Below, in pieces: positions 1-64,000 of a stretch of DNA of 64,000 bases. The stretch's first letter is position 1. Every line of letters begins with the position of its first letter. The stretch lies in sequence record LC597490.1; one strand, written 5' to 3'. The notes beneath the pieces are model-generated. The model saw only the letters and a program-made list of their open reading frames with translations, was not told the DNA's origin and ran no database searches. The position numbers and the translations under genes were made by a program.

Positions 1-877
1 ATGCATCTAAAGCATTACCTTGTGAACCTAGTACACTAATGTTGTGTCTCTCTGGTACTACGATACCGCCGTCCATCGGCATGGAATTAATTTCCTCACG
101 GATGTTTTCAATCTCTGTATCATCAGCTTCCCAACCTGGTTTATCTAAACCTACTTGATAGATATATAGAGGGAATAAGTTACGGTGAACTAAACGAGCT
201 ACGTTCTCTTCAATTTGACGAAGCATCTTAACATCGTCTAATACGTTGAAGATAAGAGGAACACCATATGCACGTCCTGTTGGTTTATTATATGCAAAGT
301 GAATCACATCTTCTGGCTTGAATGTAATACCGTCTCCACCAGTAGTAGATTGTTCATAACCTACAATCTTACCTTGCTCATCACGAGATACTTTAATTGT
401 TGTTGGAGGTAAAATGAAATAACCAGCTACAGGTTGTTTAGCCGTATAACCTACAGCCTTCACACCAGTTGCTCCGCCCATTGAACCTTTTTGTCTTGCC
501 TTAACTACGTAAGCATTACCAAATAAAATTAAGTCGTAACCGATTTGATTGAATAAACGCTCTAACGGTTGTTGTGTTGCTTCTTCCATTAGCTTTAAAC
601 GAGTCCATACATATTCACTAGCTGCTTCATTCTTACCAGAGATATCCCATCCTTGTTTAAACATTAAACTATTATATTTGTTTATAGCACGTTTAATATA
701 AGAATCGGTTTGGTAAGCACGAAAGATTTCTTCTAAATCGACTGGGTTATCTTCAAAGTCAGAACCACCAGCACCTTTAATAGCTTGACCTACTTTTTTT
801 ACTGCGACCTTTTTGGGGTCACGAGGAGTCGCCTCCTTTGTTTTAAAGAAACGACTCATTGTTGACCACAACTTCAT
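1..877 (-). CDS. Phage portal protein (partial, runs off the left edge)
   Basis: Not in the ORF track; hand-translated from ATG 877 (GGAGG upstream), open to position 1: MKLWSTMSRFF...LILFGNAYVVK...FKPEDVIHFAYNKPTGRAYGVPLIFNVLDDVK. Portal-like GNAY and DVIHF..YGVP motifs, downstream of terminase. Confidence 0.85.
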   Translation of the reverse strand, partial: MKLWSTMSRFFKTKEATPRDPKKVAVKKVGQAIKGAGGSDFEDNPVDLEEIFRAYQTDSYIKRAINKYNSLMFKQGWDISGKNEAASEYVWTRLKLMEEATQQPLERLFNQIGYDLILFGNAYVVKARQKGSMGGATGVKAVGYTAKQPVAGYFILPPTTIKVSRDEQGKIVGYEQSTTGGDGITFKPEDVIHFAYNKPTGRAYGVPLIFNVLDDVKMLRQIEENVARLVHRNLFPLYIYQVGLDKPGWEADDTEIENIREEINSMPMDGGIVVPERHNISVLGSQGNALDA

Positions 878-895
878 AGATGTTTACCTCCCTTC

Positions 896-1771
896 TTAGA
901 TAATTACACGGATTTCTTTTTCTTGAGATGATAGTTGTACATATACTGCACCTGTTGAACTTGGAGGTAATACCTTTTCTTCTGAGTATCCACCGAAGTA
1001 AGATAAGAAGCTACCGCCTACTACATACGTACGTTGATGACGGACTAACTTATCTTCATCATCTTCGATTAACCATACTTCATCACGATGCCATTGCTTA
1101 CCATGTGTATGACCTCTTACGTACAAGTCTGCTAATGGTACAACCTTGTTTAGTTTTTCTGCACTATTTGCTTTAGCACCAGTTGTAGAACCACCGCCTA
1201 CACCATGATGGAAAGCTACTTTGTAAATGATCTCTCCTACTTTTAATCGGAAGTATCCTTGATATCCGAAATACGGAACTCCTAAACGGTCCGCTAAAAT
1301 CTGCATAGGATTCATACCAATCATGTGAGCTACACGTTGCTCATGATTACCTGGCCCCATTCCCAGGATTTTACCTGCTTCAGCAAGTGGACTTAACATT
1401 TCATATAGTGTTTCTAATTGCTCAGGAATGTTTTTATCTTCTTCGAACATTGCCATACCAACTGATGTTTTGGTAGCAATCTCTGCTAAGTCACCGTTAA
1501 GGATTGTTACACAGTTAGGAATCTCCATAATTAAATCTAAGAACTCCTGGAAGTGTACGATGTTTGCTTGTCGGTTTCCTAGATGCACATCTGTAATAGG
1601 AATAATCACCAATCCATCTTTTTCAAATAATTCCCCCACGAACTCATAAGATAAAATACGTTTTCCATCTTCTCGCTTATTACGTTGGATGCGATAGAAT
1701 TTTTCGATTGGAGATTCTTCTCCTAATTGACTTCGTAATGCTTCTGCTCTACTTTTGTAGTCCTCCATCAT
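896..1771 (-). CDS. Calcineurin-like metallophosphoesterase
   Basis: All five motifs in order: DVHLG, NGDLAE, GNHE, FHHG, GHTH. Confidence 0.92.
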   Translation of the reverse strand: MMEDYKSRAEALRSQLGEESPIEKFYRIQRNKREDGKRILSYEFVGELFEKDGLVIIPITDVHLGNRQANIVHFQEFLDLIMEIPNCVTILNGDLAEIATKTSVGMAMFEEDKNIPEQLETLYEMLSPLAEAGKILGMGPGNHEQRVAHMIGMNPMQILADRLGVPYFGYQGYFRLKVGEIIYKVAFHHGVGGGSTTGAKANSAEKLNKVVPLADLYVRGHTHGKQWHRDEVWLIEDDEDKLVRHQRTYVVGGSFLSYFGGYSEEKVLPPSSTGAVYVQLSSQEKEIRVII

Positions 1772-3159
1772 TATTCCCCTCTCTTCTCAGTAGCTGATGC
1801 AACCGCATCAATCCATTCATCTCTATGGTCTTCTTTTACAGGATTCTGTTCCAATGCTCCTGACATGTTCTCAACGATAGTATATAGGCGACGCACACTT
1901 TCTTTATCCGTCACAGCTCGCATATGTCTATGTCGATAATTAGCTTCATAATCCGTCATCTTAAAATAATCCATGGACTGTTGTTGATAAGCTTCCTCCA
2001 TTGCATACACACCTTCAGTAAGGTAGTTAAACATCCACTCCTCTGTACTTCCTTGTTCCGTAGGAGCAGCTTCATTCATTTGCTCATGGAGAGAACGAAA
2101 TACTTCATTGCGTAAGTAGATATCATCAAGCAATCCATCTTGCACTTTCAAACGATTATCACGATTACTAATTGTCCGAAGATTACTCGTGAACATTTCA
2201 ACTTCTTCTTTGCGCTTGTCATATCCAAGTCTTAGTCCCATCAGGACATGTTCGGGCTTTAGAGTTTTACTCTTCTCGAACATAGAAAGTAAGTTGCGAA
2301 TAACTTTGCTGTCTTCTCCCTCTTTTGGTACGAATCCTACGCATTCTTCTAAGTAGTCAATATGATAGGACAAGTTACCAAGCTTACGTTTGCATAGCGC
2401 ACCGATCTCTGTCTTAGTAACTAATCTTGTCTCTATCTCTTTCTTTTTCTTTTCTGCTTCTTTCGTTTCTTTTGCTTTCACCTGCTGTTCCAATGAACCA
2501 TAGTCCGTCATCACGAGCTTGTCATTTTCATACTGAACACTTTCAAATTCTTTTGCACGTAGTACGTATTCATCAGAAATCTTTTTCTCTAGTTCAGCAA
2601 GTGTTTCCACCACTTCATCCTGCTCTGATTTGTTTGGCGTCTTCCAATCCATCAGTGGACGAATTAACCCATCTTCGATAAACGACTTTGTATCTTTCAC
2701 ATCATCTTGAATAGCTAACACATCTCTGTAAAGTTCGCCCTCCATTAGACCATCTATCTCACCGAAATGTGATTCTACCTCTTTAATTATTAAGCTATTC
2801 TCATGTGTAGTCGGCTCCATCAGAGCGTTTTTATAATCATCAATTGTAAGGGTGTCTTTTCCTGTGAGGTCATGTAATGTTTGATTATCTACAGGAATGA
2901 TTGTGGGTTTTAGTTTTTCGTGGAATACATCTATTACTTTATCAACCTTGTCTTCTATCTTAATAATCTCTTCCCATATATCAGGGATGATGACCTCAGT
3001 AACTTCATCTATTACTGTTTCAGGTTGTAAATCTTCGATGATTGGAGATGTTACTTTTGATTCTCCGAATATTTCTTTTAACTCTGGACGGTATGTTAAT
3101 ACCCATCTTTCATATGGCGTATCAATACCAGGACCATTAACTCTATTTTCTTCCGTCAT
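1771..3159 (-). CDS. Hypothetical acidic, helical protein in the head module
   Basis: 462 aa from ATG 3159 (AAGGAGG 6 nt upstream); coupled to the phosphoesterase gene; no motif recognised. Confidence 0.8.
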   Translation of the reverse strand: MTEENRVNGPGIDTPYERWVLTYRPELKEIFGESKVTSPIIEDLQPETVIDEVTEVIIPDIWEEIIKIEDKVDKVIDVFHEKLKPTIIPVDNQTLHDLTGKDTLTIDDYKNALMEPTTHENSLIIKEVESHFGEIDGLMEGELYRDVLAIQDDVKDTKSFIEDGLIRPLMDWKTPNKSEQDEVVETLAELEKKISDEYVLRAKEFESVQYENDKLVMTDYGSLEQQVKAKETKEAEKKKKEIETRLVTKTEIGALCKRKLGNLSYHIDYLEECVGFVPKEGEDSKVIRNLLSMFEKSKTLKPEHVLMGLRLGYDKRKEEVEMFTSNLRTISNRDNRLKVQDGLLDDIYLRNEVFRSLHEQMNEAAPTEQGSTEEWMFNYLTEGVYAMEEAYQQQSMDYFKMTDYEANYRHRHMRAVTDKESVRRLYTIVENMSGALEQNPVKEDHRDEWIDAVASATEKRGE

Positions 3160-3180
3160 AAACATCCTCCTTTATTCATA

Positions 3181-3234
3181 AAAAGAGGCAAGACATATAA
3201 GCAATGGGGGAGGAGGGTGCCCATATGTCTTGCC
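3181..3234 (-). terminator. Candidate intrinsic terminator after the terminase gene
   Basis: 12-bp inverted repeat GGCAAGACATAT/ATATGTCTTGCC (3187-3198, 3223-3234) followed by a T-run on the minus strand; the 24-nt loop is unusually long. Confidence 0.5.
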
Positions 3235-3311
3235 CAAGAAGGGAGAGGGAGGAAAACAAGAGGTGCTAGGCAAGACCTAGCTATATAGTAAACAGGTTTC
3301 CCTGAATTACC

Positions 3312-6236
3312 CTAGAATTTTCGTCGAGTGAACTCACGAGTAGTCCCTCTACTTCCCCAAGAGAAGGAGCTTCCTCTTCGTCTCGAACCAGTGGGCACTT
3401 TTTTAAGTGGTGGTGAGCCAGGCTCATCCCATTCCACATCGTCAGTATTACGGAAAGATTTCAACTGAGCGAGTGGGTCAATGAACTTCATGTTAGCAGA
3501 ACCAAATGTAGTTGCTCCTTTTACAGAATCTACAGTCTGTGCAATGTTTGGCATCTCTATAATGAAAGCAAGTAGAGATAACATAAATGCATCCAGAGCA
3601 TGTTCATCTTTATTGGAGTAAGTTGGCTCCCCTGTTTTTGCTGATATGCTTACCACTTGATAGTTAACCATTTGACGATAAATTGTTTCGTCCATTTCCT
3701 GAGTTGGAATACGAAGCATACCACGCTCTAATAGCATAACAGTTTGGTTAACCATGAACGGTTTGATTGGCTTCTTATCGAACTCACGAGAATGTGGGTC
3801 ACGAACCATATGTGAACTTCCCAAGTGGACACCTTTAACTTTATCGCCTAGTGCTTTACGAAGCATCTCGATTTGGTATTCCCCTGCACCTCTATCTGGA
3901 TAGATAAATGCTGGATTGTAAATACGATCAAGCTCGATAATCTTCTGTACGGCGTTATCGTAAGTGAACTCACTCTTTGGAATTTCAATACGGTTAATAA
4001 CTTTAAATCGCCCTTCTCCAACTTGTCCATCCCGTCTGGATTCGAATGGGTCCCATTGCGTAACTACAATCTGAGTTGCAGCTCCGAACTTATCCCAGTC
4101 AATACCGATAGTAATTGGACTGTCGTAGATTGGACGGCTAAGGAGATGATAACCACTAGATGTGGCTTCGTCAACATAATCTTTGTTAAATACCCCAGCC
4201 ATTTCAGTACCGAACTCTGCAAGTACCTCATGCTCATATGCCATTTCAGAATATAGGGCTTTTAACTCTTGTTCCATACCTTCATCCCACTCTGGGTTGA
4301 CCATCGTTGGGAAGTGGAATTCTTGCCATCCTTTAACCGTTGTACGGTCATATGGTCTTGTATCGAAGATAGCTTTCTCCTTGTCTATCAAAGGCACATC
4401 CTGAGATATCTTCATGTTCGGGTTCTTACAGATGTTGTAGAATGTACCACGACGACCAGTAGGTGTAGATGCACACATAATACCGATACGTTGCGGAGCC
4501 TCTAATGTAATGGCGTAAATTGCCTCGAAGTCTTTATCACTGAGGTAATCCACCTCATCCATGTACAACCAAGATGCTTTCTGTCCACGCATACTACCAC
4601 CCTCAGAACCAGAGCGAGTACCAGCTGTGTATAATTTAATACGGGATTTGTTTTTTAATACAATCTCATATGGGGAACGACGAATGCTTTCCACACTGTC
4701 TTTTAATACGGGGTTACTATTGATGAAGTTGTTTAACTGGTCAAATATCTCACGAGCCTGTGTGTCATATGGCGTCGCAACTAGACATGTTGCACCTTTC
4801 TTCAGTTCTGTACCGCCATTACAAGTAAAGGCTACCCATAACATATGAGCTGTCATTGTCCATGTATTATGAACATATACATCTTCTACTACTAAGTTAT
4901 GAGTCTCTGGAACTGAGATATCGTAAGTTTGTTGCTCACCTTGCGATTCGATTGAGTCAACTTCTTCCCAGATAACATCACTGTGTGCTAAGTCCCATAA
5001 GTAGTGGTCTTGTAAATTGTTTGCATACAACTTCATTTTGTTACGGCTAGGTCCAATCTGTGTACGAACACGAGCACCTTGACCAACAACATCTTTTTTC
5101 TTCAGACCTTTTTCTTTACGAGTTTCTTCCATATAAGACCATACTTCTTTAGGAATTGTATGTTCCATTGTATCTAAGTCAGCTAAATGCTTCATCAGAT
5201 TCATTGCTTCTTCCTTGCGGTGATTCATACCAATCTCTTTCATGAACATTAACATGTCATCACGGCGAAGCATTAATAAGTGATATGAAACATATTCAAC
5301 GCCACTGATTGTTTGTTTCTTCTCAATGAATCGTGACCATACACCTAAACGTAATAGTAAGTGACCGATGTCTCTCATTAATTGTTTGCTTACGTTACTT
5401 ACACCGATTTCACATCTCTTACCTGCATGAATCCATCCACTTACACTGAAGAATGTTTTAAGGAATAAACGTAGTTGTTCTTTTTCTAATTGGAAAATGA
5501 TTTGAGGAAGACCTTCTTTTTCAAATACACCATATGATTCGAATAGGTCTAATAGAGGATTGCCTTCTGCATCTGCACCTTTTACAACATGAGTTGTTTC
5601 TTTAGAAAGGATACGAGCTGCTTTACAGCCGACTTTCGTCATTGTTTGTTGGAAGTCATAAGCAACATCAGCGAATTTACACGAGAATGTTACATAGTCT
5701 TCATTGATGTTACCGCCAGCATACATATAAGCTAATGCTTTGATATGTGATTCTGGAAGAACTTCATTTCCGAAGAATGGTAGACTCATAGGTGTTGCAA
5801 TACGCATACCTGGTCTAACTAAATCTACTTCTCTCCAGCCATCTACTGTTAAGACTGGATGATTACCTGTAAGTACTACTTCATGGCCTTGTTTTGTTTT
5901 TACCTTGAAGACTTCTTTTACGCCATTGTCTGACACATGAATACCAGTACCTTTAACTCCTTTGTACTTCTCATCTAGTGTAACTACCGAAAACGGTTGT
6001 TGTGATTCAAACAACTCTTGGACTGTTAAGTATGACCCAGTATCTGGATTTAAGACACGCTGATCGCCAGCTATACATTTTCCTACACGTCGTCCACAAC
6101 GCAATACTTTACGGTGATGTGGATGACGAAGGATTTGTGCCTGATACCAGCGAGGGGCTTCACCTAAATGGTGAGCCACCCACTTTACAGGGTCATGAAA
6201 GATTTCAAACATTTCTCTATCATGACGTGTAAACAT
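3312..6236 (-). CDS. terL: Terminase large subunit (intein-containing precursor)
   Basis: Walker A GRRVGK/T split by an intein; Walker B LYMDEVD; ASTP coupling motif; nuclease motifs IGIDW and DEHALDA. Confidence 0.95.
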   Translation of the reverse strand: MFTRHDREMFEIFHDPVKWVAHHLGEAPRWYQAQILRHPHHRKVLRCGRRVGKCIAGDQRVLNPDTGSYLTVQELFESQQPFSVVTLDEKYKGVKGTGIHVSDNGVKEVFKVKTKQGHEVVLTGNHPVLTVDGWREVDLVRPGMRIATPMSLPFFGNEVLPESHIKALAYMYAGGNINEDYVTFSCKFADVAYDFQQTMTKVGCKAARILSKETTHVVKGADAEGNPLLDLFESYGVFEKEGLPQIIFQLEKEQLRLFLKTFFSVSGWIHAGKRCEIGVSNVSKQLMRDIGHLLLRLGVWSRFIEKKQTISGVEYVSYHLLMLRRDDMLMFMKEIGMNHRKEEAMNLMKHLADLDTMEHTIPKEVWSYMEETRKEKGLKKKDVVGQGARVRTQIGPSRNKMKLYANNLQDHYLWDLAHSDVIWEEVDSIESQGEQQTYDISVPETHNLVVEDVYVHNTWTMTAHMLWVAFTCNGGTELKKGATCLVATPYDTQAREIFDQLNNFINSNPVLKDSVESIRRSPYEIVLKNKSRIKLYTAGTRSGSEGGSMRGQKASWLYMDEVDYLSDKDFEAIYAITLEAPQRIGIMCASTPTGRRGTFYNICKNPNMKISQDVPLIDKEKAIFDTRPYDRTTVKGWQEFHFPTMVNPEWDEGMEQELKALYSEMAYEHEVLAEFGTEMAGVFNKDYVDEATSSGYHLLSRPIYDSPITIGIDWDKFGAATQIVVTQWDPFESRRDGQVGEGRFKVINRIEIPKSEFTYDNAVQKIIELDRIYNPAFIYPDRGAGEYQIEMLRKALGDKVKGVHLGSSHMVRDPHSREFDKKPIKPFMVNQTVMLLERGMLRIPTQEMDETIYRQMVNYQVVSISAKTGEPTYSNKDEHALDAFMLSLLAFIIEMPNIAQTVDSVKGATTFGSANMKFIDPLAQLKSFRNTDDVEWDEPGSPPLKKVPTGSRRRGSSFSWGSRGTTREFTRRKF
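4866..6077 (-). mobile_element. 404-aa intein with a LAGLIDADG-type endonuclease domain
   Basis: Starts CIAGDQRV after GK and ends TYDISVPETHNLVVEDVYVHN with Thr as +1; block B TGNHPVLT; removal restores GRRVGKT. Confidence 0.95.
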
Positions 6237-6749
6237 TTAAAGCACTCCTTGTCCTCGATGTGAATTCTGATTAAGAAGCCTAGCTTCTCCGCCTAGAATA
6301 CTTCGAGCATTTATTTTACTTCCGTTAATTGCTTCCACAGATGCTTGTCTCATAGTAGCGGCACGTTGGGTATCCATGTAATCGCCACCGACAGTTCCTC
6401 TATAGAAGTTCTTCTTATACTCACCTTCACGTCTACGCTTCCATTCATGACCTGCAATAACCATATCAGGAATGGTTGTAGCCGCTAAATGAGCTGTCAT
6501 TATACCAGGTGCAAAGTTCCATAGTGCAGTTTCCGCACCAGCCTTTACTAGACCTGTACCTAAATCATCTCCACCAGATACGTTCATCGCTGTACTTACA
6601 CCCATCCAAGCTAATGAACCACCTAGTCGAGGAGTCATTTTGTTGTTTGCTGATGGGGCATTGCTTACAAGCTGTCGCTTTGTCATAGCTTCTAACCCCG
6701 TCATATTTCCACCGCTAAAACCTTTAGCAAGGAATTTACCTAAACTCAT
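6237..6749 (-). CDS. Gly/Ala-rich hypothetical protein, possibly virion-internal
   Basis: 170 aa in the operon upstream of terL; stop codon abuts the terL ATG. Confidence 0.75.
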   Translation of the reverse strand: MSLGKFLAKGFSGGNMTGLEAMTKRQLVSNAPSANNKMTPRLGGSLAWMGVSTAMNVSGGDDLGTGLVKAGAETALWNFAPGIMTAHLAATTIPDMVIAGHEWKRRREGEYKKNFYRGTVGGDYMDTQRAATMRQASVEAINGSKINARSILGGEARLLNQNSHRGQGVL

Positions 6750-6754
6750 TTACA

Positions 6755-7204
6755 TCACCCTCTTCTTTGTTTAGATAATGCAAGTGTTAAATCACCTGAA
6801 GCTCCGAGTGTTGGAGCCTTACTGTTTCCTACTTGGTCATAAGTTGTAGCAGGTGCTTGACCAACGTAAGTCATATCATTTTGAGACTTGTCTATCATGT
6901 TAGAACGAATACCATAGTCAGCAAAACCATATGCAGTTGCAATCCCAGCAGCCGTAGCTGTAGCCGCAGCACTAGGTTTGTATCCAGTATACAAGTTCGT
7001 CCAGTTCTCGTCTGTCTTTGTTAATGCATTACGAGCAACGAACTTACCAGATTTTTTTGCACCACTAATTGTGGAATCCAACATCACGTCTTCTGTTTTA
7101 TGAACAGCTTTACGCAAGCTTTCATTTCTAGCTGTCTTAACGAATTTGGATACATTAGAAGATGCTGTACTTGTTGCATTCTTTAAGAACTTCGCAACTC
7201 CCAT
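6755..7204 (-). CDS. Ala/Thr-rich hypothetical protein, possibly virion-internal
   Basis: 149 aa, hydrophobic stretch AAATATAAGIATAYGF; SD present. Confidence 0.75.
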   Translation of the reverse strand: MGVAKFLKNATSTASSNVSKFVKTARNESLRKAVHKTEDVMLDSTISGAKKSGKFVARNALTKTDENWTNLYTGYKPSAAATATAAGIATAYGFADYGIRSNMIDKSQNDMTYVGQAPATTYDQVGNSKAPTLGASGDLTLALSKQRRG

Positions 7205-7217
7205 TTAAAAGACCTCC

Positions 7218-7886
7218 TTATGATGTTGGAATTTTGTATCCACCTTGTAACATTGTTCGTGCAATACCAGCTTGCTGTTGGTTATTTAATAAGGAAAGAA
7301 CTTGTTTACTTACGGCTTTATCTCCGCTTAACGCTTGTTGCATCTTCTTAGCTTCTTTATAAATACCATTCTTACCTAGTGGGTTAATAGATGTTGCACC
7401 GACAGAACGCATACCCATACGGTAAGCTCCCCATCCAGCAGCACCATTAAATGCACCAGATTTCGCACCATCCCAGAAGTCTCCACCTTGAAGGGCACTT
7501 GATGTACCACCGACAACCCCACCAGTAGCAGCACCATGTAATGCATCTCTACCTAGTGCGCCCCAGAAAGTACGCCCTTCTTTCTCAAGCATCATGTCTC
7601 TAGTGTTACTAGCAGTTTGCCACAATGCATTAGGTGACTTATCAGAACGAACACTACCGCTTGGTAAGATAGCATCTTTAAATGCTTTGCTGTAGTGAGC
7701 ACCCTTCTTACCAGGATTCATATAATCAACTGGTCCTCGTCCACTTTGTTTAAGGCTTCCACTAATACCTTTAAACTGCTTAACGCTGTCGGCATTTACA
7801 CCAAGTTGTTCGAATGCACCCATTTGTTTTGGGTTGATTTTCTTAACGACATTCTCCATGCCTTGTACGATATTCTTTACAGCCAC
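7218..7886 (-). CDS. Glycine-zipper hypothetical protein, possibly virion-internal
   Basis: 222 aa with GAATGGVVGG and GAFNGAAGWG repeats. Confidence 0.75.
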   Translation of the reverse strand: MAVKNIVQGMENVVKKINPKQMGAFEQLGVNADSVKQFKGISGSLKQSGRGPVDYMNPGKKGAHYSKAFKDAILPSGSVRSDKSPNALWQTASNTRDMMLEKEGRTFWGALGRDALHGAATGGVVGGTSSALQGGDFWDGAKSGAFNGAAGWGAYRMGMRSVGATSINPLGKNGIYKEAKKMQQALSGDKAVSKQVLSLLNNQQQAGIARTMLQGGYKIPTS

Positions 7887-7898
7887 TTATACCACTCC

Positions 7899-8981
7899 TT
7901 ACTTAAATTTGGCGTTTCCAATCTTGGTATGTCCTAGTCTTTCATTAAACATATCAAGAGGTATCTGCCCCCAGTTGGTATATCCGTAAGCCATGGTACT
8001 TTGGAAGTCCCTCTCTTCCTTTTGCTTTCGCTTCTGGTTCTTTTCCTGCTGATTTTTCATCTTGGATACTTCAACATCTTGTTGCAAGCTCTTACTCATA
8101 TCCATGATTGCAGTTAAACCAATTAAACCAAAGCCAGCAATACCAGCTGCTTTTGTGTTACGGATTTGGCTCTTGAGTTTTCCCTCATTTTTAATTCTTG
8201 TTGGTTCTGTACGTGCATTCATTTTTGCTTCTTCTTTTACGACATCACCAACACTTACCCCCTTATTTTGCTTATCTCCTTTCGGAGAAGCTGTAGATTC
8301 TATATCTGCATTACTTTGTGTTCCGTGAGTTAAGTCTTTTGGATTTGTAGTATTGTCGCTAGAAGCATTCTGTACTTCTTTAGTAGTCGTACTGACTTTC
8401 TCATCAGTTTTTCCATCTAAAGCATTCAGCTTTTTTTCCTTCTCCCTATACTCATCGAAGGTAATATGTCTTTCATCATCAAACCAGAAAGCTCCATCTT
8501 TAAATTCGATCTTTTTGTTTTTATCAACAGAACGATTTCCTTGGTAGTCTGCATAAACATAATTACCATTCATATCTAGGTCTACTCTATACTTCGGTGA
8601 GTACTTCGACCCATGCCTATCTGCATTGTGGTCTTTAATATTATTTAGTTTCTTCTCATAATCCTGAAAGACATTATCTAGTTCGGATAAGTGCTCTTGA
8701 TTCAAGTAACCATTATCTGCGAGATTCTTAAACTCTTTCATGATAGAGTTTGTATCTGGGCCATTTGCATGTTTGAAATTAACATATCTTTCATATATCT
8801 TCCCAAACTCTTGTTTCTCCAAATCTGTACCCATGTAATGTCCAACTAAATACTTCACAATGTTAGGGTCTTTTGTATTCTGTATCCATTGCATATCATA
8901 CCCTCGGATATTAAAAGGAGAATTTCCTCTATTGGCTTTGTTTCGGGAGTTGTTTATTTTATCGAATAACTCCTCATCCAT
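7899..8981 (-). CDS. Hypothetical protein with a C-terminal hydrophobic segment
   Basis: 360 aa; AAGIAGFGLIGLTAIM near the C-terminus. Confidence 0.75.
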   Translation of the reverse strand: MDEELFDKINNSRNKANRGNSPFNIRGYDMQWIQNTKDPNIVKYLVGHYMGTDLEKQEFGKIYERYVNFKHANGPDTNSIMKEFKNLADNGYLNQEHLSELDNVFQDYEKKLNNIKDHNADRHGSKYSPKYRVDLDMNGNYVYADYQGNRSVDKNKKIEFKDGAFWFDDERHITFDEYREKEKKLNALDGKTDEKVSTTTKEVQNASSDNTTNPKDLTHGTQSNADIESTASPKGDKQNKGVSVGDVVKEEAKMNARTEPTRIKNEGKLKSQIRNTKAAGIAGFGLIGLTAIMDMSKSLQQDVEVSKMKNQQEKNQKRKQKEERDFQSTMAYGYTNWGQIPLDMFNERLGHTKIGNAKFK

Positions 8982-8984
8982 GGA

Positions 8985-9686
8985 TTAGTCCTCCTCTGAA
9001 TACGGAACATCAAGTACAGGTGAAGTCATCTTACCAGAAGCCATAGCCTCCATAAGTCGAGAAGCATACGTACTTGGGTCAAGCTGAACGCTAAGTTTGT
9101 CTCCTGCTTTATCTTTACGAGTTGAGTTCATAAGCTCAAGAATCTTATGTCGTTTCGTCATAACTTTCTCTTTATACTCAGAAGCTTTAGAGATTTGTGG
9201 ATTGGTAATCTCATCTCCACGTTCGTTAACGGCAACGACAACATCTTGAATGAAGTCACCTTCTATAGCTAGACGATTCTCTGCACGGAATTGTTGAATG
9301 TCTAAGTCGATTAAATCTTTTGTAAGACCCATATCAACTACATTTGTTTCATCTATACCAAACTCTTCAGAGTAATCTTCAAACTTTTTCAAGATAAGAG
9401 CAATCTCTAATGAACAGCGTTCTCCATCAGGAGCATCACCAGTTTCAATAAGCGGACAAACTTGTGCGTATGGACATGCTTCCCCACGACATAACATAGG
9501 AATAGATGAGTACATACCATGTTTCGCTTCATTAGAACTTACAGTTTGACGTAAAGCTTTCATTCCTTTTTCAGAAACCTTCCAAGCTTTTGGTAAGTTA
9601 ACAGCTATCATCTTTTCTGTTTTTGGTGATAATTGGACATCCGTACGTGACAGTTCCTTTAGTAGTTCTTGTCTACTTTCCTCCAT
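8985..9686 (-). CDS. Cys-cluster protein, candidate terminase small subunit
   Basis: First gene of the packaging operon; LCRGEACPYAQVCP...RCSLE then helical segments. The ORF is solid; the function is inferred from position only. Confidence 0.5.
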   Translation of the reverse strand: MEESRQELLKELSRTDVQLSPKTEKMIAVNLPKAWKVSEKGMKALRQTVSSNEAKHGMYSSIPMLCRGEACPYAQVCPLIETGDAPDGERCSLEIALILKKFEDYSEEFGIDETNVVDMGLTKDLIDLDIQQFRAENRLAIEGDFIQDVVVAVNERGDEITNPQISKASEYKEKVMTKRHKILELMNSTRKDKAGDKLSVQLDPSTYASRLMEAMASGKMTSPVLDVPYSEED

Positions 9687-9769
9687 TTTTTCTCCCCCTT
9701 TTTGTTTATTTATTGGTCAGGCTTATTTCGAACGTAACCTTTACTTTTAAAATTATCAATATTTTTTTA

Positions 9770-9799
9770 TTGACATTTGGAAATTATCTATCATATAAA
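9770..9799 (+). promoter_or_regulatory. Candidate sigma-A promoter pointing into the sRNA cluster
   Basis: TTGACA (9770)-N18-TATAAA (9794) with AT-rich upstream sequence. Confidence 0.45.
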
Positions 9800-9857
9800 A
9801 GGTACTTCACGGCGGGTGCCCCTACCATTGTTCCTACATCGTGTACCTTTTCTACAT

Positions 9858-9888
9858 GAAAAAGGAGACCTCCGTCATAGAAGTCTCC
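9858..9888. terminator. Hairpin GGAGAC/GTCTCC flanked by A-runs
   Basis: Stem 9864-9869/9883-9888; reads as a terminator on the minus strand. Confidence 0.6.
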
Positions 9889-9895
9889 AGATAAA

Positions 9896-10005
9896 AAGAA
9901 AAAGAACCTTGTTTGCCGTCAAGGTCCTTGTCCCTACAAAATTAGCGAATTAGTTTGTGAAATAAACCCCATTAATAAGAAAGAAGGTTATTGGTAGTAA
10001 CCTCA
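9896..10005 (-). ncRNA. Predicted ~110-nt small RNA (sRNA-B)
   Basis: Own promoter TTTACA (10039-10034)-N17-TATATT (10016-10011) with TG extension; terminator stem 9905-9928 plus U-tract; no ORF. Confidence 0.6.
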
Positions 10006-10010
10006 CCTAT

Positions 10011-10039
10011 AATATAGCATAGCCCTATATCTATGTAAA
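10011..10039 (-). promoter_or_regulatory. Sigma-A-type promoter of sRNA-B
   Basis: TTTACA-N17-TATATT with extended -10 TG. Confidence 0.65.
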
Positions 10040-10117
10040 TAAAAAAGAGTCCCTTTTCCATAAGGACTCCTCTTTATCCATAAACCAATATGAAAGGAAG
10101 TTAATCAACCAATGCAC
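10040..10117 (-). ncRNA. Predicted ~78-nt small RNA (sRNA-A), antisense to 18940-18965
   Basis: Promoter TTGACA (10150-10145)-N17-TACTCT (10127-10122); terminator stem 10047-10069 plus U6; the first 26 nt are complementary to an RBS/ATG at 18940-18965. Confidence 0.65.
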
Positions 10118-10121
10118 CTAT

Positions 10122-10150
10122 AGAGTATCCATTAGAAATGGAAATGTCAA
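10122..10150 (-). promoter_or_regulatory. Sigma-A-type promoter of sRNA-A
   Basis: TTGACA-N17-TACTCT directly after the stop codon of the NHL gene. Confidence 0.6.
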
Positions 10151-11263
10151 CTACTGTTTTAAAGGAGGGACATCAAGCCATAGCTTACGTATGGAGTGAT
10201 TCCCTGTATCAGCAAACAAGTATCCCGTACCATCCCAGATGAAGTCAATTGGATAATCCATCTTTGCACTACCCTCAATACCATCTTTATATCCACGTTC
10301 ACTACCTGCAACCAGGAATGCTTCATTCTTAGGTCCACCTTTAGGGTCTTTATATACCATAGACTTATACTGATTCTCCCATACTACATAATACAATGCA
10401 TTGTCTTGTCCTATCCATACATCACTCATAGCAGCAGTAGGGTCTTTCCATCTTACAATCTCTTTAGTCTCTCTTGGAGATAAGGTTATACGTATTATAT
10501 ATCCATTCTTAGTACTTACATATATCTCATTCTCTTTAACAAAGAAGTTATAAGGATCAGGATATGTTTCGGCGCCCGTCACTTGTTTCATTTCTCTTGT
10601 ATCCAAATCATACGTAAAGAATTGGAACTGATAGCTTTTACCCAGTGCAAGGATATAGAGTTTATTCCCTACACCTTTCATACGGTAGATAGCATCCATT
10701 TGATTACGTTTCAATGTTTCCATAATACGTCTATCTAACTGATACAACTCTTTATCTTTTACAGTATAGACTTCTTTTGTAGTAGCTAGATATACTTTAT
10801 CCGTTACATACAATCCAGAAGCTATATCTGAGGTTTCTTTCGTCCGAGGTGTTCCGCTTATATCTATAATAGTTTCTATGTTCTTACCATTATACATACG
10901 AAGCTTTGCCTCACCGTGATTACCATCTATAAACCAAATGTTTTTATTCTTATCAATCTGTAGTTTACGAGGGTTTGCCATAGAGTTACTATCTTGGTTA
11001 GGTGTGCCTGTCCCTAGTATAGTAGATACTTCTTGGTCTTTCCCTTTACTAACCTTCTTACCTTGAGGTTGTCCGCCCTGTACTGGCTTCCACCAGCTTT
11101 CCTCCTGAGAAGGGTACTCAAATGTACCATCACTAACTACCTCTTGTTTAGCGGGCTGCTGGGACTGTTTAATGAGTTGCTCTGCGGTTGCAGGACTTAC
11201 TGTACCACCTAGCGAAGGTACTAATAAAGTCAAAGCCATCCACGCTGAATTTACTATATTCAT
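10151..11263 (-). CDS. Secreted NHL-repeat beta-propeller protein
   Basis: Signal-peptide-like N-terminus (MNIVNSAWMALTLLVPSLGG..ATA); NHL-like MANPRKLQIDKNKNIWFIDGNH and GYKDG..AKMDYPIDFIWDGTGYLFADTGNHSIRKL. Confidence 0.8.
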   Translation of the reverse strand: MNIVNSAWMALTLLVPSLGGTVSPATAEQLIKQSQQPAKQEVVSDGTFEYPSQEESWWKPVQGGQPQGKKVSKGKDQEVSTILGTGTPNQDSNSMANPRKLQIDKNKNIWFIDGNHGEAKLRMYNGKNIETIIDISGTPRTKETSDIASGLYVTDKVYLATTKEVYTVKDKELYQLDRRIMETLKRNQMDAIYRMKGVGNKLYILALGKSYQFQFFTYDLDTREMKQVTGAETYPDPYNFFVKENEIYVSTKNGYIIRITLSPRETKEIVRWKDPTAAMSDVWIGQDNALYYVVWENQYKSMVYKDPKGGPKNEAFLVAGSERGYKDGIEGSAKMDYPIDFIWDGTGYLFADTGNHSIRKLWLDVPPLKQ

Positions 11264-11375
11264 CTATACACCACTCCTTATGATATATAGTATAGTCCAA
11301 ATTTATGTAATTTATGCAAATCCTTCTTGAAGTTTTCAGAAAAAATGGATACGATTTAAGAAAGGAGGGGTATAC

Positions 11376-11579
11376 ATGCAGAAGTTTAGTTTCGCTGGGC
11401 GTTATATTGTATTATTATCAGATGATAACGGCGTATTCAAAGTAGAATCTTTCTACCATGAGTTCTATCCGCCAGTTACTGTTTATGAGGGAAACAACAT
11501 TTATGAAGCATGGAAAGTAGTGATGGACCACACAGGTTATGAAACCATCTTACCCAAAGAACTGGAGCAATATCTATGA
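11376..11579 (+). CDS. Hypothetical protein
   Basis: 67 aa, AAAGGAGG SD; first gene divergent from the NHL gene. Confidence 0.8.
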   Translation: MQKFSFAGRYIVLLSDDNGVFKVESFYHEFYPPVTVYEGNNIYEAWKVVMDHTGYETILPKELEQYL

Positions 11580-11671
11580 GTAAGTTAATCCAACACTTCG
11601 AAGATTCTATGGACACTATTATTAGGGATTACCGTAGACGTTTCTTAAAGTCTTTGGGTAGCAAGAGGTAA
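11576..11671 (+). CDS. Small hypothetical protein (31 aa)
   Basis: Hand-read MSKLIQHFEDS...; ATGA overlap with the upstream gene. Confidence 0.55.
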   Translation: MSKLIQHFEDSMDTIIRDYRRRFLKSLGSKR

Positions 11672-11746
11672 GCCATGACAAAAGAGCAAATGATTCGCAT
11701 CATTGAAACAATGACAAGAGCAAACAAAGAGTTTGGAGGTATTTAA

Positions 11747-12115
11747 ATGTTAGAGGGCTTGGGCTATAGAGAGGCAGAGCTTCTTGATGTAGAAGAAGAG
11801 TTTGTTTTAAACAACAACGTTGAGTTCAAACCATTTGTTGCACAGGTTGTACCAATGGAACTGGAGAAGTATAAGGCTTGTACCTTTGATGAAGATGGAT
11901 TCTCTCCTATTACGTATGAGCGCCCACCAGTATATGCACCATACACAATGGGTGTGTCTTCAAATATAAAGACTCTTGTAGCGACGTGGTGGCATGGTGG
12001 TAAGCTCTGGTACATGTTGGAGTGGAGAGACATCTATATGTTTAACTTTACAGAGGAAGAGCGAGAGGAAGCTAATAGCATTATCTTGCGTCTTATTTCA
12101 GATGGGTGGGGTTGA
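11747..12115 (+). CDS. Hypothetical protein
   Basis: 122 aa, GGAGG SD. Confidence 0.8.
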   Translation: MLEGLGYREAELLDVEEEFVLNNNVEFKPFVAQVVPMELEKYKACTFDEDGFSPITYERPPVYAPYTMGVSSNIKTLVATWWHGGKLWYMLEWRDIYMFNFTEEEREEANSIILRLISDGWG

Positions 12116-12116
12116 T

Positions 12117-12434
12117 ATGTGTATTATGACGTATATGGAAATACAAAAGGTATTCTGGGATGGACAAAACAGATTCTGTCATCAACTTGGTATTCAACAA
12201 CCATATGGTATCTCTAGAAAAGAACTATGTGATGAATTAAAAGAACATGTAAAAGGTGAAGACATGATTAAAATCTGGGAGATGGTTATGGGTTGGTGGT
12301 TTCCATCTCGAATCAGAACGCAGTATATGAAGAACGCTTTTGTTACATCCTCAGAATCAGCACGTATACGAGCATATAATTTCAACATGTATCTATTAAA
12401 CAAATGGGAGGGACGTACAGATGAGCATCTTTAA
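12117..12434 (+). CDS. Hypothetical protein, paralog of 12421-12684
   Basis: Start moved to ATG 12117; shares F-C-x-x-LG and WWFPS with the next gene. Confidence 0.8.
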   Translation: MCIMTYMEIQKVFWDGQNRFCHQLGIQQPYGISRKELCDELKEHVKGEDMIKIWEMVMGWWFPSRIRTQYMKNAFVTSSESARIRAYNFNMYLLNKWEGRTDEHL

Positions 12435-12684
12435 TATGTTTTTCCGAGGACGTCATTTTATCTGTAATGAATTAGGAATGGAGCCACCTATCATTACAAA
12501 GGAGCAAGTAAAGGAAGAGATTAAATCGGAAAACAATCAAATCTGGACACTTGTATTTACTTGGTGGTTTCCTTCTATATTAACTACCGCAGAGAACAAG
12601 GCTAGAATGTTGCAGATTACTCCACGAGAAGACCTCATCAAAGCCTACAACATCAACATGAAAATCCTCCATAAATATTCATAA
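12421..12684 (+). CDS. Hypothetical protein, paralog of 12117-12434
   Basis: FICNELG...WWFPS...IKAYNINM. Confidence 0.8.
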   Translation: MSIFNMFFRGRHFICNELGMEPPIITKEQVKEEIKSENNQIWTLVFTWWFPSILTTAENKARMLQITPREDLIKAYNINMKILHKYS

Positions 12685-12728
12685 CACTTCTTATATAAAG
12701 AACGGGCGCATTAGGAAAGGAGAATACA

Positions 12729-12821
12729 ATGTTAATTACTCTTGGACAAGTATTCGGCGTTTGGTTTGGTATTTCGGCTTTACTTTGGACAGTACAACAT
12801 ATATGGGAACGAGCAAAGTGA
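12729..12821 (+). CDS. 30-aa single-TM peptide
   Basis: Hand-read MLITLGQVFGVWFGISALLWTVQHIWERAK; AAAGGAG SD. Confidence 0.6.
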   Translation: MLITLGQVFGVWFGISALLWTVQHIWERAK

Positions 12822-12916
12822 GTGTATTAGATTGTATTATGGTTTCCTTTTACGTTTTAATTTGCTTAGTTCCGATCTATTGGCTGCTCGAAGAATGGAG
12901 AGAGAATAATAAGTAG
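12818..12916 (+). CDS. 32-aa single-TM peptide
   Basis: GTGA overlap; MSVLDCIMVSFYVLICLVPIYWLLEEWRENNK. Confidence 0.5.
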   Translation: MSVLDCIMVSFYVLICLVPIYWLLEEWRENNK

Positions 12917-12973
12917 CTTTTATCTTGTATTAAGAACTGCCTTAGTACTACAAATTGAATATTATTATTTTTT

Positions 12974-13016
12974 GAGATTCGCCTTTTACTATAACGAAGG
13001 GGGGTCTCTTTTTTTT
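12974..13016 (+). terminator. Intrinsic terminator
   Basis: Imperfect stem GAGATTCGCCTT/AAGGGGGGTCTC followed by T8. Confidence 0.7.
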
Positions 13017-13215
13017 GCCCACCCGTACTACTGTGCTTGTCCTATATCATGTCCCACTATAGCAACGAAGGTTTAAAATTTTTCAGCGACAAGGTATATC
13101 CTTTAGTGAGGCTTTTGGAATCTTTCGGTGCCCACCCCTATTGATACAGAGGTCTCATATCATTGTCCAGCTCATGACAACGTAAACCGAGCGTCAACGA
13201 AAGGAAGGTAGGACT

Positions 13216-13404
13216 ATGAACATCTATTCGAACGAGGATATGAAGTCATTAATCCTTGATATGAAGAAGGCTTGTGACACATATCGAGAACTAGCACAGG
13301 AAGCAGAACAACGTAAGGACTATGACAAGGTATTGCACTGGAACACTAGATTATCAGAAGTAGAAGCAAGTGTATTGATGTTATTACCATGTATTGAAGA
13401 TTAA
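13216..13404 (+). CDS. Hypothetical protein
   Basis: 62 aa with SD. Confidence 0.75.
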   Translation: MNIYSNEDMKSLILDMKKACDTYRELAQEAEQRKDYDKVLHWNTRLSEVEASVLMLLPCIED

Positions 13405-13427
13405 TCACACAAGGGGAGGAAGTTATT

Positions 13428-13958
13428 ATGTTTAAAGTATTAAGTAATGAAGGTATTGATAAGTTAGCAATTAAGTTAGTGAACAAGCATATGCCACTCA
13501 TCTTGAAGGACTTAGGATTGGATACTCATGATGGTATTGATAAGCGCATCTTTGTGCATCGAGGTTATTATCATAAGCAAGGTGTTAATGGCTATTGCTA
13601 TACTGACCTTGGTGGTGTACTAGGTGCAGGTGGAGTTATCCTTAATCCTCACTATATACCAGGTAGTGCATACATCGTATTGTATCCACTTGAGATGCTA
13701 CACTACACTAGAGCTGATAGACAGCGTGTTGAGGATACTAGCCATGTACGTCGCTTTACAAGAGCATTCAAGAGAAAGCTTATCTTCACACTAGCACATG
13801 AGCTAGAGCATTATCGTCAGCATTATAGTGGTGACTATTATCAGTATGAAGTAATCTGGGACTTCGGGTTACTGTCACCATATAGAAATCGTCAGTGTGA
13901 GGACCTAGCTAATGAGTATGCAGAGAAGTATATCAAGTCACTGAAAGGGTGGTATTAA
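13428..13958 (+). CDS. HExxH zincin-like metalloprotein
   Basis: TLAHELEHYRQ followed by CEDLANEYA. Confidence 0.75.
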   Translation: MFKVLSNEGIDKLAIKLVNKHMPLILKDLGLDTHDGIDKRIFVHRGYYHKQGVNGYCYTDLGGVLGAGGVILNPHYIPGSAYIVLYPLEMLHYTRADRQRVEDTSHVRRFTRAFKRKLIFTLAHELEHYRQHYSGDYYQYEVIWDFGLLSPYRNRQCEDLANEYAEKYIKSLKGWY

Positions 13959-13959
13959 T

Positions 13960-14583
13960 ATGGGATTACGTACATTCATTCAAGATGTTAAAGAGGTTGT
14001 TATGGCTAACATAGAGGCACAGGGATTACGCCTAGTAAAGAACTATGTAGTAGAGGGTGTTACTATACACCATGATAATGTAGGCATGAAAGCATCAGGG
14101 TTATTGATAGCGGCTTGTACGAAAGGGGAGAATGGGCCAATGATTTATGTAGATGATTTATTCTTCCAACTATCTAAGAATGCACAGAAGTTTGTGGTAC
14201 AACATGAGCTAGGCCATGCACGACTACATCAGAATAAGCGCTTTTTAAAGTTACGCAATACTGTAGAGCTATCCACTCGTTGGATACGCTCTTCTTTTTA
14301 TTATGTCTCAAAAGCAGAACAAGAGGCAGATATGTATGCAATGGTAAAGGTAGGAGACCAGGAAGCTAAGGCTGCATTACGAGAAATCTTCTTTGTCTTA
14401 ACTACTATGAAAGGCATCTATAATCGTGAGGTACTGTTACGGTACTTCATGATTCCTTCTATAGATGAAGAGTTTAAAAACGGAAGAATATTAAGCACCA
14501 ATGAACGTTGGGCTTATGCGGTAGAACAAGTAAAAGATTTTGAAAAACAAGTAGATAAGGAACGAAAGAGTCTTCGTAAATAG
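13960..14583 (+). CDS. HExxH zincin-like metalloprotein
   Basis: VVQHELGHARL followed by EQEADMYA. Confidence 0.75.
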   Translation: MGLRTFIQDVKEVVMANIEAQGLRLVKNYVVEGVTIHHDNVGMKASGLLIAACTKGENGPMIYVDDLFFQLSKNAQKFVVQHELGHARLHQNKRFLKLRNTVELSTRWIRSSFYYVSKAEQEADMYAMVKVGDQEAKAALREIFFVLTTMKGIYNREVLLRYFMIPSIDEEFKNGRILSTNERWAYAVEQVKDFEKQVDKERKSLRK

Positions 14584-14654
14584 AAGGCTCTTTTTTTATA
14601 CAACAAATCTCAGCTTATACAAAGCACATTAAACAATAATTGGAGGAAATGAAA

Positions 14655-15434
14655 ATGAAATTAGCAGAATTAACGGTATTAAAGGAAATGAAAAAGAAAC
14701 GTAAAGGTTTAGTGCGTAGAGGGTTCTATGCATTCAACCACAATGGAAGAGTTCGTCATTTACCAGCTGTAGGCAACATGGATATTCGTGAATCATTAGA
14801 AGTTGAATTTAACCGTATTTGTGAATGGCAAGAACAACAAGATGCATTACAAGCTTTAACTGAGAAAGTAAATGATGATTATGATATCTCGTATGGTGAT
14901 TTAATCCTATCTATTACAGAAGAAATCCATAAGAAGTTGGATGTGGAGCTGGCGGACATCACTCGTGAGAACATCTTAGAAGAGCAACGTCTGCTCCATG
15001 AACCTTCTGGCATGAATATGCGTGAAGAATTAGAGCGTGTATTTAAAAAATTATTCTATAAAACAAAAAGCCTAGCAGATATGCCATTACACAAAGCAGC
15101 TTTAATGGATGAAGTATTTAGTGAGCATAGATTCCAATATGGATTGTATGCAATCAATGTATGCTTTGGACCACATATCGAAGCTCAATCATATAGAAGA
15201 GATGTTGATTTAGATGTAGTACACAAGATGGTAGAGGAAAGCATTGGTGAAATCTTAATGTATCCGTCTATGATTGTGCGTATTGCATCTCGTAAACGTA
15301 ATACGGTAGTAATCCTCCGTGCTTATTCAAAAGGATCAGGAAATATTGATGTTAACTATATAACGACTTACCAATATGATGTAGATGCTCAACCAGTAAA
15401 AGAATATGAATTATTAATCGAAATGGAGGACTAA
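14655..15434 (+). CDS. Hypothetical protein
   Basis: Start moved to ATG 14655 by SD spacing; no motif recognised. Confidence 0.8.
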   Translation: MKLAELTVLKEMKKKRKGLVRRGFYAFNHNGRVRHLPAVGNMDIRESLEVEFNRICEWQEQQDALQALTEKVNDDYDISYGDLILSITEEIHKKLDVELADITRENILEEQRLLHEPSGMNMREELERVFKKLFYKTKSLADMPLHKAALMDEVFSEHRFQYGLYAINVCFGPHIEAQSYRRDVDLDVVHKMVEESIGEILMYPSMIVRIASRKRNTVVILRAYSKGSGNIDVNYITTYQYDVDAQPVKEYELLIEMED

Positions 15435-15438
15435 GAAT

Positions 15439-15975
15439 ATGAATATCTTAGCAAAAACAAAGTTAAATATCCCAACGTATATGTTTCGCAATGAATTAAA
15501 GTTTGCAGGTGATTTCTCTACTGCTGATAAGAACTATGTATATGGTGTATATGATTTCTTAGGATTACAAGAGACATATCAAATCATTAAGTCTGATTGG
15601 TTAGATGATAACACTTCAGGTTTATTTGAGGCGGACAAAAACATTGTATATATCTCGAATAAGAATGAATCAATTGATACAGTAATAGCTCATGAGTTTC
15701 GTCATGCATATCAGAAAGAGAACAAGATGGTATCATGGTTGTCTTATGACATCTTTGGTGAAGAACAAGTACAGTCTTATTGGACTGATTATTTAGAAGT
15801 AGATGCATTCAACTTTGAGTTATGGTATTGCTTTGAGCAAGAGTATATGGAACTACCTATATTAATGACAGACTATGGCATTGAGAACATGGCTGACAAT
15901 AAAGAAGAAGTAGAAGAATTATTGTGGAAACGATATGATATTATCGGGCCACGTCTAAAGAAATATTATATGTAA
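15439..15975 (+). CDS. HExxH zincin-like metalloprotein
   Basis: VIAHEFRHAYQ followed by LEVDAFNF. Confidence 0.78.
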   Translation: MNILAKTKLNIPTYMFRNELKFAGDFSTADKNYVYGVYDFLGLQETYQIIKSDWLDDNTSGLFEADKNIVYISNKNESIDTVIAHEFRHAYQKENKMVSWLSYDIFGEEQVQSYWTDYLEVDAFNFELWYCFEQEYMELPILMTDYGIENMADNKEEVEELLWKRYDIIGPRLKKYYM

Positions 15976-16079
15976 CAACTAGGGGACTAACCATCCCCTC
16001 TAAGGCGTAAGGAGGTGAATCGTCTTAGTACTACTCTGTAAATCTATATGCAGAGAATCACACAAGAGGAGGAAGTTAA

Positions 16080-16376
16080 ATGAAAAAAGGTTTCGCAATC
16101 GGTAGAATGAGTAAAGGTGAAATGAAGATTGAAAGTTTGCAAGATGAAACGATTTTATTATTGAAGAAGAACAATCAAGATGAGCAGCCTGTAGTAGAAG
16201 AACAGTATGAAGAAGAAGTGGTAGAAAGATTATCAGATGTGGTTGAAGAAGAATGTACGGAGATACCTGAGTTCATTCGTAACCGTCGCAATCTATATCG
16301 TTCAGCACCAAGAAGAGAAGAACATAGTGAAAGCTTTATGAAGAAGTTATTAAATAGAATAGGCGGTAAGAGGTAA
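16080..16376 (+). CDS. Hypothetical protein
   Basis: 98 aa, GAGGAGG SD; acidic middle, amphipathic C-terminus. Confidence 0.8.
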   Translation: MKKGFAIGRMSKGEMKIESLQDETILLLKKNNQDEQPVVEEQYEEEVVERLSDVVEEECTEIPEFIRNRRNLYRSAPRREEHSESFMKKLLNRIGGKR

Positions 16377-16382
16377 GTCTTG

Positions 16383-16412
16383 GAGGTGGGGATTATTCCC
16401 TGCCTCTTTTTT
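16383..16412 (+). terminator. Intrinsic terminator
   Basis: Imperfect stem GAGGTGGG/CCCTGCCTC plus T6. Confidence 0.65.
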
Positions 16413-16511
16413 AATCCCAAGGAGGTGAATGGGAATCGCAGTACTCTTACAAATATGTCTGTAAGAAAGATATAGCACAACTAAAAACTTATAAGAACAA
16501 AGGAGAGATTT

Positions 16512-17423
16512 ATGATGATGAAAGAATTAGTAGGAATGATCGTATTGTTAGTAATGGCTGGTGGATTAGGGTATGCATGGTGTGCGTACTTAAACAGAAA
16601 AGAAAGAGAAGATGTAGAACGTGTCGCTGGTCAGTTACAAGGTTATCAAGCATTACTAGGTGGAGTGGAGTACGAAGATGGTTCATTCGAATCTAAAGTA
16701 GAGACAATGGATGGTCGTGTAACAAATGTATTAGTACGTAATATGCCTTTTGGTAGTTTAGAAGAAGCATTAGCAGGTGGATACATGGAGCCTAAAACTC
16801 GTAAGTTCTTAACTTCATTAATTGATGAATTAGATACTGTAGAAGCATTTAAAGAAGAAAAGGTGGAGCAAGTAGCAGCAACAGCAGAAGTACAAACAAG
16901 TGTAGAAAGACACCAAGAACGTAAGAACATTGAAGTTATTGATGGCGGCGTTACTCATGGAAAGATTACTGTATATCGTCCTTGCATGGTTCGTATCCCT
17001 GGAACAAAGAGCTTTGGTATTCGTATTCAGCAAGATGAGAAAACAAACTATCTATACATCTCTAATGTTTACTATCATGCAGAAGACATCGCAGACACAA
17101 GAAGATTAGAGTATGACATGACTAATGTGGAACACGGTAAATCATTCAATGAAACATTCATGCAAAAACATTACAAACGTTTTGAAAGAGAAATGCAGGA
17201 GATTATTTCTATTAGTAATGACATCGAGAGATTCAATCGCTTAATAGATGATGAGATGATTGATGCTAGTGATTTATATAACATTGTATTACTTCCACCT
17301 AAAGTATCTCTTATAGAAAAAGAAGAAGAGGTAGTAGAAGAAACAGTGGAGGATATCGAACTACCAGCAGAACCAGAAAAAGAAGTGTTGGTGTTTGAGG
17401 AAGCAGATACAATCAAGCATTAA
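16512..17423 (+). CDS. Membrane-anchored hypothetical protein
   Basis: N-terminal TM helix LVGMIVLLVMAGGLGYAW; acidic tail. Confidence 0.8.
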   Translation: MMMKELVGMIVLLVMAGGLGYAWCAYLNRKEREDVERVAGQLQGYQALLGGVEYEDGSFESKVETMDGRVTNVLVRNMPFGSLEEALAGGYMEPKTRKFLTSLIDELDTVEAFKEEKVEQVAATAEVQTSVERHQERKNIEVIDGGVTHGKITVYRPCMVRIPGTKSFGIRIQQDEKTNYLYISNVYYHAEDIADTRRLEYDMTNVEHGKSFNETFMQKHYKRFEREMQEIISISNDIERFNRLIDDEMIDASDLYNIVLLPPKVSLIEKEEEVVEETVEDIELPAEPEKEVLVFEEADTIKH

Positions 17424-17486
17424 TAATATCTCACTGAAAGGAGGTGATGAATAGCTTTACCATTATATGAAAGGGGGAAAACGGAT

Positions 17487-17918
17487 ATGAAAGAATTACT
17501 CTGGGTGCTACAAATTCTCTTCTTCTTCTCAAAGAAGCCCAGAGGAGAAAGTCGCACGAGTCGTATATCTAATAAAAAAGTAAACGATAGATTACGACAG
17601 GTCCTACTTACAAGTCGTTGTGCAGACGAGATAAAGTCCGTGGCAGTCTTACGGGGGTTCGACAATACCATGGACATAGATTCGTTGTCATTAATTGAGA
17701 AACGGGCAATTGAACGTGAGAAGTATGCAAGAAACTTAAACCAGCTTATGCATCTATTACATCAAGCGAAGCAACAGTGTCGTGATGATGTATCTAGTCT
17801 GGTAATAAAGATACAAGAGGTAGTAGTCGGGGGACTTACTGCCTTAACACAGAGGATGCAGTATATAAAAACTATTAGAAAAGGGGTAGTTGGAGATGAC
17901 GAAACAGCACACATTTGA
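17487..17918 (+). CDS. Hypothetical protein
   Basis: 143 aa, AAGGGGG SD. Confidence 0.7.
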   Translation: MKELLWVLQILFFFSKKPRGESRTSRISNKKVNDRLRQVLLTSRCADEIKSVAVLRGFDNTMDIDSLSLIEKRAIEREKYARNLNQLMHLLHQAKQQCRDDVSSLVIKIQEVVVGGLTALTQRMQYIKTIRKGVVGDDETAHI

Positions 17919-18381
17919 GTTTAAATTTAAAGATGGAGGAGCAGTCATCAAGACTTTCAGAACAACACATGAGATGGAAGTGTCAGTACCAACAATGACT
18001 CATGGTTATAAGGTGGAGTATGTATTAACAAAAGTAGAGATAGATGTTATTGGTTTATCTGTTCAATTCGAGAAGCAAGTAGGACAGATTGTTCAATCAT
18101 TTACGTTTGCTCCATTTGCTTGCCGTGATGGTTATGTTGGCCGTGCAATGCGTTTACTAGATAACGTTAACAGACAAAGAGAAGCGTTATTCCTATTGAA
18201 GCAAGTAACTGACGAGAATTACATCTCAATCCTGCAAGCCGCAGAGAAACTGGCACAGCGCCAAGTTGGAAAGAACAAATCTAAACCTCGTTCAGAACAA
18301 ATGCATAAAGCTGCGTACGAAAATAGACTGGCTAGAGCGAAACCACAGCCACAGATTAAACTGCCTTGGGACAACAACTAG
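17896..18381 (+). CDS. Hypothetical protein
   Basis: Start moved to ATG 17896. Confidence 0.75.
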   Translation: MTKQHTFEFKFKDGGAVIKTFRTTHEMEVSVPTMTHGYKVEYVLTKVEIDVIGLSVQFEKQVGQIVQSFTFAPFACRDGYVGRAMRLLDNVNRQREALFLLKQVTDENYISILQAAEKLAQRQVGKNKSKPRSEQMHKAAYENRLARAKPQPQIKLPWDNN

Positions 18382-18455
18382 TATAGGGCAAATATACAAA
18401 TAGGCTTCGAGCCTGGGTGGGTAGGCGGGAATAAAAACGGAAAGGATGTTGTTCC

Positions 18456-18719
18456 ATGTTTAAAAAGTTTTGGCAAAAGTTAAAGTCTATTTTCACACAA
18501 CAAGAACCAGTTGTAGAAGTTAAACCTGTTCAAGAAGTACCTGTACGTCACAGTAATCCTGATACTGAGCGTATGGTGAAGTGGGCAGTATTCTCTTATC
18601 ACCTTAGAGAGGAAGCTCTTGAGAGAAAGAAACAAGAAGATGAATTCCGTGACAGCGTAGAACAATGGAGAGAGAACATTCGCAACATAGACGCAATACG
18701 TAGAAGAATTGCACAATAA
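18456..18719 (+). CDS. Hypothetical protein
   Basis: 87 aa; amphipathic N-terminus MFKKFWQKLKSIF. Confidence 0.8.
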   Translation: MFKKFWQKLKSIFTQQEPVVEVKPVQEVPVRHSNPDTERMVKWAVFSYHLREEALERKKQEDEFRDSVEQWRENIRNIDAIRRRIAQ

Positions 18720-19185
18720 CTGGCAGTAGCATCCTATAGAACGAGTTAGGATGTGAGGGGTTATCCAAGGAGATAACTAGGTTGGGTGGGCCAGCGGAAA
18801 TTAGGAAAGGAAGTTTTGCTTTATCGTTTTATACCGTCCCTCTTGTAGAGAGACGGGGGACTCTGTTGTTGAAGTGAGAGACGGGGGTCTTGAAGCATCA
18901 ACGGGTCTAGAATTACGCCCTATCAACATAGTAGAAACAGAAAGGAAGTTTATTAACCAATGCACTCTATACACAGCACACTACTTACTCTTTTTATCTC
19001 AATTCCGAAAGGGGTTGAGAAATAACTCACCTAGAAAGGAGGTGATAACAAGCATTTGCACGAACACGATTGCATCAGCAGTCGGACTTTAATTAGGGGA
19101 CGGACTTGTTTCTGGAGTTGATTGACACGCCGATCTCCCAACGTATTGAAAAATTATAAAAAACTAAAATGAAAATCAAAGGAGA
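18720..19185 (+). promoter_or_regulatory. Long structured leader with a candidate uORF (18960-19025)
   Basis: Hairpins CATCCTA/TAGGATG, CCGTC/GACGG, TCTCAATTCC-GAAA-GGGGTTGAGA; GAAAGGAAG SD and a 21-codon ORF MHSIHSTLLTLFISIPKGVEK. Confidence 0.55.
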
Positions 19186-19893
19186 ATGTTTATTATGATG
19201 ACAATTAATGTATTGAAAGCACGTATGGAAGAAATGAAATTAGCGGAGAAAGCAAGCAAAGTTGTGGACGCTAGTGTGAAAGCAGTAAAAGGAAGTATGC
19301 CTGTAACAAATAGAAAGTTTGAAGAAACAAAAGAAGGTTTAATCATCAATGACCTTCATGCAGATTTACGTATCTCTCGTCTTGAGTCAGCTCTAGTTAA
19401 TGCAGGAATGATGTCTGAAGAAGAAGTAGATGCAGATGTAACACAAGAGCTTGTAGAAACTCGTAAGCACATGATTGAGTATGAAGCTCAAATGTTAGAA
19501 GAAAAGAAAGCGAAAGATTTAGAGGAGGCGAAAGCTAAGATGGCTCAACGTATTGAGAAAACAAAGACTCATGTTCGTAACATCACTGGATTCTTTATGC
19601 CAAACATCACTGTTGTAAAGGAAGAAAAGAAAGAAGAAGTTGTTATGACTGAAAGAGAAGAGGCATTGGCGGCAGAGTTAGAAGCAGCTAATCTTCGTGC
19701 TCAGGAAATGGAACAACAACTGATTGTTATGCAAGAACAAGTGAATAGCATTAGCAATCACTTCAAACCAGCACCACAGCAAGAAGTAGTACAACCAACT
19801 GGAGAGCAACCAGCAACAAGACGTTTAAGAGGTCAGTTTGCAGACCCAAGTGAGTCTCAGTTTGATTACAAAGCTGGTAGTGAAGAAGCATAA
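19186..19893 (+). CDS. Coiled-coil hypothetical protein
   Basis: 235 aa, E/K/A-rich heptads. Confidence 0.8.
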   Translation: MFIMMTINVLKARMEEMKLAEKASKVVDASVKAVKGSMPVTNRKFEETKEGLIINDLHADLRISRLESALVNAGMMSEEEVDADVTQELVETRKHMIEYEAQMLEEKKAKDLEEAKAKMAQRIEKTKTHVRNITGFFMPNITVVKEEKKEEVVMTEREEALAAELEAANLRAQEMEQQLIVMQEQVNSISNHFKPAPQQEVVQPTGEQPATRRLRGQFADPSESQFDYKAGSEEA

Positions 19894-20023
19894 GTTTTAG
19901 GTTACTAATTTAATTGATTAATTGTATTCAGCTTAACAGTGAGGAGAAGAAGGGTGAGACGCCTTCAACAATATAGGTCTAGCTCCTGACCAATTAAATG
20001 AGAGCATATGAAAGGATTTTATC

Positions 20024-22492
20024 ATGACTAACACTACAACTACTACTAACACAATCGCTGTAAACGAAGGTATGAAAATGAAAGATTTACGTGCTATTGG
20101 TAAAGGTTTCGGCGTTAAAGCTCCTGTAGGTACAACTAAGAAAGCATTAGTAGAAGCAATCGTTAAAGCTCAAAAACAATTAAATGAGGAGATGGTAGTA
20201 ATGAAAGAAGCTAAAACAATCGTAGAGGAAACTGTAGCAACAACTAATAATACTAAAAACGAAATGGAGATGGTTGAAATGACAAAAACTAATAACGAGG
20301 TTAAAGCAAACGAAGTAGTATTACCAGCAGAGGTTTTAGAAGCTAATCAACGTGCATTAGATAACAGCAAAGGTAATGCATTAGATGTAACTCAACGCAA
20401 CCCACACACATTCTTTACTGGTCACACTAATCATGTTCAAAGTGGTGTAATGCAATACATTAATGAAGGTGCTCGTCGTTTCATGGAACATCAAGAGAAA
20501 ATGAACTTAGAAGTAACTGATTTCATGTTTGTTAACAATGCAAAAGCAGATGCATTTGGTCGTAAAGTAATTGGTGTTCTTCAAGTACGTGTAGGCGCTG
20601 GTGTTATGGTTGTTAAGCAATGGGAACAAACTCCAGAAGCATTAGCAGCTGGTAAACGTGGTGAGTTCGTATGGAAAGCATTCGAGAACCATACTTACAC
20701 TAAAGCAGCTCCAACAGCTCAAGGTATCCGTGTTTACAAAACAGATGTATTCGCACCACTTATGGAAGGTGAAGGTATCTTAACTTTACCAATCTATGAA
20801 AACAAAGAAGGTTTAGCTCACGTTTCTCTACCAGTAACTCGTGCAGAAAAAGAAGGTAAAGTAACATTCTATGAAGTATTCCGTTCTCGTCGTGCTGGTG
20901 CAGAGTTCTTCTCAGCTCGTACAAATGAAGTAATCAATGCATTATTAACTGCATCTGCTCGTTTACTACGTGCTCAGTTCGTAAAAGCTAATCCATTAAA
21001 CCGTGGTGGAATTAAAGAGTCTTGCCTAAACTGCCGTTTCATCAAATACTTCCCAATCAAAGACGGCGTTACTGATGATTTAGAAACAGACAAAGGTTCT
21101 TTAGTTGACACTACAAAAGAAATTCAATCTGGTAAAGCTGGTATCGACTACAGCTCTGCTCGTTGGATGCAACAATTATCTACAGATGAGTTAACTGGTA
21201 ATGGTTCTAACTTACCACAACACTTCTGCCCAGTTGTAGGACAATATGTTGGTAAGAAAGCAGTTATGGACTTCAAGAAATTAAGTGAAGCAGAATCTAA
21301 TCAAGTTGAATTAGAAGAAGGCGTGTTCACTTATGTACCAGCAGGTAAAGTAGTAGTATCTGGTCGTGTAATGGATTACAACGAGTACTTAGAAAATGAA
21401 TTAGAAAACGTTGCTTCTGATTGCAACTACTACCACATGAACGAACCAAAAGGTGCTCATGTTGTGGCGGCTGAGAAAGTAGAAGCTCGTGAAGAACGTG
21501 GAACAGATGCAAACGGTAACTATGCTGAGAAAGTATATGTATCTCCAAACTATGTAACAAATGCAAAACCAGAACGTATGCCTGTTCAAATGCGTGTAAA
21601 TGGTGTGTGGGTAAATGCATTCCCAGGTCAAGTAGACAATGCTGATGCTGTTCGTATCTATGGTTTAGAAGGATACAAAATGATGTTCTCTGAGAAAGCA
21701 ATGGATCGTTTCGCTGCTTATGGTTTCAACTATGTTCCAACTAAAGAAGCTGTAGATGCTGAGAAGTTTAACTTCAACGTTGTATTACGTGGTAGCTACA
21801 ATACATTAATGAACAACAATGCTTCTGAAGAAGATGTTGCAGAAATCGAAAGCTATGTAAAAGAAACTCCAGCTCACATCGTTGAAATGTTCAAGAAACG
21901 TGCTGATGGTGCTCAATTACAAGAACGTTGGAACAAAATGGTTTCATTCTTCGAGCGTCAACAAGGATGGAAAACTGTAGAAACTCGTGCAGACTTCAAA
22001 GTTAAGTTCTTTACTGAGAATGCTGAAGGACGTAAAGTATTAGACTCTGAAGCAGGAGACTTCTCACCAGCAGCATTATTATATGATTTCAAATGGAACG
22101 AAGAAAACGAAAATGTTCTTCACACTCCAGGTGGAACTGTAATTGACTACAAAGGTGGTTCTGTAACAATCAATGAGAATGGTGAAGAGAAAGAAGTAGT
22201 ATACAGCGGTATCACTGGTAAAGAGTTTGTTCGTAACATTGACAGCGAGAAAGGTGACCGTTTAGTTGAGTATGTATTAACAACTGGTAATGATGTAGTA
22301 TTCGCAACTGACGAAACAGAAAACATCACAGAAGAAGATGTACGTCTATTAGCAGAAGCTATGCAAATTCTTGTTCAACGTGAAATGAACAAATATGTAT
22401 GGGCTGTTCGTAAAGAGGAAGAAGGAGAGCGTAAAGCTAAAATCAACTTCTTATCTGATGAAGCTAAATTATACATCATTGAAAATCTGTAA
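20024..22492 (+). CDS. 822-aa multidomain protein with Rho-N-like helices, SpoVG-like segment and Cys cluster
   Basis: MKDLRAIGKGFGV..TKKALVEAIVKAQ (Rho N-terminal-like); LEVTDFMFV..KVIGVLQV..LPIYENKEGLAHVSLPV (SpoVG-like); CLNC..CP..C. Domain calls by eye. Confidence 0.6.
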   Translation: MTNTTTTTNTIAVNEGMKMKDLRAIGKGFGVKAPVGTTKKALVEAIVKAQKQLNEEMVVMKEAKTIVEETVATTNNTKNEMEMVEMTKTNNEVKANEVVLPAEVLEANQRALDNSKGNALDVTQRNPHTFFTGHTNHVQSGVMQYINEGARRFMEHQEKMNLEVTDFMFVNNAKADAFGRKVIGVLQVRVGAGVMVVKQWEQTPEALAAGKRGEFVWKAFENHTYTKAAPTAQGIRVYKTDVFAPLMEGEGILTLPIYENKEGLAHVSLPVTRAEKEGKVTFYEVFRSRRAGAEFFSARTNEVINALLTASARLLRAQFVKANPLNRGGIKESCLNCRFIKYFPIKDGVTDDLETDKGSLVDTTKEIQSGKAGIDYSSARWMQQLSTDELTGNGSNLPQHFCPVVGQYVGKKAVMDFKKLSEAESNQVELEEGVFTYVPAGKVVVSGRVMDYNEYLENELENVASDCNYYHMNEPKGAHVVAAEKVEAREERGTDANGNYAEKVYVSPNYVTNAKPERMPVQMRVNGVWVNAFPGQVDNADAVRIYGLEGYKMMFSEKAMDRFAAYGFNYVPTKEAVDAEKFNFNVVLRGSYNTLMNNNASEEDVAEIESYVKETPAHIVEMFKKRADGAQLQERWNKMVSFFERQQGWKTVETRADFKVKFFTENAEGRKVLDSEAGDFSPAALLYDFKWNEENENVLHTPGGTVIDYKGGSVTINENGEEKEVVYSGITGKEFVRNIDSEKGDRLVEYVLTTGNDVVFATDETENITEEDVRLLAEAMQILVQREMNKYVWAVRKEEEGERKAKINFLSDEAKLYIIENL

Positions 22493-22526
22493 GAGGTAAG
22501 TAGTAATCGCATAACAGTGAAGACTC

Positions 22527-22565
22527 GGAGGGAGTGAGAAGCCCCTCCTTTTTATTTTGCCGCTA
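22527..22565 (+). terminator. Intrinsic terminator followed by CCGCTA
   Basis: GGAGGG/CCCTCC stem, T-run, CCGCTA at 22560. Confidence 0.7.
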
Positions 22566-22579
22566 AAGGAGAGAGTTAA

Positions 22580-24361
22580 ATGTTAACTAAATTCGTACAA
22601 ACAAATGAAACAGGTGTAAGTATTCTACAGGTAATCAACAAAGGATTGGTAACAGTAACAGAGAAGTCTGCATATCAGGATGATGTAGCAGGTGGATATG
22701 ACCACATTGGTTCTGAATCAAGTAATGATGTATTTGTAACTATCACAGCAGAGGAAGCAAATCAATTAGATGATGCAGATATTGTGACAGCAGCTTTTGA
22801 GATTAATGGTCCAATTGGTGTAGTCAATGGTAGACAACATGCAGCACGTTTACAGCATCTATTTGAGGAAGAGATGGAATGGGTTATTGCTCACTTCGAA
22901 GTTATTCTTGAGAAAGAAGGAACACGAGTATATCAATCCAAGTTAGAAGACCAAGGGTATGCAGAAGATGTAGAAGCTTGGCTTCAAGTTAACGTAAGCA
23001 AAGAACCAGGTTTATCGGTGAAAGAAGAGACAACTAAGATTACGTATAAGGAAACTGATACATTGAACAAGATTGGGTTACCAGTCGGTACAATGATTAA
23101 AGCAGGAGAAGAGTCCTTACGTATTATTGGTGAAGATACAGAGAACAAAGAGTTAGATACGTATGTTGTATTGCAAAAGCCAGATGGTGAGTTGGTATCT
23201 ATTCCAGCGCCAATCATCTTGGATTTGCAACAACCAAAGAAAGAGGAAGTCAAGAAGGCATTATCTCTAGAAGAAGAGATGGAGATGATGCGTGAACAGA
23301 ATGCGAAGAAGTCTATGGGTGAGCTACATAAGGCAGCCCCACAACAAGAACCTGTAAAAGAAGAAAAGAAAGAAACTGCATTAGAAGCATTTACAAAGAA
23401 AGCTAATCAAACTAAAACAAACAATTCTAAGGAGGAAACAAAAATGACAGCAGCTACAGTACGTTTCGGAGGACAAGCAACACAAGGAGCAACAGAAGGT
23501 AAAGCAACAGTACGTTTAGGTGGAGCAAAAACTAATAACACAAATAACATGGAAACTAAAGGAGAGAAAACAATGACAACTACTACTAACACAACTAAAG
23601 GAAACCAACCAACTGTACGATTCGGAAAAGGAACTGCTACACAAACAACTGCACCAGCAATGGAAGGTTTCGGAGTAGAAGGCGTTCAATTACCAGTATC
23701 AACACCAGCAGTAGCACCAAAAGGCAAGTTCGATGATTCTCAATCTTACCGTGGTGGTAATGTTCCAAATGCAACTCGTAAAGCTTGGTACTTAGAAAAG
23801 TTAGCTGAAGACAATCGTATCGTTACAAACATCTTAGAGTTAAAACGCAATATGAACTTAGGTATCGAGTCTATTAAAATCTACGATCCAGTTGCAATGT
23901 TCCAATCTGGTGAACTTAAATTCGCTAAGAACGAGAAGTGTGTGGCAATCGTAGAAGTAGTATTAGCTGGTGGAGAAATGGTTATGCCTTTCGATATCTT
24001 TGTGAGCGATGACGGTGAAAGCTTATTCTCTCCAAACATCAAACGTATGAAAACTTTCAAAGGTTGGGTGTCTAAATATCAAATGAGCGTATCTAACTTA
24101 ACTGAAAGCACTGTAACATGCTGCGGTAAACGTATCGAAGTAAAAGATGGTAAAGAGTTTGCTTGCCCAGTATGTAAGAAAGAAATGGTAATGGCAGTTA
24201 ATCGTGTAGTATTCAACCGTACAACTGGTGAAGAAGAGAAAGTACAAGTACAAACTTACAACAACCGTAAGCAACTACTTCCATTCAACTTCCAAATTGG
24301 TGAGAGCTTACTGGCTCAAGTAATGGTATTTGCTCACGACTTCTTTGGATACGAAATGTAA
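22580..24361 (+). CDS. 593-aa multidomain protein with a C-terminal SpoVG-like domain and Zn-ribbon
   Basis: Low-complexity linker with three TVR[FL]G repeats; GIESIKIYD..AIVEVVL..; TCCGK..CPVC. Confidence 0.6.
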   Translation: MLTKFVQTNETGVSILQVINKGLVTVTEKSAYQDDVAGGYDHIGSESSNDVFVTITAEEANQLDDADIVTAAFEINGPIGVVNGRQHAARLQHLFEEEMEWVIAHFEVILEKEGTRVYQSKLEDQGYAEDVEAWLQVNVSKEPGLSVKEETTKITYKETDTLNKIGLPVGTMIKAGEESLRIIGEDTENKELDTYVVLQKPDGELVSIPAPIILDLQQPKKEEVKKALSLEEEMEMMREQNAKKSMGELHKAAPQQEPVKEEKKETALEAFTKKANQTKTNNSKEETKMTAATVRFGGQATQGATEGKATVRLGGAKTNNTNNMETKGEKTMTTTTNTTKGNQPTVRFGKGTATQTTAPAMEGFGVEGVQLPVSTPAVAPKGKFDDSQSYRGGNVPNATRKAWYLEKLAEDNRIVTNILELKRNMNLGIESIKIYDPVAMFQSGELKFAKNEKCVAIVEVVLAGGEMVMPFDIFVSDDGESLFSPNIKRMKTFKGWVSKYQMSVSNLTESTVTCCGKRIEVKDGKEFACPVCKKEMVMAVNRVVFNRTTGEEEKVQVQTYNNRKQLLPFNFQIGESLLAQVMVFAHDFFGYEM

Positions 24362-24363
24362 TT

Positions 24364-24392
24364 GAGGGGGCTAGTCCCTCTCTTTCTTTTTT
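24364..24392 (+). terminator. Intrinsic terminator
   Basis: GAGGGG(GCTA)GTCCCTC plus T-rich tail. Confidence 0.7.
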
Positions 24393-24443
24393 ATTGTTGA
24401 TTAATACAAAAACTTATAACATATACCCAGGAGGAATTTAACC

Positions 24444-26522
24444 ATGACTAAATTTGCGAAAAGCTTTTACATTGTAGGAAACCACGATACGGATACATTA
24501 CCAGTAAGAAAGTATGTTATTGACAACATCAGAAGAGACTTTGATTTAGAAGAAGTACCACATGAAGCAGTTGGAAGTTTAGCAGTATTATTATCAGAAA
24601 GAGATGCAAGATTCCGTGTAAACAACGGGCAAGGTAAGTTGTTCTGTTCTTGTGGATATCAAGGTGATGCAGTAACAGTATTTGAAAAGGTAGTTGCGGA
24701 TGATGCCATCTTCCATGTAGGAATGCTTGATGAGGAGAGAGAGGCAGAAGAAAAGAAAACATTTGAACATAACTTCTATGATTTAAAGAGAATCGTGACA
24801 TGCCCAGAGTGTGGTAGCACAGAGCATGAGATTGTAAATGTGTCTGGTGTGGACGCTGTAAAAAATCCTATGTATCTGAAAATCTATCATAATGAGAATG
24901 GTATTTCATTGTCTTATGGTATCCAGAGTTATTACTTCAATCCGAATGTAGAGAAGCTTGGTACGAAGCTGGGCCGAGCACGCATTACATTCTCATATAA
25001 AACAAACATGTTCTACTTTGTACGTGGTGGTAAAGTCCGTAATATCTCTTACGGTACATTCCCAAGTAATACAGCATCAGGAGAGTTCTATGATGTATTC
25101 CAACATGCAAACTACAATGAGGAGTGGAAAGCAATTGTTAAAGAATTCAAGGAGACGATTATTAAGCATATGGGGGCTTTTATTCCAGAAGAGTTGGTTA
25201 ATCTAACAAATGGACACAACCTGATTTTATTCATGGCTAGTATTGTTTGTCCGCACTTAACGATTCTTCCATTCAAGCCAGATACACATGGTTTACGAGA
25301 TGGAGCAAAAGTATTAAGAAAGCTACCACTGAAGAAGAAAGCTGTTACACAGTTCTTAAATGGACCAGTGACAAAAGCGATGACTCCATATGTGAACAAC
25401 CAAGGAGATATTCGTTTCTTTGCAATGGTTACTTCTTTAGTAGAAGACCCGAACTATCGTTTAACATTGTTAAAAACATATAAAGAGTATTGCGACAAGC
25501 ATATCAGAAACAATTGGGGCACAGATAGAATTTCCTCAGTGAAGTCATTTGATATGGTAGTAAATGAAATGAAAAACTATGATTTCCCGCAGGAAGCTAT
25601 TGATTGGTTAAAGTCTCTACATCCAACAGATGCAAGTATGTATCATGCAATGGTTCGTATGAGTACAGAACCAGTTAAGGAGTGGAATCATGAGAAGAGA
25701 GAAATGATTGATACAGGGGAGAAGAAAGTGAATCTTAGTAGTGTAACTTGGTTGACTCGTGACTCACACCGTATGTATCAGGATATCATTCAGGCTCTAC
25801 CAGGTTATGACCTACGTTATAGTGGGAACATGAGAGAGACGCATGACAGACTGACTAGAGACTATGGTCGTGTGAAACAAGCACCACGTACAATCCCTTA
25901 CTCTGAAGATGAAAGAACATATCTAACTGCTTCTTATGGTGGATATGACTTCGTATTACCAGAGTTAACAACAGAGTTAGTAGAATGTGGTCAGGCATTA
26001 GATATCTGCGTAGGTGGATATGGTAATGAGGTAGCTGAGAAACGTACACTGATTATCTTTGTGAAGAAAGAAGATAAGTATGTGGCGTGTATTGAAGTAA
26101 CTCCTGATGGAAACATGTCTCAAGCAAAAGGATATGGCAACAATAGATTCCGTCCACTAGCAGATGATGTGATTGATGCAATTGCACATTGGGCTAATAA
26201 TGGTGGCGTGAGTCTAAGCACGTATGACATGAACTCACACAAACGTAGACTAGAAGAAAAGTACGCACACTTATTCGAACGTCCTGAGTTCTTAGTAAAA
26301 GAATTAGGTAATCCAGAAGAGTCTGTACGTCTAGAGATTACACAAGAGATGCTTGAGCAAGAACCAGTAAGAGCAGAAGCATATCAACCAGAGCCTAATC
26401 CATTTGATGCACTTGCTTTAGAACCTGCACCTGTATATGGAAGAGCACCAGTAGCAGCTAATGTGGGACAACCAATTATGGCAGAATTGATTGGAGACCT
26501 TAACGATGACCTTCCATTCTAA
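24444..26522 (+). CDS. PcfJ-like domain protein with N-terminal Zn-ribbon
   Basis: CSC..CPEC; C-terminal LPELTTELVECGQALDICVGGY..ACIEV..SQAKGYGN fits the PcfJ pattern. Confidence 0.8.
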   Translation: MTKFAKSFYIVGNHDTDTLPVRKYVIDNIRRDFDLEEVPHEAVGSLAVLLSERDARFRVNNGQGKLFCSCGYQGDAVTVFEKVVADDAIFHVGMLDEEREAEEKKTFEHNFYDLKRIVTCPECGSTEHEIVNVSGVDAVKNPMYLKIYHNENGISLSYGIQSYYFNPNVEKLGTKLGRARITFSYKTNMFYFVRGGKVRNISYGTFPSNTASGEFYDVFQHANYNEEWKAIVKEFKETIIKHMGAFIPEELVNLTNGHNLILFMASIVCPHLTILPFKPDTHGLRDGAKVLRKLPLKKKAVTQFLNGPVTKAMTPYVNNQGDIRFFAMVTSLVEDPNYRLTLLKTYKEYCDKHIRNNWGTDRISSVKSFDMVVNEMKNYDFPQEAIDWLKSLHPTDASMYHAMVRMSTEPVKEWNHEKREMIDTGEKKVNLSSVTWLTRDSHRMYQDIIQALPGYDLRYSGNMRETHDRLTRDYGRVKQAPRTIPYSEDERTYLTASYGGYDFVLPELTTELVECGQALDICVGGYGNEVAEKRTLIIFVKKEDKYVACIEVTPDGNMSQAKGYGNNRFRPLADDVIDAIAHWANNGGVSLSTYDMNSHKRRLEEKYAHLFERPEFLVKELGNPEESVRLEITQEMLEQEPVRAEAYQPEPNPFDALALEPAPVYGRAPVAANVGQPIMAELIGDLNDDLPF

Positions 26523-26835
26523 TATATATGGCGCCCCACGAGCGAAGCGAGTAATATTCTTCTTTTTGTGCCAATGGCTGATAAGCCACATATATGCAAA
26601 AAGAATTAAAGTTATCGTACAGAATGTGTACCCTGCGAGGCAACGAGCAGGTAGTACATACTCTGTACACCCTTTGAACAGTCCTGAGCTACGTAGTAGC
26701 GAGTATAAACGAGGAAGGACTGTTCTATGTAAGGGGATGGTTCTTAATCGGCTGGTGACACGCCGATCCATTTTATTTGGCCTTCGGCTGCCAGTGTTCC
26801 GCCTTCGGCTATACAGGGCAGTGGGTATCCATTCG
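26523..26835. other. GC-rich, highly palindromic non-coding region
   Basis: Nested stems GTACAGA/TCTGTAC, GAACAGTCCT/AGGACTGTTC, ATCGGC/GCCGAT, two GCCTTCGGC units, GGTATCC/GGATACC. Confidence 0.6.
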
Positions 26836-26918
26836 GATACCAGTCGGTGGGAGGGTTAGGTTGGAAGGGTATGGTTGTTATGGTATATCACTTCGTGTAA
26901 GGGAAAGGTGGGAATGGT

Positions 26919-27230
26919 ATGGTAAGGAAAGTGTTTCAGGTACAGGTAATCAAGTGTAATAGTGGTTGGGACGCCCATAGGGGCAAGGTCTATGATGTGA
27001 GGGATATTCGGAATCGGAATATGGATGATTTGTATCAGCTATTGGTAACGGAACGGAATACGACTAATATGGATGAGGTGTGTAGGAAAGCTCCGCATCA
27101 GGTAGAGTATCGGGACAATATTTATAAGTCGGGGCGGGCGTGCATTCCAAAGGAGATGGCAGTCCGTGTCGTTATGAATAATGAGGGTAGTTTATGTAAT
27201 CTAAAGGAGGATGAGTATGCAGGTAACTGA
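26919..27230 (+). CDS. Hypothetical protein with the C-terminal N-x6-LK-x-D motif
   Basis: Ends NNEGSLCNLKEDEYAGN. Confidence 0.75.
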   Translation: MVRKVFQVQVIKCNSGWDAHRGKVYDVRDIRNRNMDDLYQLLVTERNTTNMDEVCRKAPHQVEYRDNIYKSGRACIPKEMAVRVVMNNEGSLCNLKEDEYAGN

Positions 27231-27402
27231 CGTGACGTATGTGGCGTATATAGGTGGGTATATAAAGGACAAGGAAGTAGGTAGGTTTACGATTGAGTCG
27301 GCGGTGGAAGATGACCCTGACTTTGAGCAGATGGTTGAGGATAGACAGGTTGAAATGGAAGAAGCAAATGGTTGGGAGAATGTGTACTGGGATAGGGAGT
27401 AA
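27217..27402 (+). CDS. Acidic hypothetical protein
   Basis: Start moved to ATG 27217 (AAGGAGG 6 nt upstream). Confidence 0.75.
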   Translation: MQVTDVTYVAYIGGYIKDKEVGRFTIESAVEDDPDFEQMVEDRQVEMEEANGWENVYWDRE

Positions 27403-27428
27403 TCTCTGTCCCTTTTTTTGTACCGCTA
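27389..27428 (+). terminator. Intrinsic terminator followed by CCGCTA
   Basis: GGGATAGGGA/TCTCTGTCCC stem, T7, CCGCTA at 27423. Confidence 0.7.
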
Positions 27429-27465
27429 TGGTATCATATTTTTATTATGAGCAAGGGGGATTTTT

Positions 27466-27663
27466 ATGGAGCAGTTAGTAACTGGTTTATATACGAGTCA
27501 TGAGGAGTTAGTGGAGGCGGGCTTCGCCTTTATGGAAACTCAATTACATGATGAGGTAAAACCCATTCATACATATAGTAAGGGTAATAAGGTATATTAC
27601 TTCGTGGAGAATAGTCCAGGGGAGTATATGTTTATGTATGGATTGAAAGGGGCAGTTGCATGA
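27466..27663 (+). CDS. Hypothetical protein
   Basis: 65 aa with SD. Confidence 0.75.
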   Translation: MEQLVTGLYTSHEELVEAGFAFMETQLHDEVKPIHTYSKGNKVYYFVENSPGEYMFMYGLKGAVA

Positions 27664-27908
27664 ACTCGCATTGTCTGGGTAACGTCGAAGAGATATATCA
27701 GCAAACGATGGTGGGGCTTGTTGAGCAACTTAAAAAACGCCGTCAAGAGAAAGGGTTAACTCAGAAACAGTTGAGTAAGTTAGCGACCATTGATACGAAA
27801 ACTATCCAGAAGATAGAAACAGGGAAGTGGTTGCCATCCATGCGGAGTTTGATGTTAATGTCCGAGGCATTGGATATGACACTGTTCTTTGATTTACGTA
27901 TTAAGTGA
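27660..27908 (+). CDS. XRE-family helix-turn-helix regulator
   Basis: LKKRRQEKGLTQKQLSKLATIDTKTIQKIETGKWLPSMRSL. Confidence 0.92.
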   Translation: MNSHCLGNVEEIYQQTMVGLVEQLKKRRQEKGLTQKQLSKLATIDTKTIQKIETGKWLPSMRSLMLMSEALDMTLFFDLRIK

Positions 27909-28058
27909 TTTTTGTATATTTATAAGGATATGTTTTATTTACACCGAGGAATCTTGCACAGTCTATACATATTCTTGTATAAATATAGTTTTGTAGAATA
28001 TGAGAAGCGTGGGGACGTTATCTCAAAAAAAATTGAAAATGAAAAGGAGAGATTTACA

Positions 28059-28583
28059 ATGGCAGCATTCGGCGCTAAAGCAACACAAACAGAAGAAACA
28101 AAAGTTCAACAGGAGGGTACTACTGCAACAATGGAGGCACCAAAACCAGAGGCTCCTAAACCGCAAGCACCAACTATGGATGTGAAAGCACCTAGAGAGG
28201 CTCGTGCCGCTACTCTACGTTTTAACAGAGGAGCAAATGACCCAACATGGTTTTTAAATCGTGAGGGAGAGCTTGAAATGGTAACTGATGAAGATGAGAA
28301 CAAGGCGATTGGTATTACAAAGATTTATGCTCGTGCGGCAACAGAAGCACAATTTAACAATGGTATTATTGCGAACGTGTCTATTGATACAATCATTGGA
28401 CGTATTGAGGGACTACAGATTCGTGAAACAAAAGAGCGTGATGGTAACATTCAATTAAGTGAGCCATCTAGTTCTTATATGTCTGGAGACCAAAGAAAGT
28501 ACAATAACTATACGAAACTAACGGCTCCAGTACGTGCTCAGATTTTGAGTCATGTATGGTCACAGTTAAGCCCTGCGGAGTAA
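28059..28583 (+). CDS. SpoVG-like (PC4-fold) nucleic-acid-binding protein
   Basis: Start moved to ATG 28059; ITKIYAR..IIANVSI..RIEGLQIRE..GNIQLSEPS..VRAQILSHV follows the SpoVG element order. Confidence 0.6.
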   Translation: MAAFGAKATQTEETKVQQEGTTATMEAPKPEAPKPQAPTMDVKAPREARAATLRFNRGANDPTWFLNREGELEMVTDEDENKAIGITKIYARAATEAQFNNGIIANVSIDTIIGRIEGLQIRETKERDGNIQLSEPSSSYMSGDQRKYNNYTKLTAPVRAQILSHVWSQLSPAE

Positions 28584-28608
28584 TCCCAGGGTTTTCTTTT
28601 TTCCGCCA
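28571..28608 (+). terminator. Intrinsic terminator followed by CCGCCA
   Basis: CCCTG..GGA-GTAA-TCC..CAGGG plus T-rich tail. Confidence 0.7.
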
Positions 28609-28833
28609 TGCCCAGTAGTTGGGTAGTGGTGTGCCGCTAACAGAGGTTGTCCATTTTAAGGCACCTAGCGGGCTTGTAACGAGGGCGTAGTCTTTTCTGG
28701 TACAAATAGTCTTTGTAGCTGATTGACCCGCCGAGAGGAGGACGAGAATGCGACCAGCACATTGGTTATCACTTATCTTTGCATTCATACTACTATTATG
28801 TATGATACTGATTCGTATACTAGGAGGGATAGT

Positions 28834-29082
28834 ATGAGAGTTATATATGGGGGCTTACAGTTTGATGCTTCGGATATGCATACACCAGAGGGAGTTATTA
28901 ATATATTGGCGGAGTCTTTTCCTGAGTTAGGTAATGGCAATGCTATATATAAGAGGAATGGTAACATACTCCGTATATATATGAAGCCAGCTCAAACGCT
29001 GAAGTCATTCCGCCAACAAGTAGTCTACGAGAACAATAGGACTACTGTCACAACTCTAAAGCAGGAGGTGCGGTATGCGTGA
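28834..29082 (+). CDS. Orphan ubiquitin-like domain with the C-terminal motif
   Basis: Start moved to ATG 28834; MRVIYGG..ILAESFPELGN aligns with the repeat at 54788; ends NNRTTVTTLKQEVRYA. Confidence 0.75.
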   Translation: MRVIYGGLQFDASDMHTPEGVINILAESFPELGNGNAIYKRNGNILRIYMKPAQTLKSFRQQVVYENNRTTVTTLKQEVRYA

Positions 29083-29392
29083 GGAGTATAGAGCTGTACA
29101 GGAAGAGGATTTAATAGGCGAGCCTATATATGTATATATACCCAAACACAGTAACGAACTACTTGATGGTCAGTATATATATGTACGGGAGTATAGTCTA
29201 ACAGGAGACTTCGCCAACCTCCAACATGGCTCTTATCAGATACACAACTGTCCACACAATGATAAACTCCTATCTAGCGAACGCAACTATAGGGAGTACA
29301 ACATGTGCATAGATAAGAGTAGTTGTATAGAGTCCGCAGAGAGCAATACAGCGACAACAAAGTATCTCAAGGTAGAAATACCCTTGGACTAG
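29075..29392 (+). CDS. CxHND-family protein with the C-terminal motif
   Basis: GEPIYV..NCPHND; ends SNTATTKYLKVEIPLD. Confidence 0.8.
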   Translation: MREEYRAVQEEDLIGEPIYVYIPKHSNELLDGQYIYVREYSLTGDFANLQHGSYQIHNCPHNDKLLSSERNYREYNMCIDKSSCIESAESNTATTKYLKVEIPLD

Positions 29393-29565
29393 CTAACGGA
29401 CGAACCAGTGGATATAGGACACGCTAAAAGGGGGTCTGGCACCTTCGGATAGGCGTTCTGGATTCATGACTCACTCAAAGTGTTGTTATATCAACGTTTA
29501 TCCCCTATGTGCTTATATATAGTGTATAGGGGTGTTTTTATGTAAAAGGGGGTATATTTCTCTGT

Positions 29566-29760
29566 ATGGTTAATGAACTATTATCTAATATAAGTGTAAT
29601 ATCTTATGTAGTTATTATATTAGGGGTATTAGTATTTATCTCTTATATAGTTAGTTTCTATAGTAAGGTTATGTTATATGTGTATTATGTACTATCTATT
29701 ATCTTTTATATATATGTAGGAGTAATAGTTATAAAAGTATGGTTAGGGGGCGCCGAGTAG
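29566..29760 (+). CDS. Two-TM membrane protein
   Basis: 64 aa, almost entirely hydrophobic. Confidence 0.65.
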   Translation: MVNELLSNISVISYVVIILGVLVFISYIVSFYSKVMLYVYYVLSIIFYIYVGVIVIKVWLGGAE

Positions 29761-29975
29761 TGGTAGTTGTGAAAGATGATATTCTGGATCACTTTAGGCA
29801 AGCGTTATTAAATGAACGTGAGTATGGTATGTTAATATGTCGTCGGGGTCGTATAGTTACTCTTTACTATATAGATGGTGCTTTTTATATAAGAGGTAAG
29901 AGTACTGTTAAATATGGTATAGCTGATGATTTATTAAGAGAAGAGATATTAACTGGTTATATAACATGGATATAG
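29739..29975 (+). CDS. Hypothetical protein
   Basis: ORF present; true start probably a downstream GTG. Confidence 0.65.
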   Translation: MVRGRRVVVVVKDDILDHFRQALLNEREYGMLICRRGRIVTLYYIDGAFYIRGKSTVKYGIADDLLREEILTGYITWI

Positions 29976-29985
29976 GAGGCGGCCT

Positions 29986-30216
29986 ATGATTAGTTTAGCT
30001 GAAATAGCTTTTGTTACGTACTTGAAAAAGGTATTAAATCATGACAAGGATATTATTCATGTTACAGGTCAAGGTTTATGGGCGACATTAGAATATGATT
30101 CATTTAAGCATTCACTTGTATTATCAGGTGGAAGTGGTAAACATCCTATTAGTGATGAGGAATTTATTAATGCATTGAATAAAGGTAAAGTAGAGATTGT
30201 AGGTGGGCGACTATGA
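29986..30216 (+). CDS. Hypothetical protein, weakly similar to 31424-31633
   Basis: 76 aa, GGAGG SD. Confidence 0.75.
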   Translation: MISLAEIAFVTYLKKVLNHDKDIIHVTGQGLWATLEYDSFKHSLVLSGGSGKHPISDEEFINALNKGKVEIVGGRL

Positions 30217-30470
30217 TGGTGCAATATGGAGAGCATTCATTTGAAATAGCTGGTTTACCTAATCCTGATGATATCATGGAGTTACTACATGAGGTATTCC
30301 CTGAGTTAATCTATAGTGGATACTATCATATAGAAGGTGAGACTATGATTGTTCAATGTAAGTTGGTTACTAAGCTGGCGAACATGCAACGTGCTTTTAA
30401 AGAAAATGTAGCTATTCGTATTACAAATGAAAACCGTGTTGTTTTCTTTAAGAAGGAGATGACTATATGA
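30213..30470 (+). CDS. Orphan ubiquitin-like domain with the C-terminal motif
   Basis: VQYGEHSFEI..DDIMELLHEVFPEL; ends TNENRVVFFKKEMTI. Confidence 0.72.
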   Translation: MMVQYGEHSFEIAGLPNPDDIMELLHEVFPELIYSGYYHIEGETMIVQCKLVTKLANMQRAFKENVAIRITNENRVVFFKKEMTI

Positions 30471-30805
30471 CAAGGTATCAGTTCTTTGTAAAGGTAAAGG
30501 ATGAGGATGAATTACCACGGGATTATTTTATGTGGCGACCTTATGTTGGTAAGGTGTTATTGGTAGAAGGGACTTCTAAATGTTTTCGTGATAATGTTGT
30601 GTTACATATAGTGAAGTGTGAACACAATGATGAGCATTATGGTGAAGACCACAAGCAATATCAGAAAGGCTGGGCAAGTATCTTAGATAAAGCTGTTACT
30701 TTAGTTAATGTAGTAGAGGAAACTAAGGATGCAGTGGAAATAGATATGAGCAATGTCATTGTTATGAAGGATTGGAGTGGTAGGCGTGGCAGTCCAGTTA
30801 AGTGA
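30467..30805 (+). CDS. CxHND-family protein without the C-terminal motif
   Basis: VGKVLLV..VKCEHND. Confidence 0.8.
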   Translation: MTRYQFFVKVKDEDELPRDYFMWRPYVGKVLLVEGTSKCFRDNVVLHIVKCEHNDEHYGEDHKQYQKGWASILDKAVTLVNVVEETKDAVEIDMSNVIVMKDWSGRRGSPVK

Positions 30806-30874
30806 TATAGGTATTATTGTATTCCTGATTGTTATGATTGCAGGGGATATTTATTTACGAGGAGATGATGATTA

Positions 30875-31309
30875 ATGCCGAACGTAGTTACAGTTAAATT
30901 ACCTGATGGTAGAACAAATGCTTATGAGCCGACATCTAGTGAAGCAACTCGTCTTGATATTATGCTTTCACTTATGAGCATCTATGGTGCAGAAGTTAGA
31001 TTTGATGGTATTCATCATCGTTATATTGTAAGTCCACCTGTTGAACAAGATGAAATAGATGCACGTATTCGAGTTGCATTAGAAACTTGTGTATTAACAC
31101 ACGGTGAATTAACAGACAAGGATAGGTTTTTACTCAAGCTATTAATGGAACGCAAAGAAATACCTATTGAATATCGTAATGAAGAATGCATTTTAAAAGT
31201 AAGCGCTGATTACGACCACTTTACTTCTGTTATTAATGCTGTTGAGTATGTCTTTGGCTTAATGGATGTTGTTCATCATATTAGTGTAGGTAGGTTAACT
31301 TTAAGATAG
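30875..31309 (+). CDS. Hypothetical protein
   Basis: 144 aa with SD. Confidence 0.75.
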   Translation: MPNVVTVKLPDGRTNAYEPTSSEATRLDIMLSLMSIYGAEVRFDGIHHRYIVSPPVEQDEIDARIRVALETCVLTHGELTDKDRFLLKLLMERKEIPIEYRNEECILKVSADYDHFTSVINAVEYVFGLMDVVHHISVGRLTLR

Positions 31310-31319
31310 GAGGGTTCTT

Positions 31320-31424
31320 ATGAATAAGTGGGGTTGGCTAGGCGTGACTCTTGTTGGTGCAGTTATTAGTTTTTATGGTAATAAGAAAGTACAAGAGGAA
31401 GTAAGAAAGGAGCTGGGTATTTAA
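31320..31424 (+). CDS. 34-aa single-TM peptide
   Basis: Hand-read MNKWGWLGVTLVGAVISFYGNKK...; GGAGG SD. Confidence 0.6.
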   Translation: MNKWGWLGVTLVGAVISFYGNKKVQEEVRKELGI

Positions 31425-31633
31425 TGTCTATAGCTGAAAAGTTATTATTAAATATGATTCGTAAAGAGGTTACTTATAAGCCTGTTGATGTTGTGTATTG
31501 TACGAATGTTGTTCAATTAAATTATAGCTCTCCTAAAGGAATGTTTTATGTAAGTGTAAATGGTAAAAGTGAAGAATTAAGTGGTGAAAGATTAATTCAG
31601 TTAATCAATATTAATGAATTACGTCCATTATAA
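31424..31633 (+). CDS. Hypothetical protein
   Basis: 69 aa with SD. Confidence 0.75.
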   Translation: MSIAEKLLLNMIRKEVTYKPVDVVYCTNVVQLNYSSPKGMFYVSVNGKSEELSGERLIQLININELRPL

Positions 31634-31646
31634 GGAGGAATTGTTT

Positions 31647-31763
31647 ATGTGGTATTCAACTAAAGATACTCGTTGGAAAAAAGAATCATTGATTGTGGGG
31701 ATTATTGGTTCTACTTTATTATCAGCAGTTATTACAGCAGGTTATACATTAACAGTGTTTTAG
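31647..31763 (+). CDS. 38-aa single-TM peptide
   Basis: Hand-read MWYSTKD..LIVGIIGSTLLSAVITAG; AAGGAGG SD. Confidence 0.6.
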   Translation: MWYSTKDTRWKKESLIVGIIGSTLLSAVITAGYTLTVF

Positions 31764-31772
31764 GAGGAAGTT

Positions 31773-31973
31773 TTGTTGGATTTTTTACGTATGATCTTTG
31801 TGGATAATGAATTTATTATGCGGGCAGCGTTTTTACTAACGACTTGGATTATTGTGGGATACTCCATCAGCCGTGTAATAAGAGCAAGAAAACTATGTGA
31901 TATTATGACTTGGTTAACTATTGTTACCGTAAGCTATTTGTTTACGACTCTAGTTATTCAAGTCATGATATAG
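31773..31973 (+). CDS. Two-TM membrane protein
   Basis: Hydrophobic 66 aa with SD. Confidence 0.7.
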   Translation: MLDFLRMIFVDNEFIMRAAFLLTTWIIVGYSISRVIRARKLCDIMTWLTIVTVSYLFTTLVIQVMI

Positions 31974-31985
31974 GGGGAAGTTGTT

Positions 31986-32237
31986 ATGAATTTAACTCCA
32001 GTACTTGTAATTGGATTAACAATATTGCTATTAATGATTGGTTCGGCAGCCATATTTATTTTGAGTTTATTGTTTTTAGAGGTATCTAAAATTAGCAAGA
32101 ATATACTAGCGAAAGATTACAACCAAGGTGTTAAGTATTTCTTTATTGTTATTTTATTATCTGTAAGTGAATTTATCATGGTATTAGCTGTTATTGCTCT
32201 TTATACTATGATTGCATCTTATGTAGGAGGTATGTAA
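31986..32237 (+). CDS. Two-TM membrane protein (hairpin family)
   Basis: TM-short polar loop-TM. Confidence 0.75.
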   Translation: MNLTPVLVIGLTILLLMIGSAAIFILSLLFLEVSKISKNILAKDYNQGVKYFFIVILLSVSEFIMVLAVIALYTMIASYVGGM

Positions 32238-32480
32238 ATGAGTGGTTCATTTGTTGTGATTGTCTCAAGTATTATGTTATTCATTACCTTCGTTATTATG
32301 ATGGTATTACTTGCTTTATTTGTTACTGCTGTTATTAAAACTGTTAGTAGTGTACGTGATGATATGTATAAAGTAGCTGGGGCTTATATGGGCGTCGGCT
32401 TTGCTATTCTATTCTGCATGTTTATTATGTCGTTACCTGTTTATTTTCTATACGACTTAATTGTTTCTAAATTAGCATAG
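32238..32480 (+). CDS. Two-TM membrane protein (hairpin family)
   Basis: Same architecture as neighbours. Confidence 0.75.
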   Translation: MSGSFVVIVSSIMLFITFVIMMVLLALFVTAVIKTVSSVRDDMYKVAGAYMGVGFAILFCMFIMSLPVYFLYDLIVSKLA

Positions 32481-32489
32481 GAGGTAGCT

Positions 32490-32732
32490 ATGATTCCGTT
32501 TATTGATATGATAGTTACTGGTTTTATGATTTTTCTTTTATTTAATATGTTTGCTATCGGCATCTGGTTTGCAATTATGCTTATGAGTTATGTAGGTGAC
32601 TTAATCAACAATGTAAGAACAAAGGATTGGTATAATTCAGCAAAAGCTTATGGTGGTTTTGTAGCATTTGCGACACTTTTATGTTTTGATATCATAGGCA
32701 TGTTAGCGATACTTGATACAATTATTAAATAA
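32490..32732 (+). CDS. Two-TM membrane protein (hairpin family)
   Basis: Same architecture as neighbours. Confidence 0.75.
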   Translation: MIPFIDMIVTGFMIFLLFNMFAIGIWFAIMLMSYVGDLINNVRTKDWYNSAKAYGGFVAFATLLCFDIIGMLAILDTIIK

Positions 32733-32746
32733 GAGGAGAGATAGTT

Positions 32747-33031
32747 ATGGTAGATAAAATATATGATTGGATTAAACAAGGTAAGCATGTCTTAATTAAA
32801 GACAAGTCTAAAATTGTATATCATTTTTATCCAGCTTTAAAGAAAGACCATTTTGCTGCAAATGTATTTGGTATTGAGTATGGAACATTTGGTTCTCCAA
32901 TACCTTTTAATGATGAAAGTATGCAAAAATCCATCAGAAATCAAGCTACTGAAGACAATGTAGAATTTTATGAAGATGGTGACAGCGCCAAAGCTGAATT
33001 ACTGAAATTTGGTTATAAGTATGCTTCTTAA
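32747..33031 (+). CDS. Hypothetical protein
   Basis: 94 aa with SD. Confidence 0.75.
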   Translation: MVDKIYDWIKQGKHVLIKDKSKIVYHFYPALKKDHFAANVFGIEYGTFGSPIPFNDESMQKSIRNQATEDNVEFYEDGDSAKAELLKFGYKYAS

Positions 33032-33266
33032 TATCTTGTTGTACTTATTCTTCGGTGTTCTTCTTATTAATGTAGTGATTTTATTCTTTGTTATTCTCAT
33101 GGAGTTTTATAAAAATGTAGTGCAGTTTTTTAAAAGTATACGTAGAAAAAACAAAGATGATATCATTAAATACTATGGTATATCTACTGGTTTCTTTTTA
33201 GGTATGATTTTAATGTCATTTGTTATCTATGCAATTGCTACTCCATTGCTAAATGCCTTTCAATAG
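33021..33266 (+). CDS. Two-TM membrane protein (hairpin family)
   Basis: Start moved to ATG 33021. Confidence 0.72.
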   Translation: MLLNILLYLFFGVLLINVVILFFVILMEFYKNVVQFFKSIRRKNKDDIIKYYGISTGFFLGMILMSFVIYAIATPLLNAFQ

Positions 33267-33275
33267 GAGGTTGTT

Positions 33276-33632
33276 ATGAACAAGTTTTACGATCAAATCA
33301 GATGGGGACGTGAAAAGCCTGAGAACTATGGCAAACCTTTCTTTGTTAAAGTAGATAAGTATAAAGATGACAAGGACCTCAGTGTTTGGGAACAACTAAA
33401 AGATAAAGTTATTTTAGTTGTAGAGTATGCTGAAGGTGGTAAGTACGAGCATTTATCTAGGTCCGACTATCAAATCATGCCACATCCGTTTAATGATGCG
33501 ATTAGAGATGATTGGCCTCCTCATTACTTTGAAAATGCACATTGTATTGTAAAAAGATTATGTACGGTATATGTCGAAAACAATGAGCAAGCAACAATTG
33601 GTATGAAGGAGGAGTTTGATTGGACTTCTTAA
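33276..33632 (+). CDS. CxHND-like family protein with the C-terminal motif
   Basis: GKPFFVKV..PHPFND; ends NNEQATIGMKEEFDWTS. Confidence 0.8.
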   Translation: MNKFYDQIRWGREKPENYGKPFFVKVDKYKDDKDLSVWEQLKDKVILVVEYAEGGKYEHLSRSDYQIMPHPFNDAIRDDWPPHYFENAHCIVKRLCTVYVENNEQATIGMKEEFDWTS

Positions 33633-33951
33633 TTAAAGCATTTACAAGTATAAGGACATTTATCTTATTGATAGTGTCCTTTCTTTTGTTGAAATTGATT
33701 GATTGGTTTTTCGGATTTGGATTTGGAGAAATCATCATGAATAGTATGTACATTTATTTATTCTTATTTGCGTTCCTGTATATGACTAGGGACTAAGGAG
33801 GTTATAGCATGGCACGTTTATTAATTATGATTTTACTCGGTATGTTATTATTACTTGAGTTTAATGGTTTAATGAAGGAAAGGTATTATATTATTTTTAT
33901 CTGCTATTTTACATTCTTTATTGCGTTTGGTGTGAACAAGGAGGTTAAGAA

Positions 33952-34176
33952 GTGATTGTACACAATTTCTTTTTTAATCCTAAATTTATATTTAGTTTGA
34001 TGACGGTATTATTTATTCTTATGATTGTATGTTTTGCTTTAGAAAAACTGGTTGCTTATCGTAATGAAAAGTATCCACGTATTTGTGGTTTTATCTTTGC
34101 AGGAATTCTGATTAATTATATGATTATCTATGCATTCATTGCATCATGTACAAATATGATTCGATCTTGGGAATAG
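33952..34176 (+). CDS. Two-TM membrane protein, paralog of 34686-34916
   Basis: Both start [IV][IV]HN[FL]F.N. Confidence 0.72.
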   Translation: MIVHNFFFNPKFIFSLMTVLFILMIVCFALEKLVAYRNEKYPRICGFIFAGILINYMIIYAFIASCTNMIRSWE

Positions 34177-34187
34177 GAGGACTTTAC

Positions 34188-34454
34188 ATGGAAAGAGAAG
34201 TACAAGTACAAGTAAACCATAATCCATTAATCGAAGTTGGAGATGTAGTTGTTGTAGCAGGATGGGGGCAACACGGGAAAACTCATCATTCTATTATTCG
34301 ATATGCTGACCACTTATTAGCCGTTGAATTACACTCATCAAGAGTAAGACATGAATTTTCTTCTATGAAAGAATTACGTACATATTATGATGGTCAAACG
34401 GTAATAGAAATATTAAGACACAAGGATTATCAAGTGTCTATTCAAAAGTTGTAG
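34188..34454 (+). CDS. Hypothetical small beta-barrel-like protein
   Basis: Start moved to ATG 34188; IEVGDVVVV. Confidence 0.72.
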   Translation: MEREVQVQVNHNPLIEVGDVVVVAGWGQHGKTHHSIIRYADHLLAVELHSSRVRHEFSSMKELRTYYDGQTVIEILRHKDYQVSIQKL

Positions 34455-34521
34455 GATTTTTTATGATCCTACTCTTTATTTTTGCCGCTATTATAATCTG
34501 GGATATAGGGAGGCAACGTAA

Positions 34522-34689
34522 ATGATTAAAAAACAATATTTATGGCAGATAAAACTAAGTACAGGAGATGTTGTTCATTTTTATTCTACCTCTACAAGTT
34601 TTAGTTCTGTTTATCATGCCACATCTCATATTCATGAGTATCATCTACTTATAGGACTAGAAATGTTAGGAGAGATAAATCCAATATGA
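34522..34689 (+). CDS. 55-aa hypothetical protein
   Basis: Hand-read, GGGAGG SD; preceded by CCGCTA-TTATAAT. Confidence 0.55.
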   Translation: MIKKQYLWQIKLSTGDVVHFYSTSTSFSSVYHATSHIHEYHLLIGLEMLGEINPI

Positions 34690-34916
34690 ATATTATACAT
34701 AATTTATTTTTAAACGTACCCGTTATATTAGGCATCGCAGGTCTGATGTTTATCTTATCTATTGGTATTGGTGTAACAACTGATAAAGCAAAGAAACGTT
34801 TTATTCATTACTATGGAACTAAAATATCCGATTTCTTATTTGTAGGTAGCTTCGTTTATATTGCAGCATGTGCATTTGCTGGTTCTATTTATTTCATCGT
34901 AAACAATTGGGTATGA
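34686..34916 (+). CDS. Two-TM membrane protein
   Basis: 76 aa, hydrophobic. Confidence 0.72.
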   Translation: MNIIHNLFLNVPVILGIAGLMFILSIGIGVTTDKAKKRFIHYYGTKISDFLFVGSFVYIAACAFAGSIYFIVNNWV

Positions 34917-35025
34917 TATCTCCTAGATAGGAGGTGCTCATATGCACTATACAGATTATTTTTTCCTTTTACCTTTTGTTGTTTTTATAATATATTGGGT
35001 AGTAAGATTAATAAGGAGGGATTAG

Positions 35026-35343
35026 ATGTTTGTTAGAATTGATTGTGAACATAATCATAACTCATGGTATCGAGCAAAAGACTTTGTTATTGAAGTAAAG
35101 AAGCCTACATCAATAGATATTGAAAAGATGATAAGCGACCAAATAGAACAACCACATCGACATATGATGGTTCCTATTACTGATTACAATAATCAAGTTA
35201 TGTCACACATATTCGAAGCAACAAATGATACCTATTTTAGCTTTGTATATAAAAAAGGTGGCATGTGCATTGACAGTCATTTTTGTAAGCCAGTATCAAA
35301 TGAAGATTCATCATCTAAATTAAAAGTAGAAGAAATCGTATAG
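35026..35343 (+). CDS. Hypothetical protein with the C-terminal motif
   Basis: Ends GMCIDSHFCKPVSNEDSSSKLKVEEIV, resembling the end of 29075. Confidence 0.8.
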   Translation: MFVRIDCEHNHNSWYRAKDFVIEVKKPTSIDIEKMISDQIEQPHRHMMVPITDYNNQVMSHIFEATNDTYFSFVYKKGGMCIDSHFCKPVSNEDSSSKLKVEEIV

Positions 35344-35375
35344 GGCGCATTTGTCGCCCTTTTTTTATTCCGCTA
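35342..35375 (+). terminator. Intrinsic terminator followed by CCGCTA
   Basis: AGGGCG/CGCCCT stem, T-run, CCGCTA at 35370. Confidence 0.75.
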
Positions 35376-35388
35376 AGGAGGGATTTTA

Positions 35389-35688
35389 ATGAAGAAGTTA
35401 ATTATTGTTGCAATGTCTACCTTATTATTAGTAGCGTGTGCCGCTAACACAAAGGAAATAGAATCTAGTGAACCTGCTCATGAAAATGTAGTTGCAGGAG
35501 CCATTGTGAAAGATAAGGAAACACTAGGTATAAAAAGCCATTGGTATACGATTACTTTTACTAAGAATGGTAGTGACTTTACATTAGATGCAACTGAGAA
35601 GCAACATGATTTTGTTTCAAAAGGTGCAAAAGTAAAAGTAACATATGGTGATGATTATAAAATTAAAAGGTTATTTATTGAACCATAA
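35389..35688 (+). CDS. Lipoprotein
   Basis: MKKLIIVAMSTLLLVAC lipobox. Confidence 0.85.
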   Translation: MKKLIIVAMSTLLLVACAANTKEIESSEPAHENVVAGAIVKDKETLGIKSHWYTITFTKNGSDFTLDATEKQHDFVSKGAKVKVTYGDDYKIKRLFIEP

Positions 35689-35699
35689 GGAGGTAGACT

Positions 35700-36053
35700 A
35701 TGAATCCTGAATATATGCCAAATAAAGACCCTGGTAAAGTAAAACGTAAGACAATAGGTGAACCATTCCTAGTAGAAATATTAGGTCCTACTCCAAAAGG
35801 TTATGCATTTAAAGCTGGAGATAAGATTGTTGTTATGGAATACAACAGAACTTATAACATGGATGATGGTGATTTATTTGTTGTGCCTTGTGACCATAAT
35901 GATGCAGCAATTAGAAAGCATGGTGGTCAACCGAATAGACACTATGCATATGATATAGCTGGTATGTATGTTCATAAAAGAAGGTATAAAAAATATGTAC
36001 CTATAAACATAGCAACTATTTCTGGGTTTAAGGAGGATAAGTTTTATGAATGA
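35700..36053 (+). CDS. CxHND-family protein with the C-terminal motif
   Basis: GEPFLVE..VPCDHND; ends INIATISGFKEDKFYE. Confidence 0.8.
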   Translation: MNPEYMPNKDPGKVKRKTIGEPFLVEILGPTPKGYAFKAGDKIVVMEYNRTYNMDDGDLFVVPCDHNDAAIRKHGGQPNRHYAYDIAGMYVHKRRYKKYVPINIATISGFKEDKFYE

Positions 36054-36381
36054 AAAAGATATGATGCTTAATAGACCTGAAATAAAAAGACGTGGTGCAT
36101 ATGAACTATATGGAAAGCCATATCTTGTTCAGGTAAATGAAGAATTTCCTTCTATCATGTTGAGAACACTAGTTGGCAAGGTTGTTGTCGTAGGTGAGAT
36201 TTTCGGTTACGTAGATCACTATGGCGGTGGTATTACTGCTCCAGATGTTGTATTAGTACCTTGTGACCATAACGATAAGATATTTGGTTTAGAAAACTTA
36301 CCTGAAGATTATTGTAAAGGGATTTGTCACATTAATCGAAAGTGGTTAACAAAAATTGAAGAAGAAATTAATTATGATTAA
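36046..36381 (+). CDS. CxHND-family protein without the C-terminal motif
   Basis: KDMMLNRPE..GKPYLVQ..VPCDHND; close paralog of the next gene. Confidence 0.8.
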   Translation: MNEKDMMLNRPEIKRRGAYELYGKPYLVQVNEEFPSIMLRTLVGKVVVVGEIFGYVDHYGGGITAPDVVLVPCDHNDKIFGLENLPEDYCKGICHINRKWLTKIEEEINYD

Positions 36382-36739
36382 AAAAGATATGTTATTAAAT
36401 CGACCTGAAGTAAATACTAGTATGTTTACATCACCAATAGGTCAGCCTTTTTTAGTAAAAGTAAGCAAGGAGTTTCCTACTAAGAAGTTTAGAAAATTAG
36501 TAGGAAAAGTAATTGTTGTTAGCTGTTATGGTAGATGGTCTAATGGAAATAAAATAAAAACTGAAGGTAATGAATTACTTGTTTTACCTTGTGAGCATAA
36601 TGATAGATTATTAGGTAGTAATGCACCAAGGCTTTATAAGGAAGGTTATTATACCATTAAGAATATGTGGTTGGAGAAGCTTCCAGATACAAACAATCAA
36701 TCAGCTACTAAGCTGAAAGAAGAAAACCCATTTGAGTAG
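36374..36739 (+). CDS. CxHND-family protein with the C-terminal motif
   Basis: Start moved to ATG 36374; GQPFLVK..LPCEHND; ends TNNQSATKLKEENPFE. Confidence 0.8.
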   Translation: MIKKDMLLNRPEVNTSMFTSPIGQPFLVKVSKEFPTKKFRKLVGKVIVVSCYGRWSNGNKIKTEGNELLVLPCEHNDRLLGSNAPRLYKEGYYTIKNMWLEKLPDTNNQSATKLKEENPFE

Positions 36740-36887
36740 GTGATAGTATGTATGGTTTCCGTATTTTACATTGGAATGGTGTGCCAGAAGTATTCTGGAG
36801 TCACTCTCCATACGAATGTGATTTACCATCTAGATTTGATAATGCAATTGATATACAATTTCTAGATGTTGTATAAGGAGGAGTCCT

Positions 36888-37235
36888 ATGATTGTTATTG
36901 TTGATGTTAAAACAACTAATATTTGGACTGCTATGAATGGAAGTCAACTTGAAGTTGTTCCAATAACAGATGGAATAGCCGAAAGATTAGGCTCTGTACT
37001 AGTAGATAAAGAACCAGATAGTTATTATTCAGTCATTGATTCTAAGTTTAATCGTAAACAATTAGATGACATAAGAAGATATAAGCTTATAGGTCAGCAT
37101 TCTTTATTTTTAAGCTGGGCTGAAGATTATATCTTTAAAAAGAAAACAGCTTTAATAGATAAGAGTTATACAAAATCAATCACAAATGCATTAAGCATTC
37201 CTAGATTCAGAATTGAAGAAAGGAGATATGATTAA
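36888..37235 (+). CDS. Hypothetical protein with the C-terminal motif
   Basis: Ends TNALSIPRFRIEERRYD. Confidence 0.78.
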   Translation: MIVIVDVKTTNIWTAMNGSQLEVVPITDGIAERLGSVLVDKEPDSYYSVIDSKFNRKQLDDIRRYKLIGQHSLFLSWAEDYIFKKKTALIDKSYTKSITNALSIPRFRIEERRYD

Positions 37236-37379
37236 TGTCTGTTCATGATTGTTGGTGTGACTTATGTGATGATAAAATCAAAGCTGTAAAAGTTATGCTT
37301 CATGGTAAGATACTACATATATGCAATCATTGTCATAGTTTATGTGTAGGTTGCGAAGAAGTGAAAGGGGAGTAAAGAA

Positions 37380-37625
37380 GTGAGAAAGCAATATAAAATT
37401 AAAGAGGTACCGAACCTTATCTGTATTGAAGAAAGTGGTCATGTTCGTGACTTTTCACAATTAGTATCAGGTAATGTTCGTATCTATACTGTTGAGAATT
37501 GGGCACCAATTCTAATTGCTGAAGGTGAAGTATTTGATAGCTATAAAGATGAGGAATCAGGTCAATGGGAAATCATCTTGAAGTCATTAGAAACTGCAAA
37601 GGAAGCAATAGTGGAGGAGATGTAG
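37380..37625 (+). CDS. Hypothetical protein
   Basis: GTG start with AAGGGGAG SD. Confidence 0.75.
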   Translation: MRKQYKIKEVPNLICIEESGHVRDFSQLVSGNVRIYTVENWAPILIAEGEVFDSYKDEESGQWEIILKSLETAKEAIVEEM

Positions 37626-37626
37626 C

Positions 37627-37812
37627 GTGTTTACATTCTTTCAAATCTATCCATTCTTATTAGTGTGTGGTATCATCATTGCATTTACGATGTGTGCATT
37701 GTGTATTACACCAGAGAATGCTAGTTTCGAAGATAAAGTTTGGGGTTCATTTTATCTTATTATTGGCATTGTATTAATAGTATTATTAAGTGAGTTCCAA
37801 TATTTTATATAA
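37627..37812 (+). CDS. Two-TM membrane protein
   Basis: 61 aa, hydrophobic. Confidence 0.7.
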   Translation: MFTFFQIYPFLLVCGIIIAFTMCALCITPENASFEDKVWGSFYLIIGIVLIVLLSEFQYFI

Positions 37813-37958
37813 GTGGAATGTTTTTCGCCTTGATTACCTGGGAAATAACGTGCTATCCTTAGAGAGGTATCACATCGAACATGTCACAAGAAAAACCCGA
37901 TATCTGCTAAATTGCACGAAAGAAGGCTCCGTTACTGCATATACGGGGTCTTTTTTCG

Positions 37959-38204
37959 TTGCATTGTAATATGTGTAATTTTCAAGGATTCTGTATGGGG
38001 GAGGAAAAAAGTTTGATTATTTTTTATGGAGCGATTGGATTCGCTTTACTATTTGCTTTTTTATCATTGATGTTCCTATTACACTATGGATTATCTCGTA
38101 GTGAAACATCTTATTATCGAGCAATTTGGTTTGCTGTATTTTCTTTTGCAAACATATTGTTTTTGATTTTTAAAGTAGATGGTTTTATGAATCGAATCTT
38201 CTAG
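37959..38204 (+). CDS. Two-TM membrane protein
   Basis: True start probably ~38024 after GGGGGAGG. Confidence 0.65.
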   Translation: MHCNMCNFQGFCMGEEKSLIIFYGAIGFALLFAFLSLMFLLHYGLSRSETSYYRAIWFAVFSFANILFLIFKVDGFMNRIF

Positions 38205-38214
38205 GAGGAATAAC

Positions 38215-38442
38215 ATGGAACATGCTACTAGTGCATTCTTTATTATCATGATGACTGTTGCAAGTGCTTTTAGTTTATGGAAAACTATTATCAATTTGCA
38301 GTACATTAAGTTTTATATTCATACAGGGCAAGAAGATAATTCTCGTTTTCAAATGAAGAAAAAAATGTTGTTTCTTAACATTGTTTTTGCTATTTTCTTC
38401 CTTGCAAGTTTATTAGCGGAATTGTTAACTCGCTATGCATAA
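38215..38442 (+). CDS. Two-TM membrane protein, paralog of 39025 and 42555
   Basis: TM-[FY]Y[IT]..G..(K)KK-TM pattern. Confidence 0.75.
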   Translation: MEHATSAFFIIMMTVASAFSLWKTIINLQYIKFYIHTGQEDNSRFQMKKKMLFLNIVFAIFFLASLLAELLTRYA

Positions 38443-38453
38443 GGAGTGAGGTT

Positions 38454-38738
38454 ATGGAAGTTTTTCCAATTGGCACACATGTACAAATAAAAGAAACGAG
38501 TGAGTATCACCACCAACAGTTTATGACTTGGAATAGTGGTGAACAACTTCGTGGTGTGGTAGTTGAAAATGAATTTAATGGCGAAGGTCAACCTGATTAC
38601 ATATACAAAGTTTCATGGCTATATGGAGAAGGTTATCATCATAGTTCTAATTTTTATCGTCAAGAAGATTTAGAACTGGGTAAAAACATATCACAAGTTG
38701 ATAAGTTTAAAAAAGATGCTGATTTATTAATTGATTAA
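38454..38738 (+). CDS. SH3/KOW-like family protein with the C-terminal motif
   Basis: MEVFPIGTHVQI..Y.V.W..Y...DL; ends KNISQVDKFKKDADLLID. Confidence 0.8.
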   Translation: MEVFPIGTHVQIKETSEYHHQQFMTWNSGEQLRGVVVENEFNGEGQPDYIYKVSWLYGEGYHHSSNFYRQEDLELGKNISQVDKFKKDADLLID

Positions 38739-38749
38739 GGAGGATTGAG

Positions 38750-39028
38750 ATGGAAGTTTTTCCAGTCGGTACAATTGTACGTGTATCTAGGGAATCACCT
38801 TATTATTATCAAAACTTTATGGAAGGTAATATCTTTAAAGGCGTTATGACTGGTAAAATTACGAAAAATGATTATAGGGCAGCAGGTGATCCAAATTATA
38901 TTTACGAAGTCCATTGGCTTGTTGACGGTGAGTATTATGACCAGAACTGTTATCGTCAAAGTGACTTAGAATTGGTTCAAAATAGTTCAATGGTCAGTAA
39001 GATGCGTCAGGAGGTTGATTTAAGTTGA
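38750..39028 (+). CDS. SH3/KOW-like family protein with the C-terminal motif
   Basis: MEVFPVGTIVRV; ends QNSSMVSKMRQEVDLS. Confidence 0.8.
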   Translation: MEVFPVGTIVRVSRESPYYYQNFMEGNIFKGVMTGKITKNDYRAAGDPNYIYEVHWLVDGEYYDQNCYRQSDLELVQNSSMVSKMRQEVDLS

Positions 39029-39249
39029 GTAATTACCAGCAATTAATTGGTATTGTTTATGTTGCTTTATTTGCTTTATTCTTTATGAATGCATTTGTTT
39101 CATTAAGTAAATGTCATTATTACATTCAAAAAGGTGATGATAAGAGTAAGACTTTTCGAAAATGCTTTGCCAGCGCTGGAGGTTGGATTACATTATCACT
39201 ACTCAACTTGATTATTGCTTTTTATCAGTTTTCGCATTACATAAATTAA
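39025..39249 (+). CDS. Two-TM membrane protein
   Basis: TTG start; paralog of 38215. Confidence 0.72.
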   Translation: MSNYQQLIGIVYVALFALFFMNAFVSLSKCHYYIQKGDDKSKTFRKCFASAGGWITLSLLNLIIAFYQFSHYIN

Positions 39250-39268
39250 ATTAAAGGGAGAGATACAA

Positions 39269-41341
39269 ATGTCATATGAATTAACAAGTGCTGAATATAA
39301 TAATAACGATAGCGAAAGAGATGGATATCCACAGTTTGAAGCAAGCTTGCAACAACATTTCAACAAAGCAATTGCTGATGGTAAAAAGTTATTCGTTACA
39401 AATGTAGAAAATTTGTATGAGTTATATTTAGAAAACTTACCAGAAGTTAAACCTGGTACTCGTCAACATTTTACTTGTCATGGTTGCCGTCATTTCTTCG
39501 AGCGTTATGGTCGTTTAGTAACAATTGATGAGCAAGGTATTAAACGTTCTGCTATCTTTGATGAAGGTATCGTTCCTGATTTCTTTGTTGATGCAGTTAT
39601 TGCTATGCGTCATGCAGTTTTAACTGCTGAAGTATCTGGCGTGTTTGTTCCAGATGCACGAGTTCTTGGTATACCAAAGACTGGTGAGTGGACACACGTT
39701 CATGTTCGTTTACCACAAGAGATGGTAAATCGTAATGTATTACGTACTGCTGGTCAGGTAATGGCTGAGAAACGTGAAGACTTCCATGTTTTACGTCGTG
39801 TTGCTTCTCAACATACAATTGAGACAGTTGACCAAGCTATTGCATTATTAAAATCGGAAACTGTTAATCGTGGTGACCGTTATATTCCTCATGCTGAATG
39901 GTTTAAAGAAGTATTGGTGAAACTTGAGAGAGCTGGTAGCGCAGAATCTAAACGCAATGTATTATGGCTTGCGGTATCAGAAGCTCCAACTGGATTTATT
40001 CCATCTAATAGTAGTAACGTAGGTCAGTTATTAACTGATATTGCTGAACTATCATTAGCGGAAGCAGGAGAGAAACTTGCTGACCGTTTAAAACCATCAA
40101 CATTTATGCGTGCTCAAGCGGCTCCATCTGCTAATGCATTACGTGAAGCAGAAAGAACATGGCAAAAGCTTGAAGAAGCTGGGATGGTAAGTAAGGATTC
40201 ATTAAAACGTAAGTATGCTAAGATTGAACAAGTTCCTGAAATGACATGGGAACCAAAGCTTAAAGTTGCTCCAAAACCAGTTGAAACTGGAAGTGTATTT
40301 GGTCATATTACACCAAGAGAAAAGAAAGTAACAGCTGTTAAAGATAATACATTAGCTTCTAAAATAATGACGTGGGATAAGTTCCAACGTACAATCTTGC
40401 CTACAGCTGATAAGATTGAGGCATTAATTGATAATCCAGATCGTTTCATGGCTTTAATCACATCTGCTGTTGAAGGTGCTCCTAATATGCTTCAGTGGGA
40501 TAATGAGTTCTCATGGTATTATCATGCTGGTGTTGATGCTGAAATCAAGAAACGTGTTGAAGGTGCTGGTGGTCGTTATGAGAACAACGCACTACGTGTT
40601 TCTCTATCATGGGAAAATTACACTGACCTTGATATTCATGGTACAACGCCAGGTAAAGAACATATCTGCTATTCTAACAAGCGTAGTAATTGTGGTGGTC
40701 AATTGGATGTTGATGCGAATGGTGGTCGTCCAACAACACGTACACCAGTTGAAAACATTCGTTGGGCAAGAGACCCTAAAAATGGTCGTTATCGTTTCTT
40801 TGTTCATAATTATTGTGAACGTGATAACGGTAAAACACCATTCAAGGTTGAGTTAGAAGTAAAAGGTAAAACATGGACATACCATGGCGTATCTGGTTCA
40901 ACTGGATGGCAAGTGGATGTATTTGAGTTCGATTACCTTGATGGTGAAGTTACTCATATCCGTCATGCTGCTATTACTTCTGATGAGTCTTGGACAGCTG
41001 ATATCAATAGCTTCGTTGAAGTTAAAGGTATTACTTCTTCTCCAAACTTATGGGGTAAAAATCCTGTTCCTCATGCTGGTAATCATACATTCTTCTTATT
41101 AGAAGGTGTAACCGATGAATCTGAAGGACGTGGGCGTGGATTCTTCAACGAACACTTAAAATCAGAATTCCGTGAGATTCGTAAGGTACTAGAAGCTTAT
41201 GCAAATAGTGCTGCAATTGAAGGAGCGAAAGAAGCTACTGCATGTGGCTTAGGATTTAGTAAGGATACTGAGTGGAATGTTACACTCAAAGTTACAACAG
41301 GTAATACAACTCAACTTGTTAAGATTGACCGTTGGGATTAA
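39269..41341 (+). CDS. 690-aa protein with a YfaP/DUF2135-like domain
   Basis: LRVSLSWENYTDLDIH..GGQLDVDANGG..VENIRW..GRYRFFVHNY. Confidence 0.7.
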   Translation: MSYELTSAEYNNNDSERDGYPQFEASLQQHFNKAIADGKKLFVTNVENLYELYLENLPEVKPGTRQHFTCHGCRHFFERYGRLVTIDEQGIKRSAIFDEGIVPDFFVDAVIAMRHAVLTAEVSGVFVPDARVLGIPKTGEWTHVHVRLPQEMVNRNVLRTAGQVMAEKREDFHVLRRVASQHTIETVDQAIALLKSETVNRGDRYIPHAEWFKEVLVKLERAGSAESKRNVLWLAVSEAPTGFIPSNSSNVGQLLTDIAELSLAEAGEKLADRLKPSTFMRAQAAPSANALREAERTWQKLEEAGMVSKDSLKRKYAKIEQVPEMTWEPKLKVAPKPVETGSVFGHITPREKKVTAVKDNTLASKIMTWDKFQRTILPTADKIEALIDNPDRFMALITSAVEGAPNMLQWDNEFSWYYHAGVDAEIKKRVEGAGGRYENNALRVSLSWENYTDLDIHGTTPGKEHICYSNKRSNCGGQLDVDANGGRPTTRTPVENIRWARDPKNGRYRFFVHNYCERDNGKTPFKVELEVKGKTWTYHGVSGSTGWQVDVFEFDYLDGEVTHIRHAAITSDESWTADINSFVEVKGITSSPNLWGKNPVPHAGNHTFFLLEGVTDESEGRGRGFFNEHLKSEFREIRKVLEAYANSAAIEGAKEATACGLGFSKDTEWNVTLKVTTGNTTQLVKIDRWD

Positions 41342-41415
41342 TTATTGGAGGGCTTCGGCTCTCCTTTTATTACAATTGAAATACCAAAAATATAACCATA
41401 AAGGGGAAATACAAA

Positions 41416-42495
41416 ATGAAAATTATTAACTACGGAAACACTTATGAAATCTACTCTGATGACTTACGTACATACGATTTATTACCAGCTGGTACTTATA
41501 AAGTTGCTTTTGATCCAATGTCAGGTTTTTCTTTAGTAAAAGTTGATAACTTCGTAACATTAGAAGAAAAGATTTATGGTAATCACTTAGAAAAGATTGA
41601 TAAAGTGTTAGATTCTTATGATCGTTTTAACCGTAGTTTAGGTGTCATTTTAAGCGGTGACAAAGGTATGGGTAAATCATTATTCACTCAGTTACTATCT
41701 CAAAAGGCTGTTGAAAAAGAATTGCCAGTTATCATGGTTACAAAAGCTTATCCTGGTGTAGCTGATTTCATCGACAAAATTAAGCAAGATGCATTGATTA
41801 TGTTTGATGAATTTGAAAAAGTATTTAGTATTTCTGGTGGTCAAGGTGAATCACAAAACAACCTTTTAGGTCTATTTGATGGTACTTCACAGGTGAAACG
41901 CTTATATGCAATTACAGTTAACAACTTACGTCATGTTAGTGAGTTTATGGTAAGTCGTACAGGTCGTTTCCATTATCATATTCGTTTTGATTATCCAACT
42001 GCTTCTGAAATCGAAATCTATTTAAAAGATAAGATTGAAGAACAGTATTATGGTGAAATCAAGCATGTAGTTGCATTTGCTAATAAAGTGAAACTGAATT
42101 ACGATTCTCTTCGTGCAATCGCATTTGAATTAAATGGCGGTATTAGCTTCCGTGCTGCTATTAGTGACTTAAATATCTTAGCTACTGATACACAACGTTA
42201 TGATATTAAAGTTCTATTTAGTGATGGAAAAACAGCAACAATGACTGGTCAGCATATGAATCTGTTCCAAGAGAAGATTCGTATTGATGGTTATAAAGAT
42301 GGCGGAGATTACTTCTCTATCACATTTGAAGGAAACAAAATTAAATCTGAAATGAACCGCATGTTTGTTGTTGGTGATGACATCTCTTCAGAATGTATGG
42401 ATGAAGATGGTGACAAAGTTACACAGTATGAAGTTCAAGGTGTTGAAATTACTCGTCAACAAGAAAGAGCTGTTAACTATCGTTTAGATTATTAA
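41416..42495 (+). CDS. AAA+ ATPase
   Basis: Walker A GDKGMGKS, Walker B IMFDEFEK, sensor ITVN, Arg finger SRTGRF. Confidence 0.9.
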   Translation: MKIINYGNTYEIYSDDLRTYDLLPAGTYKVAFDPMSGFSLVKVDNFVTLEEKIYGNHLEKIDKVLDSYDRFNRSLGVILSGDKGMGKSLFTQLLSQKAVEKELPVIMVTKAYPGVADFIDKIKQDALIMFDEFEKVFSISGGQGESQNNLLGLFDGTSQVKRLYAITVNNLRHVSEFMVSRTGRFHYHIRFDYPTASEIEIYLKDKIEEQYYGEIKHVVAFANKVKLNYDSLRAIAFELNGGISFRAAISDLNILATDTQRYDIKVLFSDGKTATMTGQHMNLFQEKIRIDGYKDGGDYFSITFEGNKIKSEMNRMFVVGDDISSECMDEDGDKVTQYEVQGVEITRQQERAVNYRLDY

Positions 42496-42554
42496 TATGT
42501 AAAATTGGGAGTAGTCATTGTGGCTATTCCCTTTTTTGGTGTAAAGAAGAAAGG

Positions 42555-42791
42555 ATGATTAAAATGATTGATTGGCCAAGAGTTCTTTTTTATATTGCAG
42601 CAACTACTATCATTAGTGTTTCTGTAACAAAAATAATTGTTACTTCTCGTTTTATTCAGTACTACATAACAACTGGTCAGTGGAACACCCCTGATTATAA
42701 TAAGAAAAAAGTAGTGTTATTCCGTCATGTTATGATAGCAGTATTCTTTATTGCTTGGTTTTTAGGTAATATCATTATGAATTATGCTTAG
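42555..42791 (+). CDS. Two-TM membrane protein
   Basis: Paralog of 38215. Confidence 0.72.
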   Translation: MIKMIDWPRVLFYIAATTIISVSVTKIIVTSRFIQYYITTGQWNTPDYNKKKVVLFRHVMIAVFFIAWFLGNIIMNYA

Positions 42792-42806
42792 AAAGGGGAG
42801 AGACAT

Positions 42807-43421
42807 ATGATTGATAAAATTAAATCTTTACTAGGTTTAGACAAACCAAAGGGAAGAGTTGTGACTGCAAGCAGTAGGGCTTTTACAGCTGAAGAAGAAG
42901 CAAAGTACGCAGAAATGGAAAGAGTACGTGTTCAAGTTGCTGAGAAAGAAGCAGCTAAGTTGCTTGATGTATTAAAAAGAGATTTGGTTTCAGGTGAAAC
43001 TTGTTATATATATGGAATGAATAAAGTTGTTCATTGGGGACAAAGAAGACAAACTCTTGCGAAAGCATGGTTAGAAGATGATGGCATTAAATTTGGTAGG
43101 TTTGTACCCAAATTATACACATCTGAAGAAGAAGATGTTTTATTAAAGAATCTGTATGATATGTTTTATGGTCACTTCATAGAATACCATTTTCAATTTC
43201 CAAATGAAGTTGAAGATTCATTAGCTGCATTAGAAGCTCCTCGTAATTTACAACTTTCACTAGGTTCTACTTCTTTATGGGTAGAGAATGGTAGGTATTA
43301 TAATCAGTTAAGTGATGCAGAGCCAGTAGAAATTCATTTGAAGGATTTCTTAGAGCATTTAAAATTACTTGAGTTAGCTAATCCTAAATGGAGTATAAGA
43401 GGTGAAAAACATGACAGCTGA
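42807..43421 (+). CDS. Hypothetical protein
   Basis: 204 aa with SD. Confidence 0.8.
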   Translation: MIDKIKSLLGLDKPKGRVVTASSRAFTAEEEAKYAEMERVRVQVAEKEAAKLLDVLKRDLVSGETCYIYGMNKVVHWGQRRQTLAKAWLEDDGIKFGRFVPKLYTSEEEDVLLKNLYDMFYGHFIEYHFQFPNEVEDSLAALEAPRNLQLSLGSTSLWVENGRYYNQLSDAEPVEIHLKDFLEHLKLLELANPKWSIRGEKHDS

Positions 43422-43596
43422 AGAAAGAGCTAACCTTAAAGAAGGTGATGTGCTTATTCACAATAAAACAAAAGAAGAATTTACAGTTGTTGATTGGCCT
43501 ACTGGTCAGTTAATATTTGTTGATGATGATGCACATGGCATTTATACTAAAGACTTAAAGTTAGAAAATTATACTGTTAAAAGAAAAGAGGGCTAA
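43411..43596 (+). CDS. Small SH3/KOW-like protein
   Basis: Start moved to ATG 43411; LKEGDVL. Confidence 0.7.
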   Translation: MTAEERANLKEGDVLIHNKTKEEFTVVDWPTGQLIFVDDDAHGIYTKDLKLENYTVKRKEG

Positions 43597-43619
43597 TTGG
43601 CTCTCTTTTTTTGCCGCTA
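43586..43619 (+). terminator. Intrinsic terminator followed by CCGCTA
   Basis: AAGAGGGC/GCTCTCTT stem, T-run, CCGCTA at 43614. Confidence 0.7.
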
Positions 43620-43632
43620 GGGAGGGTGTTCC

Positions 43633-43767
43633 ATGAAAAAGAAGAAGAAAAAGAAACCAGCTATTAAGTTGGGCCGAGCGACTTGGCATATACGTCCTAC
43701 TACAAAAGTGAAAGAAAGTGGTAAGGTGTATAAACGTAAGTCTCAAAACTGGCAAAATGAAGAATAA
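43633..43767 (+). CDS. 44-aa very basic protein
   Basis: Hand-read MKKKKKKKPAIKLGRATWHIRPTTKVKESGKVYKRKSQNWQNEE; GGGAGGG SD. Confidence 0.7.
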   Translation: MKKKKKKKPAIKLGRATWHIRPTTKVKESGKVYKRKSQNWQNEE

Positions 43768-43780
43768 GGGAGGAAATGTT

Positions 43781-44179
43781 ATGACAGTAGAAACTACAGA
43801 TTACACGTATCAGATTCCAGTAACAACAAAAATTAATGTATTTAGGGATTATCGTAACAGCCCAGCTATCAGCGTTATCTTTGAATGGATTTCACCGATC
43901 TCAGGTAAATCAAATAAAGGTAGTGTATATTTAGCTACTGGTGTTAGTTATCAAGATTTAATGGAAAAATCCATTGAATTATTTAAGGACCCCGTTAAGG
44001 TTCACGAAACAATTAACACACAGATACAAAAAGAAATTGCAAGTGCTCTTCGCTGGGAAGTGCCAGTTGATATTTATGAGCAAGCAACTGAAGATGAATT
44101 TAAAGCTGCACTTTCAACTTTTGATTTTAACTTCACAGCTCCAATTGATTTAAAACAAAGTATTCAACCACAAGCATAA
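43781..44179 (+). CDS. Hypothetical protein
   Basis: Start moved to ATG 43781. Confidence 0.78.
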   Translation: MTVETTDYTYQIPVTTKINVFRDYRNSPAISVIFEWISPISGKSNKGSVYLATGVSYQDLMEKSIELFKDPVKVHETINTQIQKEIASALRWEVPVDIYEQATEDEFKAALSTFDFNFTAPIDLKQSIQPQA

Positions 44180-44183
44180 GTAA

Positions 44184-44218
44184 AAGGCGGGCTTCGGTCC
44201 GCTTTTTTTATTCCGCTA
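44184..44218 (+). terminator. Intrinsic terminator followed by CCGCTA
   Basis: AGGCGGGC-TTCG-GTCCGCTT, T-run, CCGCTA at 44213. Confidence 0.8.
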
Positions 44219-44231
44219 TTGAGGTGATAAT

Positions 44232-44534
44232 ATGAGTAAAAGAACAACAGATATTAAATTTCCTATTACTCATAAAGAGATAGGAAATGGCACAGTTGTA
44301 TTTTATGCTTCTACTTATAGGAAAGATTGGGCAGGAAGCAATGAGCATCATCCAATTCCTAAATATCCAGAAAATGACCACTTATTAGAAGAAGGTATTA
44401 TGGGCGCAAATAGGCAAAACAATTATCGAACAGATAGTTGGAGGTTGAAAAAAATACAATGTAAATTAGTTGATTTAAACAATGAAATGAGTATTATGAA
44501 GTTTAAACAAGAAGGTGTTATCTATGAGGTTTAA
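44232..44534 (+). CDS. Hypothetical protein with the C-terminal motif
   Basis: Ends NNEMSIMKFKQEGVIYEV. Confidence 0.78.
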   Translation: MSKRTTDIKFPITHKEIGNGTVVFYASTYRKDWAGSNEHHPIPKYPENDHLLEEGIMGANRQNNYRTDSWRLKKIQCKLVDLNNEMSIMKFKQEGVIYEV

Positions 44535-44802
44535 AGTAGGTGATGTCGTTGAAATTGTTGAAGGTAGTTTCTTTTACCAACAACAATTTTCATCTGGCGG
44601 TAAAAAGTTGAAAGGTATCATCGTAGATGTAAGCGGTCAAGGTGATTGGTACAATTCACATTATGATTATAGAGTACAATGGTGGATGGGGAATAGAAAT
44701 CAAGGTAAATTCTTCTATAATGATATTCATCTACAATTGGTTAATCAACATAATGAAAGTACACTTCTTTCTATGAAGAAGGAGGAAACATATGAGTTTT
44801 AA
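44524..44802 (+). CDS. SH3/KOW-like family protein with the C-terminal motif
   Basis: MRFKVGDVVEI; ends HNESTLLSMKKEETYEF. Confidence 0.8.
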   Translation: MRFKVGDVVEIVEGSFFYQQQFSSGGKKLKGIIVDVSGQGDWYNSHYDYRVQWWMGNRNQGKFFYNDIHLQLVNQHNESTLLSMKKEETYEF

Positions 44803-45076
44803 TATAGGTGACAAAGTAGAAATTCGTAAAGGTAGTCAATATTTTGGTCAACAAATGCGTGGTATGAAGAAAATGGAAGGCATTGTTACAGATGTTTCAG
44901 GCCTAAATGAATGGGTAAGTACTAGCTTTAAATATAAAGTAAGTTGGATGTTAAACAATAAAGAAATGACTGCATATCTTTATAATGATAAAGATTTAAA
45001 ACCACTCATTATTAGCAATCAAAAAGTATTATCTAGTTTAAAACGAGACAATACCGATGATTGGAGTGTTATATGA
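44792..45076 (+). CDS. SH3/KOW-like family protein with the C-terminal motif
   Basis: FNIGDKVEI; ends SNQKVLSSLKRDNTDDWSVI. Confidence 0.8.
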   Translation: MSFNIGDKVEIRKGSQYFGQQMRGMKKMEGIVTDVSGLNEWVSTSFKYKVSWMLNNKEMTAYLYNDKDLKPLIISNQKVLSSLKRDNTDDWSVI

Positions 45077-45360
45077 TGTTGCTTCCACTTGGTACAAAAG
45101 TAATTATCCGAGAAGGAACTCAGTTTAAAGGTCAAGATTCTTACTTTAAACATGGTTATAATGGCTCTAAAGAACAAGGTTATGGCATCATAAATCACTA
45201 TATTAACATTGAAGATTTTTGTTATAGTGTTCTTTGGTATAAACAAAATGGTGAGAGATATGGCTCCAATAATTATCGTAGAAGAGATTTACAAGCTATC
45301 ATTGGAAACAATGAAGAAGCGAAACTTCAACTTAAAGTAGATGATGATATTCTAATTTAA
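45073..45360 (+). CDS. SH3/KOW-like family protein with the C-terminal motif
   Basis: LPLGTKVII; ends NNEEAKLQLKVDDDILI. Confidence 0.8.
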   Translation: MMLLPLGTKVIIREGTQFKGQDSYFKHGYNGSKEQGYGIINHYINIEDFCYSVLWYKQNGERYGSNNYRRRDLQAIIGNNEEAKLQLKVDDDILI

Positions 45361-45377
45361 GTGTAGGAGGAATTGAA

Positions 45378-45665
45378 ATGAGTAATGAATTGCTCCCAGT
45401 AGGTGCGAAAGTAACCTTATTACCTACATCTGATTTTGCAGGTCAAGATTATTACAGAGAACATGGTGAAAGGGTTAAGGCACCATTCGGTATTATTGTT
45501 CAACAAGTTGGTCGTCGTAATGGCTTTGCTTACCACATTGATTGGTATACAAAAGATGGTAGGAAGTTTTATTCTGATGCTTATACTAGGCATTGTGTAA
45601 AAGCAGTTGTTGTTAACAATGATGATACACTCTTATTATTTAAAAGTGATGAAATTAATATATAG
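45378..45665 (+). CDS. SH3/KOW-like family protein with the C-terminal motif
   Basis: LPVGAKVTL; ends NNDDTLLLFKSDEINI. Confidence 0.8.
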   Translation: MSNELLPVGAKVTLLPTSDFAGQDYYREHGERVKAPFGIIVQQVGRRNGFAYHIDWYTKDGRKFYSDAYTRHCVKAVVVNNDDTLLLFKSDEINI

Positions 45666-45811
45666 AAAGGGGAGAAAAGAAGATGTGTCAAAAACATAAA
45701 TGGATTAAAACGTTTGAAGACAAGGTACGTGGTATCGTTGTTAAGAAATGTGCTTTCTGTTGTAATACGAGAAAGAAACGAACAAAAGCAAGTTAAAGGA
45801 GGTTGTCCCTC

Positions 45812-46243
45812 ATGTTGCCAGGATTTACTGGTGTATTGCATTATGAACAACAAGAAATTCCTTTTTATTTAAATCCGACCTTCAATGAAGATGCTGACGC
45901 TATTGAAGCATTAGAGCCAGGTGAATCACTACTTCTTTTTTATGATAGTCATGAACAAAAAGACAAGGATTACCTAATTAGAACCATATTGGAGGAATTC
46001 AGTTATTCATTAGAAGATAAACTTTGTAACTCTGAAATAAAGGAATTGATTGATAGGTTGAAAATAGATGATATAGGACCTACTCAACATTTCATAGATA
46101 AAGACTTAGTAGAGGTTCAAGTTCATGAAGAAGAAATAAAAATGCAAGATTGGGCTACTGGTGGATTCTTTAAAATAACAAATCCTGAGTATAACAATGA
46201 AAGTTATATGTACAAAATGAAATCGGAATTAGAAACTAGGTGA
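45812..46243 (+). CDS. Acidic hypothetical protein with the C-terminal motif
   Basis: Start moved to ATG 45812; ends NNESYMYKMKSELETR. Confidence 0.78.
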   Translation: MLPGFTGVLHYEQQEIPFYLNPTFNEDADAIEALEPGESLLLFYDSHEQKDKDYLIRTILEEFSYSLEDKLCNSEIKELIDRLKIDDIGPTQHFIDKDLVEVQVHEEEIKMQDWATGGFFKITNPEYNNESYMYKMKSELETR

Positions 46244-46294
46244 TAGTACGAATGAAGATACTTTATTCAAAATGTCACATGAGGAGGATGTATT

Positions 46295-46687
46295 ATGACA
46301 TGGCAAGATTTAGCTGATAAATATCTTGATAAAGCTGGCAAGTACATTGACCAGTTTGCAGCAAAATTAGGTACAACATCTGAATATATTTTTGAGATAT
46401 TAGTTAAGCAACAAATAGCCGCTGGTATCAGTGGTATTATCTTTTTTGCTGTATTGTTAATCATATCTCTTGTTTCTATTAAATTAGGTGTGAAATGGTT
46501 CAAGATGGATTCCCGACGTGGTGACTGGGACTATCAGTATATGGCTATGTGGGCTTCCATCATTGGTTTAGTAGTTCTATTACTCTCTCTAGCAGGGATA
46601 GGGTACAATATCAGATTGATTATTAATCCTGAGTATTATGCAATTCAGGATATCGTTAATTTCATCAAGGAGAAAGTAGGTAACTAA
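46295..46687 (+). CDS. Two-TM membrane protein
   Basis: 130 aa; ends LIINPEYYAIQDI. Confidence 0.8.
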   Translation: MTWQDLADKYLDKAGKYIDQFAAKLGTTSEYIFEILVKQQIAAGISGIIFFAVLLIISLVSIKLGVKWFKMDSRRGDWDYQYMAMWASIIGLVVLLLSLAGIGYNIRLIINPEYYAIQDIVNFIKEKVGN

Positions 46688-46988
46688 AGTGAAGTTCCTA
46701 ATGTATTTGATTGTAGGAATTATATTCTTTATTTTTGTAGCTCCTGTAATCGTAGCGGCAGCGGCTCCAGTACTATGTTTTGTGCTGGCTGCTGCTTTTA
46801 TTGTCTTTATTGCTAAGATGACGAAAGGATGAGGCTTATGCTTAAAGGTATCATCGGCATAATCGTTGGTTTGATATTCTTCTTATTTATCTTACCAGTG
46901 ATTATGTCCTTTGCCTTTCCTATTATTATCATGGCAATCGTTGTTGGTTTTGTGTTATGGGTAGTAGGAATGTCAAAGGAGTGATATT

Positions 46989-47444
46989 ATGTCAATGTTA
47001 AGACATATAACAACTAGAGTTTGTCCTGATTGTAAATGCACAATTATTAATAAAGAAGAGGTTAATGTTAGAAGGTTGGAAGATGGAGTTACTATTCCAA
47101 CTCATAAGGTTTCTGGCAAAAGAATTGAACGTAGATTCTTTGCTTGTGGATATACAGTTGAATTTCATCCTCTTGATGACAAAGAAAAAGTAATTGATAT
47201 TTGCTTATATCATCCTAGAATTAAAAAGATCAATGATGCACGTCAACAAGCTATTACTGATGTCTTTTGGTTTATTCGAAAATTAAAAGTTGATGGCATA
47301 TTTAAGAAACATCTTGGTAATTGTATTGAGGGTCAAGATAGGATAGCAAAGTTTCCTAAAGAAGCTATTATTGAAGGTTACTTAGAAAGTTATTTGGAAG
47401 GAGATGAGCCAGATGTCGATGTTGAAACACGTTCAAACAAATAG
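46989..47444 (+). CDS. Zn-finger protein, paralog of the next gene
   Basis: MSMLRHITTRVCPDC..H..RRFFACG..C. Confidence 0.78.
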   Translation: MSMLRHITTRVCPDCKCTIINKEEVNVRRLEDGVTIPTHKVSGKRIERRFFACGYTVEFHPLDDKEKVIDICLYHPRIKKINDARQQAITDVFWFIRKLKVDGIFKKHLGNCIEGQDRIAKFPKEAIIEGYLESYLEGDEPDVDVETRSNK

Positions 47445-47778
47445 ATGTCCAAAATGTGGTGAATCAACAGTAATTGAAGAGAAAGTCGGTTATAGTTATT
47501 TCAATGGTCAGATTCATATTCACGAACATGTTAATGGTCATCGTGATGAAACAAGAAGATTTGCTTGTGGGCAAGCAGTAAGTTATAGTAAAAACTTCCG
47601 TGAAGAAAAACTAGAAACTGCTGGTTATACTTGTTTACGAGACCCTGAGCGTATTGAAAGGGAAAAACAAAAGGTTCAACTCGAAGAAGATGTTCGAGAA
47701 TTTATTAAAGGCTCTGAGCTTCCTGATGATGTAAAACGTTCAGTTGCTGAAAAACTTTATATCAGATTGGAGGATTGA
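47413..47778 (+). CDS. Zn-finger protein
   Basis: MSMLKHVQTNRCPKC..H..RRFACG..C. Confidence 0.78.
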   Translation: MSMLKHVQTNRCPKCGESTVIEEKVGYSYFNGQIHIHEHVNGHRDETRRFACGQAVSYSKNFREEKLETAGYTCLRDPERIEREKQKVQLEEDVREFIKGSELPDDVKRSVAEKLYIRLED

Positions 47779-47780
47779 TT

Positions 47781-48050
47781 ATGCTACAAGTTAAAGACAA
47801 TGTTTGTGTTCTTTCTACTTTAGATGATAGTAATAATGATGCCTGGTTTGTTGCTCCTCGTGGTATCACTGATAGGAATGTTCCTTCTGGGTATAAAGCA
47901 TGGGGCTGGGGAACAATTACTGCTTTTAAAAAGCCTGTTATGATGGATAGCCCAGTAACAAATATTAAATGTATTGAAGTTCAACATTGTTTAGAAGTTG
48001 GTTATGATAAGGAATTATGGGATGAATGTTTGTCTATCCTAAACAAATAA
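47781..48050 (+). CDS. Hypothetical protein
   Basis: Start moved to ATG 47781. Confidence 0.7.
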   Translation: MLQVKDNVCVLSTLDDSNNDAWFVAPRGITDRNVPSGYKAWGWGTITAFKKPVMMDSPVTNIKCIEVQHCLEVGYDKELWDECLSILNK

Positions 48051-48075
48051 AGAATGATAGAATAGGAGGTGCTTT

Positions 48076-48723
48076 ATGTACATACATGTTTACAAGGAAG
48101 ATACATCATCGTTTAATCCTTTTCGAAAAAAGTTTACAAATTCATTGTTGAATATACCTATCGTATTTAAAGAACCTTCTCGTAATCAAAAAATTATTTA
48201 TCCTAATCATAAAGACTTTGAAGATTGTGTTCATAACAATGTCATGCTTGATGCGTTAGGATTTACTGATGATGATTATTATGCGTCAAAAAGTTGGGGT
48301 AAGGAAATTAATCATATCCATGAAGATTGTTTTAGAATCGTTCAGAAGATGGAAATGGTTAAACCTATAATACTCGTTCGAGTGAAACCAAACCGTCATA
48401 AGATTTGGCGTAATTTCATTGGTTTTACTTTACAAGTATTAGTTCCAAGACATGAAATACATTTTGAAAATAATTATGAATTGAATCATTCTTTATTCTT
48501 TAGTGAGTTTGTTGAAAATCAATGTCCACGTAGGGTAGTTGATACTGGTTTTGGTAGCACTCGTACTTTTATAGACCATGAACCATATAAGAGATTAAGA
48601 GCACTTCATAATTACACTGATTATTTGTATTATGTTCCAAAGAAAATTGTTGATATCGTCTCACCAGCTGAGATGTTTCAAAATAAATTAATCGAACAAG
48701 GAAAAGGAGAGGTTTTAATATGA
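48076..48723 (+). CDS. Hypothetical protein
   Basis: 215 aa, AGGAGGT SD. Confidence 0.8.
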   Translation: MYIHVYKEDTSSFNPFRKKFTNSLLNIPIVFKEPSRNQKIIYPNHKDFEDCVHNNVMLDALGFTDDDYYASKSWGKEINHIHEDCFRIVQKMEMVKPIILVRVKPNRHKIWRNFIGFTLQVLVPRHEIHFENNYELNHSLFFSEFVENQCPRRVVDTGFGSTRTFIDHEPYKRLRALHNYTDYLYYVPKKIVDIVSPAEMFQNKLIEQGKGEVLI

Positions 48724-49418
48724 CAATCACAATCAAAATTCAAAAGGTAACAGTTCCAGCTTTAGAAAACTTAACACTTGAGGGCGTTGAGTTACAAATT
48801 GAAAATCCATTAGCTGCTTTAACTGATGGAGGTATTTTCGGCAACATCGAATCTTTAGTGGAAGCAATCATTGAAGATGCAGAAAAAGAAGAGAAAGCTC
48901 CTGGTTTTGCAAATGAGCCTGAAATTGATGTTGATTTCCCTCATGATATTCCAGAAGGATTTCGTAAGTTTCTTGAATCACAAAAAGCTGCTCAAGAATC
49001 AGTAAAGAAAGAATCATCAAAAGCTACAATTCCTTTCCCGTTCGCAGGTAATATTCAACATGGTTTTAATGCATTAGATGGTTTAAATGTTCCTACTCCA
49101 GAGCAAGTACAAAAAGCTCTAGAAGGAATTGGCGGTCTTCCAATTGGCAAGTTAGCATCATTTGGCAATATTGGTAAGCCTGGTAATAAATCATTTGGTG
49201 AAATGTTAGCAGAAGCAGTTGAACAATCTACAAAAGCAAGTAATGAAGGTGGGGGTATTGGTATCCCAGGTCTTGAAGGACTTCAACGATGTGTTATGGT
49301 TGGTCCTAATGGGAAACCTCAAGAAATTAAGCCTGAAGATGCATTCAAAATGATTTCAGAATTGAAAGCATTGGGTGCAGTTCCTCATATCACAGCTATT
49401 AAGAAAGGGAATAAGTAA
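48720..49418 (+). CDS. Gly/Pro-rich hypothetical protein
   Basis: 232 aa; ATGA overlap. Confidence 0.8.
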   Translation: MTITIKIQKVTVPALENLTLEGVELQIENPLAALTDGGIFGNIESLVEAIIEDAEKEEKAPGFANEPEIDVDFPHDIPEGFRKFLESQKAAQESVKKESSKATIPFPFAGNIQHGFNALDGLNVPTPEQVQKALEGIGGLPIGKLASFGNIGKPGNKSFGEMLAEAVEQSTKASNEGGGIGIPGLEGLQRCVMVGPNGKPQEIKPEDAFKMISELKALGAVPHITAIKKGNK

Positions 49419-49463
49419 GCGGCTCTTATGAGCTGCTTTTTTCTTATCTAGGGGGATATAACA

Positions 49464-49952
49464 ATGATTAGATTTTATATTTTCAACCATACAACTGTTA
49501 GAAGGAAGACAGAAGCGTTCTTTCAGGAACATGGATTAAAATATGAGGTAAAATCGACAAGGGAAATATCATTCAACTTGTTTTGTGATATGTTAAGTAA
49601 AGCTGTTGATGGAGTAGGAGATATTATTAATCTTAAATCTCCAATTTTTCAAAAGCACAATGTTAACCCAGAAGAACTAACGTTAAGTCAGTTATATGCT
49701 TTTGGAATGCAACACATTGATATCTTTAAGAAGCCAATCATCTTTAATGGTGAATTAACTTATGGTGGTATCACTGAGAATTCATTAAACAGTTTTTTAC
49801 CAAGCAAATCACGTAGACAAACACTCAATCGAATCCTGACTCACATTCGCAAGATTGAAGACAAGAGAGAGGAGGAGAGAATAAGAGAAGAGCTGAAACA
49901 ACTAGAATTGAAACGACAACGAAGAAAGAAAGCGAGTGTGTCTGCAAAATGA
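49464..49952 (+). CDS. Spx/ArsC-family regulator homolog lacking CXXC
   Basis: Colinear with B. subtilis Spx: DGVGDII.LKSPIFQKHNVN.EEL.L.QLY..KKPII..FLP.K.R; CTSC replaced by TTVR. Confidence 0.8.
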   Translation: MIRFYIFNHTTVRRKTEAFFQEHGLKYEVKSTREISFNLFCDMLSKAVDGVGDIINLKSPIFQKHNVNPEELTLSQLYAFGMQHIDIFKKPIIFNGELTYGGITENSLNSFLPSKSRRQTLNRILTHIRKIEDKREEERIREELKQLELKRQRRKKASVSAK

Positions 49953-50051
49953 TGTATTATGGTGTTGTATTATGTTTTACTGGGGCATTTGTTTCCTCAA
50001 CGATCTTTGGTCTTATCGCAAGTCTATTCTCAATTTAAAGGAGAGATTTAA

Positions 50052-50324
50052 ATGTTAACAAAAGTAGAAGCTCCAACTCACAAGCTTGAATTAGATTTAC
50101 CGTTAATTGACAGAACTGTTCAATTAGCGAAACAAACTTGTCCTCATTGTGACAACGTTATCGGTGAAGGAATCTTCATTGATACAATTGATGAAAAAGA
50201 TATGGTGGCAAAAGGTGATATTCATCAATGTCCAAATTGCATTGAGTTTTATGCAGTCATTGATAAGCCAGTATTCCCACAAGGGATTGATACAGTCTGG
50301 ACGAAGGTTAAAGTTAAAAAATAA
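50052..50324 (+). CDS. Zn-ribbon protein
   Basis: CPHC and CPNC. Confidence 0.78.
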   Translation: MLTKVEAPTHKLELDLPLIDRTVQLAKQTCPHCDNVIGEGIFIDTIDEKDMVAKGDIHQCPNCIEFYAVIDKPVFPQGIDTVWTKVKVKK

Positions 50325-50361
50325 AGGGAGTTAAAGGCTCCCTAAGGAAGGAGGGAGCAGG

Positions 50362-50541
50362 ATGAACTTGTTCGCATATCATTTAGTAGAACAGCTAATA
50401 TCAGATTATACAGAACAGAACCCAACGGCATCATTTGATGATGTAAAAGGGCGAGTTCATCAGCATTTTAATATTCATACGTCTCAAGCAGATGATATGA
50501 TTAATGTACTGATTCGTCGAGGGATGAAAAGGGCAGGATAG
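50362..50541 (+). CDS. 59-aa hypothetical protein
   Basis: Hand-read MNLFAYHLVEQL...; AAGGAGG SD. Confidence 0.65.
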   Translation: MNLFAYHLVEQLISDYTEQNPTASFDDVKGRVHQHFNIHTSQADDMINVLIRRGMKRAG

Positions 50542-50636
50542 TTTCCTGTCTAAAGTAGGAAAGAGGGTTGCTTCCCCCGCACCCACACTCCCTTTTTCCT
50601 GCTTTAGAGAAGGAATTATTCTTCTAGGAGGTAATT

Positions 50637-50966
50637 ATGGATACATTATCAGCTAAAAATATTCGTCGTAAGTATTACTTCAAAGGTTTTTGTAGTTATT
50701 ATAAGTCGTTATTATTACCATTATCTTTATTTTGTGTTTTTATTGCTGGTGCTTGTTTTTCATCAGATACAAGTAATTTAGCATTCTATTTTATTGTAAC
50801 TGGTGTTTTATTACTTGTTGGTAGTATCTTTGTTGGATTTCATTTTCATATGGAAGTGAAACCGATGATAGAATTCATCTTTCAGGAAGCAATTGAAGAA
50901 TGGCATCAAGATAATATCAATATGGAATATTCATCGTTACAAAGTAAGTTCAATCGTACATTTTAA
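50637..50966 (+). CDS. Two-TM membrane protein
   Basis: 109 aa, two hydrophobic helices. Confidence 0.78.
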   Translation: MDTLSAKNIRRKYYFKGFCSYYKSLLLPLSLFCVFIAGACFSSDTSNLAFYFIVTGVLLLVGSIFVGFHFHMEVKPMIEFIFQEAIEEWHQDNINMEYSSLQSKFNRTF

Positions 50967-51067
50967 GGAGGTGATAAGCATGACTCGTGAAGAATGGAAT
51001 GAATTCGCAGAACATCTTGCTCACAGCTCTATTCATGAAATTACGGAATTGAAAGGAGATAATTAAT

Positions 51068-51907
51068 ATGTTTACAAAAGGTGCTCAGGTTTATTTCTTA
51101 GAACTTGCGGAAGGTGCGAGTTCTTTTAATTTTATGATGCCTTATGAAGATGCTCAGGATGTTGTTAACTTTATTCAAGCAACTCCACGTATTTCAATCA
51201 AGAATCATGGTGAAGGTATTGCTCAAGAAAAATTAGAATTACAAAATGTTTCTTTACGTGATATGGAAAATCTTGATTTACCTACAGATGAAGCATGGAA
51301 GGTTAATTTCCAAGGTGCTCATCCAATCATGGTTGATGGTACTTGTCGTTATTCTTCTAAACTTATTCAATTAGCGAAAGGAGAGATAGAAGAAGAAGTG
51401 GTAGTCGCACAATCAGAAGCAATTGTTGAACAAGTTGTACAAGCAGACCCGAAACAATCTGCTAAAGATGCATTTAAAGCAAAACTTGCTCAAACGCAAG
51501 AAAAACCAATTGTTACACAATCAGTGGTTCAAGTAGGACCAGGACCAGGACCAGTCGTTGGTCAAGCGCCAATGGTTACAGCAGGGCCAGCTCCTGATCG
51601 TGGTAAAAATCCTGGATTAGAATCTATTCGTCAACAAACGTTACAACAAGCTTCGACTCATGTATCACCACCAGTTGTTGGTAATCCAGTAACAGTTGGT
51701 TCAGCTGTTCAAGTTCCAATGACTAGACAGGTTTCTAGTCAAATTAAGAAAGATGTTTTTAATCCAGTTCCTACTCAACAAAAGAGTAAGATGGAAAGAA
51801 TTTATGATTTATTATTATCTCAACAACAAGACAATCAAGAATTGTTAGCTGAAGTTAAGCAATTACGAGCTGAAGTTCAACAATTAACACAAGCTTTATA
51901 TCAATAG
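51068..51907 (+). CDS. Hypothetical protein with a Pro/Gln/Val-rich linker and C-terminal coiled coil
   Basis: 279 aa. Confidence 0.8.
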   Translation: MFTKGAQVYFLELAEGASSFNFMMPYEDAQDVVNFIQATPRISIKNHGEGIAQEKLELQNVSLRDMENLDLPTDEAWKVNFQGAHPIMVDGTCRYSSKLIQLAKGEIEEEVVVAQSEAIVEQVVQADPKQSAKDAFKAKLAQTQEKPIVTQSVVQVGPGPGPVVGQAPMVTAGPAPDRGKNPGLESIRQQTLQQASTHVSPPVVGNPVTVGSAVQVPMTRQVSSQIKKDVFNPVPTQQKSKMERIYDLLLSQQQDNQELLAEVKQLRAEVQQLTQALYQ

Positions 51908-51933
51908 GCGGGAGCAATCCCGTCTTCTTTTTA
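51906..51933 (+). terminator. Intrinsic terminator
   Basis: AGGCGGGA-GCAA-TCCCGTCT plus T-rich tail. Confidence 0.8.
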
Positions 51934-51961
51934 AATTTTAGTAAATTTTTCTAAATATTTT

Positions 51962-51990
51962 TTTACTTTCTACAGCTTTTTTCTTATAAT
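51962..51990 (+). promoter_or_regulatory. Sigma-A-type promoter with AT-rich UP element
   Basis: TTTACT-N17-TATAAT, upstream of the gene run leading to the Ub-like operon. Confidence 0.75.
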
Positions 51991-52050
51991 AGTAATGGGA
52001 TATAGGAAAAAGGTTGTTAGAGTAAAAAAAATTAAACAAACGAAGGAGAG

Positions 52051-53526
52051 ATGGAAGTGGCAAAATTAGTAGGTATCGCTCGTGTTTTAAAAGGTGCTCG
52101 TTTTAAATGGTCTGGGGAGGATTTTGAAGTAGTAGTAGCAGGTTCAAACCCAGTCGTTAAAACAAATCTTCATGGTGAGGATGTAGAAGTTGGCAATCTT
52201 TCTACTTTTATTACAGAAGATGTTGCTGATGTAAAAGTAATTGTTGGTGACGCATTCGTTAAGCCTGAAGCACCTTCACACGAATCAACTATCAAGGAAA
52301 AATTAAAAGCTAAAGCTCGTTCGAAGCAATCATCAGTTTCAATTGATGCATCTGGTATTCATATCAATGCTAGTGCAATCTCAACGCCTGTTACTGCTAA
52401 ACAGCAATTACGTACTGACACCAAAGTAGGTAAGCTTGCATCAGAAGTTGGCAAGATTAAATTAGGTTCTGGTTTAGTAAAAGGTCGCTTAGATTCAATT
52501 GAAAATGCAGCTTATGATGCAAAATCAATTGCTGAAGAGTCTCAACGTACAGCTGGCTTCTCAGCTAAAGTATCTAAGGAAGCATCTCGCATCCAAGATG
52601 AAAAACTAGCTGAAGTATCTCGTCGTGTTGGAAAATTAGAAGTTAAAAATGAACTTACAAAAACTAAGGAGGAAAATTCAATGAACTTACAACAAAAATT
52701 CGCTCAAAAATCTCAAGAGGTAGCTAACCGTAATAACTTACAGGAGAAATTCGCTGCAAAATCGGCTTCAAAACAAAAAGGTTTCGGTTCAATCGTTAAC
52801 AACTTCAAAGGTTTATTCGGTAAAGTGGAAGGTTTATTTGCATTCTCACCACTTACAGGTGGTTTAGCTGTTAAGAAGAAAGATGGCGGTTTAGTAGCTT
52901 ATAAAGATGGTGGTTTAACTGATGTTTCTGGTTTATCTTTAGACTTCAATGTACCAGCATTCAAGTTACCAGTAGCAGCAAAAGATGTAAAAGCTGGAGA
53001 CGTTGTTCTTCATAACGGTGAAGCAGCTTACGTTATCGGAGTTAACGATGACTACTTAGAAACTATCGTACCAGAGAAAGCTTCTAAAGGTTCTGTATTA
53101 CCTGTTAAGAATATCTTATTCGGTCAATCATTCTATGTTGTTGTTAAAACATTAGATTCAGCTGGTAACGGTGGTTTCGACCCAATGTTACTTCTTGCAT
53201 TAGGTGATGGTAACAAAGACGACTTACTTCCACTTCTTTTAATGGGTGGAGGTTTAGGCGGTAACGGTCAAGCAGGTGCAATCGACCCAATGACTTTAAT
53301 GTTACTTCAAGATAAAACTGATGACTTATTACCACTTATCTTAATGCAACAAGGTGGTTTAGCAGGTCAAGGTTTTAATCCATTATTCTTCTTACTAGGA
53401 GAAGATAAAGGTTCAAAATCTGATTTACTTCCATTACTTCTTATGCAACAAGGTGGCGGTCTTTTCGGACAAGCAGCACCAGCTCCAGCTGCACCAGCAG
53501 TAGAAGTTAAAAAAGATCAAAAGTAA
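52051..53526 (+). CDS. 491-aa protein with C-terminal DLLPLLLM/GG repeats
   Basis: C-terminal half paralogous to 53665-54477; in-frame internal AAGGAGG + ATG at 52681. Confidence 0.82.
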   Translation: MEVAKLVGIARVLKGARFKWSGEDFEVVVAGSNPVVKTNLHGEDVEVGNLSTFITEDVADVKVIVGDAFVKPEAPSHESTIKEKLKAKARSKQSSVSIDASGIHINASAISTPVTAKQQLRTDTKVGKLASEVGKIKLGSGLVKGRLDSIENAAYDAKSIAEESQRTAGFSAKVSKEASRIQDEKLAEVSRRVGKLEVKNELTKTKEENSMNLQQKFAQKSQEVANRNNLQEKFAAKSASKQKGFGSIVNNFKGLFGKVEGLFAFSPLTGGLAVKKKDGGLVAYKDGGLTDVSGLSLDFNVPAFKLPVAAKDVKAGDVVLHNGEAAYVIGVNDDYLETIVPEKASKGSVLPVKNILFGQSFYVVVKTLDSAGNGGFDPMLLLALGDGNKDDLLPLLLMGGGLGGNGQAGAIDPMTLMLLQDKTDDLLPLILMQQGGLAGQGFNPLFFLLGEDKGSKSDLLPLLLMQQGGGLFGQAAPAPAAPAVEVKKDQK

Positions 53527-53552
53527 TTAACAATAAAAAAATGATGAGATGT

Positions 53553-53584
53553 AAAAGAGGGGTGTAACCCATCCCTCTTTTTTA
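53553..53584 (+). terminator. Intrinsic terminator
   Basis: AAAAGAGGG/CCCTCTTTT stem plus T-run. Confidence 0.75.
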
Positions 53585-53664
53585 TAATTTGTTTCATAAG
53601 TTCTTTTATAAAATATAGAAGGACTTACAAACAAATTATAGGAAAATAGAGGAGGAAGTTTATT

Positions 53665-54477
53665 ATGAAAAACTTATTCGCAGGTGTTAAAGGTCAATTT
53701 GGAAAGGTAGAGAACGTATTTGCATTTTCACCAGTAACAGGTGGTCTAGCAGTTAAAGTAGGTAACGGTCAGTTTGTTGCATTCCAAGATGGTCAATTAG
53801 TAGATGTACAAGGCTTAACTCTTGATTTTAAAGTTCCAGCGTTCAAATTACCAGTTGTTGCTTCTGAAGTTCAAGCAGGTGATATCGTATTAAATGGCGC
53901 TGAATATTTATATGTAACAGGTGTTTCTGATAACTACGTAGAAGCTGTATCTCCAGCTCGTCGTGAAAAAGTAAATGTGTTACCAACTACAAATCTATTC
54001 TTTGGTAAACCATTCTTCACTGTTGTTCGTACTATGGACGGAGCAGGTGCTGGTTTTGACCCAACAATGCTTTTATTAATGTCTGATGGTGGAAACAAAG
54101 AAGATTTACTTCCATTCTTACTTATGTCAGGTGGTTTAGGTGGCGCTCAAGCTGCTGGTCAAATCAATCCAATGATGCTTATGGCACTTCAGGATTCAAC
54201 TGACGACTTATTACCTCTTCTACTTATGCAACAAGGTGGCGCAATGGGTGAAGGTTTCAATCCATTAATGTTACTTGCAATGGGTGAAGGTAAAGGCGGT
54301 AAGTTAAATGATTTACTTCCACTTATGATGATGCAAGGTGGAGGCGCTGCTGGTGCAATGAACCCAATGATGATGATGATGCTTATGGGCGACGGTAAAG
54401 GTGGCGACATGAAAGACATCATGATGATGCAAGCATTATCTGGTGGCAATGGCTTCAACTTATTCGGAGCTAAGTAA
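53665..54477 (+). CDS. 270-aa protein with DLLPLLLM and NPMMMM repeats
   Basis: Paralog of the C-terminal half of 52051. Confidence 0.82.
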   Translation: MKNLFAGVKGQFGKVENVFAFSPVTGGLAVKVGNGQFVAFQDGQLVDVQGLTLDFKVPAFKLPVVASEVQAGDIVLNGAEYLYVTGVSDNYVEAVSPARREKVNVLPTTNLFFGKPFFTVVRTMDGAGAGFDPTMLLLMSDGGNKEDLLPFLLMSGGLGGAQAAGQINPMMLMALQDSTDDLLPLLLMQQGGAMGEGFNPLMLLAMGEGKGGKLNDLLPLMMMQGGGAAGAMNPMMMMMLMGDGKGGDMKDIMMMQALSGGNGFNLFGAK

Positions 54478-54683
54478 TGAATTTCGGTAATATGAGTCCT
54501 AAAGAGTTACGAGCTATGGCGAGACAGTTGAATGCCATGGCTCAAGCTCTTGAGTTGGCTCAGGACCCAGCGAAGTTCATGCAAAAGAAAGTTCGTTCAA
54601 AAGTAAATGGTACAAAGCGTAAAATGAAAAACCAAGTTATCAACAGTGTTTTGGGTAGTGCTCTTTCCAAGAAGTCTAAGTAG
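54477..54683 (+). CDS. Basic hypothetical protein
   Basis: 68 aa; TAATG coupling. Confidence 0.72.
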   Translation: MNFGNMSPKELRAMARQLNAMAQALELAQDPAKFMQKKVRSKVNGTKRKMKNQVINSVLGSALSKKSK

Positions 54684-54787
54684 TATTATCATAGATTTTA
54701 AGGAAAGCCATGTAATGGATGTAAGTTCATAGGAACTTTATCATATAAAAAATAAAAAAATTGACAATTGAAAGGGAGTTATTAATT

Positions 54788-55639
54788 ATGCGTAAAGTAG
54801 TATATGGTTCAACAACAGTAGACATCGAGGACAACAACTTAACAGTGGAGGACATTCGTGAAGTAATGTCTGAAACATACCCTGAGTTAGCAAATGCAAC
54901 ACACACTGAGCGTGATGGTGTTATTGAGTTTAAGGTACAGGCGGGCACGAAAGGTGCTCTTCGTGTTGTTAAGTATGGTTCAACTACAATCGACATCGAA
55001 GATGATGCGTTAACTGTTAATGATATCCGTGAAGTTATGTCGGAAACTTACCCTGAATTGGCGAATGCATCTCATACACAAGAGGGTAACGTTATCGAGT
55101 TCAAGGTGCAAGCTGGTACAAAAGGAGCGCTCCGTATTGTAAAATACGGTTCGACTTCTATTGATATCGAGGACGATGCTTTAACAGTCAACGATATCCG
55201 TGAGGTAATGTCTGAGACTTACCCAGAGCTTGCTAACGCTTCTCATACGCAAGAAGGGAACGTTATTGAGTTTAAAGTCCAAGCAGGTACGAAAGGTGCT
55301 CTCCGTGTTGTAAAATACGGAAGCACTTCTATCGACATTGAGGATGATGCATTGACTGTAAATGACATCAGAGAGGTTATGTCAGAAACATATCCTGAGT
55401 TAGCAAACGCTTCTCATACTCAGGAAGGAAATGTCATCGAATTTAAAGTACAAGCTGGTACAAAGGGTGCTTTACGAGTAGTAAAATATGGTTCTACTAC
55501 AATTGATATCGAAGACGACGCACTAACTGTTAACGATATTCGTGAAGTAATGTCAGAAACGTATCCAGAACTAGCAAATGCATCTCATACTCAAGAGGGC
55601 AATGTGATCGAATTTAAAGTGCAAGCAGGAACTAAAGGT
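54788..55639 (+). repeat. Five tandem 171-bp coding repeats
   Basis: Units begin at 54788 (168 bp), 54956, 55127, 55298, 55469; proteins nearly identical, many third positions differ. Confidence 0.95.
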
Positions 55640-55687
55640 GGTCTTGAGTTCTTCAAAGCTATTGCACCAAAATTAAGAAAGAAGTAA
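54788..55687 (+). CDS. Penta-ubiquitin-like precursor (PRTRC protein C-like units ending AGTKG)
   Basis: ATG 54788 after AAAGGGAG; 56 + 4x57 aa repeats with YPEL and AGTKG, plus a 15-aa tail. Confidence 0.88.
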   Translation: MRKVVYGSTTVDIEDNNLTVEDIREVMSETYPELANATHTERDGVIEFKVQAGTKGALRVVKYGSTTIDIEDDALTVNDIREVMSETYPELANASHTQEGNVIEFKVQAGTKGALRIVKYGSTSIDIEDDALTVNDIREVMSETYPELANASHTQEGNVIEFKVQAGTKGALRVVKYGSTSIDIEDDALTVNDIREVMSETYPELANASHTQEGNVIEFKVQAGTKGALRVVKYGSTTIDIEDDALTVNDIREVMSETYPELANASHTQEGNVIEFKVQAGTKGGLEFFKAIAPKLRKK

Positions 55688-55693
55688 TATGAT

Positions 55694-55727
55694 GGGATGG
55701 AGGCCTTGGGCTTTCATCCCTTTTTTT
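55694..55727 (+). terminator. Intrinsic terminator after the poly-Ubl gene
   Basis: GGGATGGAGGC/GCTTTCATCCC plus T7. Confidence 0.8.
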
Positions 55728-55764
55728 GGTGTAATTAAGTTGTATTTTTAAAGGAGGAATAGAT

Positions 55765-56148
55765 ATGGCTGAAGACAGAAGTATGCAAGAAGTATTAGAT
55801 GACATCCTTAGTGTTGCAGAAGGTGAAGAAACTCCAGTACCAGCTGAAGCAGCTATTGAGCAAAATTCATGGGAAAGAGAAGGTTTTGGTGCATTAGAGG
55901 CATTTGTTTGTGAGAGATTAGAAGATTTACCTCACCAACCGATTCTTAGTGCAGATATCAAAACAAAGGTTAATAGAATCATGTCTGCTGAAAAGGTATC
56001 TGATTTAGATGATTTATCGGTGTCTGCATTAGAAGCAACTGTTGAGGAAATGAGACGTCCATTAAACGGTCATTTGAATCGTTTGGATGATTTTGCGCCT
56101 CGTGTAGCTCGTGCAATGCCAATTGAAAGAGAAAGTGACTTTATCTAA
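55765..56148 (+). CDS. Acidic hypothetical protein in the Ub-like cluster
   Basis: 127 aa, AAAGGAGG SD. Confidence 0.8.
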   Translation: MAEDRSMQEVLDDILSVAEGEETPVPAEAAIEQNSWEREGFGALEAFVCERLEDLPHQPILSADIKTKVNRIMSAEKVSDLDDLSVSALEATVEEMRRPLNGHLNRLDDFAPRVARAMPIERESDFI

Positions 56149-56162
56149 AGGAGGGAATTAAT

Positions 56163-57692
56163 TTGACTAATCTAACAGAATTAAGAAGTCGTGTATCACA
56201 TGTAGTATCATCTAGAAGATTATTGTCTGATGGTTTAATTAAGGACCATATGGCGATTCCAACAAACGTAGCTGAAGAAAAGAAAATTGTTCAAGACACA
56301 GTTTTTGAAGCAATTAAAAATACATTTATTGGGTGCCGTATTAATCCCAATAAAAATGCATTCTCTGTTAAACTTGATGGTGCGATTAACGTTAAAGCAC
56401 AAGAGTTATATGATTATATCCAAGAGCATCCACATTGGAAATCATTTTTAGAATCTCAACATTCTAGTAAGTTACGTACAATATTAAACTTACAAAATGT
56501 GTATCAAGAAAGGAGAGAATTAAAATTTAAAAGAGAAGATGATGGACGTCGCTTTATTTATGTCCCGTTTGAACCACATGATATTCCGAGTTATCATGAC
56601 CAAGGTTTATATCATATGCTTCAGTATTTGAAACAAAGTTTCGACAGAGAGAAAGCAGCATCTGTTATCTTTGATGAAGTAATGCAATTGATTGAAACTG
56701 AACGTCAACGTCGTATCGAAGAACGTAATCGTTTAATGCAACGTATCGAAGCGAAGTACAAGGAAGATATCAAAGCAAGCTTGTTGAAACCAATTGGTAC
56801 GATTCGAGGAGATGTTCGTGAGAAACTTATCCAAGAACGTATGGTTAAATGGTGTAATGAGCAAGGTTTAGCGCCAGCGATTCCTCAAGAGCTTACATAC
56901 CAGAACATTATTCCAGTTGGTACGGAAGTATCAGTTGTTGTTAAGTCAGGTTCTCAAGAAGAAGGATGGTTTGCAGTTCCACGTTCTGGAGGATTTGAGA
57001 TTCCTGAAGGCTTTGAACGTTTAATGGTTTATGATAATGTAACTCGTCACGATGCATTACATCAACGTTCACGTAGTGGTTCAGCTCCAATCGTAATCAA
57101 TGAAGATACATTCACTGAGTTCGATATCAATTACTGGAAGCACTTACTACCTGAAGAACATGCTCAGTATAAAGCAGGTTATGAGGCTGTAGTGGCTTCT
57201 GTAACAGCTGCTGAAGTTAAGATAGTACAAGACTTACTTGATGAGCAAAAACGTGAGGAAGAGGCACGTATTGAGCGTCAAAAGCAAGAGCTTGAACAGA
57301 AACGTGAAGAGTTAAGACGTCAACGTGAGCGTGAAGATGAAGAGTTGCGTCGTCTTGAAGCAACGTATGAAAGAGAAAATGAGCAGAAACGTCAAGAAAG
57401 AAAGCGTAGAAGCTTAGACGGTATTACTCGTCAATTACAAGAACAAGCTGAAACTCATACGGTAGAAGATGATGTATTAGATATCGTTGAATCTGATTAC
57501 ACAATCTTATACAATCCGTTTGGTGTAGAAAGTAAGTTCACGTTAGTACATGCAAGTGGTGAAGAAGAAAACTTTGCAAGTGAAGATGATTTAAAAGTAC
57601 GTATCTTTGATGAATTAGATTTAGATGAGCACGAAGCTGTTGTGTATCATAAAATCAATCAAAGCCGTATCTACAAACAATTAACAAAATAA
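56163..57692 (+). CDS. 509-aa protein with a long charged coiled coil, in the Ub-like cluster
   Basis: TTG start after AAGGAGGG; E/R/Q-rich helix in the C-terminal half. Confidence 0.8.
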   Translation: MTNLTELRSRVSHVVSSRRLLSDGLIKDHMAIPTNVAEEKKIVQDTVFEAIKNTFIGCRINPNKNAFSVKLDGAINVKAQELYDYIQEHPHWKSFLESQHSSKLRTILNLQNVYQERRELKFKREDDGRRFIYVPFEPHDIPSYHDQGLYHMLQYLKQSFDREKAASVIFDEVMQLIETERQRRIEERNRLMQRIEAKYKEDIKASLLKPIGTIRGDVREKLIQERMVKWCNEQGLAPAIPQELTYQNIIPVGTEVSVVVKSGSQEEGWFAVPRSGGFEIPEGFERLMVYDNVTRHDALHQRSRSGSAPIVINEDTFTEFDINYWKHLLPEEHAQYKAGYEAVVASVTAAEVKIVQDLLDEQKREEEARIERQKQELEQKREELRRQREREDEELRRLEATYERENEQKRQERKRRSLDGITRQLQEQAETHTVEDDVLDIVESDYTILYNPFGVESKFTLVHASGEEENFASEDDLKVRIFDELDLDEHEAVVYHKINQSRIYKQLTK

Positions 57693-57722
57693 ATTGTAAT
57701 ATAACTAAGGAGGAAATTTATT

Positions 57723-58448
57723 ATGGCAAACCGTCCAGATTCTATTAACATTGAGATTTTACAAGAGGGAGTTACAATCAAGACAACGAAAAATGGTGTA
57801 ACAACTTTAAAGGAAACAAATCTTGAGCAGGTTCAACGTCAATTAACAAGCAATGAGCGTATTGAGACGCCGTTGCTTCCAAGTATTTGGGGTGTACAAA
57901 AGTTTGTTAAACGTGGTAATAAAGAGTTATACGTTATTACGACTCCTCCAGGAATTCGTAAAGTACAGTACACTGGTGATGACCGTGGTGAGTATGAGAT
58001 TCCTGTACCAGCTGCGATTTGGTTTGTAACAGCACAAGAACGTTCTGGTGGCGGACGTCAATTGATTCATACAACAGTTTATGCAATTAAAAATCCTATT
58101 TTAACAGGTATTGAACAATTGTATCGTATGCCATTTAGTAACTGTGATAACTCGTACATTTGCTGGGGAGATGAGAGTCCACAAATTTCATCACCAAAAA
58201 GTGTTCAATCTATCCCAGACCGTTTCTTCTCTATGCCATTTAACAGTGACTTAGGAAGCAATGCGTATCAACCAATTAAAGAAGTAGTGGATGGAAGAGA
58301 AATTAGTCACTTCCGTATCAATCACTTATTCCGTTACTTAGATCGTAAATTGAAAGAGGATAAAGATTTCCGTTTCCCGAACAATCATTTAAATAGTTAC
58401 GAGTCATTTAAGCGTGTACTTGACCACGAACTTCGTCGTTTATCTTAA
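57723..58448 (+). CDS. Prokaryotic E2-like protein (PRTRC protein B / Prok-E2_D-like)
   Basis: LYRMPFSNCDNSYICWG and FFSMPFNSDL match the LY.aPF.Nv....ICwG and FF.s.Fn..l pattern; sits between Ubl and JAB. Confidence 0.78.
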   Translation: MANRPDSINIEILQEGVTIKTTKNGVTTLKETNLEQVQRQLTSNERIETPLLPSIWGVQKFVKRGNKELYVITTPPGIRKVQYTGDDRGEYEIPVPAAIWFVTAQERSGGGRQLIHTTVYAIKNPILTGIEQLYRMPFSNCDNSYICWGDESPQISSPKSVQSIPDRFFSMPFNSDLGSNAYQPIKEVVDGREISHFRINHLFRYLDRKLKEDKDFRFPNNHLNSYESFKRVLDHELRRLS

Positions 58449-58507
58449 TCTGTATTTTGGTAGTTTTAAAATTAAAAAAAACAAACAATTAAAAGGAGAG
58501 ATTTATT

Positions 58508-59890
58508 ATGACAAAGGCAGCAGCAAAAGCAAACGGAATGGCAGCGCTAAGAGCGAAAATGGCAGGACAAACTATGGGATTCCACACTGGTCCTCAAACA
58601 GCTGAGGTTTATGCACAAAAACCAACAAACATCGTTACAGCAGGTAATGGTGTTTTCCGTGTAATCCAAAAGGATATCGGTGCTTTCATTACGAAACTAG
58701 CTGATGGTAAGATTCCAGGTTTACCTGAAATGCAAGAAGGAGTGGAATTAGCGATTCCAAAGATTCCTTACAAGTATTGGTTACAAGTATTATCATTCTA
58801 TAAAGATGTAAATGCAAAAGATGGTACAGAAGCATCTGTTATCTTCTTCTGGAATACGAATAATGTTCAGATTCCAACTCATTATGACCCAACTCCTGCA
58901 CAAGCAGCGAAGGGTGAGTTAGGGCCAGAAGTAAAAGGTTTAACGCAAGATGGTCAATTAATCATTTATTGTCCAGTACAAAAGAACTCTGGTAGTTTAT
59001 CAGACTTTACGAAAGATTCATTTGTAGATTGGTTACGTCTTAATACAGCTCAGTTATTAGAAACACATTCTCATAATACAATGGGTGCGTTCTGGTCAGG
59101 AACAGATGACAGCAATGAGAACTATCCACAGTTCTACGGTGTTATGGGTAAAGTTTCAAGCCCACAACCTGAGTATCGTTTCCGTTATGCTTTAGGTAAA
59201 GAAAAGTTCGATTGTGAGTTATGGGAACTATTCGAAAAACCTCAAGTAAAAATGACTGAAACAGTTATTGTTAACATCCCAGGTGTAGGTGAGTACAAAG
59301 ATGAGCAAGAAGTGAAGAACTTAGACTTCAATGGTCCATGGCCGATGGTTGAATATCCAGATGATTGGATGGGTCAACATAGTAAGAGTGTATACACACC
59401 AACTTACACAACTCCGTACCAACGTAAAACATATGGTGCAGCAGGAACTCAAGTTCACGGAGGAGCAGGTGGTGGTAACTTTCCCAGTCTCCACGGTTCA
59501 GAAGCCTGGGGAGACGGCTGGGGGGATTCAGGCTACTGGCCTGGCGTTTCTGGTCAATCTGGCCTTGGCATGGGTGCGGAAGTAATCGAAGGTGACTTCG
59601 GATACGGAGAAGGTACCAGGCAAGGGCAAGAATCGTTCGAAGAATCGTACAAAAAACTCTTACAAGAACCAGTCGCAGGGCAGGGGACGTGGACGTTCGC
59701 AAAAGCATGGGAAAAGAAAGTAAGTGAAGGTCAGCTTGAAACAGATGGAACAACTGTTGATTATGTAATCATGGAACCAACTGAAGCTGAAGAACGTGAT
59801 GAAATTCATGCATTAATTGGTGAATTAATTAACTTTGGTACGTATGCGACCATCGTTGATATTGCAAGAGATGAACACCTCGTAGAGTAG
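58508..59890 (+). CDS. JAB/MPN+ metallo-isopeptidase (PRTRC protein A-like)
   Basis: ETHSHNTMGAFWSGTDD motif; upstream catalytic Glu in GTEAS; Gly-rich C-terminal extension. Confidence 0.9.
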   Translation: MTKAAAKANGMAALRAKMAGQTMGFHTGPQTAEVYAQKPTNIVTAGNGVFRVIQKDIGAFITKLADGKIPGLPEMQEGVELAIPKIPYKYWLQVLSFYKDVNAKDGTEASVIFFWNTNNVQIPTHYDPTPAQAAKGELGPEVKGLTQDGQLIIYCPVQKNSGSLSDFTKDSFVDWLRLNTAQLLETHSHNTMGAFWSGTDDSNENYPQFYGVMGKVSSPQPEYRFRYALGKEKFDCELWELFEKPQVKMTETVIVNIPGVGEYKDEQEVKNLDFNGPWPMVEYPDDWMGQHSKSVYTPTYTTPYQRKTYGAAGTQVHGGAGGGNFPSLHGSEAWGDGWGDSGYWPGVSGQSGLGMGAEVIEGDFGYGEGTRQGQESFEESYKKLLQEPVAGQGTWTFAKAWEKKVSEGQLETDGTTVDYVIMEPTEAEERDEIHALIGELINFGTYATIVDIARDEHLVE

Positions 59891-59959
59891 GCATTAGCCT
59901 ACTTTACATTTTTTTTATTGCACTACATATCTTATTTATATTAAAAGGAGAGATTTATT

Positions 59960-60817
59960 ATGAAACTTGAAAAAACTTATTCTTTAGATACTATGTACAA
60001 AATTGCTAAACACTTTATCGTAATTGGTGCTGGTGGTAATGGTGGTTACTTTATTCCACAATTAGCTCGTATGGTTTCTGTTCAAAACAAAATTCGTGAA
60101 GTACAACGTTTACCGTTACATCGTATTACAATCATTGAAGCTGATGGCGTAGAAGCAAAGAACTTAACTCGTCAAAACTTTATCTCATCTGATATTGATA
60201 AGAATAAAGGTGAAGTAATGGCAGCTCGTTATGCTCGTGCATTTGGTCTTGAAATTGGATTAGTAGCTCAGTATCTTGATAGTCCAGATATGTTAGCTAA
60301 GATTATGCGTGAAAGCAAATCAAAAGAAACACCAGTTATTTGCGGAATGGTAGATAACAATAAAACTCGTAAGTTAATGCATGATGCATTTAAATCATAT
60401 GATGGTGCATTTTATCTTGATGCAGGTAATGAAGAGTTTGCAGGACAATGTGTTCTAGGTTATAACCATCGTAAAGATCGTTTTGTTTTACCAAGAGAAG
60501 GTGGAGATTCGATTCAAAGCTTTAGCTTACCAAGTGTTTGTGAGATGTTCCCAGAGGTAATGGAAGCGAAAGATAAGTTGCCAACTGAAATGTCTTGTGC
60601 GGAACGTTCTGAATCAGCTCCTCAGAATATTTATACAAACATGACAGCAGCAAATGAAGCATTAGGATTTATTAATCATTTATTAACTAGTAATGCAACT
60701 GGTACAACACCAACTGGATTACGTGTTCATGCAACAATCTTTGATTCTCGTACAATGAATAAAACAACTCGTTTTAATCGTACAAGTGAACTTGAAAAAT
60801 ATGCAGCGGGGAAATAA
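59960..60817 (+). CDS. ThiF/E1-like adenylating enzyme (PRTRC ThiF-like)
   Basis: VIGAGGNGG, EADGVEAKNLTRQNF, VDNNKTR, YLDAGN; candidate catalytic Cys in EMSCAER; no CxxC Zn pairs. Confidence 0.92.
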   Translation: MKLEKTYSLDTMYKIAKHFIVIGAGGNGGYFIPQLARMVSVQNKIREVQRLPLHRITIIEADGVEAKNLTRQNFISSDIDKNKGEVMAARYARAFGLEIGLVAQYLDSPDMLAKIMRESKSKETPVICGMVDNNKTRKLMHDAFKSYDGAFYLDAGNEEFAGQCVLGYNHRKDRFVLPREGGDSIQSFSLPSVCEMFPEVMEAKDKLPTEMSCAERSESAPQNIYTNMTAANEALGFINHLLTSNATGTTPTGLRVHATIFDSRTMNKTTRFNRTSELEKYAAGK

Positions 60818-60845
60818 TCCCTGCTGTTTTTAGGAGGAAATTATT

Positions 60846-61319
60846 ATGAATTATACATTCTTCTGGGGTGGTATATTCTCTCAATGGCATAAATCTAAAT
60901 TTGAAGTTGATGGTATTACATTTAATTGTGCTGAACAATACATGATGTACCAAAAAGCATTATTATTTGGAGATGAAGAAGTTGCTAAGAAAATATTAAC
61001 GAAGTCTAATCCAAGAGATCAAAAGGATTTAGGTAGAAAAGTAAAAGGATTTGTAGAAGAAACCTGGAATAAACATGCGAAAGAAATTGTTTATAAAGGT
61101 AACTATGCAAAGTTCACTCAAAATCCTGAACTATTAAAAGGATTAAAGGCTACAGGTCAAACATTATTAGTAGAAGCAAGTCCTCATGATGACATCTGGG
61201 GTATTGGGTTAGATGAAAAAACAGCTCGTAAAACACCAGAAAAAGATTGGAAAGGAACAAATTGGTTAGGCGAAGTACTAACTAATTTACGATTTAATTT
61301 AATCGAGGAAGGCAAATAG
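60846..61319 (+). CDS. NADAR (YbiA-like) family protein
   Basis: FSQW, FNCAEQYMMYQKA, KFTQNPEL, LVEASPHDDIWGIG, GTNWLG. Confidence 0.92.
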   Translation: MNYTFFWGGIFSQWHKSKFEVDGITFNCAEQYMMYQKALLFGDEEVAKKILTKSNPRDQKDLGRKVKGFVEETWNKHAKEIVYKGNYAKFTQNPELLKGLKATGQTLLVEASPHDDIWGIGLDEKTARKTPEKDWKGTNWLGEVLTNLRFNLIEEGK

Positions 61320-61345
61320 TCTTCCTCTCCTTTTTGGAGGTAGTT

Positions 61346-61780
61346 ATGTATACAACTTTTAGGCAATTAATTAAAGATATGGGTTTTGATAAGACAGCTT
61401 CCGAATTTACCATGATTCTAAGGGATATCGAAAAACTGTTGGATTTTAAGATACCTATCTATATATTAGGTGAAAATCACAATAAACATTGGTATTATTT
61501 AATAGAGCATCCTGATGGATATGAAGGTGCTAATCATGTTGTTATATGTGCTTTAAGAAACATAAAGGTTTATAGAGAAAAAGAAAAAAGCCCGTATTCA
61601 GATTGGGAAGATTTTAAACTTCTCATTGATGAAGATGGTGACTTTACTGGTGATTATACTGATTTTGAATTAATGTTTAAAAATTATTGGTGGATTTCAT
61701 CAGATAAACCATTAACTTTGTTTCATTATGAAAATGAAGCACATGTGAAAAAGTTAAATAAAGAAACCCCATTTGATTGA
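61346..61780 (+). CDS. Hypothetical protein with a variant C-terminal motif
   Basis: Start moved to ATG 61346; ends ENEAHVKKLNKETPFD. Confidence 0.78.
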   Translation: MYTTFRQLIKDMGFDKTASEFTMILRDIEKLLDFKIPIYILGENHNKHWYYLIEHPDGYEGANHVVICALRNIKVYREKEKSPYSDWEDFKLLIDEDGDFTGDYTDFELMFKNYWWISSDKPLTLFHYENEAHVKKLNKETPFD

Positions 61781-61866
61781 GCAATTTGTAATGGAATGTT
61801 GTATTCTAATAATTGGGATACAACCTGCCATTATAAATGGCACTAAAATTGGGGAGGGAATTATAA

Positions 61867-62940
61867 ATGCTAGACTTTTTATTAGGTGCGATATCATTAA
61901 TAGGATTTATCGCATTAGGCGCATTTGCGTATTCAATTTGGAAAGCTGCTCGAAATCATGAAACAACGGTGTACGACACGAAGGACGAACAATCTTATGG
62001 AACCTTTGCGTTCGATAATAAGTTTTGGGTGTTGCCTGTAGTATTTGTTTTAATGGCAACGATCTTCTTCTTTAACTTATGTACGACTCGTGTTCAACCA
62101 GGTTATAACGGTATTACATATTCATTAGTATCAGGTTTAAAGAATGACGTTAAAACTCCAGGTTTAAAAGTACACTATCCATGGGAAACAATTTATGATT
62201 ATCCAACATCAACAGAAACGGTTTACTTAAAGAAACCAAAGAAAGATGATGAAGAGGATGACAAGAGCTTTTCAGTTAATACAAACGATGGTAAAAGCGT
62301 AGACGTAGATGCGGTTTATTCGTATCATATGGAATCTGAAAAACTTCCACATATCTTTGCACGTTTCCGTCGCCAGCCTTCTAATAAAATTGAGGAATCT
62401 TATATCAAACAAGAGATTTCTAACCATGTACAAGCTGCAACAACAAAGTACTCTGTACTAGAAGTTTATTCACACAAACGTTCTGAAATCACAAAAGAGA
62501 TTAAAGACAATCTATCAAAATCACTTGCAAAAGATGGTATTGTATTAGAGAAGTTTACAATCGCAGATGTTCGTCCTGATAAAGATACTAGAGGGAAGCT
62601 ACAGGCTATTGCCGACATGCAAAACGAACAAGAACGTTTAGCTCGTGAAGAACAAGTTAAGCGTCAACAAGCAGCAAATGCTAAGATCGAAGCTGAAGGT
62701 AAGAAGGTAACAGAACTTATCAATGCTGACCGTGATGCAGAAAAGATTCGTATCAACGCTGATGCACAATCAGCAGCCAACGATAAGTTAAAAGCTTCAT
62801 TAAGTCCAGAAGTTATTCAATCAGAATGGATTAAGAAATGGAATGGACAAAAATCTGTTGTTGAGGGTGGCTCTGGTTCTATTATTAATATGCCAGCTGA
62901 CATCATCAAGCAACAATTGGAACAAGGGGCTAAGAAGTAA
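61867..62940 (+). CDS. SPFH/Band-7 (prohibitin-like) membrane protein
   Basis: Two N-terminal TM helices; TRVQPGYNGI..PGLKVHYPW..YP..; TNDGKSVDVD; AE.E-rich coiled coil; WIKKWNG. Confidence 0.9.
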   Translation: MLDFLLGAISLIGFIALGAFAYSIWKAARNHETTVYDTKDEQSYGTFAFDNKFWVLPVVFVLMATIFFFNLCTTRVQPGYNGITYSLVSGLKNDVKTPGLKVHYPWETIYDYPTSTETVYLKKPKKDDEEDDKSFSVNTNDGKSVDVDAVYSYHMESEKLPHIFARFRRQPSNKIEESYIKQEISNHVQAATTKYSVLEVYSHKRSEITKEIKDNLSKSLAKDGIVLEKFTIADVRPDKDTRGKLQAIADMQNEQERLAREEQVKRQQAANAKIEAEGKKVTELINADRDAEKIRINADAQSAANDKLKASLSPEVIQSEWIKKWNGQKSVVEGGSGSIINMPADIIKQQLEQGAKK

Positions 62941-63180
62941 TTATTAACACTGTCGGAGGTGTTAAATCCGCTTCTTAATAATTATCTGCATTTTTAGTAT
63001 TAATGGGGTAACACAGGGGTATTAAACATAAATCAGTGGGAGCTTAACGGCTCCCCTCTTTCAGGGAGGAGTAATCCTCCCCTTTCTGTTTTAGGTAATG
63101 ATTCTTGAATGAGTCCCAAGAGTCAATTAGGGTAAGGAAGAGAGTTCCCCTAGATTCTCTTCCCTGAAGGAGATGATAAT
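62941..63180. other. Non-coding array of hairpins
   Basis: GGGAGC/GCTCCC, GGGAGGA-GTAA-TCCTCCC, GATTCTTG/CAAGAGTC, GGAAGAGA/TCTCTTCC in tandem. Confidence 0.55.
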
Positions 63181-63522
63181 ATGGAAAGAATAGTAGTTTA
63201 TGAACCTTATGCTTGGGCAGGTGGATTAATTGCAATAGGATTAGTAGCAGGAGTGGGATTTATCGTATCGTATTATGCGACTGATAAGAAAAAACCATGG
63301 CTGTTGATACCTGGCTTTCTTGCAATTCCTGTATTTATATTTGGTATATTATCATGTAATTTAGAATCATTACAAAAACCAGTCAATCAATATCTGGTTG
63401 ATAAAAAAGTAATTCCACAAATTGATTTTGGAAGATATCAAGTTATTGGTCAACAAGGTGATACTTTCTTATTAGAAAGAATTGAACACACCCGAACATT
63501 TAGAGTAGACAATAGGAGGTAG
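63181..63522 (+). CDS. Two-TM membrane protein, paralog of the next gene
   Basis: Both end Y.[IV].K..IP.IDF..Y.[IV]..Q.G..F.[IL]E. Confidence 0.8.
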   Translation: MERIVVYEPYAWAGGLIAIGLVAGVGFIVSYYATDKKKPWLLIPGFLAIPVFIFGILSCNLESLQKPVNQYLVDKKVIPQIDFGRYQVIGQQGDTFLLERIEHTRTFRVDNRR

Positions 63523-63527
63523 ATACG

Positions 63528-63860
63528 ATGCAAGAATTAATTAGTTATAGTCCACCATGGTATAGCATATTCATGATTGCATTTGGTATTGGATATGGAG
63601 TTGTTTGTGCTTTTATTGCTATAATGCATCATAACAAAGGAAGAAGTAATCGCATATCTACCATATTAGCTTGCCTATGTGGAATTATGCTTTGTGCAGG
63701 GATAATTTTATTTAACATAACTGATCTTAAAACAAAGAATGTAAAGTATCAGATTCATAAAAATGACATTCCTTCTATTGATTTCGCTGACTATAAGATA
63801 GAAGAACAAACAGGTAATTACTTTATTATAGAAAAGCGTGAAAAAGAAATTTTATATTGA
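63528..63860 (+). CDS. Two-TM membrane protein, paralog of the previous gene
   Basis: Same C-terminal pattern as 63181-63522. Confidence 0.8.
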   Translation: MQELISYSPPWYSIFMIAFGIGYGVVCAFIAIMHHNKGRSNRISTILACLCGIMLCAGIILFNITDLKTKNVKYQIHKNDIPSIDFADYKIEEQTGNYFIIEKREKEILY

Positions 63861-64000
63861 TATTCATTTTGAACAAGGGAGATAATTCCTGTCTCTCTTT
63901 TTGAAAATGAATAAGCCAAACAGTACCCGTAGAGAAAGGAACCCAAAAGTGTAAGCGTCAGCTCTACATAAGGGGAATCGTGGACTTTTGTTTTCTACCC

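What the first reader, a model, noticed from the sequence alone, without database searches (positions are those of the whole stretch)
54788..60817. Phage-encoded ubiquitin-like conjugation operon with a polyubiquitin-style precursor
Seen: in one co-directional block, a five-unit Ubl, two unknown genes, an E2-like protein (ICWG Cys), a JAB peptidase (HSH-x6-S-x2-D) and a ThiF/E1 enzyme (GxGxxG, NLTRQNF, SC Cys). Established: Ubl ending (A)GTKG plus E2-like protein B, JAB protein A and ThiF is the PRTRC gene set, usually described on mobile elements together with ParB and with no demonstrated substrate. Inference: this phage carries its own writer (E1, E2) and eraser/maturase (JAB) to tag host or phage proteins, possibly to disable defences or to undo host Ubl-based defences that modify virion proteins. 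No ParB is in the window, so this may be a repurposed version.
Basis: partly seen in the sequence, partly recalled or inferred. Interest (0 to 1): 0.93.

Follow-up and report, generated by a model that had tools for sequence, protein, structure and literature searches.

The report
Phage-encoded polyubiquitin-like conjugation operon
A 230-kb Bacillus cereus phage carries its own ubiquitin-like tagging kit (activating enzyme, conjugating enzyme, trimming protease) together with a tag gene built, like eukaryotic polyubiquitin, of five head-to-tail copies, and the same kit recurs only in other very large phages; what it tags is still unknown.

Summary
The window is Bacillus phage vB_BceM_WH1. Positions 54788-60817 hold six co-directional genes: a five-unit Ubl (Prok_Ub/PRTRC_C), two orphan genes, an E2-like protein with an invariant Cys, a JAMM peptidase and a ThiF-type E1.

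The same six-gene order occurs in 12 loci, all of them phage isolates, jumbo-phage contigs or metagenome contigs. Two scans of 185,579 cellular genomes found none.

The polyubiquitin-style precursor is the strongest new point. Ubl copy number runs from 1 to 7. Every unit ends in AGTKG, junction residues vary, and the last unit always carries a short cap. One phage encodes five separate capped Ubl genes instead of a fusion. Units stay 96-100% identical in protein but only 75-80% identical in DNA, and their codons differ more than random choice predicts.

It is a PRTRC-related ("6d") system, not a canonical member. Only the Ubl passes NCBI's cut-off. PRTRC D, E, F and ParB are absent, replaced by two clade-specific proteins: gp212, which ends in DFI, and gp213.

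The most likely mechanism is that JAB cuts the precursor and E1 then E2 conjugate the monomers to an abundant target. Whether that target is a phage or a host protein is undecided. I rate this a new variant of a known kind, of high interest.

The parts
54788..55687 (+). gp211, polyUbl precursor. Five beta-grasp-family units at 54788-54955, 54956-55126, 55127-55297, 55298-55468 and 55469-55639, each ending AGTKG, plus a 15-aa C-terminal cap GLEFFKAIAPKLRKK (55640-55684). The RBS AAAGGGAG lies 8 nt before the ATG.
   Evidence: Pfam Prok_Ub E 3.4e-27 in 5 stretches. PRTRC_C 73.6 bits against cut-off 45.95. Unit boundaries. RBS read. Units 2-5 are 96-100% identical in protein and 75-80% in DNA. 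The GenBank record labels it 'virion structural protein'.
55694..55720 (+). Terminator-like hairpin (12 pairs, 7 of them G-C, followed by TTTTTTT) directly after the Ubl gene. It would let the Ubl transcript exceed the enzyme transcripts.
   Evidence: Consensus scan; sequence read. This is a pattern match only.
55765..56148 (+). gp212, a 127-aa acidic orphan protein that ends in ...ESDFI. The family keeps a C-terminal D-[FY]-I in all 12 loci.
   Evidence: No Pfam, NCBIfam, PHROG or PADLOC hit. C-terminal motif and fixed position between the Ubl gene and gp213.
56163..57692 (+). gp213, a 509-aa orphan protein: a conserved N-terminal region of about 335 aa, a long E/R/K-rich helix, and a small C-terminal domain. 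It always sits immediately upstream of the E2 gene. Candidate specificity factor or substrate.
   Evidence: 63 cluster representatives at E<=1e-3 among 1.84 billion proteins. Distant members are each directly followed by a Prok-E2_D gene. The AF2 model has pLDDT 74.8, and about 85-90 over most of residues 11-410, with no PDB or BFVD fold match. hhalign finds no similarity to PRTRC_F.
57723..58448 (+). gp214, E2-like protein of the Prok-E2_D / PRTRC_B family. P137-F-x-N140-x6-C147-W-G lies in a loop after a beta-meander, and H201 lies in a downstream helix.
   Evidence: A 93%-identical homologue (P0001) hits Prok-E2_D at 39.7 bits against GA 25, over residues 65-176. 7 of 11 homologues hit it and 3 of 11 hit PRTRC_B weakly. 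Invariant residues. The AF2 model has pLDDT 74 and gives no significant PDB fold hit.
58508..59890 (+). gp215, JAMM/MPN+ metallopeptidase (E108, H187, H189, S197, D200) with an N-terminal extension and a long clade-specific C-terminal extension (GPWP..DWMGQH motif, a G/Y-rich linker and a small terminal domain).
   Evidence: PRTRC_A E 3.3e-8 at 33 bits, below the 101.8 cut-off. Prok-JAB E 0.003. The full JAMM motif is invariant in 9 sequences, including the canonical PRTRC_A of phage Dina.
59882..59907 (+). Terminator-like hairpin overlapping the JAB stop codon.
   Evidence: Pattern match only.
59960..60817 (+). gp216, a single-domain ThiF-type E1 of 285 aa: nucleotide loop G23-G28, N68xxR71Q72, D132 and candidate catalytic C213.
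   Evidence: Pfam ThiF 44.3 bits against cut-off 28.1. PRTRC_ThiF is the best NCBIfam hit at 102.7 bits, below the 144.75 cut-off. Invariant residues. The best PDB relatives of the profile are Uba1 (1e-10) and E. coli ThiF (1e-9).
52051..53526 (+). gp208, possibly associated: coiled coil, a conserved domain of about 110 aa, and DLLPLLLM repeats. A gp208-like gene lies directly upstream of the Ubl gene in 7 of 12 loci. The paralogue gp209 is at 53665-54477. Candidate partner or substrate only.
   Evidence: Linkage. No family hits. Labelled 'virion structural protein' in the record. Absent next to the operon in KLEB27-3 and L016.

Best explanation
This is a self-contained, phage-borne ubiquitin-like protein-conjugation pathway. 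It is a diverged, phage-restricted branch of the uncharacterised PRTRC / 'type 6d' operons.

Proposed steps:
1. gp211 is made in excess as a five-unit precursor.
2. The JAMM peptidase gp215 cuts after each ...AGTKG. This releases five monomers of about 6 kDa with a free C-terminal Gly and removes the 15-aa cap.
3. The ThiF-type E1 gp216 adenylates that Gly and takes it onto Cys213.
4. The Ubl passes to Cys147 of the E2-like gp214.
5. The Ubl is then joined to lysines of a target. The two clade-specific proteins always encoded between the Ubl gene and the E2 gene (gp212 with its DFI C-terminus, and gp213) act as specificity factors or first substrates. gp215 also acts as the eraser.

What is shown by sequence and comparison: the gene set, the intact catalytic residues, the precursor architecture and its conservation. 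What is inferred: steps 2-5.

My best guess for the target is an abundant phage-encoded protein, such as a virion or assembly component, possibly the frequently linked gp208. The reason is that copy number reaches seven units per gene or five separate genes, and a terminator-like hairpin isolates the Ubl gene. This last part is the weakest. I give it roughly 40% among the possible target classes.
For: - **Family assignments.** Prok_Ub 3.4e-27; PRTRC_C above cut-off; ThiF above cut-off; PRTRC_ThiF and PRTRC_A are the best though sub-threshold NCBIfam hits. A 93%-identical E2 homologue hits Prok-E2_D at 39.7 bits against GA 25, and the canonical PRTRC_B of phage Dina hits the same model at 1.6e-45.
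- **Catalytic residues.** They are invariant across the clade and in the canonical PRTRC proteins: the JAMM motif, the E1 loop, Arg, Asp and Cys, and the E2 Cys147, N140 and H201.
- **Gene order.** Ubl(n)-gp212-gp213-E2-JAB-E1 occurs in 12 loci. Even distant gp213 relatives sit next to a Prok-E2_D gene.
- **Precursor logic.** Loci carry 1, 2, 4, 5, 6 or 7 units, each ending in an invariant AGTKG. The residue after that Gly varies (A, S, M, G, T, V). Every terminal unit is capped. L021 has five separate Ubl genes, each AGTKG plus 1-2 residues. The single Ubl of phage Arash ends exactly in GTKG. Vibrio phage D69 has three units with long spacers.
- **Selection on each unit.** There are 32-35 synonymous against 0-2 non-synonymous differences between units. 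dS is saturated in most loci. Units are orthologous position by position between WH1 and Edson, yet one Ser/Ala difference separates the two phages in all four of units 2-5. Codon differences exceed random expectation: 195 observed against 159.5 +/- 10.6, p about 4e-4.
- **Dosage and transcription.** A terminator-like hairpin follows the Ubl gene directly.
- **Virion hint.** The GenBank record labels gp211 and gp208 as virion structural proteins.
Against: - No biochemical data exist for any PRTRC-type system, so steps 2-5 rest on analogy.
- The window's own E2 and JAB sequences do not reach Pfam or NCBIfam cut-offs.
- The E2 model (pLDDT 74) found no UBC-fold match in the PDB.
- The beta-grasp fold of the unit was not modelled here.
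- The basis of the 'virion structural protein' label could not be traced; no paper was found.
- The comparable label on the Arash E1 and E2 comes from a proteome that also contained ribonucleotide reductases and RNA ligases, so it shows expression rather than virion location.
- The operon sits among early or auxiliary-looking genes (Spx, NADAR; tRNA-repair genes in KLEB27-3), not in the structural module.
- gp208 is not linked to the operon in 5 of 12 loci.
Confidence: 0.55

Rival explanations
1. The same conjugation chemistry, aimed at the host. The phage tags host proteins such as defence or takeover targets, or uses its JAB to strip host Ubl conjugates (Bil or CBASS-Cap2 type).
For: The operon lies in the + strand block of small early-type and auxiliary genes. 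It is flanked by genes typical of host manipulation or counter-defence: Spx-like gp202 and NADAR gp217 in WH1; CCA-adding enzyme, RNA ligase and polynucleotide kinase in KLEB27-3; RNase H-like RVT_3 in L019 and L021. Host Ubl-based defences that modify phage tails are known (Bil; PMC11601603).
Against: Up to seven Ubl units or five Ubl genes, plus a dedicated terminator-like hairpin, suggest bulk consumption rather than catalytic regulation. A pure eraser would not need an E1, an E2 and its own Ubl. No substrate clue exists. Apart from weak E1 matches to CBASS E1-E2 models, no PADLOC hit links the enzymes to a known defence family.
Confidence: 0.2
2. The five-unit protein is not a precursor. 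It works as an intact multi-beta-grasp protein (a structural or filament-forming protein like the Ubl3 proteins of Bil and Bub operons), and only its last unit, after cap removal, is activated and conjugated.
For: Bacterial Ubls with two or three beta-grasp domains exist and are used uncleaved, forming dimers and Ca2+-dependent filaments (PMC11601603). gp211 is annotated as a virion structural protein.
Against: Here the internal units are near-identical. Each keeps the full AGTKG activation motif, which is invariant across the clade. Linker length and the residue after the Gly vary freely. Copy number ranges from 1 to 7. L021 encodes the units as five separate capped genes, and Arash as one. 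The Ser/Ala difference between WH1 and Edson is shared by all four of units 2-5, which indicates selection for identical products.
Confidence: 0.1
3. It is a phage-carried exclusion or defence system. It works like Bil and tags virion proteins of competing phages during co-infection.
For: The closest experimentally understood Ubl+E2+JAB+E1 operons (Bil) act this way (PMC11601603 and PMC11601596). Canonical PRTRC sets ride on mobile elements and on a temperate-size phage, Ralstonia phage Dina.
Against: The clade was found only in large lytic-type phage genomes and not in the cellular genomes scanned. There are no PADLOC matches for the Ubl, E2 or JAB. The E1 is a single 285-aa domain, unlike the BilD architecture.
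Confidence: 0.07
4. It is not protein conjugation. The E1 and Ubl act in sulfur transfer or cofactor synthesis (ThiS/MoaD-like) or in peptide modification (MccB-like).
For: The E1 profile also matches E. coli ThiF, MccB and Uba4. The Ubl gives weak sub-threshold hits to SAMP1 and MoaD models.
Against: There is no rhodanese, ThiG/ThiH, MoaE or sulfurtransferase partner. An E2-like protein with an invariant Cys and a JAMM peptidase are strictly linked. A catalytic carrier would not need 5-7 copies. The C-terminus is KG rather than GG. Iyer et al. separate these operons from the sulfur-carrier ones (PMC1779556).
Confidence: 0.03

Closest known systems
PRTRC system (TIGRFAM/NCBIfam set A, B, C, D, E, F, ThiF, ParB), equivalent to operon type 6d of Iyer, Burroughs and Aravind 2006. 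A complete example in a phage is Ralstonia phage Dina gp02-gp07.
   Same: A small Ubl ending G-[TR]-K-G. An E2-like protein with a Cys and a downstream His (Prok-E2_D). A JAMM peptidase with an N-terminal extension. A single-domain ThiF E1. The same relative order C ... B-A-ThiF.
   Different: Only protein C passes the curated cut-off. D, E, F and ParB are absent. Protein F's position is taken by two unrelated orphan proteins, gp212 and gp213. The Ubl is multi-copy. The JAB carries a C-terminal extension of about 230 aa. The clade was found only in large phages. No PRTRC system has a demonstrated activity or substrate.
Eukaryotic polyubiquitin genes (such as yeast UBI4 and human UBB/UBC); this comparison rests on established knowledge.
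   Same: Head-to-tail identical modifier units with no or few spacer residues. A cap on the last unit that must be removed. Copy number that varies between lineages. Strong protein identity alongside high synonymous divergence between units.
   Different: The beta-grasp family is unrelated (Prok_Ub). The unit is 56-57 aa and ends KG, not GG. Processing is presumably by a JAMM peptidase encoded in the same operon. Here synonymous differences even exceed random expectation.
Bil (type I/II BilABCD) antiphage ubiquitination operons
   Same: Separate Ubl, E2, JAB and E1 genes. Thioester-type catalytic cysteines are expected. Bil is linked to phage virion proteins because it tags the central tail fibre.
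   Different: Bil is host-encoded defence. BilD is a large IAD-AAD-CYS E1, whereas gp216 is a 285-aa single domain. Bil Ubls have 1-3 non-identical beta-grasp domains used uncleaved.
Bub (6E/DUF6527) operons and their Ubl3 proteins
   Same: Tandem beta-grasp domains in one polypeptide. Iyer et al. 2006 already called the 1-3 repeats 'reminiscent of poly-ubiquitin'.
   Different: Bub uses Tyr and Ser oxyester intermediates and a DUF6527 serine protease. Here Cys is invariant in both E1 and E2, and there is no DUF6527. Ubl3 domains differ from one another and form one folded unit, not repeated cleavable units.
Lambda and T1 tail-assembly proteins TAPI (gpI, Ubl) and TAPK (gpK, JAB + NlpC/P60)
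   Same: A phage-encoded Ubl with a C-terminal Gly, paired with a JAB peptidase and used in virion assembly (PMC1779556).
   Different: There is no E1 or E2, so no ATP-dependent conjugation. The Ubl is a single domain fused to another domain. The genes lie in the tail module.

Membership tests
PRTRC system | PRTRC_C: small Ubl ending G-x-K-G (TIGR03738) | tested here: met
   73.6 bits against cut-off 45.95, in 5 stretches. AGTKG is invariant across the clade.
PRTRC system | PRTRC ThiF-family protein (TIGR03736) at equivalog level | tested here: not met
   It is the best NCBIfam hit, but 102.7 bits is below the 144.75 cut-off. The invariant residues are shared with the Dina PRTRC ThiF.
PRTRC system | PRTRC_A JAB protein (TIGR03735) | tested here: not met
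   33.3 bits against cut-off 101.8, and only residues 184-229 match. The JAMM motif is shared with the Dina PRTRC_A.
PRTRC system | PRTRC_B E2-like protein (TIGR03737 / Pfam Prok-E2_D) with Cys and downstream His | tested here: inconclusive
   gp214 itself gives no hit. The 93%-identical P0001 scores 39.7 bits against GA 25 on Prok-E2_D. 3 of 11 homologues hit PRTRC_B at 9e-4 or weaker. C147 and H201 are conserved.
PRTRC system | PRTRC proteins D, E and F | tested here: not met
   gp212, gp213, gp208, gp209 and their homologues give no NCBIfam or Pfam hit. hhalign of gp213 against Dina protein F gives probability 0.1%.
PRTRC system | Associated ParB-related protein | tested here: not met
   None is annotated in the 64-kb window. 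The ten largest unassigned + strand ORFs give no ParB or PRTRC hit. The rest of the 230-kb genome was not examined.
E1 / ThiF superfamily | Rossmann nucleotide loop, Arg finger, Mg-binding Asp, catalytic Cys | tested here: met
   Pfam ThiF 44.3 bits against cut-off 28.1. G23/G25/G26/G28, R71, D132 and C213 are invariant. The PDB profile hits Uba1 and ThiF. Activity could not be tested.
JAMM/MPN+ metallopeptidase | E ... HxH-x7-S-x2-D zinc site | tested here: met
   E108, H187, H189, S197 and D200 are invariant in 9 sequences. Pfam Prok-JAB scores only 17.9 bits against 25.
UBC/E2 fold | Helix, beta-meander, (H)PN-x7-8-Cys loop, C-terminal helices | tested here: inconclusive
   The AF2 secondary-structure order and P137-F-S-N140-x6-C147 fit this pattern. 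Foldseek against the PDB gave no hit with E < 0.1; Atg10 appeared only at rank 24 with E 0.54.
Beta-grasp ubiquitin-like fold (Prok_Ub, PF14454) | Profile match and beta-grasp structure | tested here: met
   Profile match of 94.5 bits against cut-off 25. All 15 polyUbl relatives carry PF14454. No 3-D model of the unit was made, and the unit profile finds no solved structure.
Polyubiquitin-type precursor | Identical head-to-tail units each ending in the activation motif, a capped last unit, and proteolytic release | tested here: inconclusive
   The architecture is met by sequence in 10 or more loci, and an unfused version exists. Cleavage itself cannot be tested with these tools.
Bil (BilABCD) | [quoted passage not shown] | tested here: not met
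   gp216 is 285 aa with one adenylation domain. The BilD architecture is as described in PMC11601596.
Bub (6E/DUF6527) | DUF6527 serine protease; E1 Tyr and E2 Ser in place of Cys | tested here: not met
   No DUF6527 hit was found in the block. Cys is invariant in both the E1 and the E2.

The most novel reading that the evidence does not exclude
This is the first virus-encoded complete ubiquitin-like conjugation cascade that is fed by a true polyubiquitin-type precursor. A clade of jumbo phages mass-produces a 6-kDa modifier and covalently attaches it to its own virion or assembly proteins, or in bulk to host proteins. That would be a new kind of post-translational step in phage morphogenesis or takeover. 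It uses two orphan proteins (gp212 and gp213) as a new class of E3-like specificity factors. Its repeat array is actively recoded at synonymous sites to resist recombination.
Probability: 0.35. Interest if true: 0.9.

Novelty: new variant of a known kind. Interest (0 to 1): 0.78.

Why it matters
- **A tractable model for PRTRC.** PRTRC/6d operons have been known from genomics since 2006 but have no demonstrated activity or substrate. A lytic phage that needs (or at least keeps) such a system would give an experimental model with a clear read-out: plaques, virion proteome and burst size.
- **Conjugation on the phage side.** It would put Ubl conjugation on the phage side of the phage-host conflict. 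So far it has been shown only for host defence systems (CBASS Cap2, Bil).
- **Independent origin of the polyubiquitin architecture.** The head-to-tail precursor would then have arisen outside eukaryotes, with the same logic: dosage, a capped last unit and a dedicated peptidase.
- **A natural example of recoding.** The repeat array is an example of synonymous recoding that keeps a tandem repeat stable.
- **New specificity factors.** gp212 and gp213 would be candidates for new E3-like or adaptor proteins.

Tried and rejected
- **Fold search of the E2 model.** pLDDT 74; no significant PDB match. The E2 fold is therefore unconfirmed by structure.
- **Fold searches of the gp213 model.** Run against the PDB and against BFVD; only the protein itself was found.
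- **PDB sequence and profile searches.** Nothing was found for the E2, JAB and Ubl profiles.
- **gp212, gp213, gp208 and their relatives.** Scanned against Pfam, NCBIfam, PHROGs and PADLOC with no family found.
- **gp213 against PRTRC_F.** hhalign found no relation. BLASTP of the Arash 320-aa protein against PRTRC_F found none either.
- **Cellular genomes.** Two scans of 185,579 genomes, with the E2 profile and the Ubl profile, found no relatives. The scans rest on short degenerate patterns, so divergent relatives could be missed.
- **Literature.** No paper was found on vB_BceM_WH1 or KLEB27-3. The basis of the 'virion structural protein' label is therefore unknown. The jumbo-phage survey of Iyer et al. 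2021 does not mention Ubl, E1 or JAB.
- **Arash 'structural protein' labels for E1 and E2.** Rejected as evidence of virion location. That proteome lists 116 proteins, including ribonucleotide reductases and RNA ligases.
- **Rfam.** No match in the operon region, and no group I intron match in the split JAB gene of L019.
- **The sigma-70-like TTGACA at 54761.** Rejected as a promoter, because its -10 element would overlap the start codon.
- **Assembly artefact or recent duplication of the repeat.** Rejected on the DNA divergence between units and on the position-by-position orthology with Edson.

Full report
**Identity of the window.** Window 54700-60900 is 100% identical to Bacillus phage vB_BceM_WH1 (LC597490.1; 229.8 kb; host B. 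cereus), record positions 178700-184900. It is 86% identical to Bacillus phage Edson. The block corresponds to gp211-gp216. In the record only gp216 ('ThiF family adenylyltransferase') and gp211 ('virion structural protein') carry a name. The operon lies in a long + strand run of small, mostly unnamed genes, about 45 kb from the portal and terminase genes, which are on the - strand.

- *Ubl.* gp211 (54788-55687; RBS AAAGGGAG 8 nt upstream) consists of five units of 56-57 aa, each ending AGTKG, followed by the tail GLEFFKAIAPKLRKK. It matches Pfam Prok_Ub (E 3.4e-27, five stretches) and NCBIfam PRTRC_C above the curated cut-off (73.6 against 45.95 bits).
- *E1.* gp216 matches ThiF above cut-off. 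Its best NCBIfam hit is PRTRC_ThiF (102.7 bits, below the 144.75 cut-off). The nucleotide loop, N-x-x-R-Q, Asp132 and Ser212-Cys213 are invariant in ten sequences, including the canonical PRTRC ThiF of Ralstonia phage Dina. The family profile finds Uba1, ThiF, UBA3, UBA2, MccB and Cap2 in the PDB.
- *JAB.* gp215 has the full JAMM site: E108, H187-x-H189-x7-S197-x2-D200. The site is invariant in nine sequences, including the Dina PRTRC_A. The HMM scores themselves are sub-threshold.
- *E2.* gp214 gives no direct family hit. A 93%-identical homologue scores 39.7 bits on Pfam Prok-E2_D (gathering score 25) over residues 65-176, which include the Cys. Seven of eleven homologues hit the model, and the Dina PRTRC_B hits it at 1.6e-45. 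P137, F138, N140, C147, W148, G149 and H201 are invariant in 13 sequences. An Asn seven residues before the Cys, and a His in a later helix, match what Iyer et al. described for the E2-like protein of their operon type 6d. An AF2 model (pLDDT 74) has the order helix, beta-meander, loop with the Cys, helices, but Foldseek found no significant PDB match. Structural confirmation of the E2 fold is therefore lacking.

**A conserved, phage-restricted module.**

- tblastn and pattern scans recovered the same gene order, Ubl(n)-gp212-gp213-E2-JAB-E1, in twelve loci. These are phages WH1, Edson and KLEB27-3; IMG/VR contigs of 194-264 kb; and metagenome contigs.
- Two scans of one genome for each of 185,579 bacterial and archaeal species, one with the E2 profile and one with the Ubl profile, found nothing.
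- More distant versions exist in Salmonella phage Arash and in Vibrio phages D69, D181 and D148. Ralstonia phage Dina carries a fully canonical PRTRC set, E-C-F-B-A-ThiF.
- Phage-borne PRTRC-like sets are therefore already present in databases. I found no study of their function. The characterised bacterial pathways are CBASS-Cap2, Bil and Bub. The 2021 jumbo-phage survey does not mention Ubl, E1 or JAB.

**The two 'unknown' genes belong to the system.**

- gp212 homologues (92-200 aa, acidic) end in D-[FY]-I in all twelve loci.
- A profile of the N-terminal 335 residues of gp213 finds only 63 cluster representatives among 1.84 billion proteins.
- The three non-isolate distant members whose contigs I fetched are each immediately followed by a Prok-E2_D gene; a fourth look-up simply returned KLEB27-3.
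- Neither protein matches any Pfam, NCBIfam, PHROG or PADLOC family. gp213 shows no similarity to PRTRC_F, whose position it occupies.
- The gp213 model is confident over most of residues 11-410 and has no structural neighbour in the PDB or BFVD.
- Strict linkage and position make the two proteins the best candidates for specificity factors or primary substrates. That is inference.

**The polyubiquitin-style precursor.** This is the best-supported new point.

- *Copy number.* It varies: 1 (Arash), 2, 4, 5, 6 and 7 units.
- *Conserved end.* The five C-terminal residues AGTKG are invariant across the clade.
- *Variable junctions.* The residue after the Gly (A, S, M, G, T, V) and the linker length vary.
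- *Caps.* The last unit always carries a short extra tail.
- *Unfused version.* In locus L021 the same five units are five separate genes, each AGTKG plus one or two cap residues and a stop.
- *Spacered version.* Vibrio phage D69 has three units separated by spacers of about 20 and 55 residues.
- *Rarity.* A search of 5.8 billion protein clusters found 15 multi-unit relatives, all carrying Prok_Ub and none with a meaningful name.

These facts are what one expects if the functional product is the monomer with a free C-terminal Gly, released by a peptidase. They are hard to reconcile with an uncleaved multi-domain protein such as the Ubl3 proteins of Bil and Bub.

**Selection on the repeat.**

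- WH1 units 2-5 are 96-100% identical in protein but 75-80% identical in DNA, with 32-35 synonymous and 0-2 non-synonymous codon differences per pair.
- The same pattern holds in eight other loci, where dS is mostly saturated.
- Each WH1 unit is most similar in DNA to the unit at the same position in Edson (0.85-0.92 on the diagonal against 0.74-0.82 off it). The array therefore predates the split of the two phages. Even so, one Ser/Ala difference (TCN against GCN) separates WH1 from Edson in all four of units 2-5. This suggests the units are held to one common protein sequence.
- Exact in-register matches between WH1 units are only 11-17 nt long.
- Codon differences at amino-acid-invariant positions exceed what independent draws from the phage's own codon usage would give: 195 observed against 159.5 +/- 10.6, reached by 0.04% of simulations.
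- I read this as selection to keep the repeats dissimilar in DNA, and so resistant to recombination, while identical in product. The codon table came from only 14 genes, so the size of the excess is approximate.

**Expression clues.** A strong terminator-like hairpin (12 pairs followed by T7) lies 7 nt after the Ubl stop codon. Weaker ones follow the JAB gene and the downstream NADAR gene. If functional, they would give more Ubl message than enzyme message. These are pattern matches only.

**What it does.**

- The biochemical outline is the best-supported reading: JAB maturation, E1 adenylation and thioester, E2 thioester, then transfer to lysine.
- The target is open. High Ubl dosage argues for an abundant target. 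The record's 'virion structural protein' labels on gp211 and gp208, and a gp208-like gene directly upstream of the Ubl gene in 7 of 12 loci, point towards phage particle or assembly proteins.
- I could not trace the basis of those labels.
- The similar labels on the Arash E1 and E2 come from a preparation in which 116 proteins, including ribonucleotide reductases, were detected.
- The neighbourhood instead looks like host-takeover or counter-defence territory: Spx-like and NADAR genes in WH1, tRNA-repair genes in KLEB27-3, RNase H-like genes elsewhere.
- Sulfur-carrier chemistry and a Bil-like exclusion role are less likely, for the reasons given under the rival explanations.

**Classification and novelty.**

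- The system works like, and descends from, the PRTRC/6d operons, but it fails the membership test for a canonical PRTRC. Only protein C passes the cut-off. A and ThiF are sub-threshold. B is recognisable only through homologues. D, E, F and ParB are absent.
- It is not Bil, because the E1 is a single domain. It is not Bub, because Cys rather than Tyr or Ser is conserved and there is no DUF6527.
- Tandem Ubl domains in prokaryotic operons were noted in 2006. Those belong to the 6E/Bub type and are not repeated cleavable units.
- I therefore rate this a new variant of a known kind. It is a phage-restricted PRTRC derivative with a true polyubiquitin-type precursor and two new obligatory partners.

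Noticed in passing
L019:12180-14653 (ENA contig k141_2027008): The JAB gene is split exactly inside the JAMM motif. The first part ends ...LLETHSH-stop and the second starts MAAFFSGTDD. The gap of about 1.1 kb carries a LAGLIDADG homing-endonuclease ORF (13183-13935) and has stops in all frames. It looks like a mobile intron in the most conserved site of the gene, but Rfam found no intron match.
   Followed up: partly
L021:1055-1944 (Logan SRR17418327 contig): Five separate tandem Ubl genes of 56-59 aa, each ending AGTKG plus 1-2 cap residues. They take the place of a fused polyUbl, upstream of the same gp212-gp213-E2-JAB-E1 set.
   Followed up: yes
L005:2379-3182 (Vibrio phage D69, OZ195729.1): A three-unit polyUbl in a distant phage clade. 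Each unit ends TGTKG, and the units are separated by spacers of about 20 and about 55 residues (the second spacer is acidic). A JAMM protein and an E1 follow. All are annotated as hypothetical proteins.
   Followed up: partly
L004:107-307 (Salmonella phage Arash, OQ632216.1): The single Ubl ORF (66 aa, ending ...RRTGTKG-stop) is annotated in the wrong reading frame (gp251c, 102-320). It would therefore have been missed in the published virion proteome search.
   Followed up: partly
window 52051-53526 and 53665-54477: gp208 and gp209 are paralogues. They share a conserved domain of about 110 aa (FGKVEG.FAFSP...VVKTLD) followed by three or four DLLPLLLM(Q)GG repeats. They match no family, and there is a weak relative in Bacillus phage G gp39. 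A gp208-like gene sits directly upstream of the Ubl gene in 7 of 12 loci.
   Followed up: partly
window 60846-61319: A NADAR-domain gene lies immediately after the E1 (Pfam 1e-52; PADLOC PDC-M42C 4e-46). A NADAR gene also lies near the operon in L019 (1354-1827). It may be a de-ADP-ribosylating counter-defence enzyme. Edson has a different gene at this position.
   Followed up: no
window 54956-55639: Codon choice among Ubl units 2-5 is over-dispersed. There are more synonymous differences than random draws from the phage's codon usage would give (p about 4e-4), and no exact in-register DNA match between any two of the five units is longer than 17 nt. This suggests selection against recombination between the repeats.
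   Followed up: yes
L019:15736-16398, L021:7121-7801, L016:11161-11973: An RNase H-like (RVT_3) gene directly follows the E1 gene in L019 and L021. A 270-aa gene in the same position in L016 was not scanned against any family library. WH1 has NADAR at this position. The slot after the E1 seems to hold variable auxiliary genes.
   Followed up: no
window 61867-62940: gp219 is an SPFH/band-7-like membrane protein (PHROG 200, E 1.6e-55).
   Followed up: no
window around 11300: There is a strand switch with a GC-skew sign change. The portal, terminase and neighbouring genes are on the - strand before it, and everything after it is on the + strand. A PcfJ-domain protein (gp140, 24444-26522) lies in the + strand block.
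   Followed up: no
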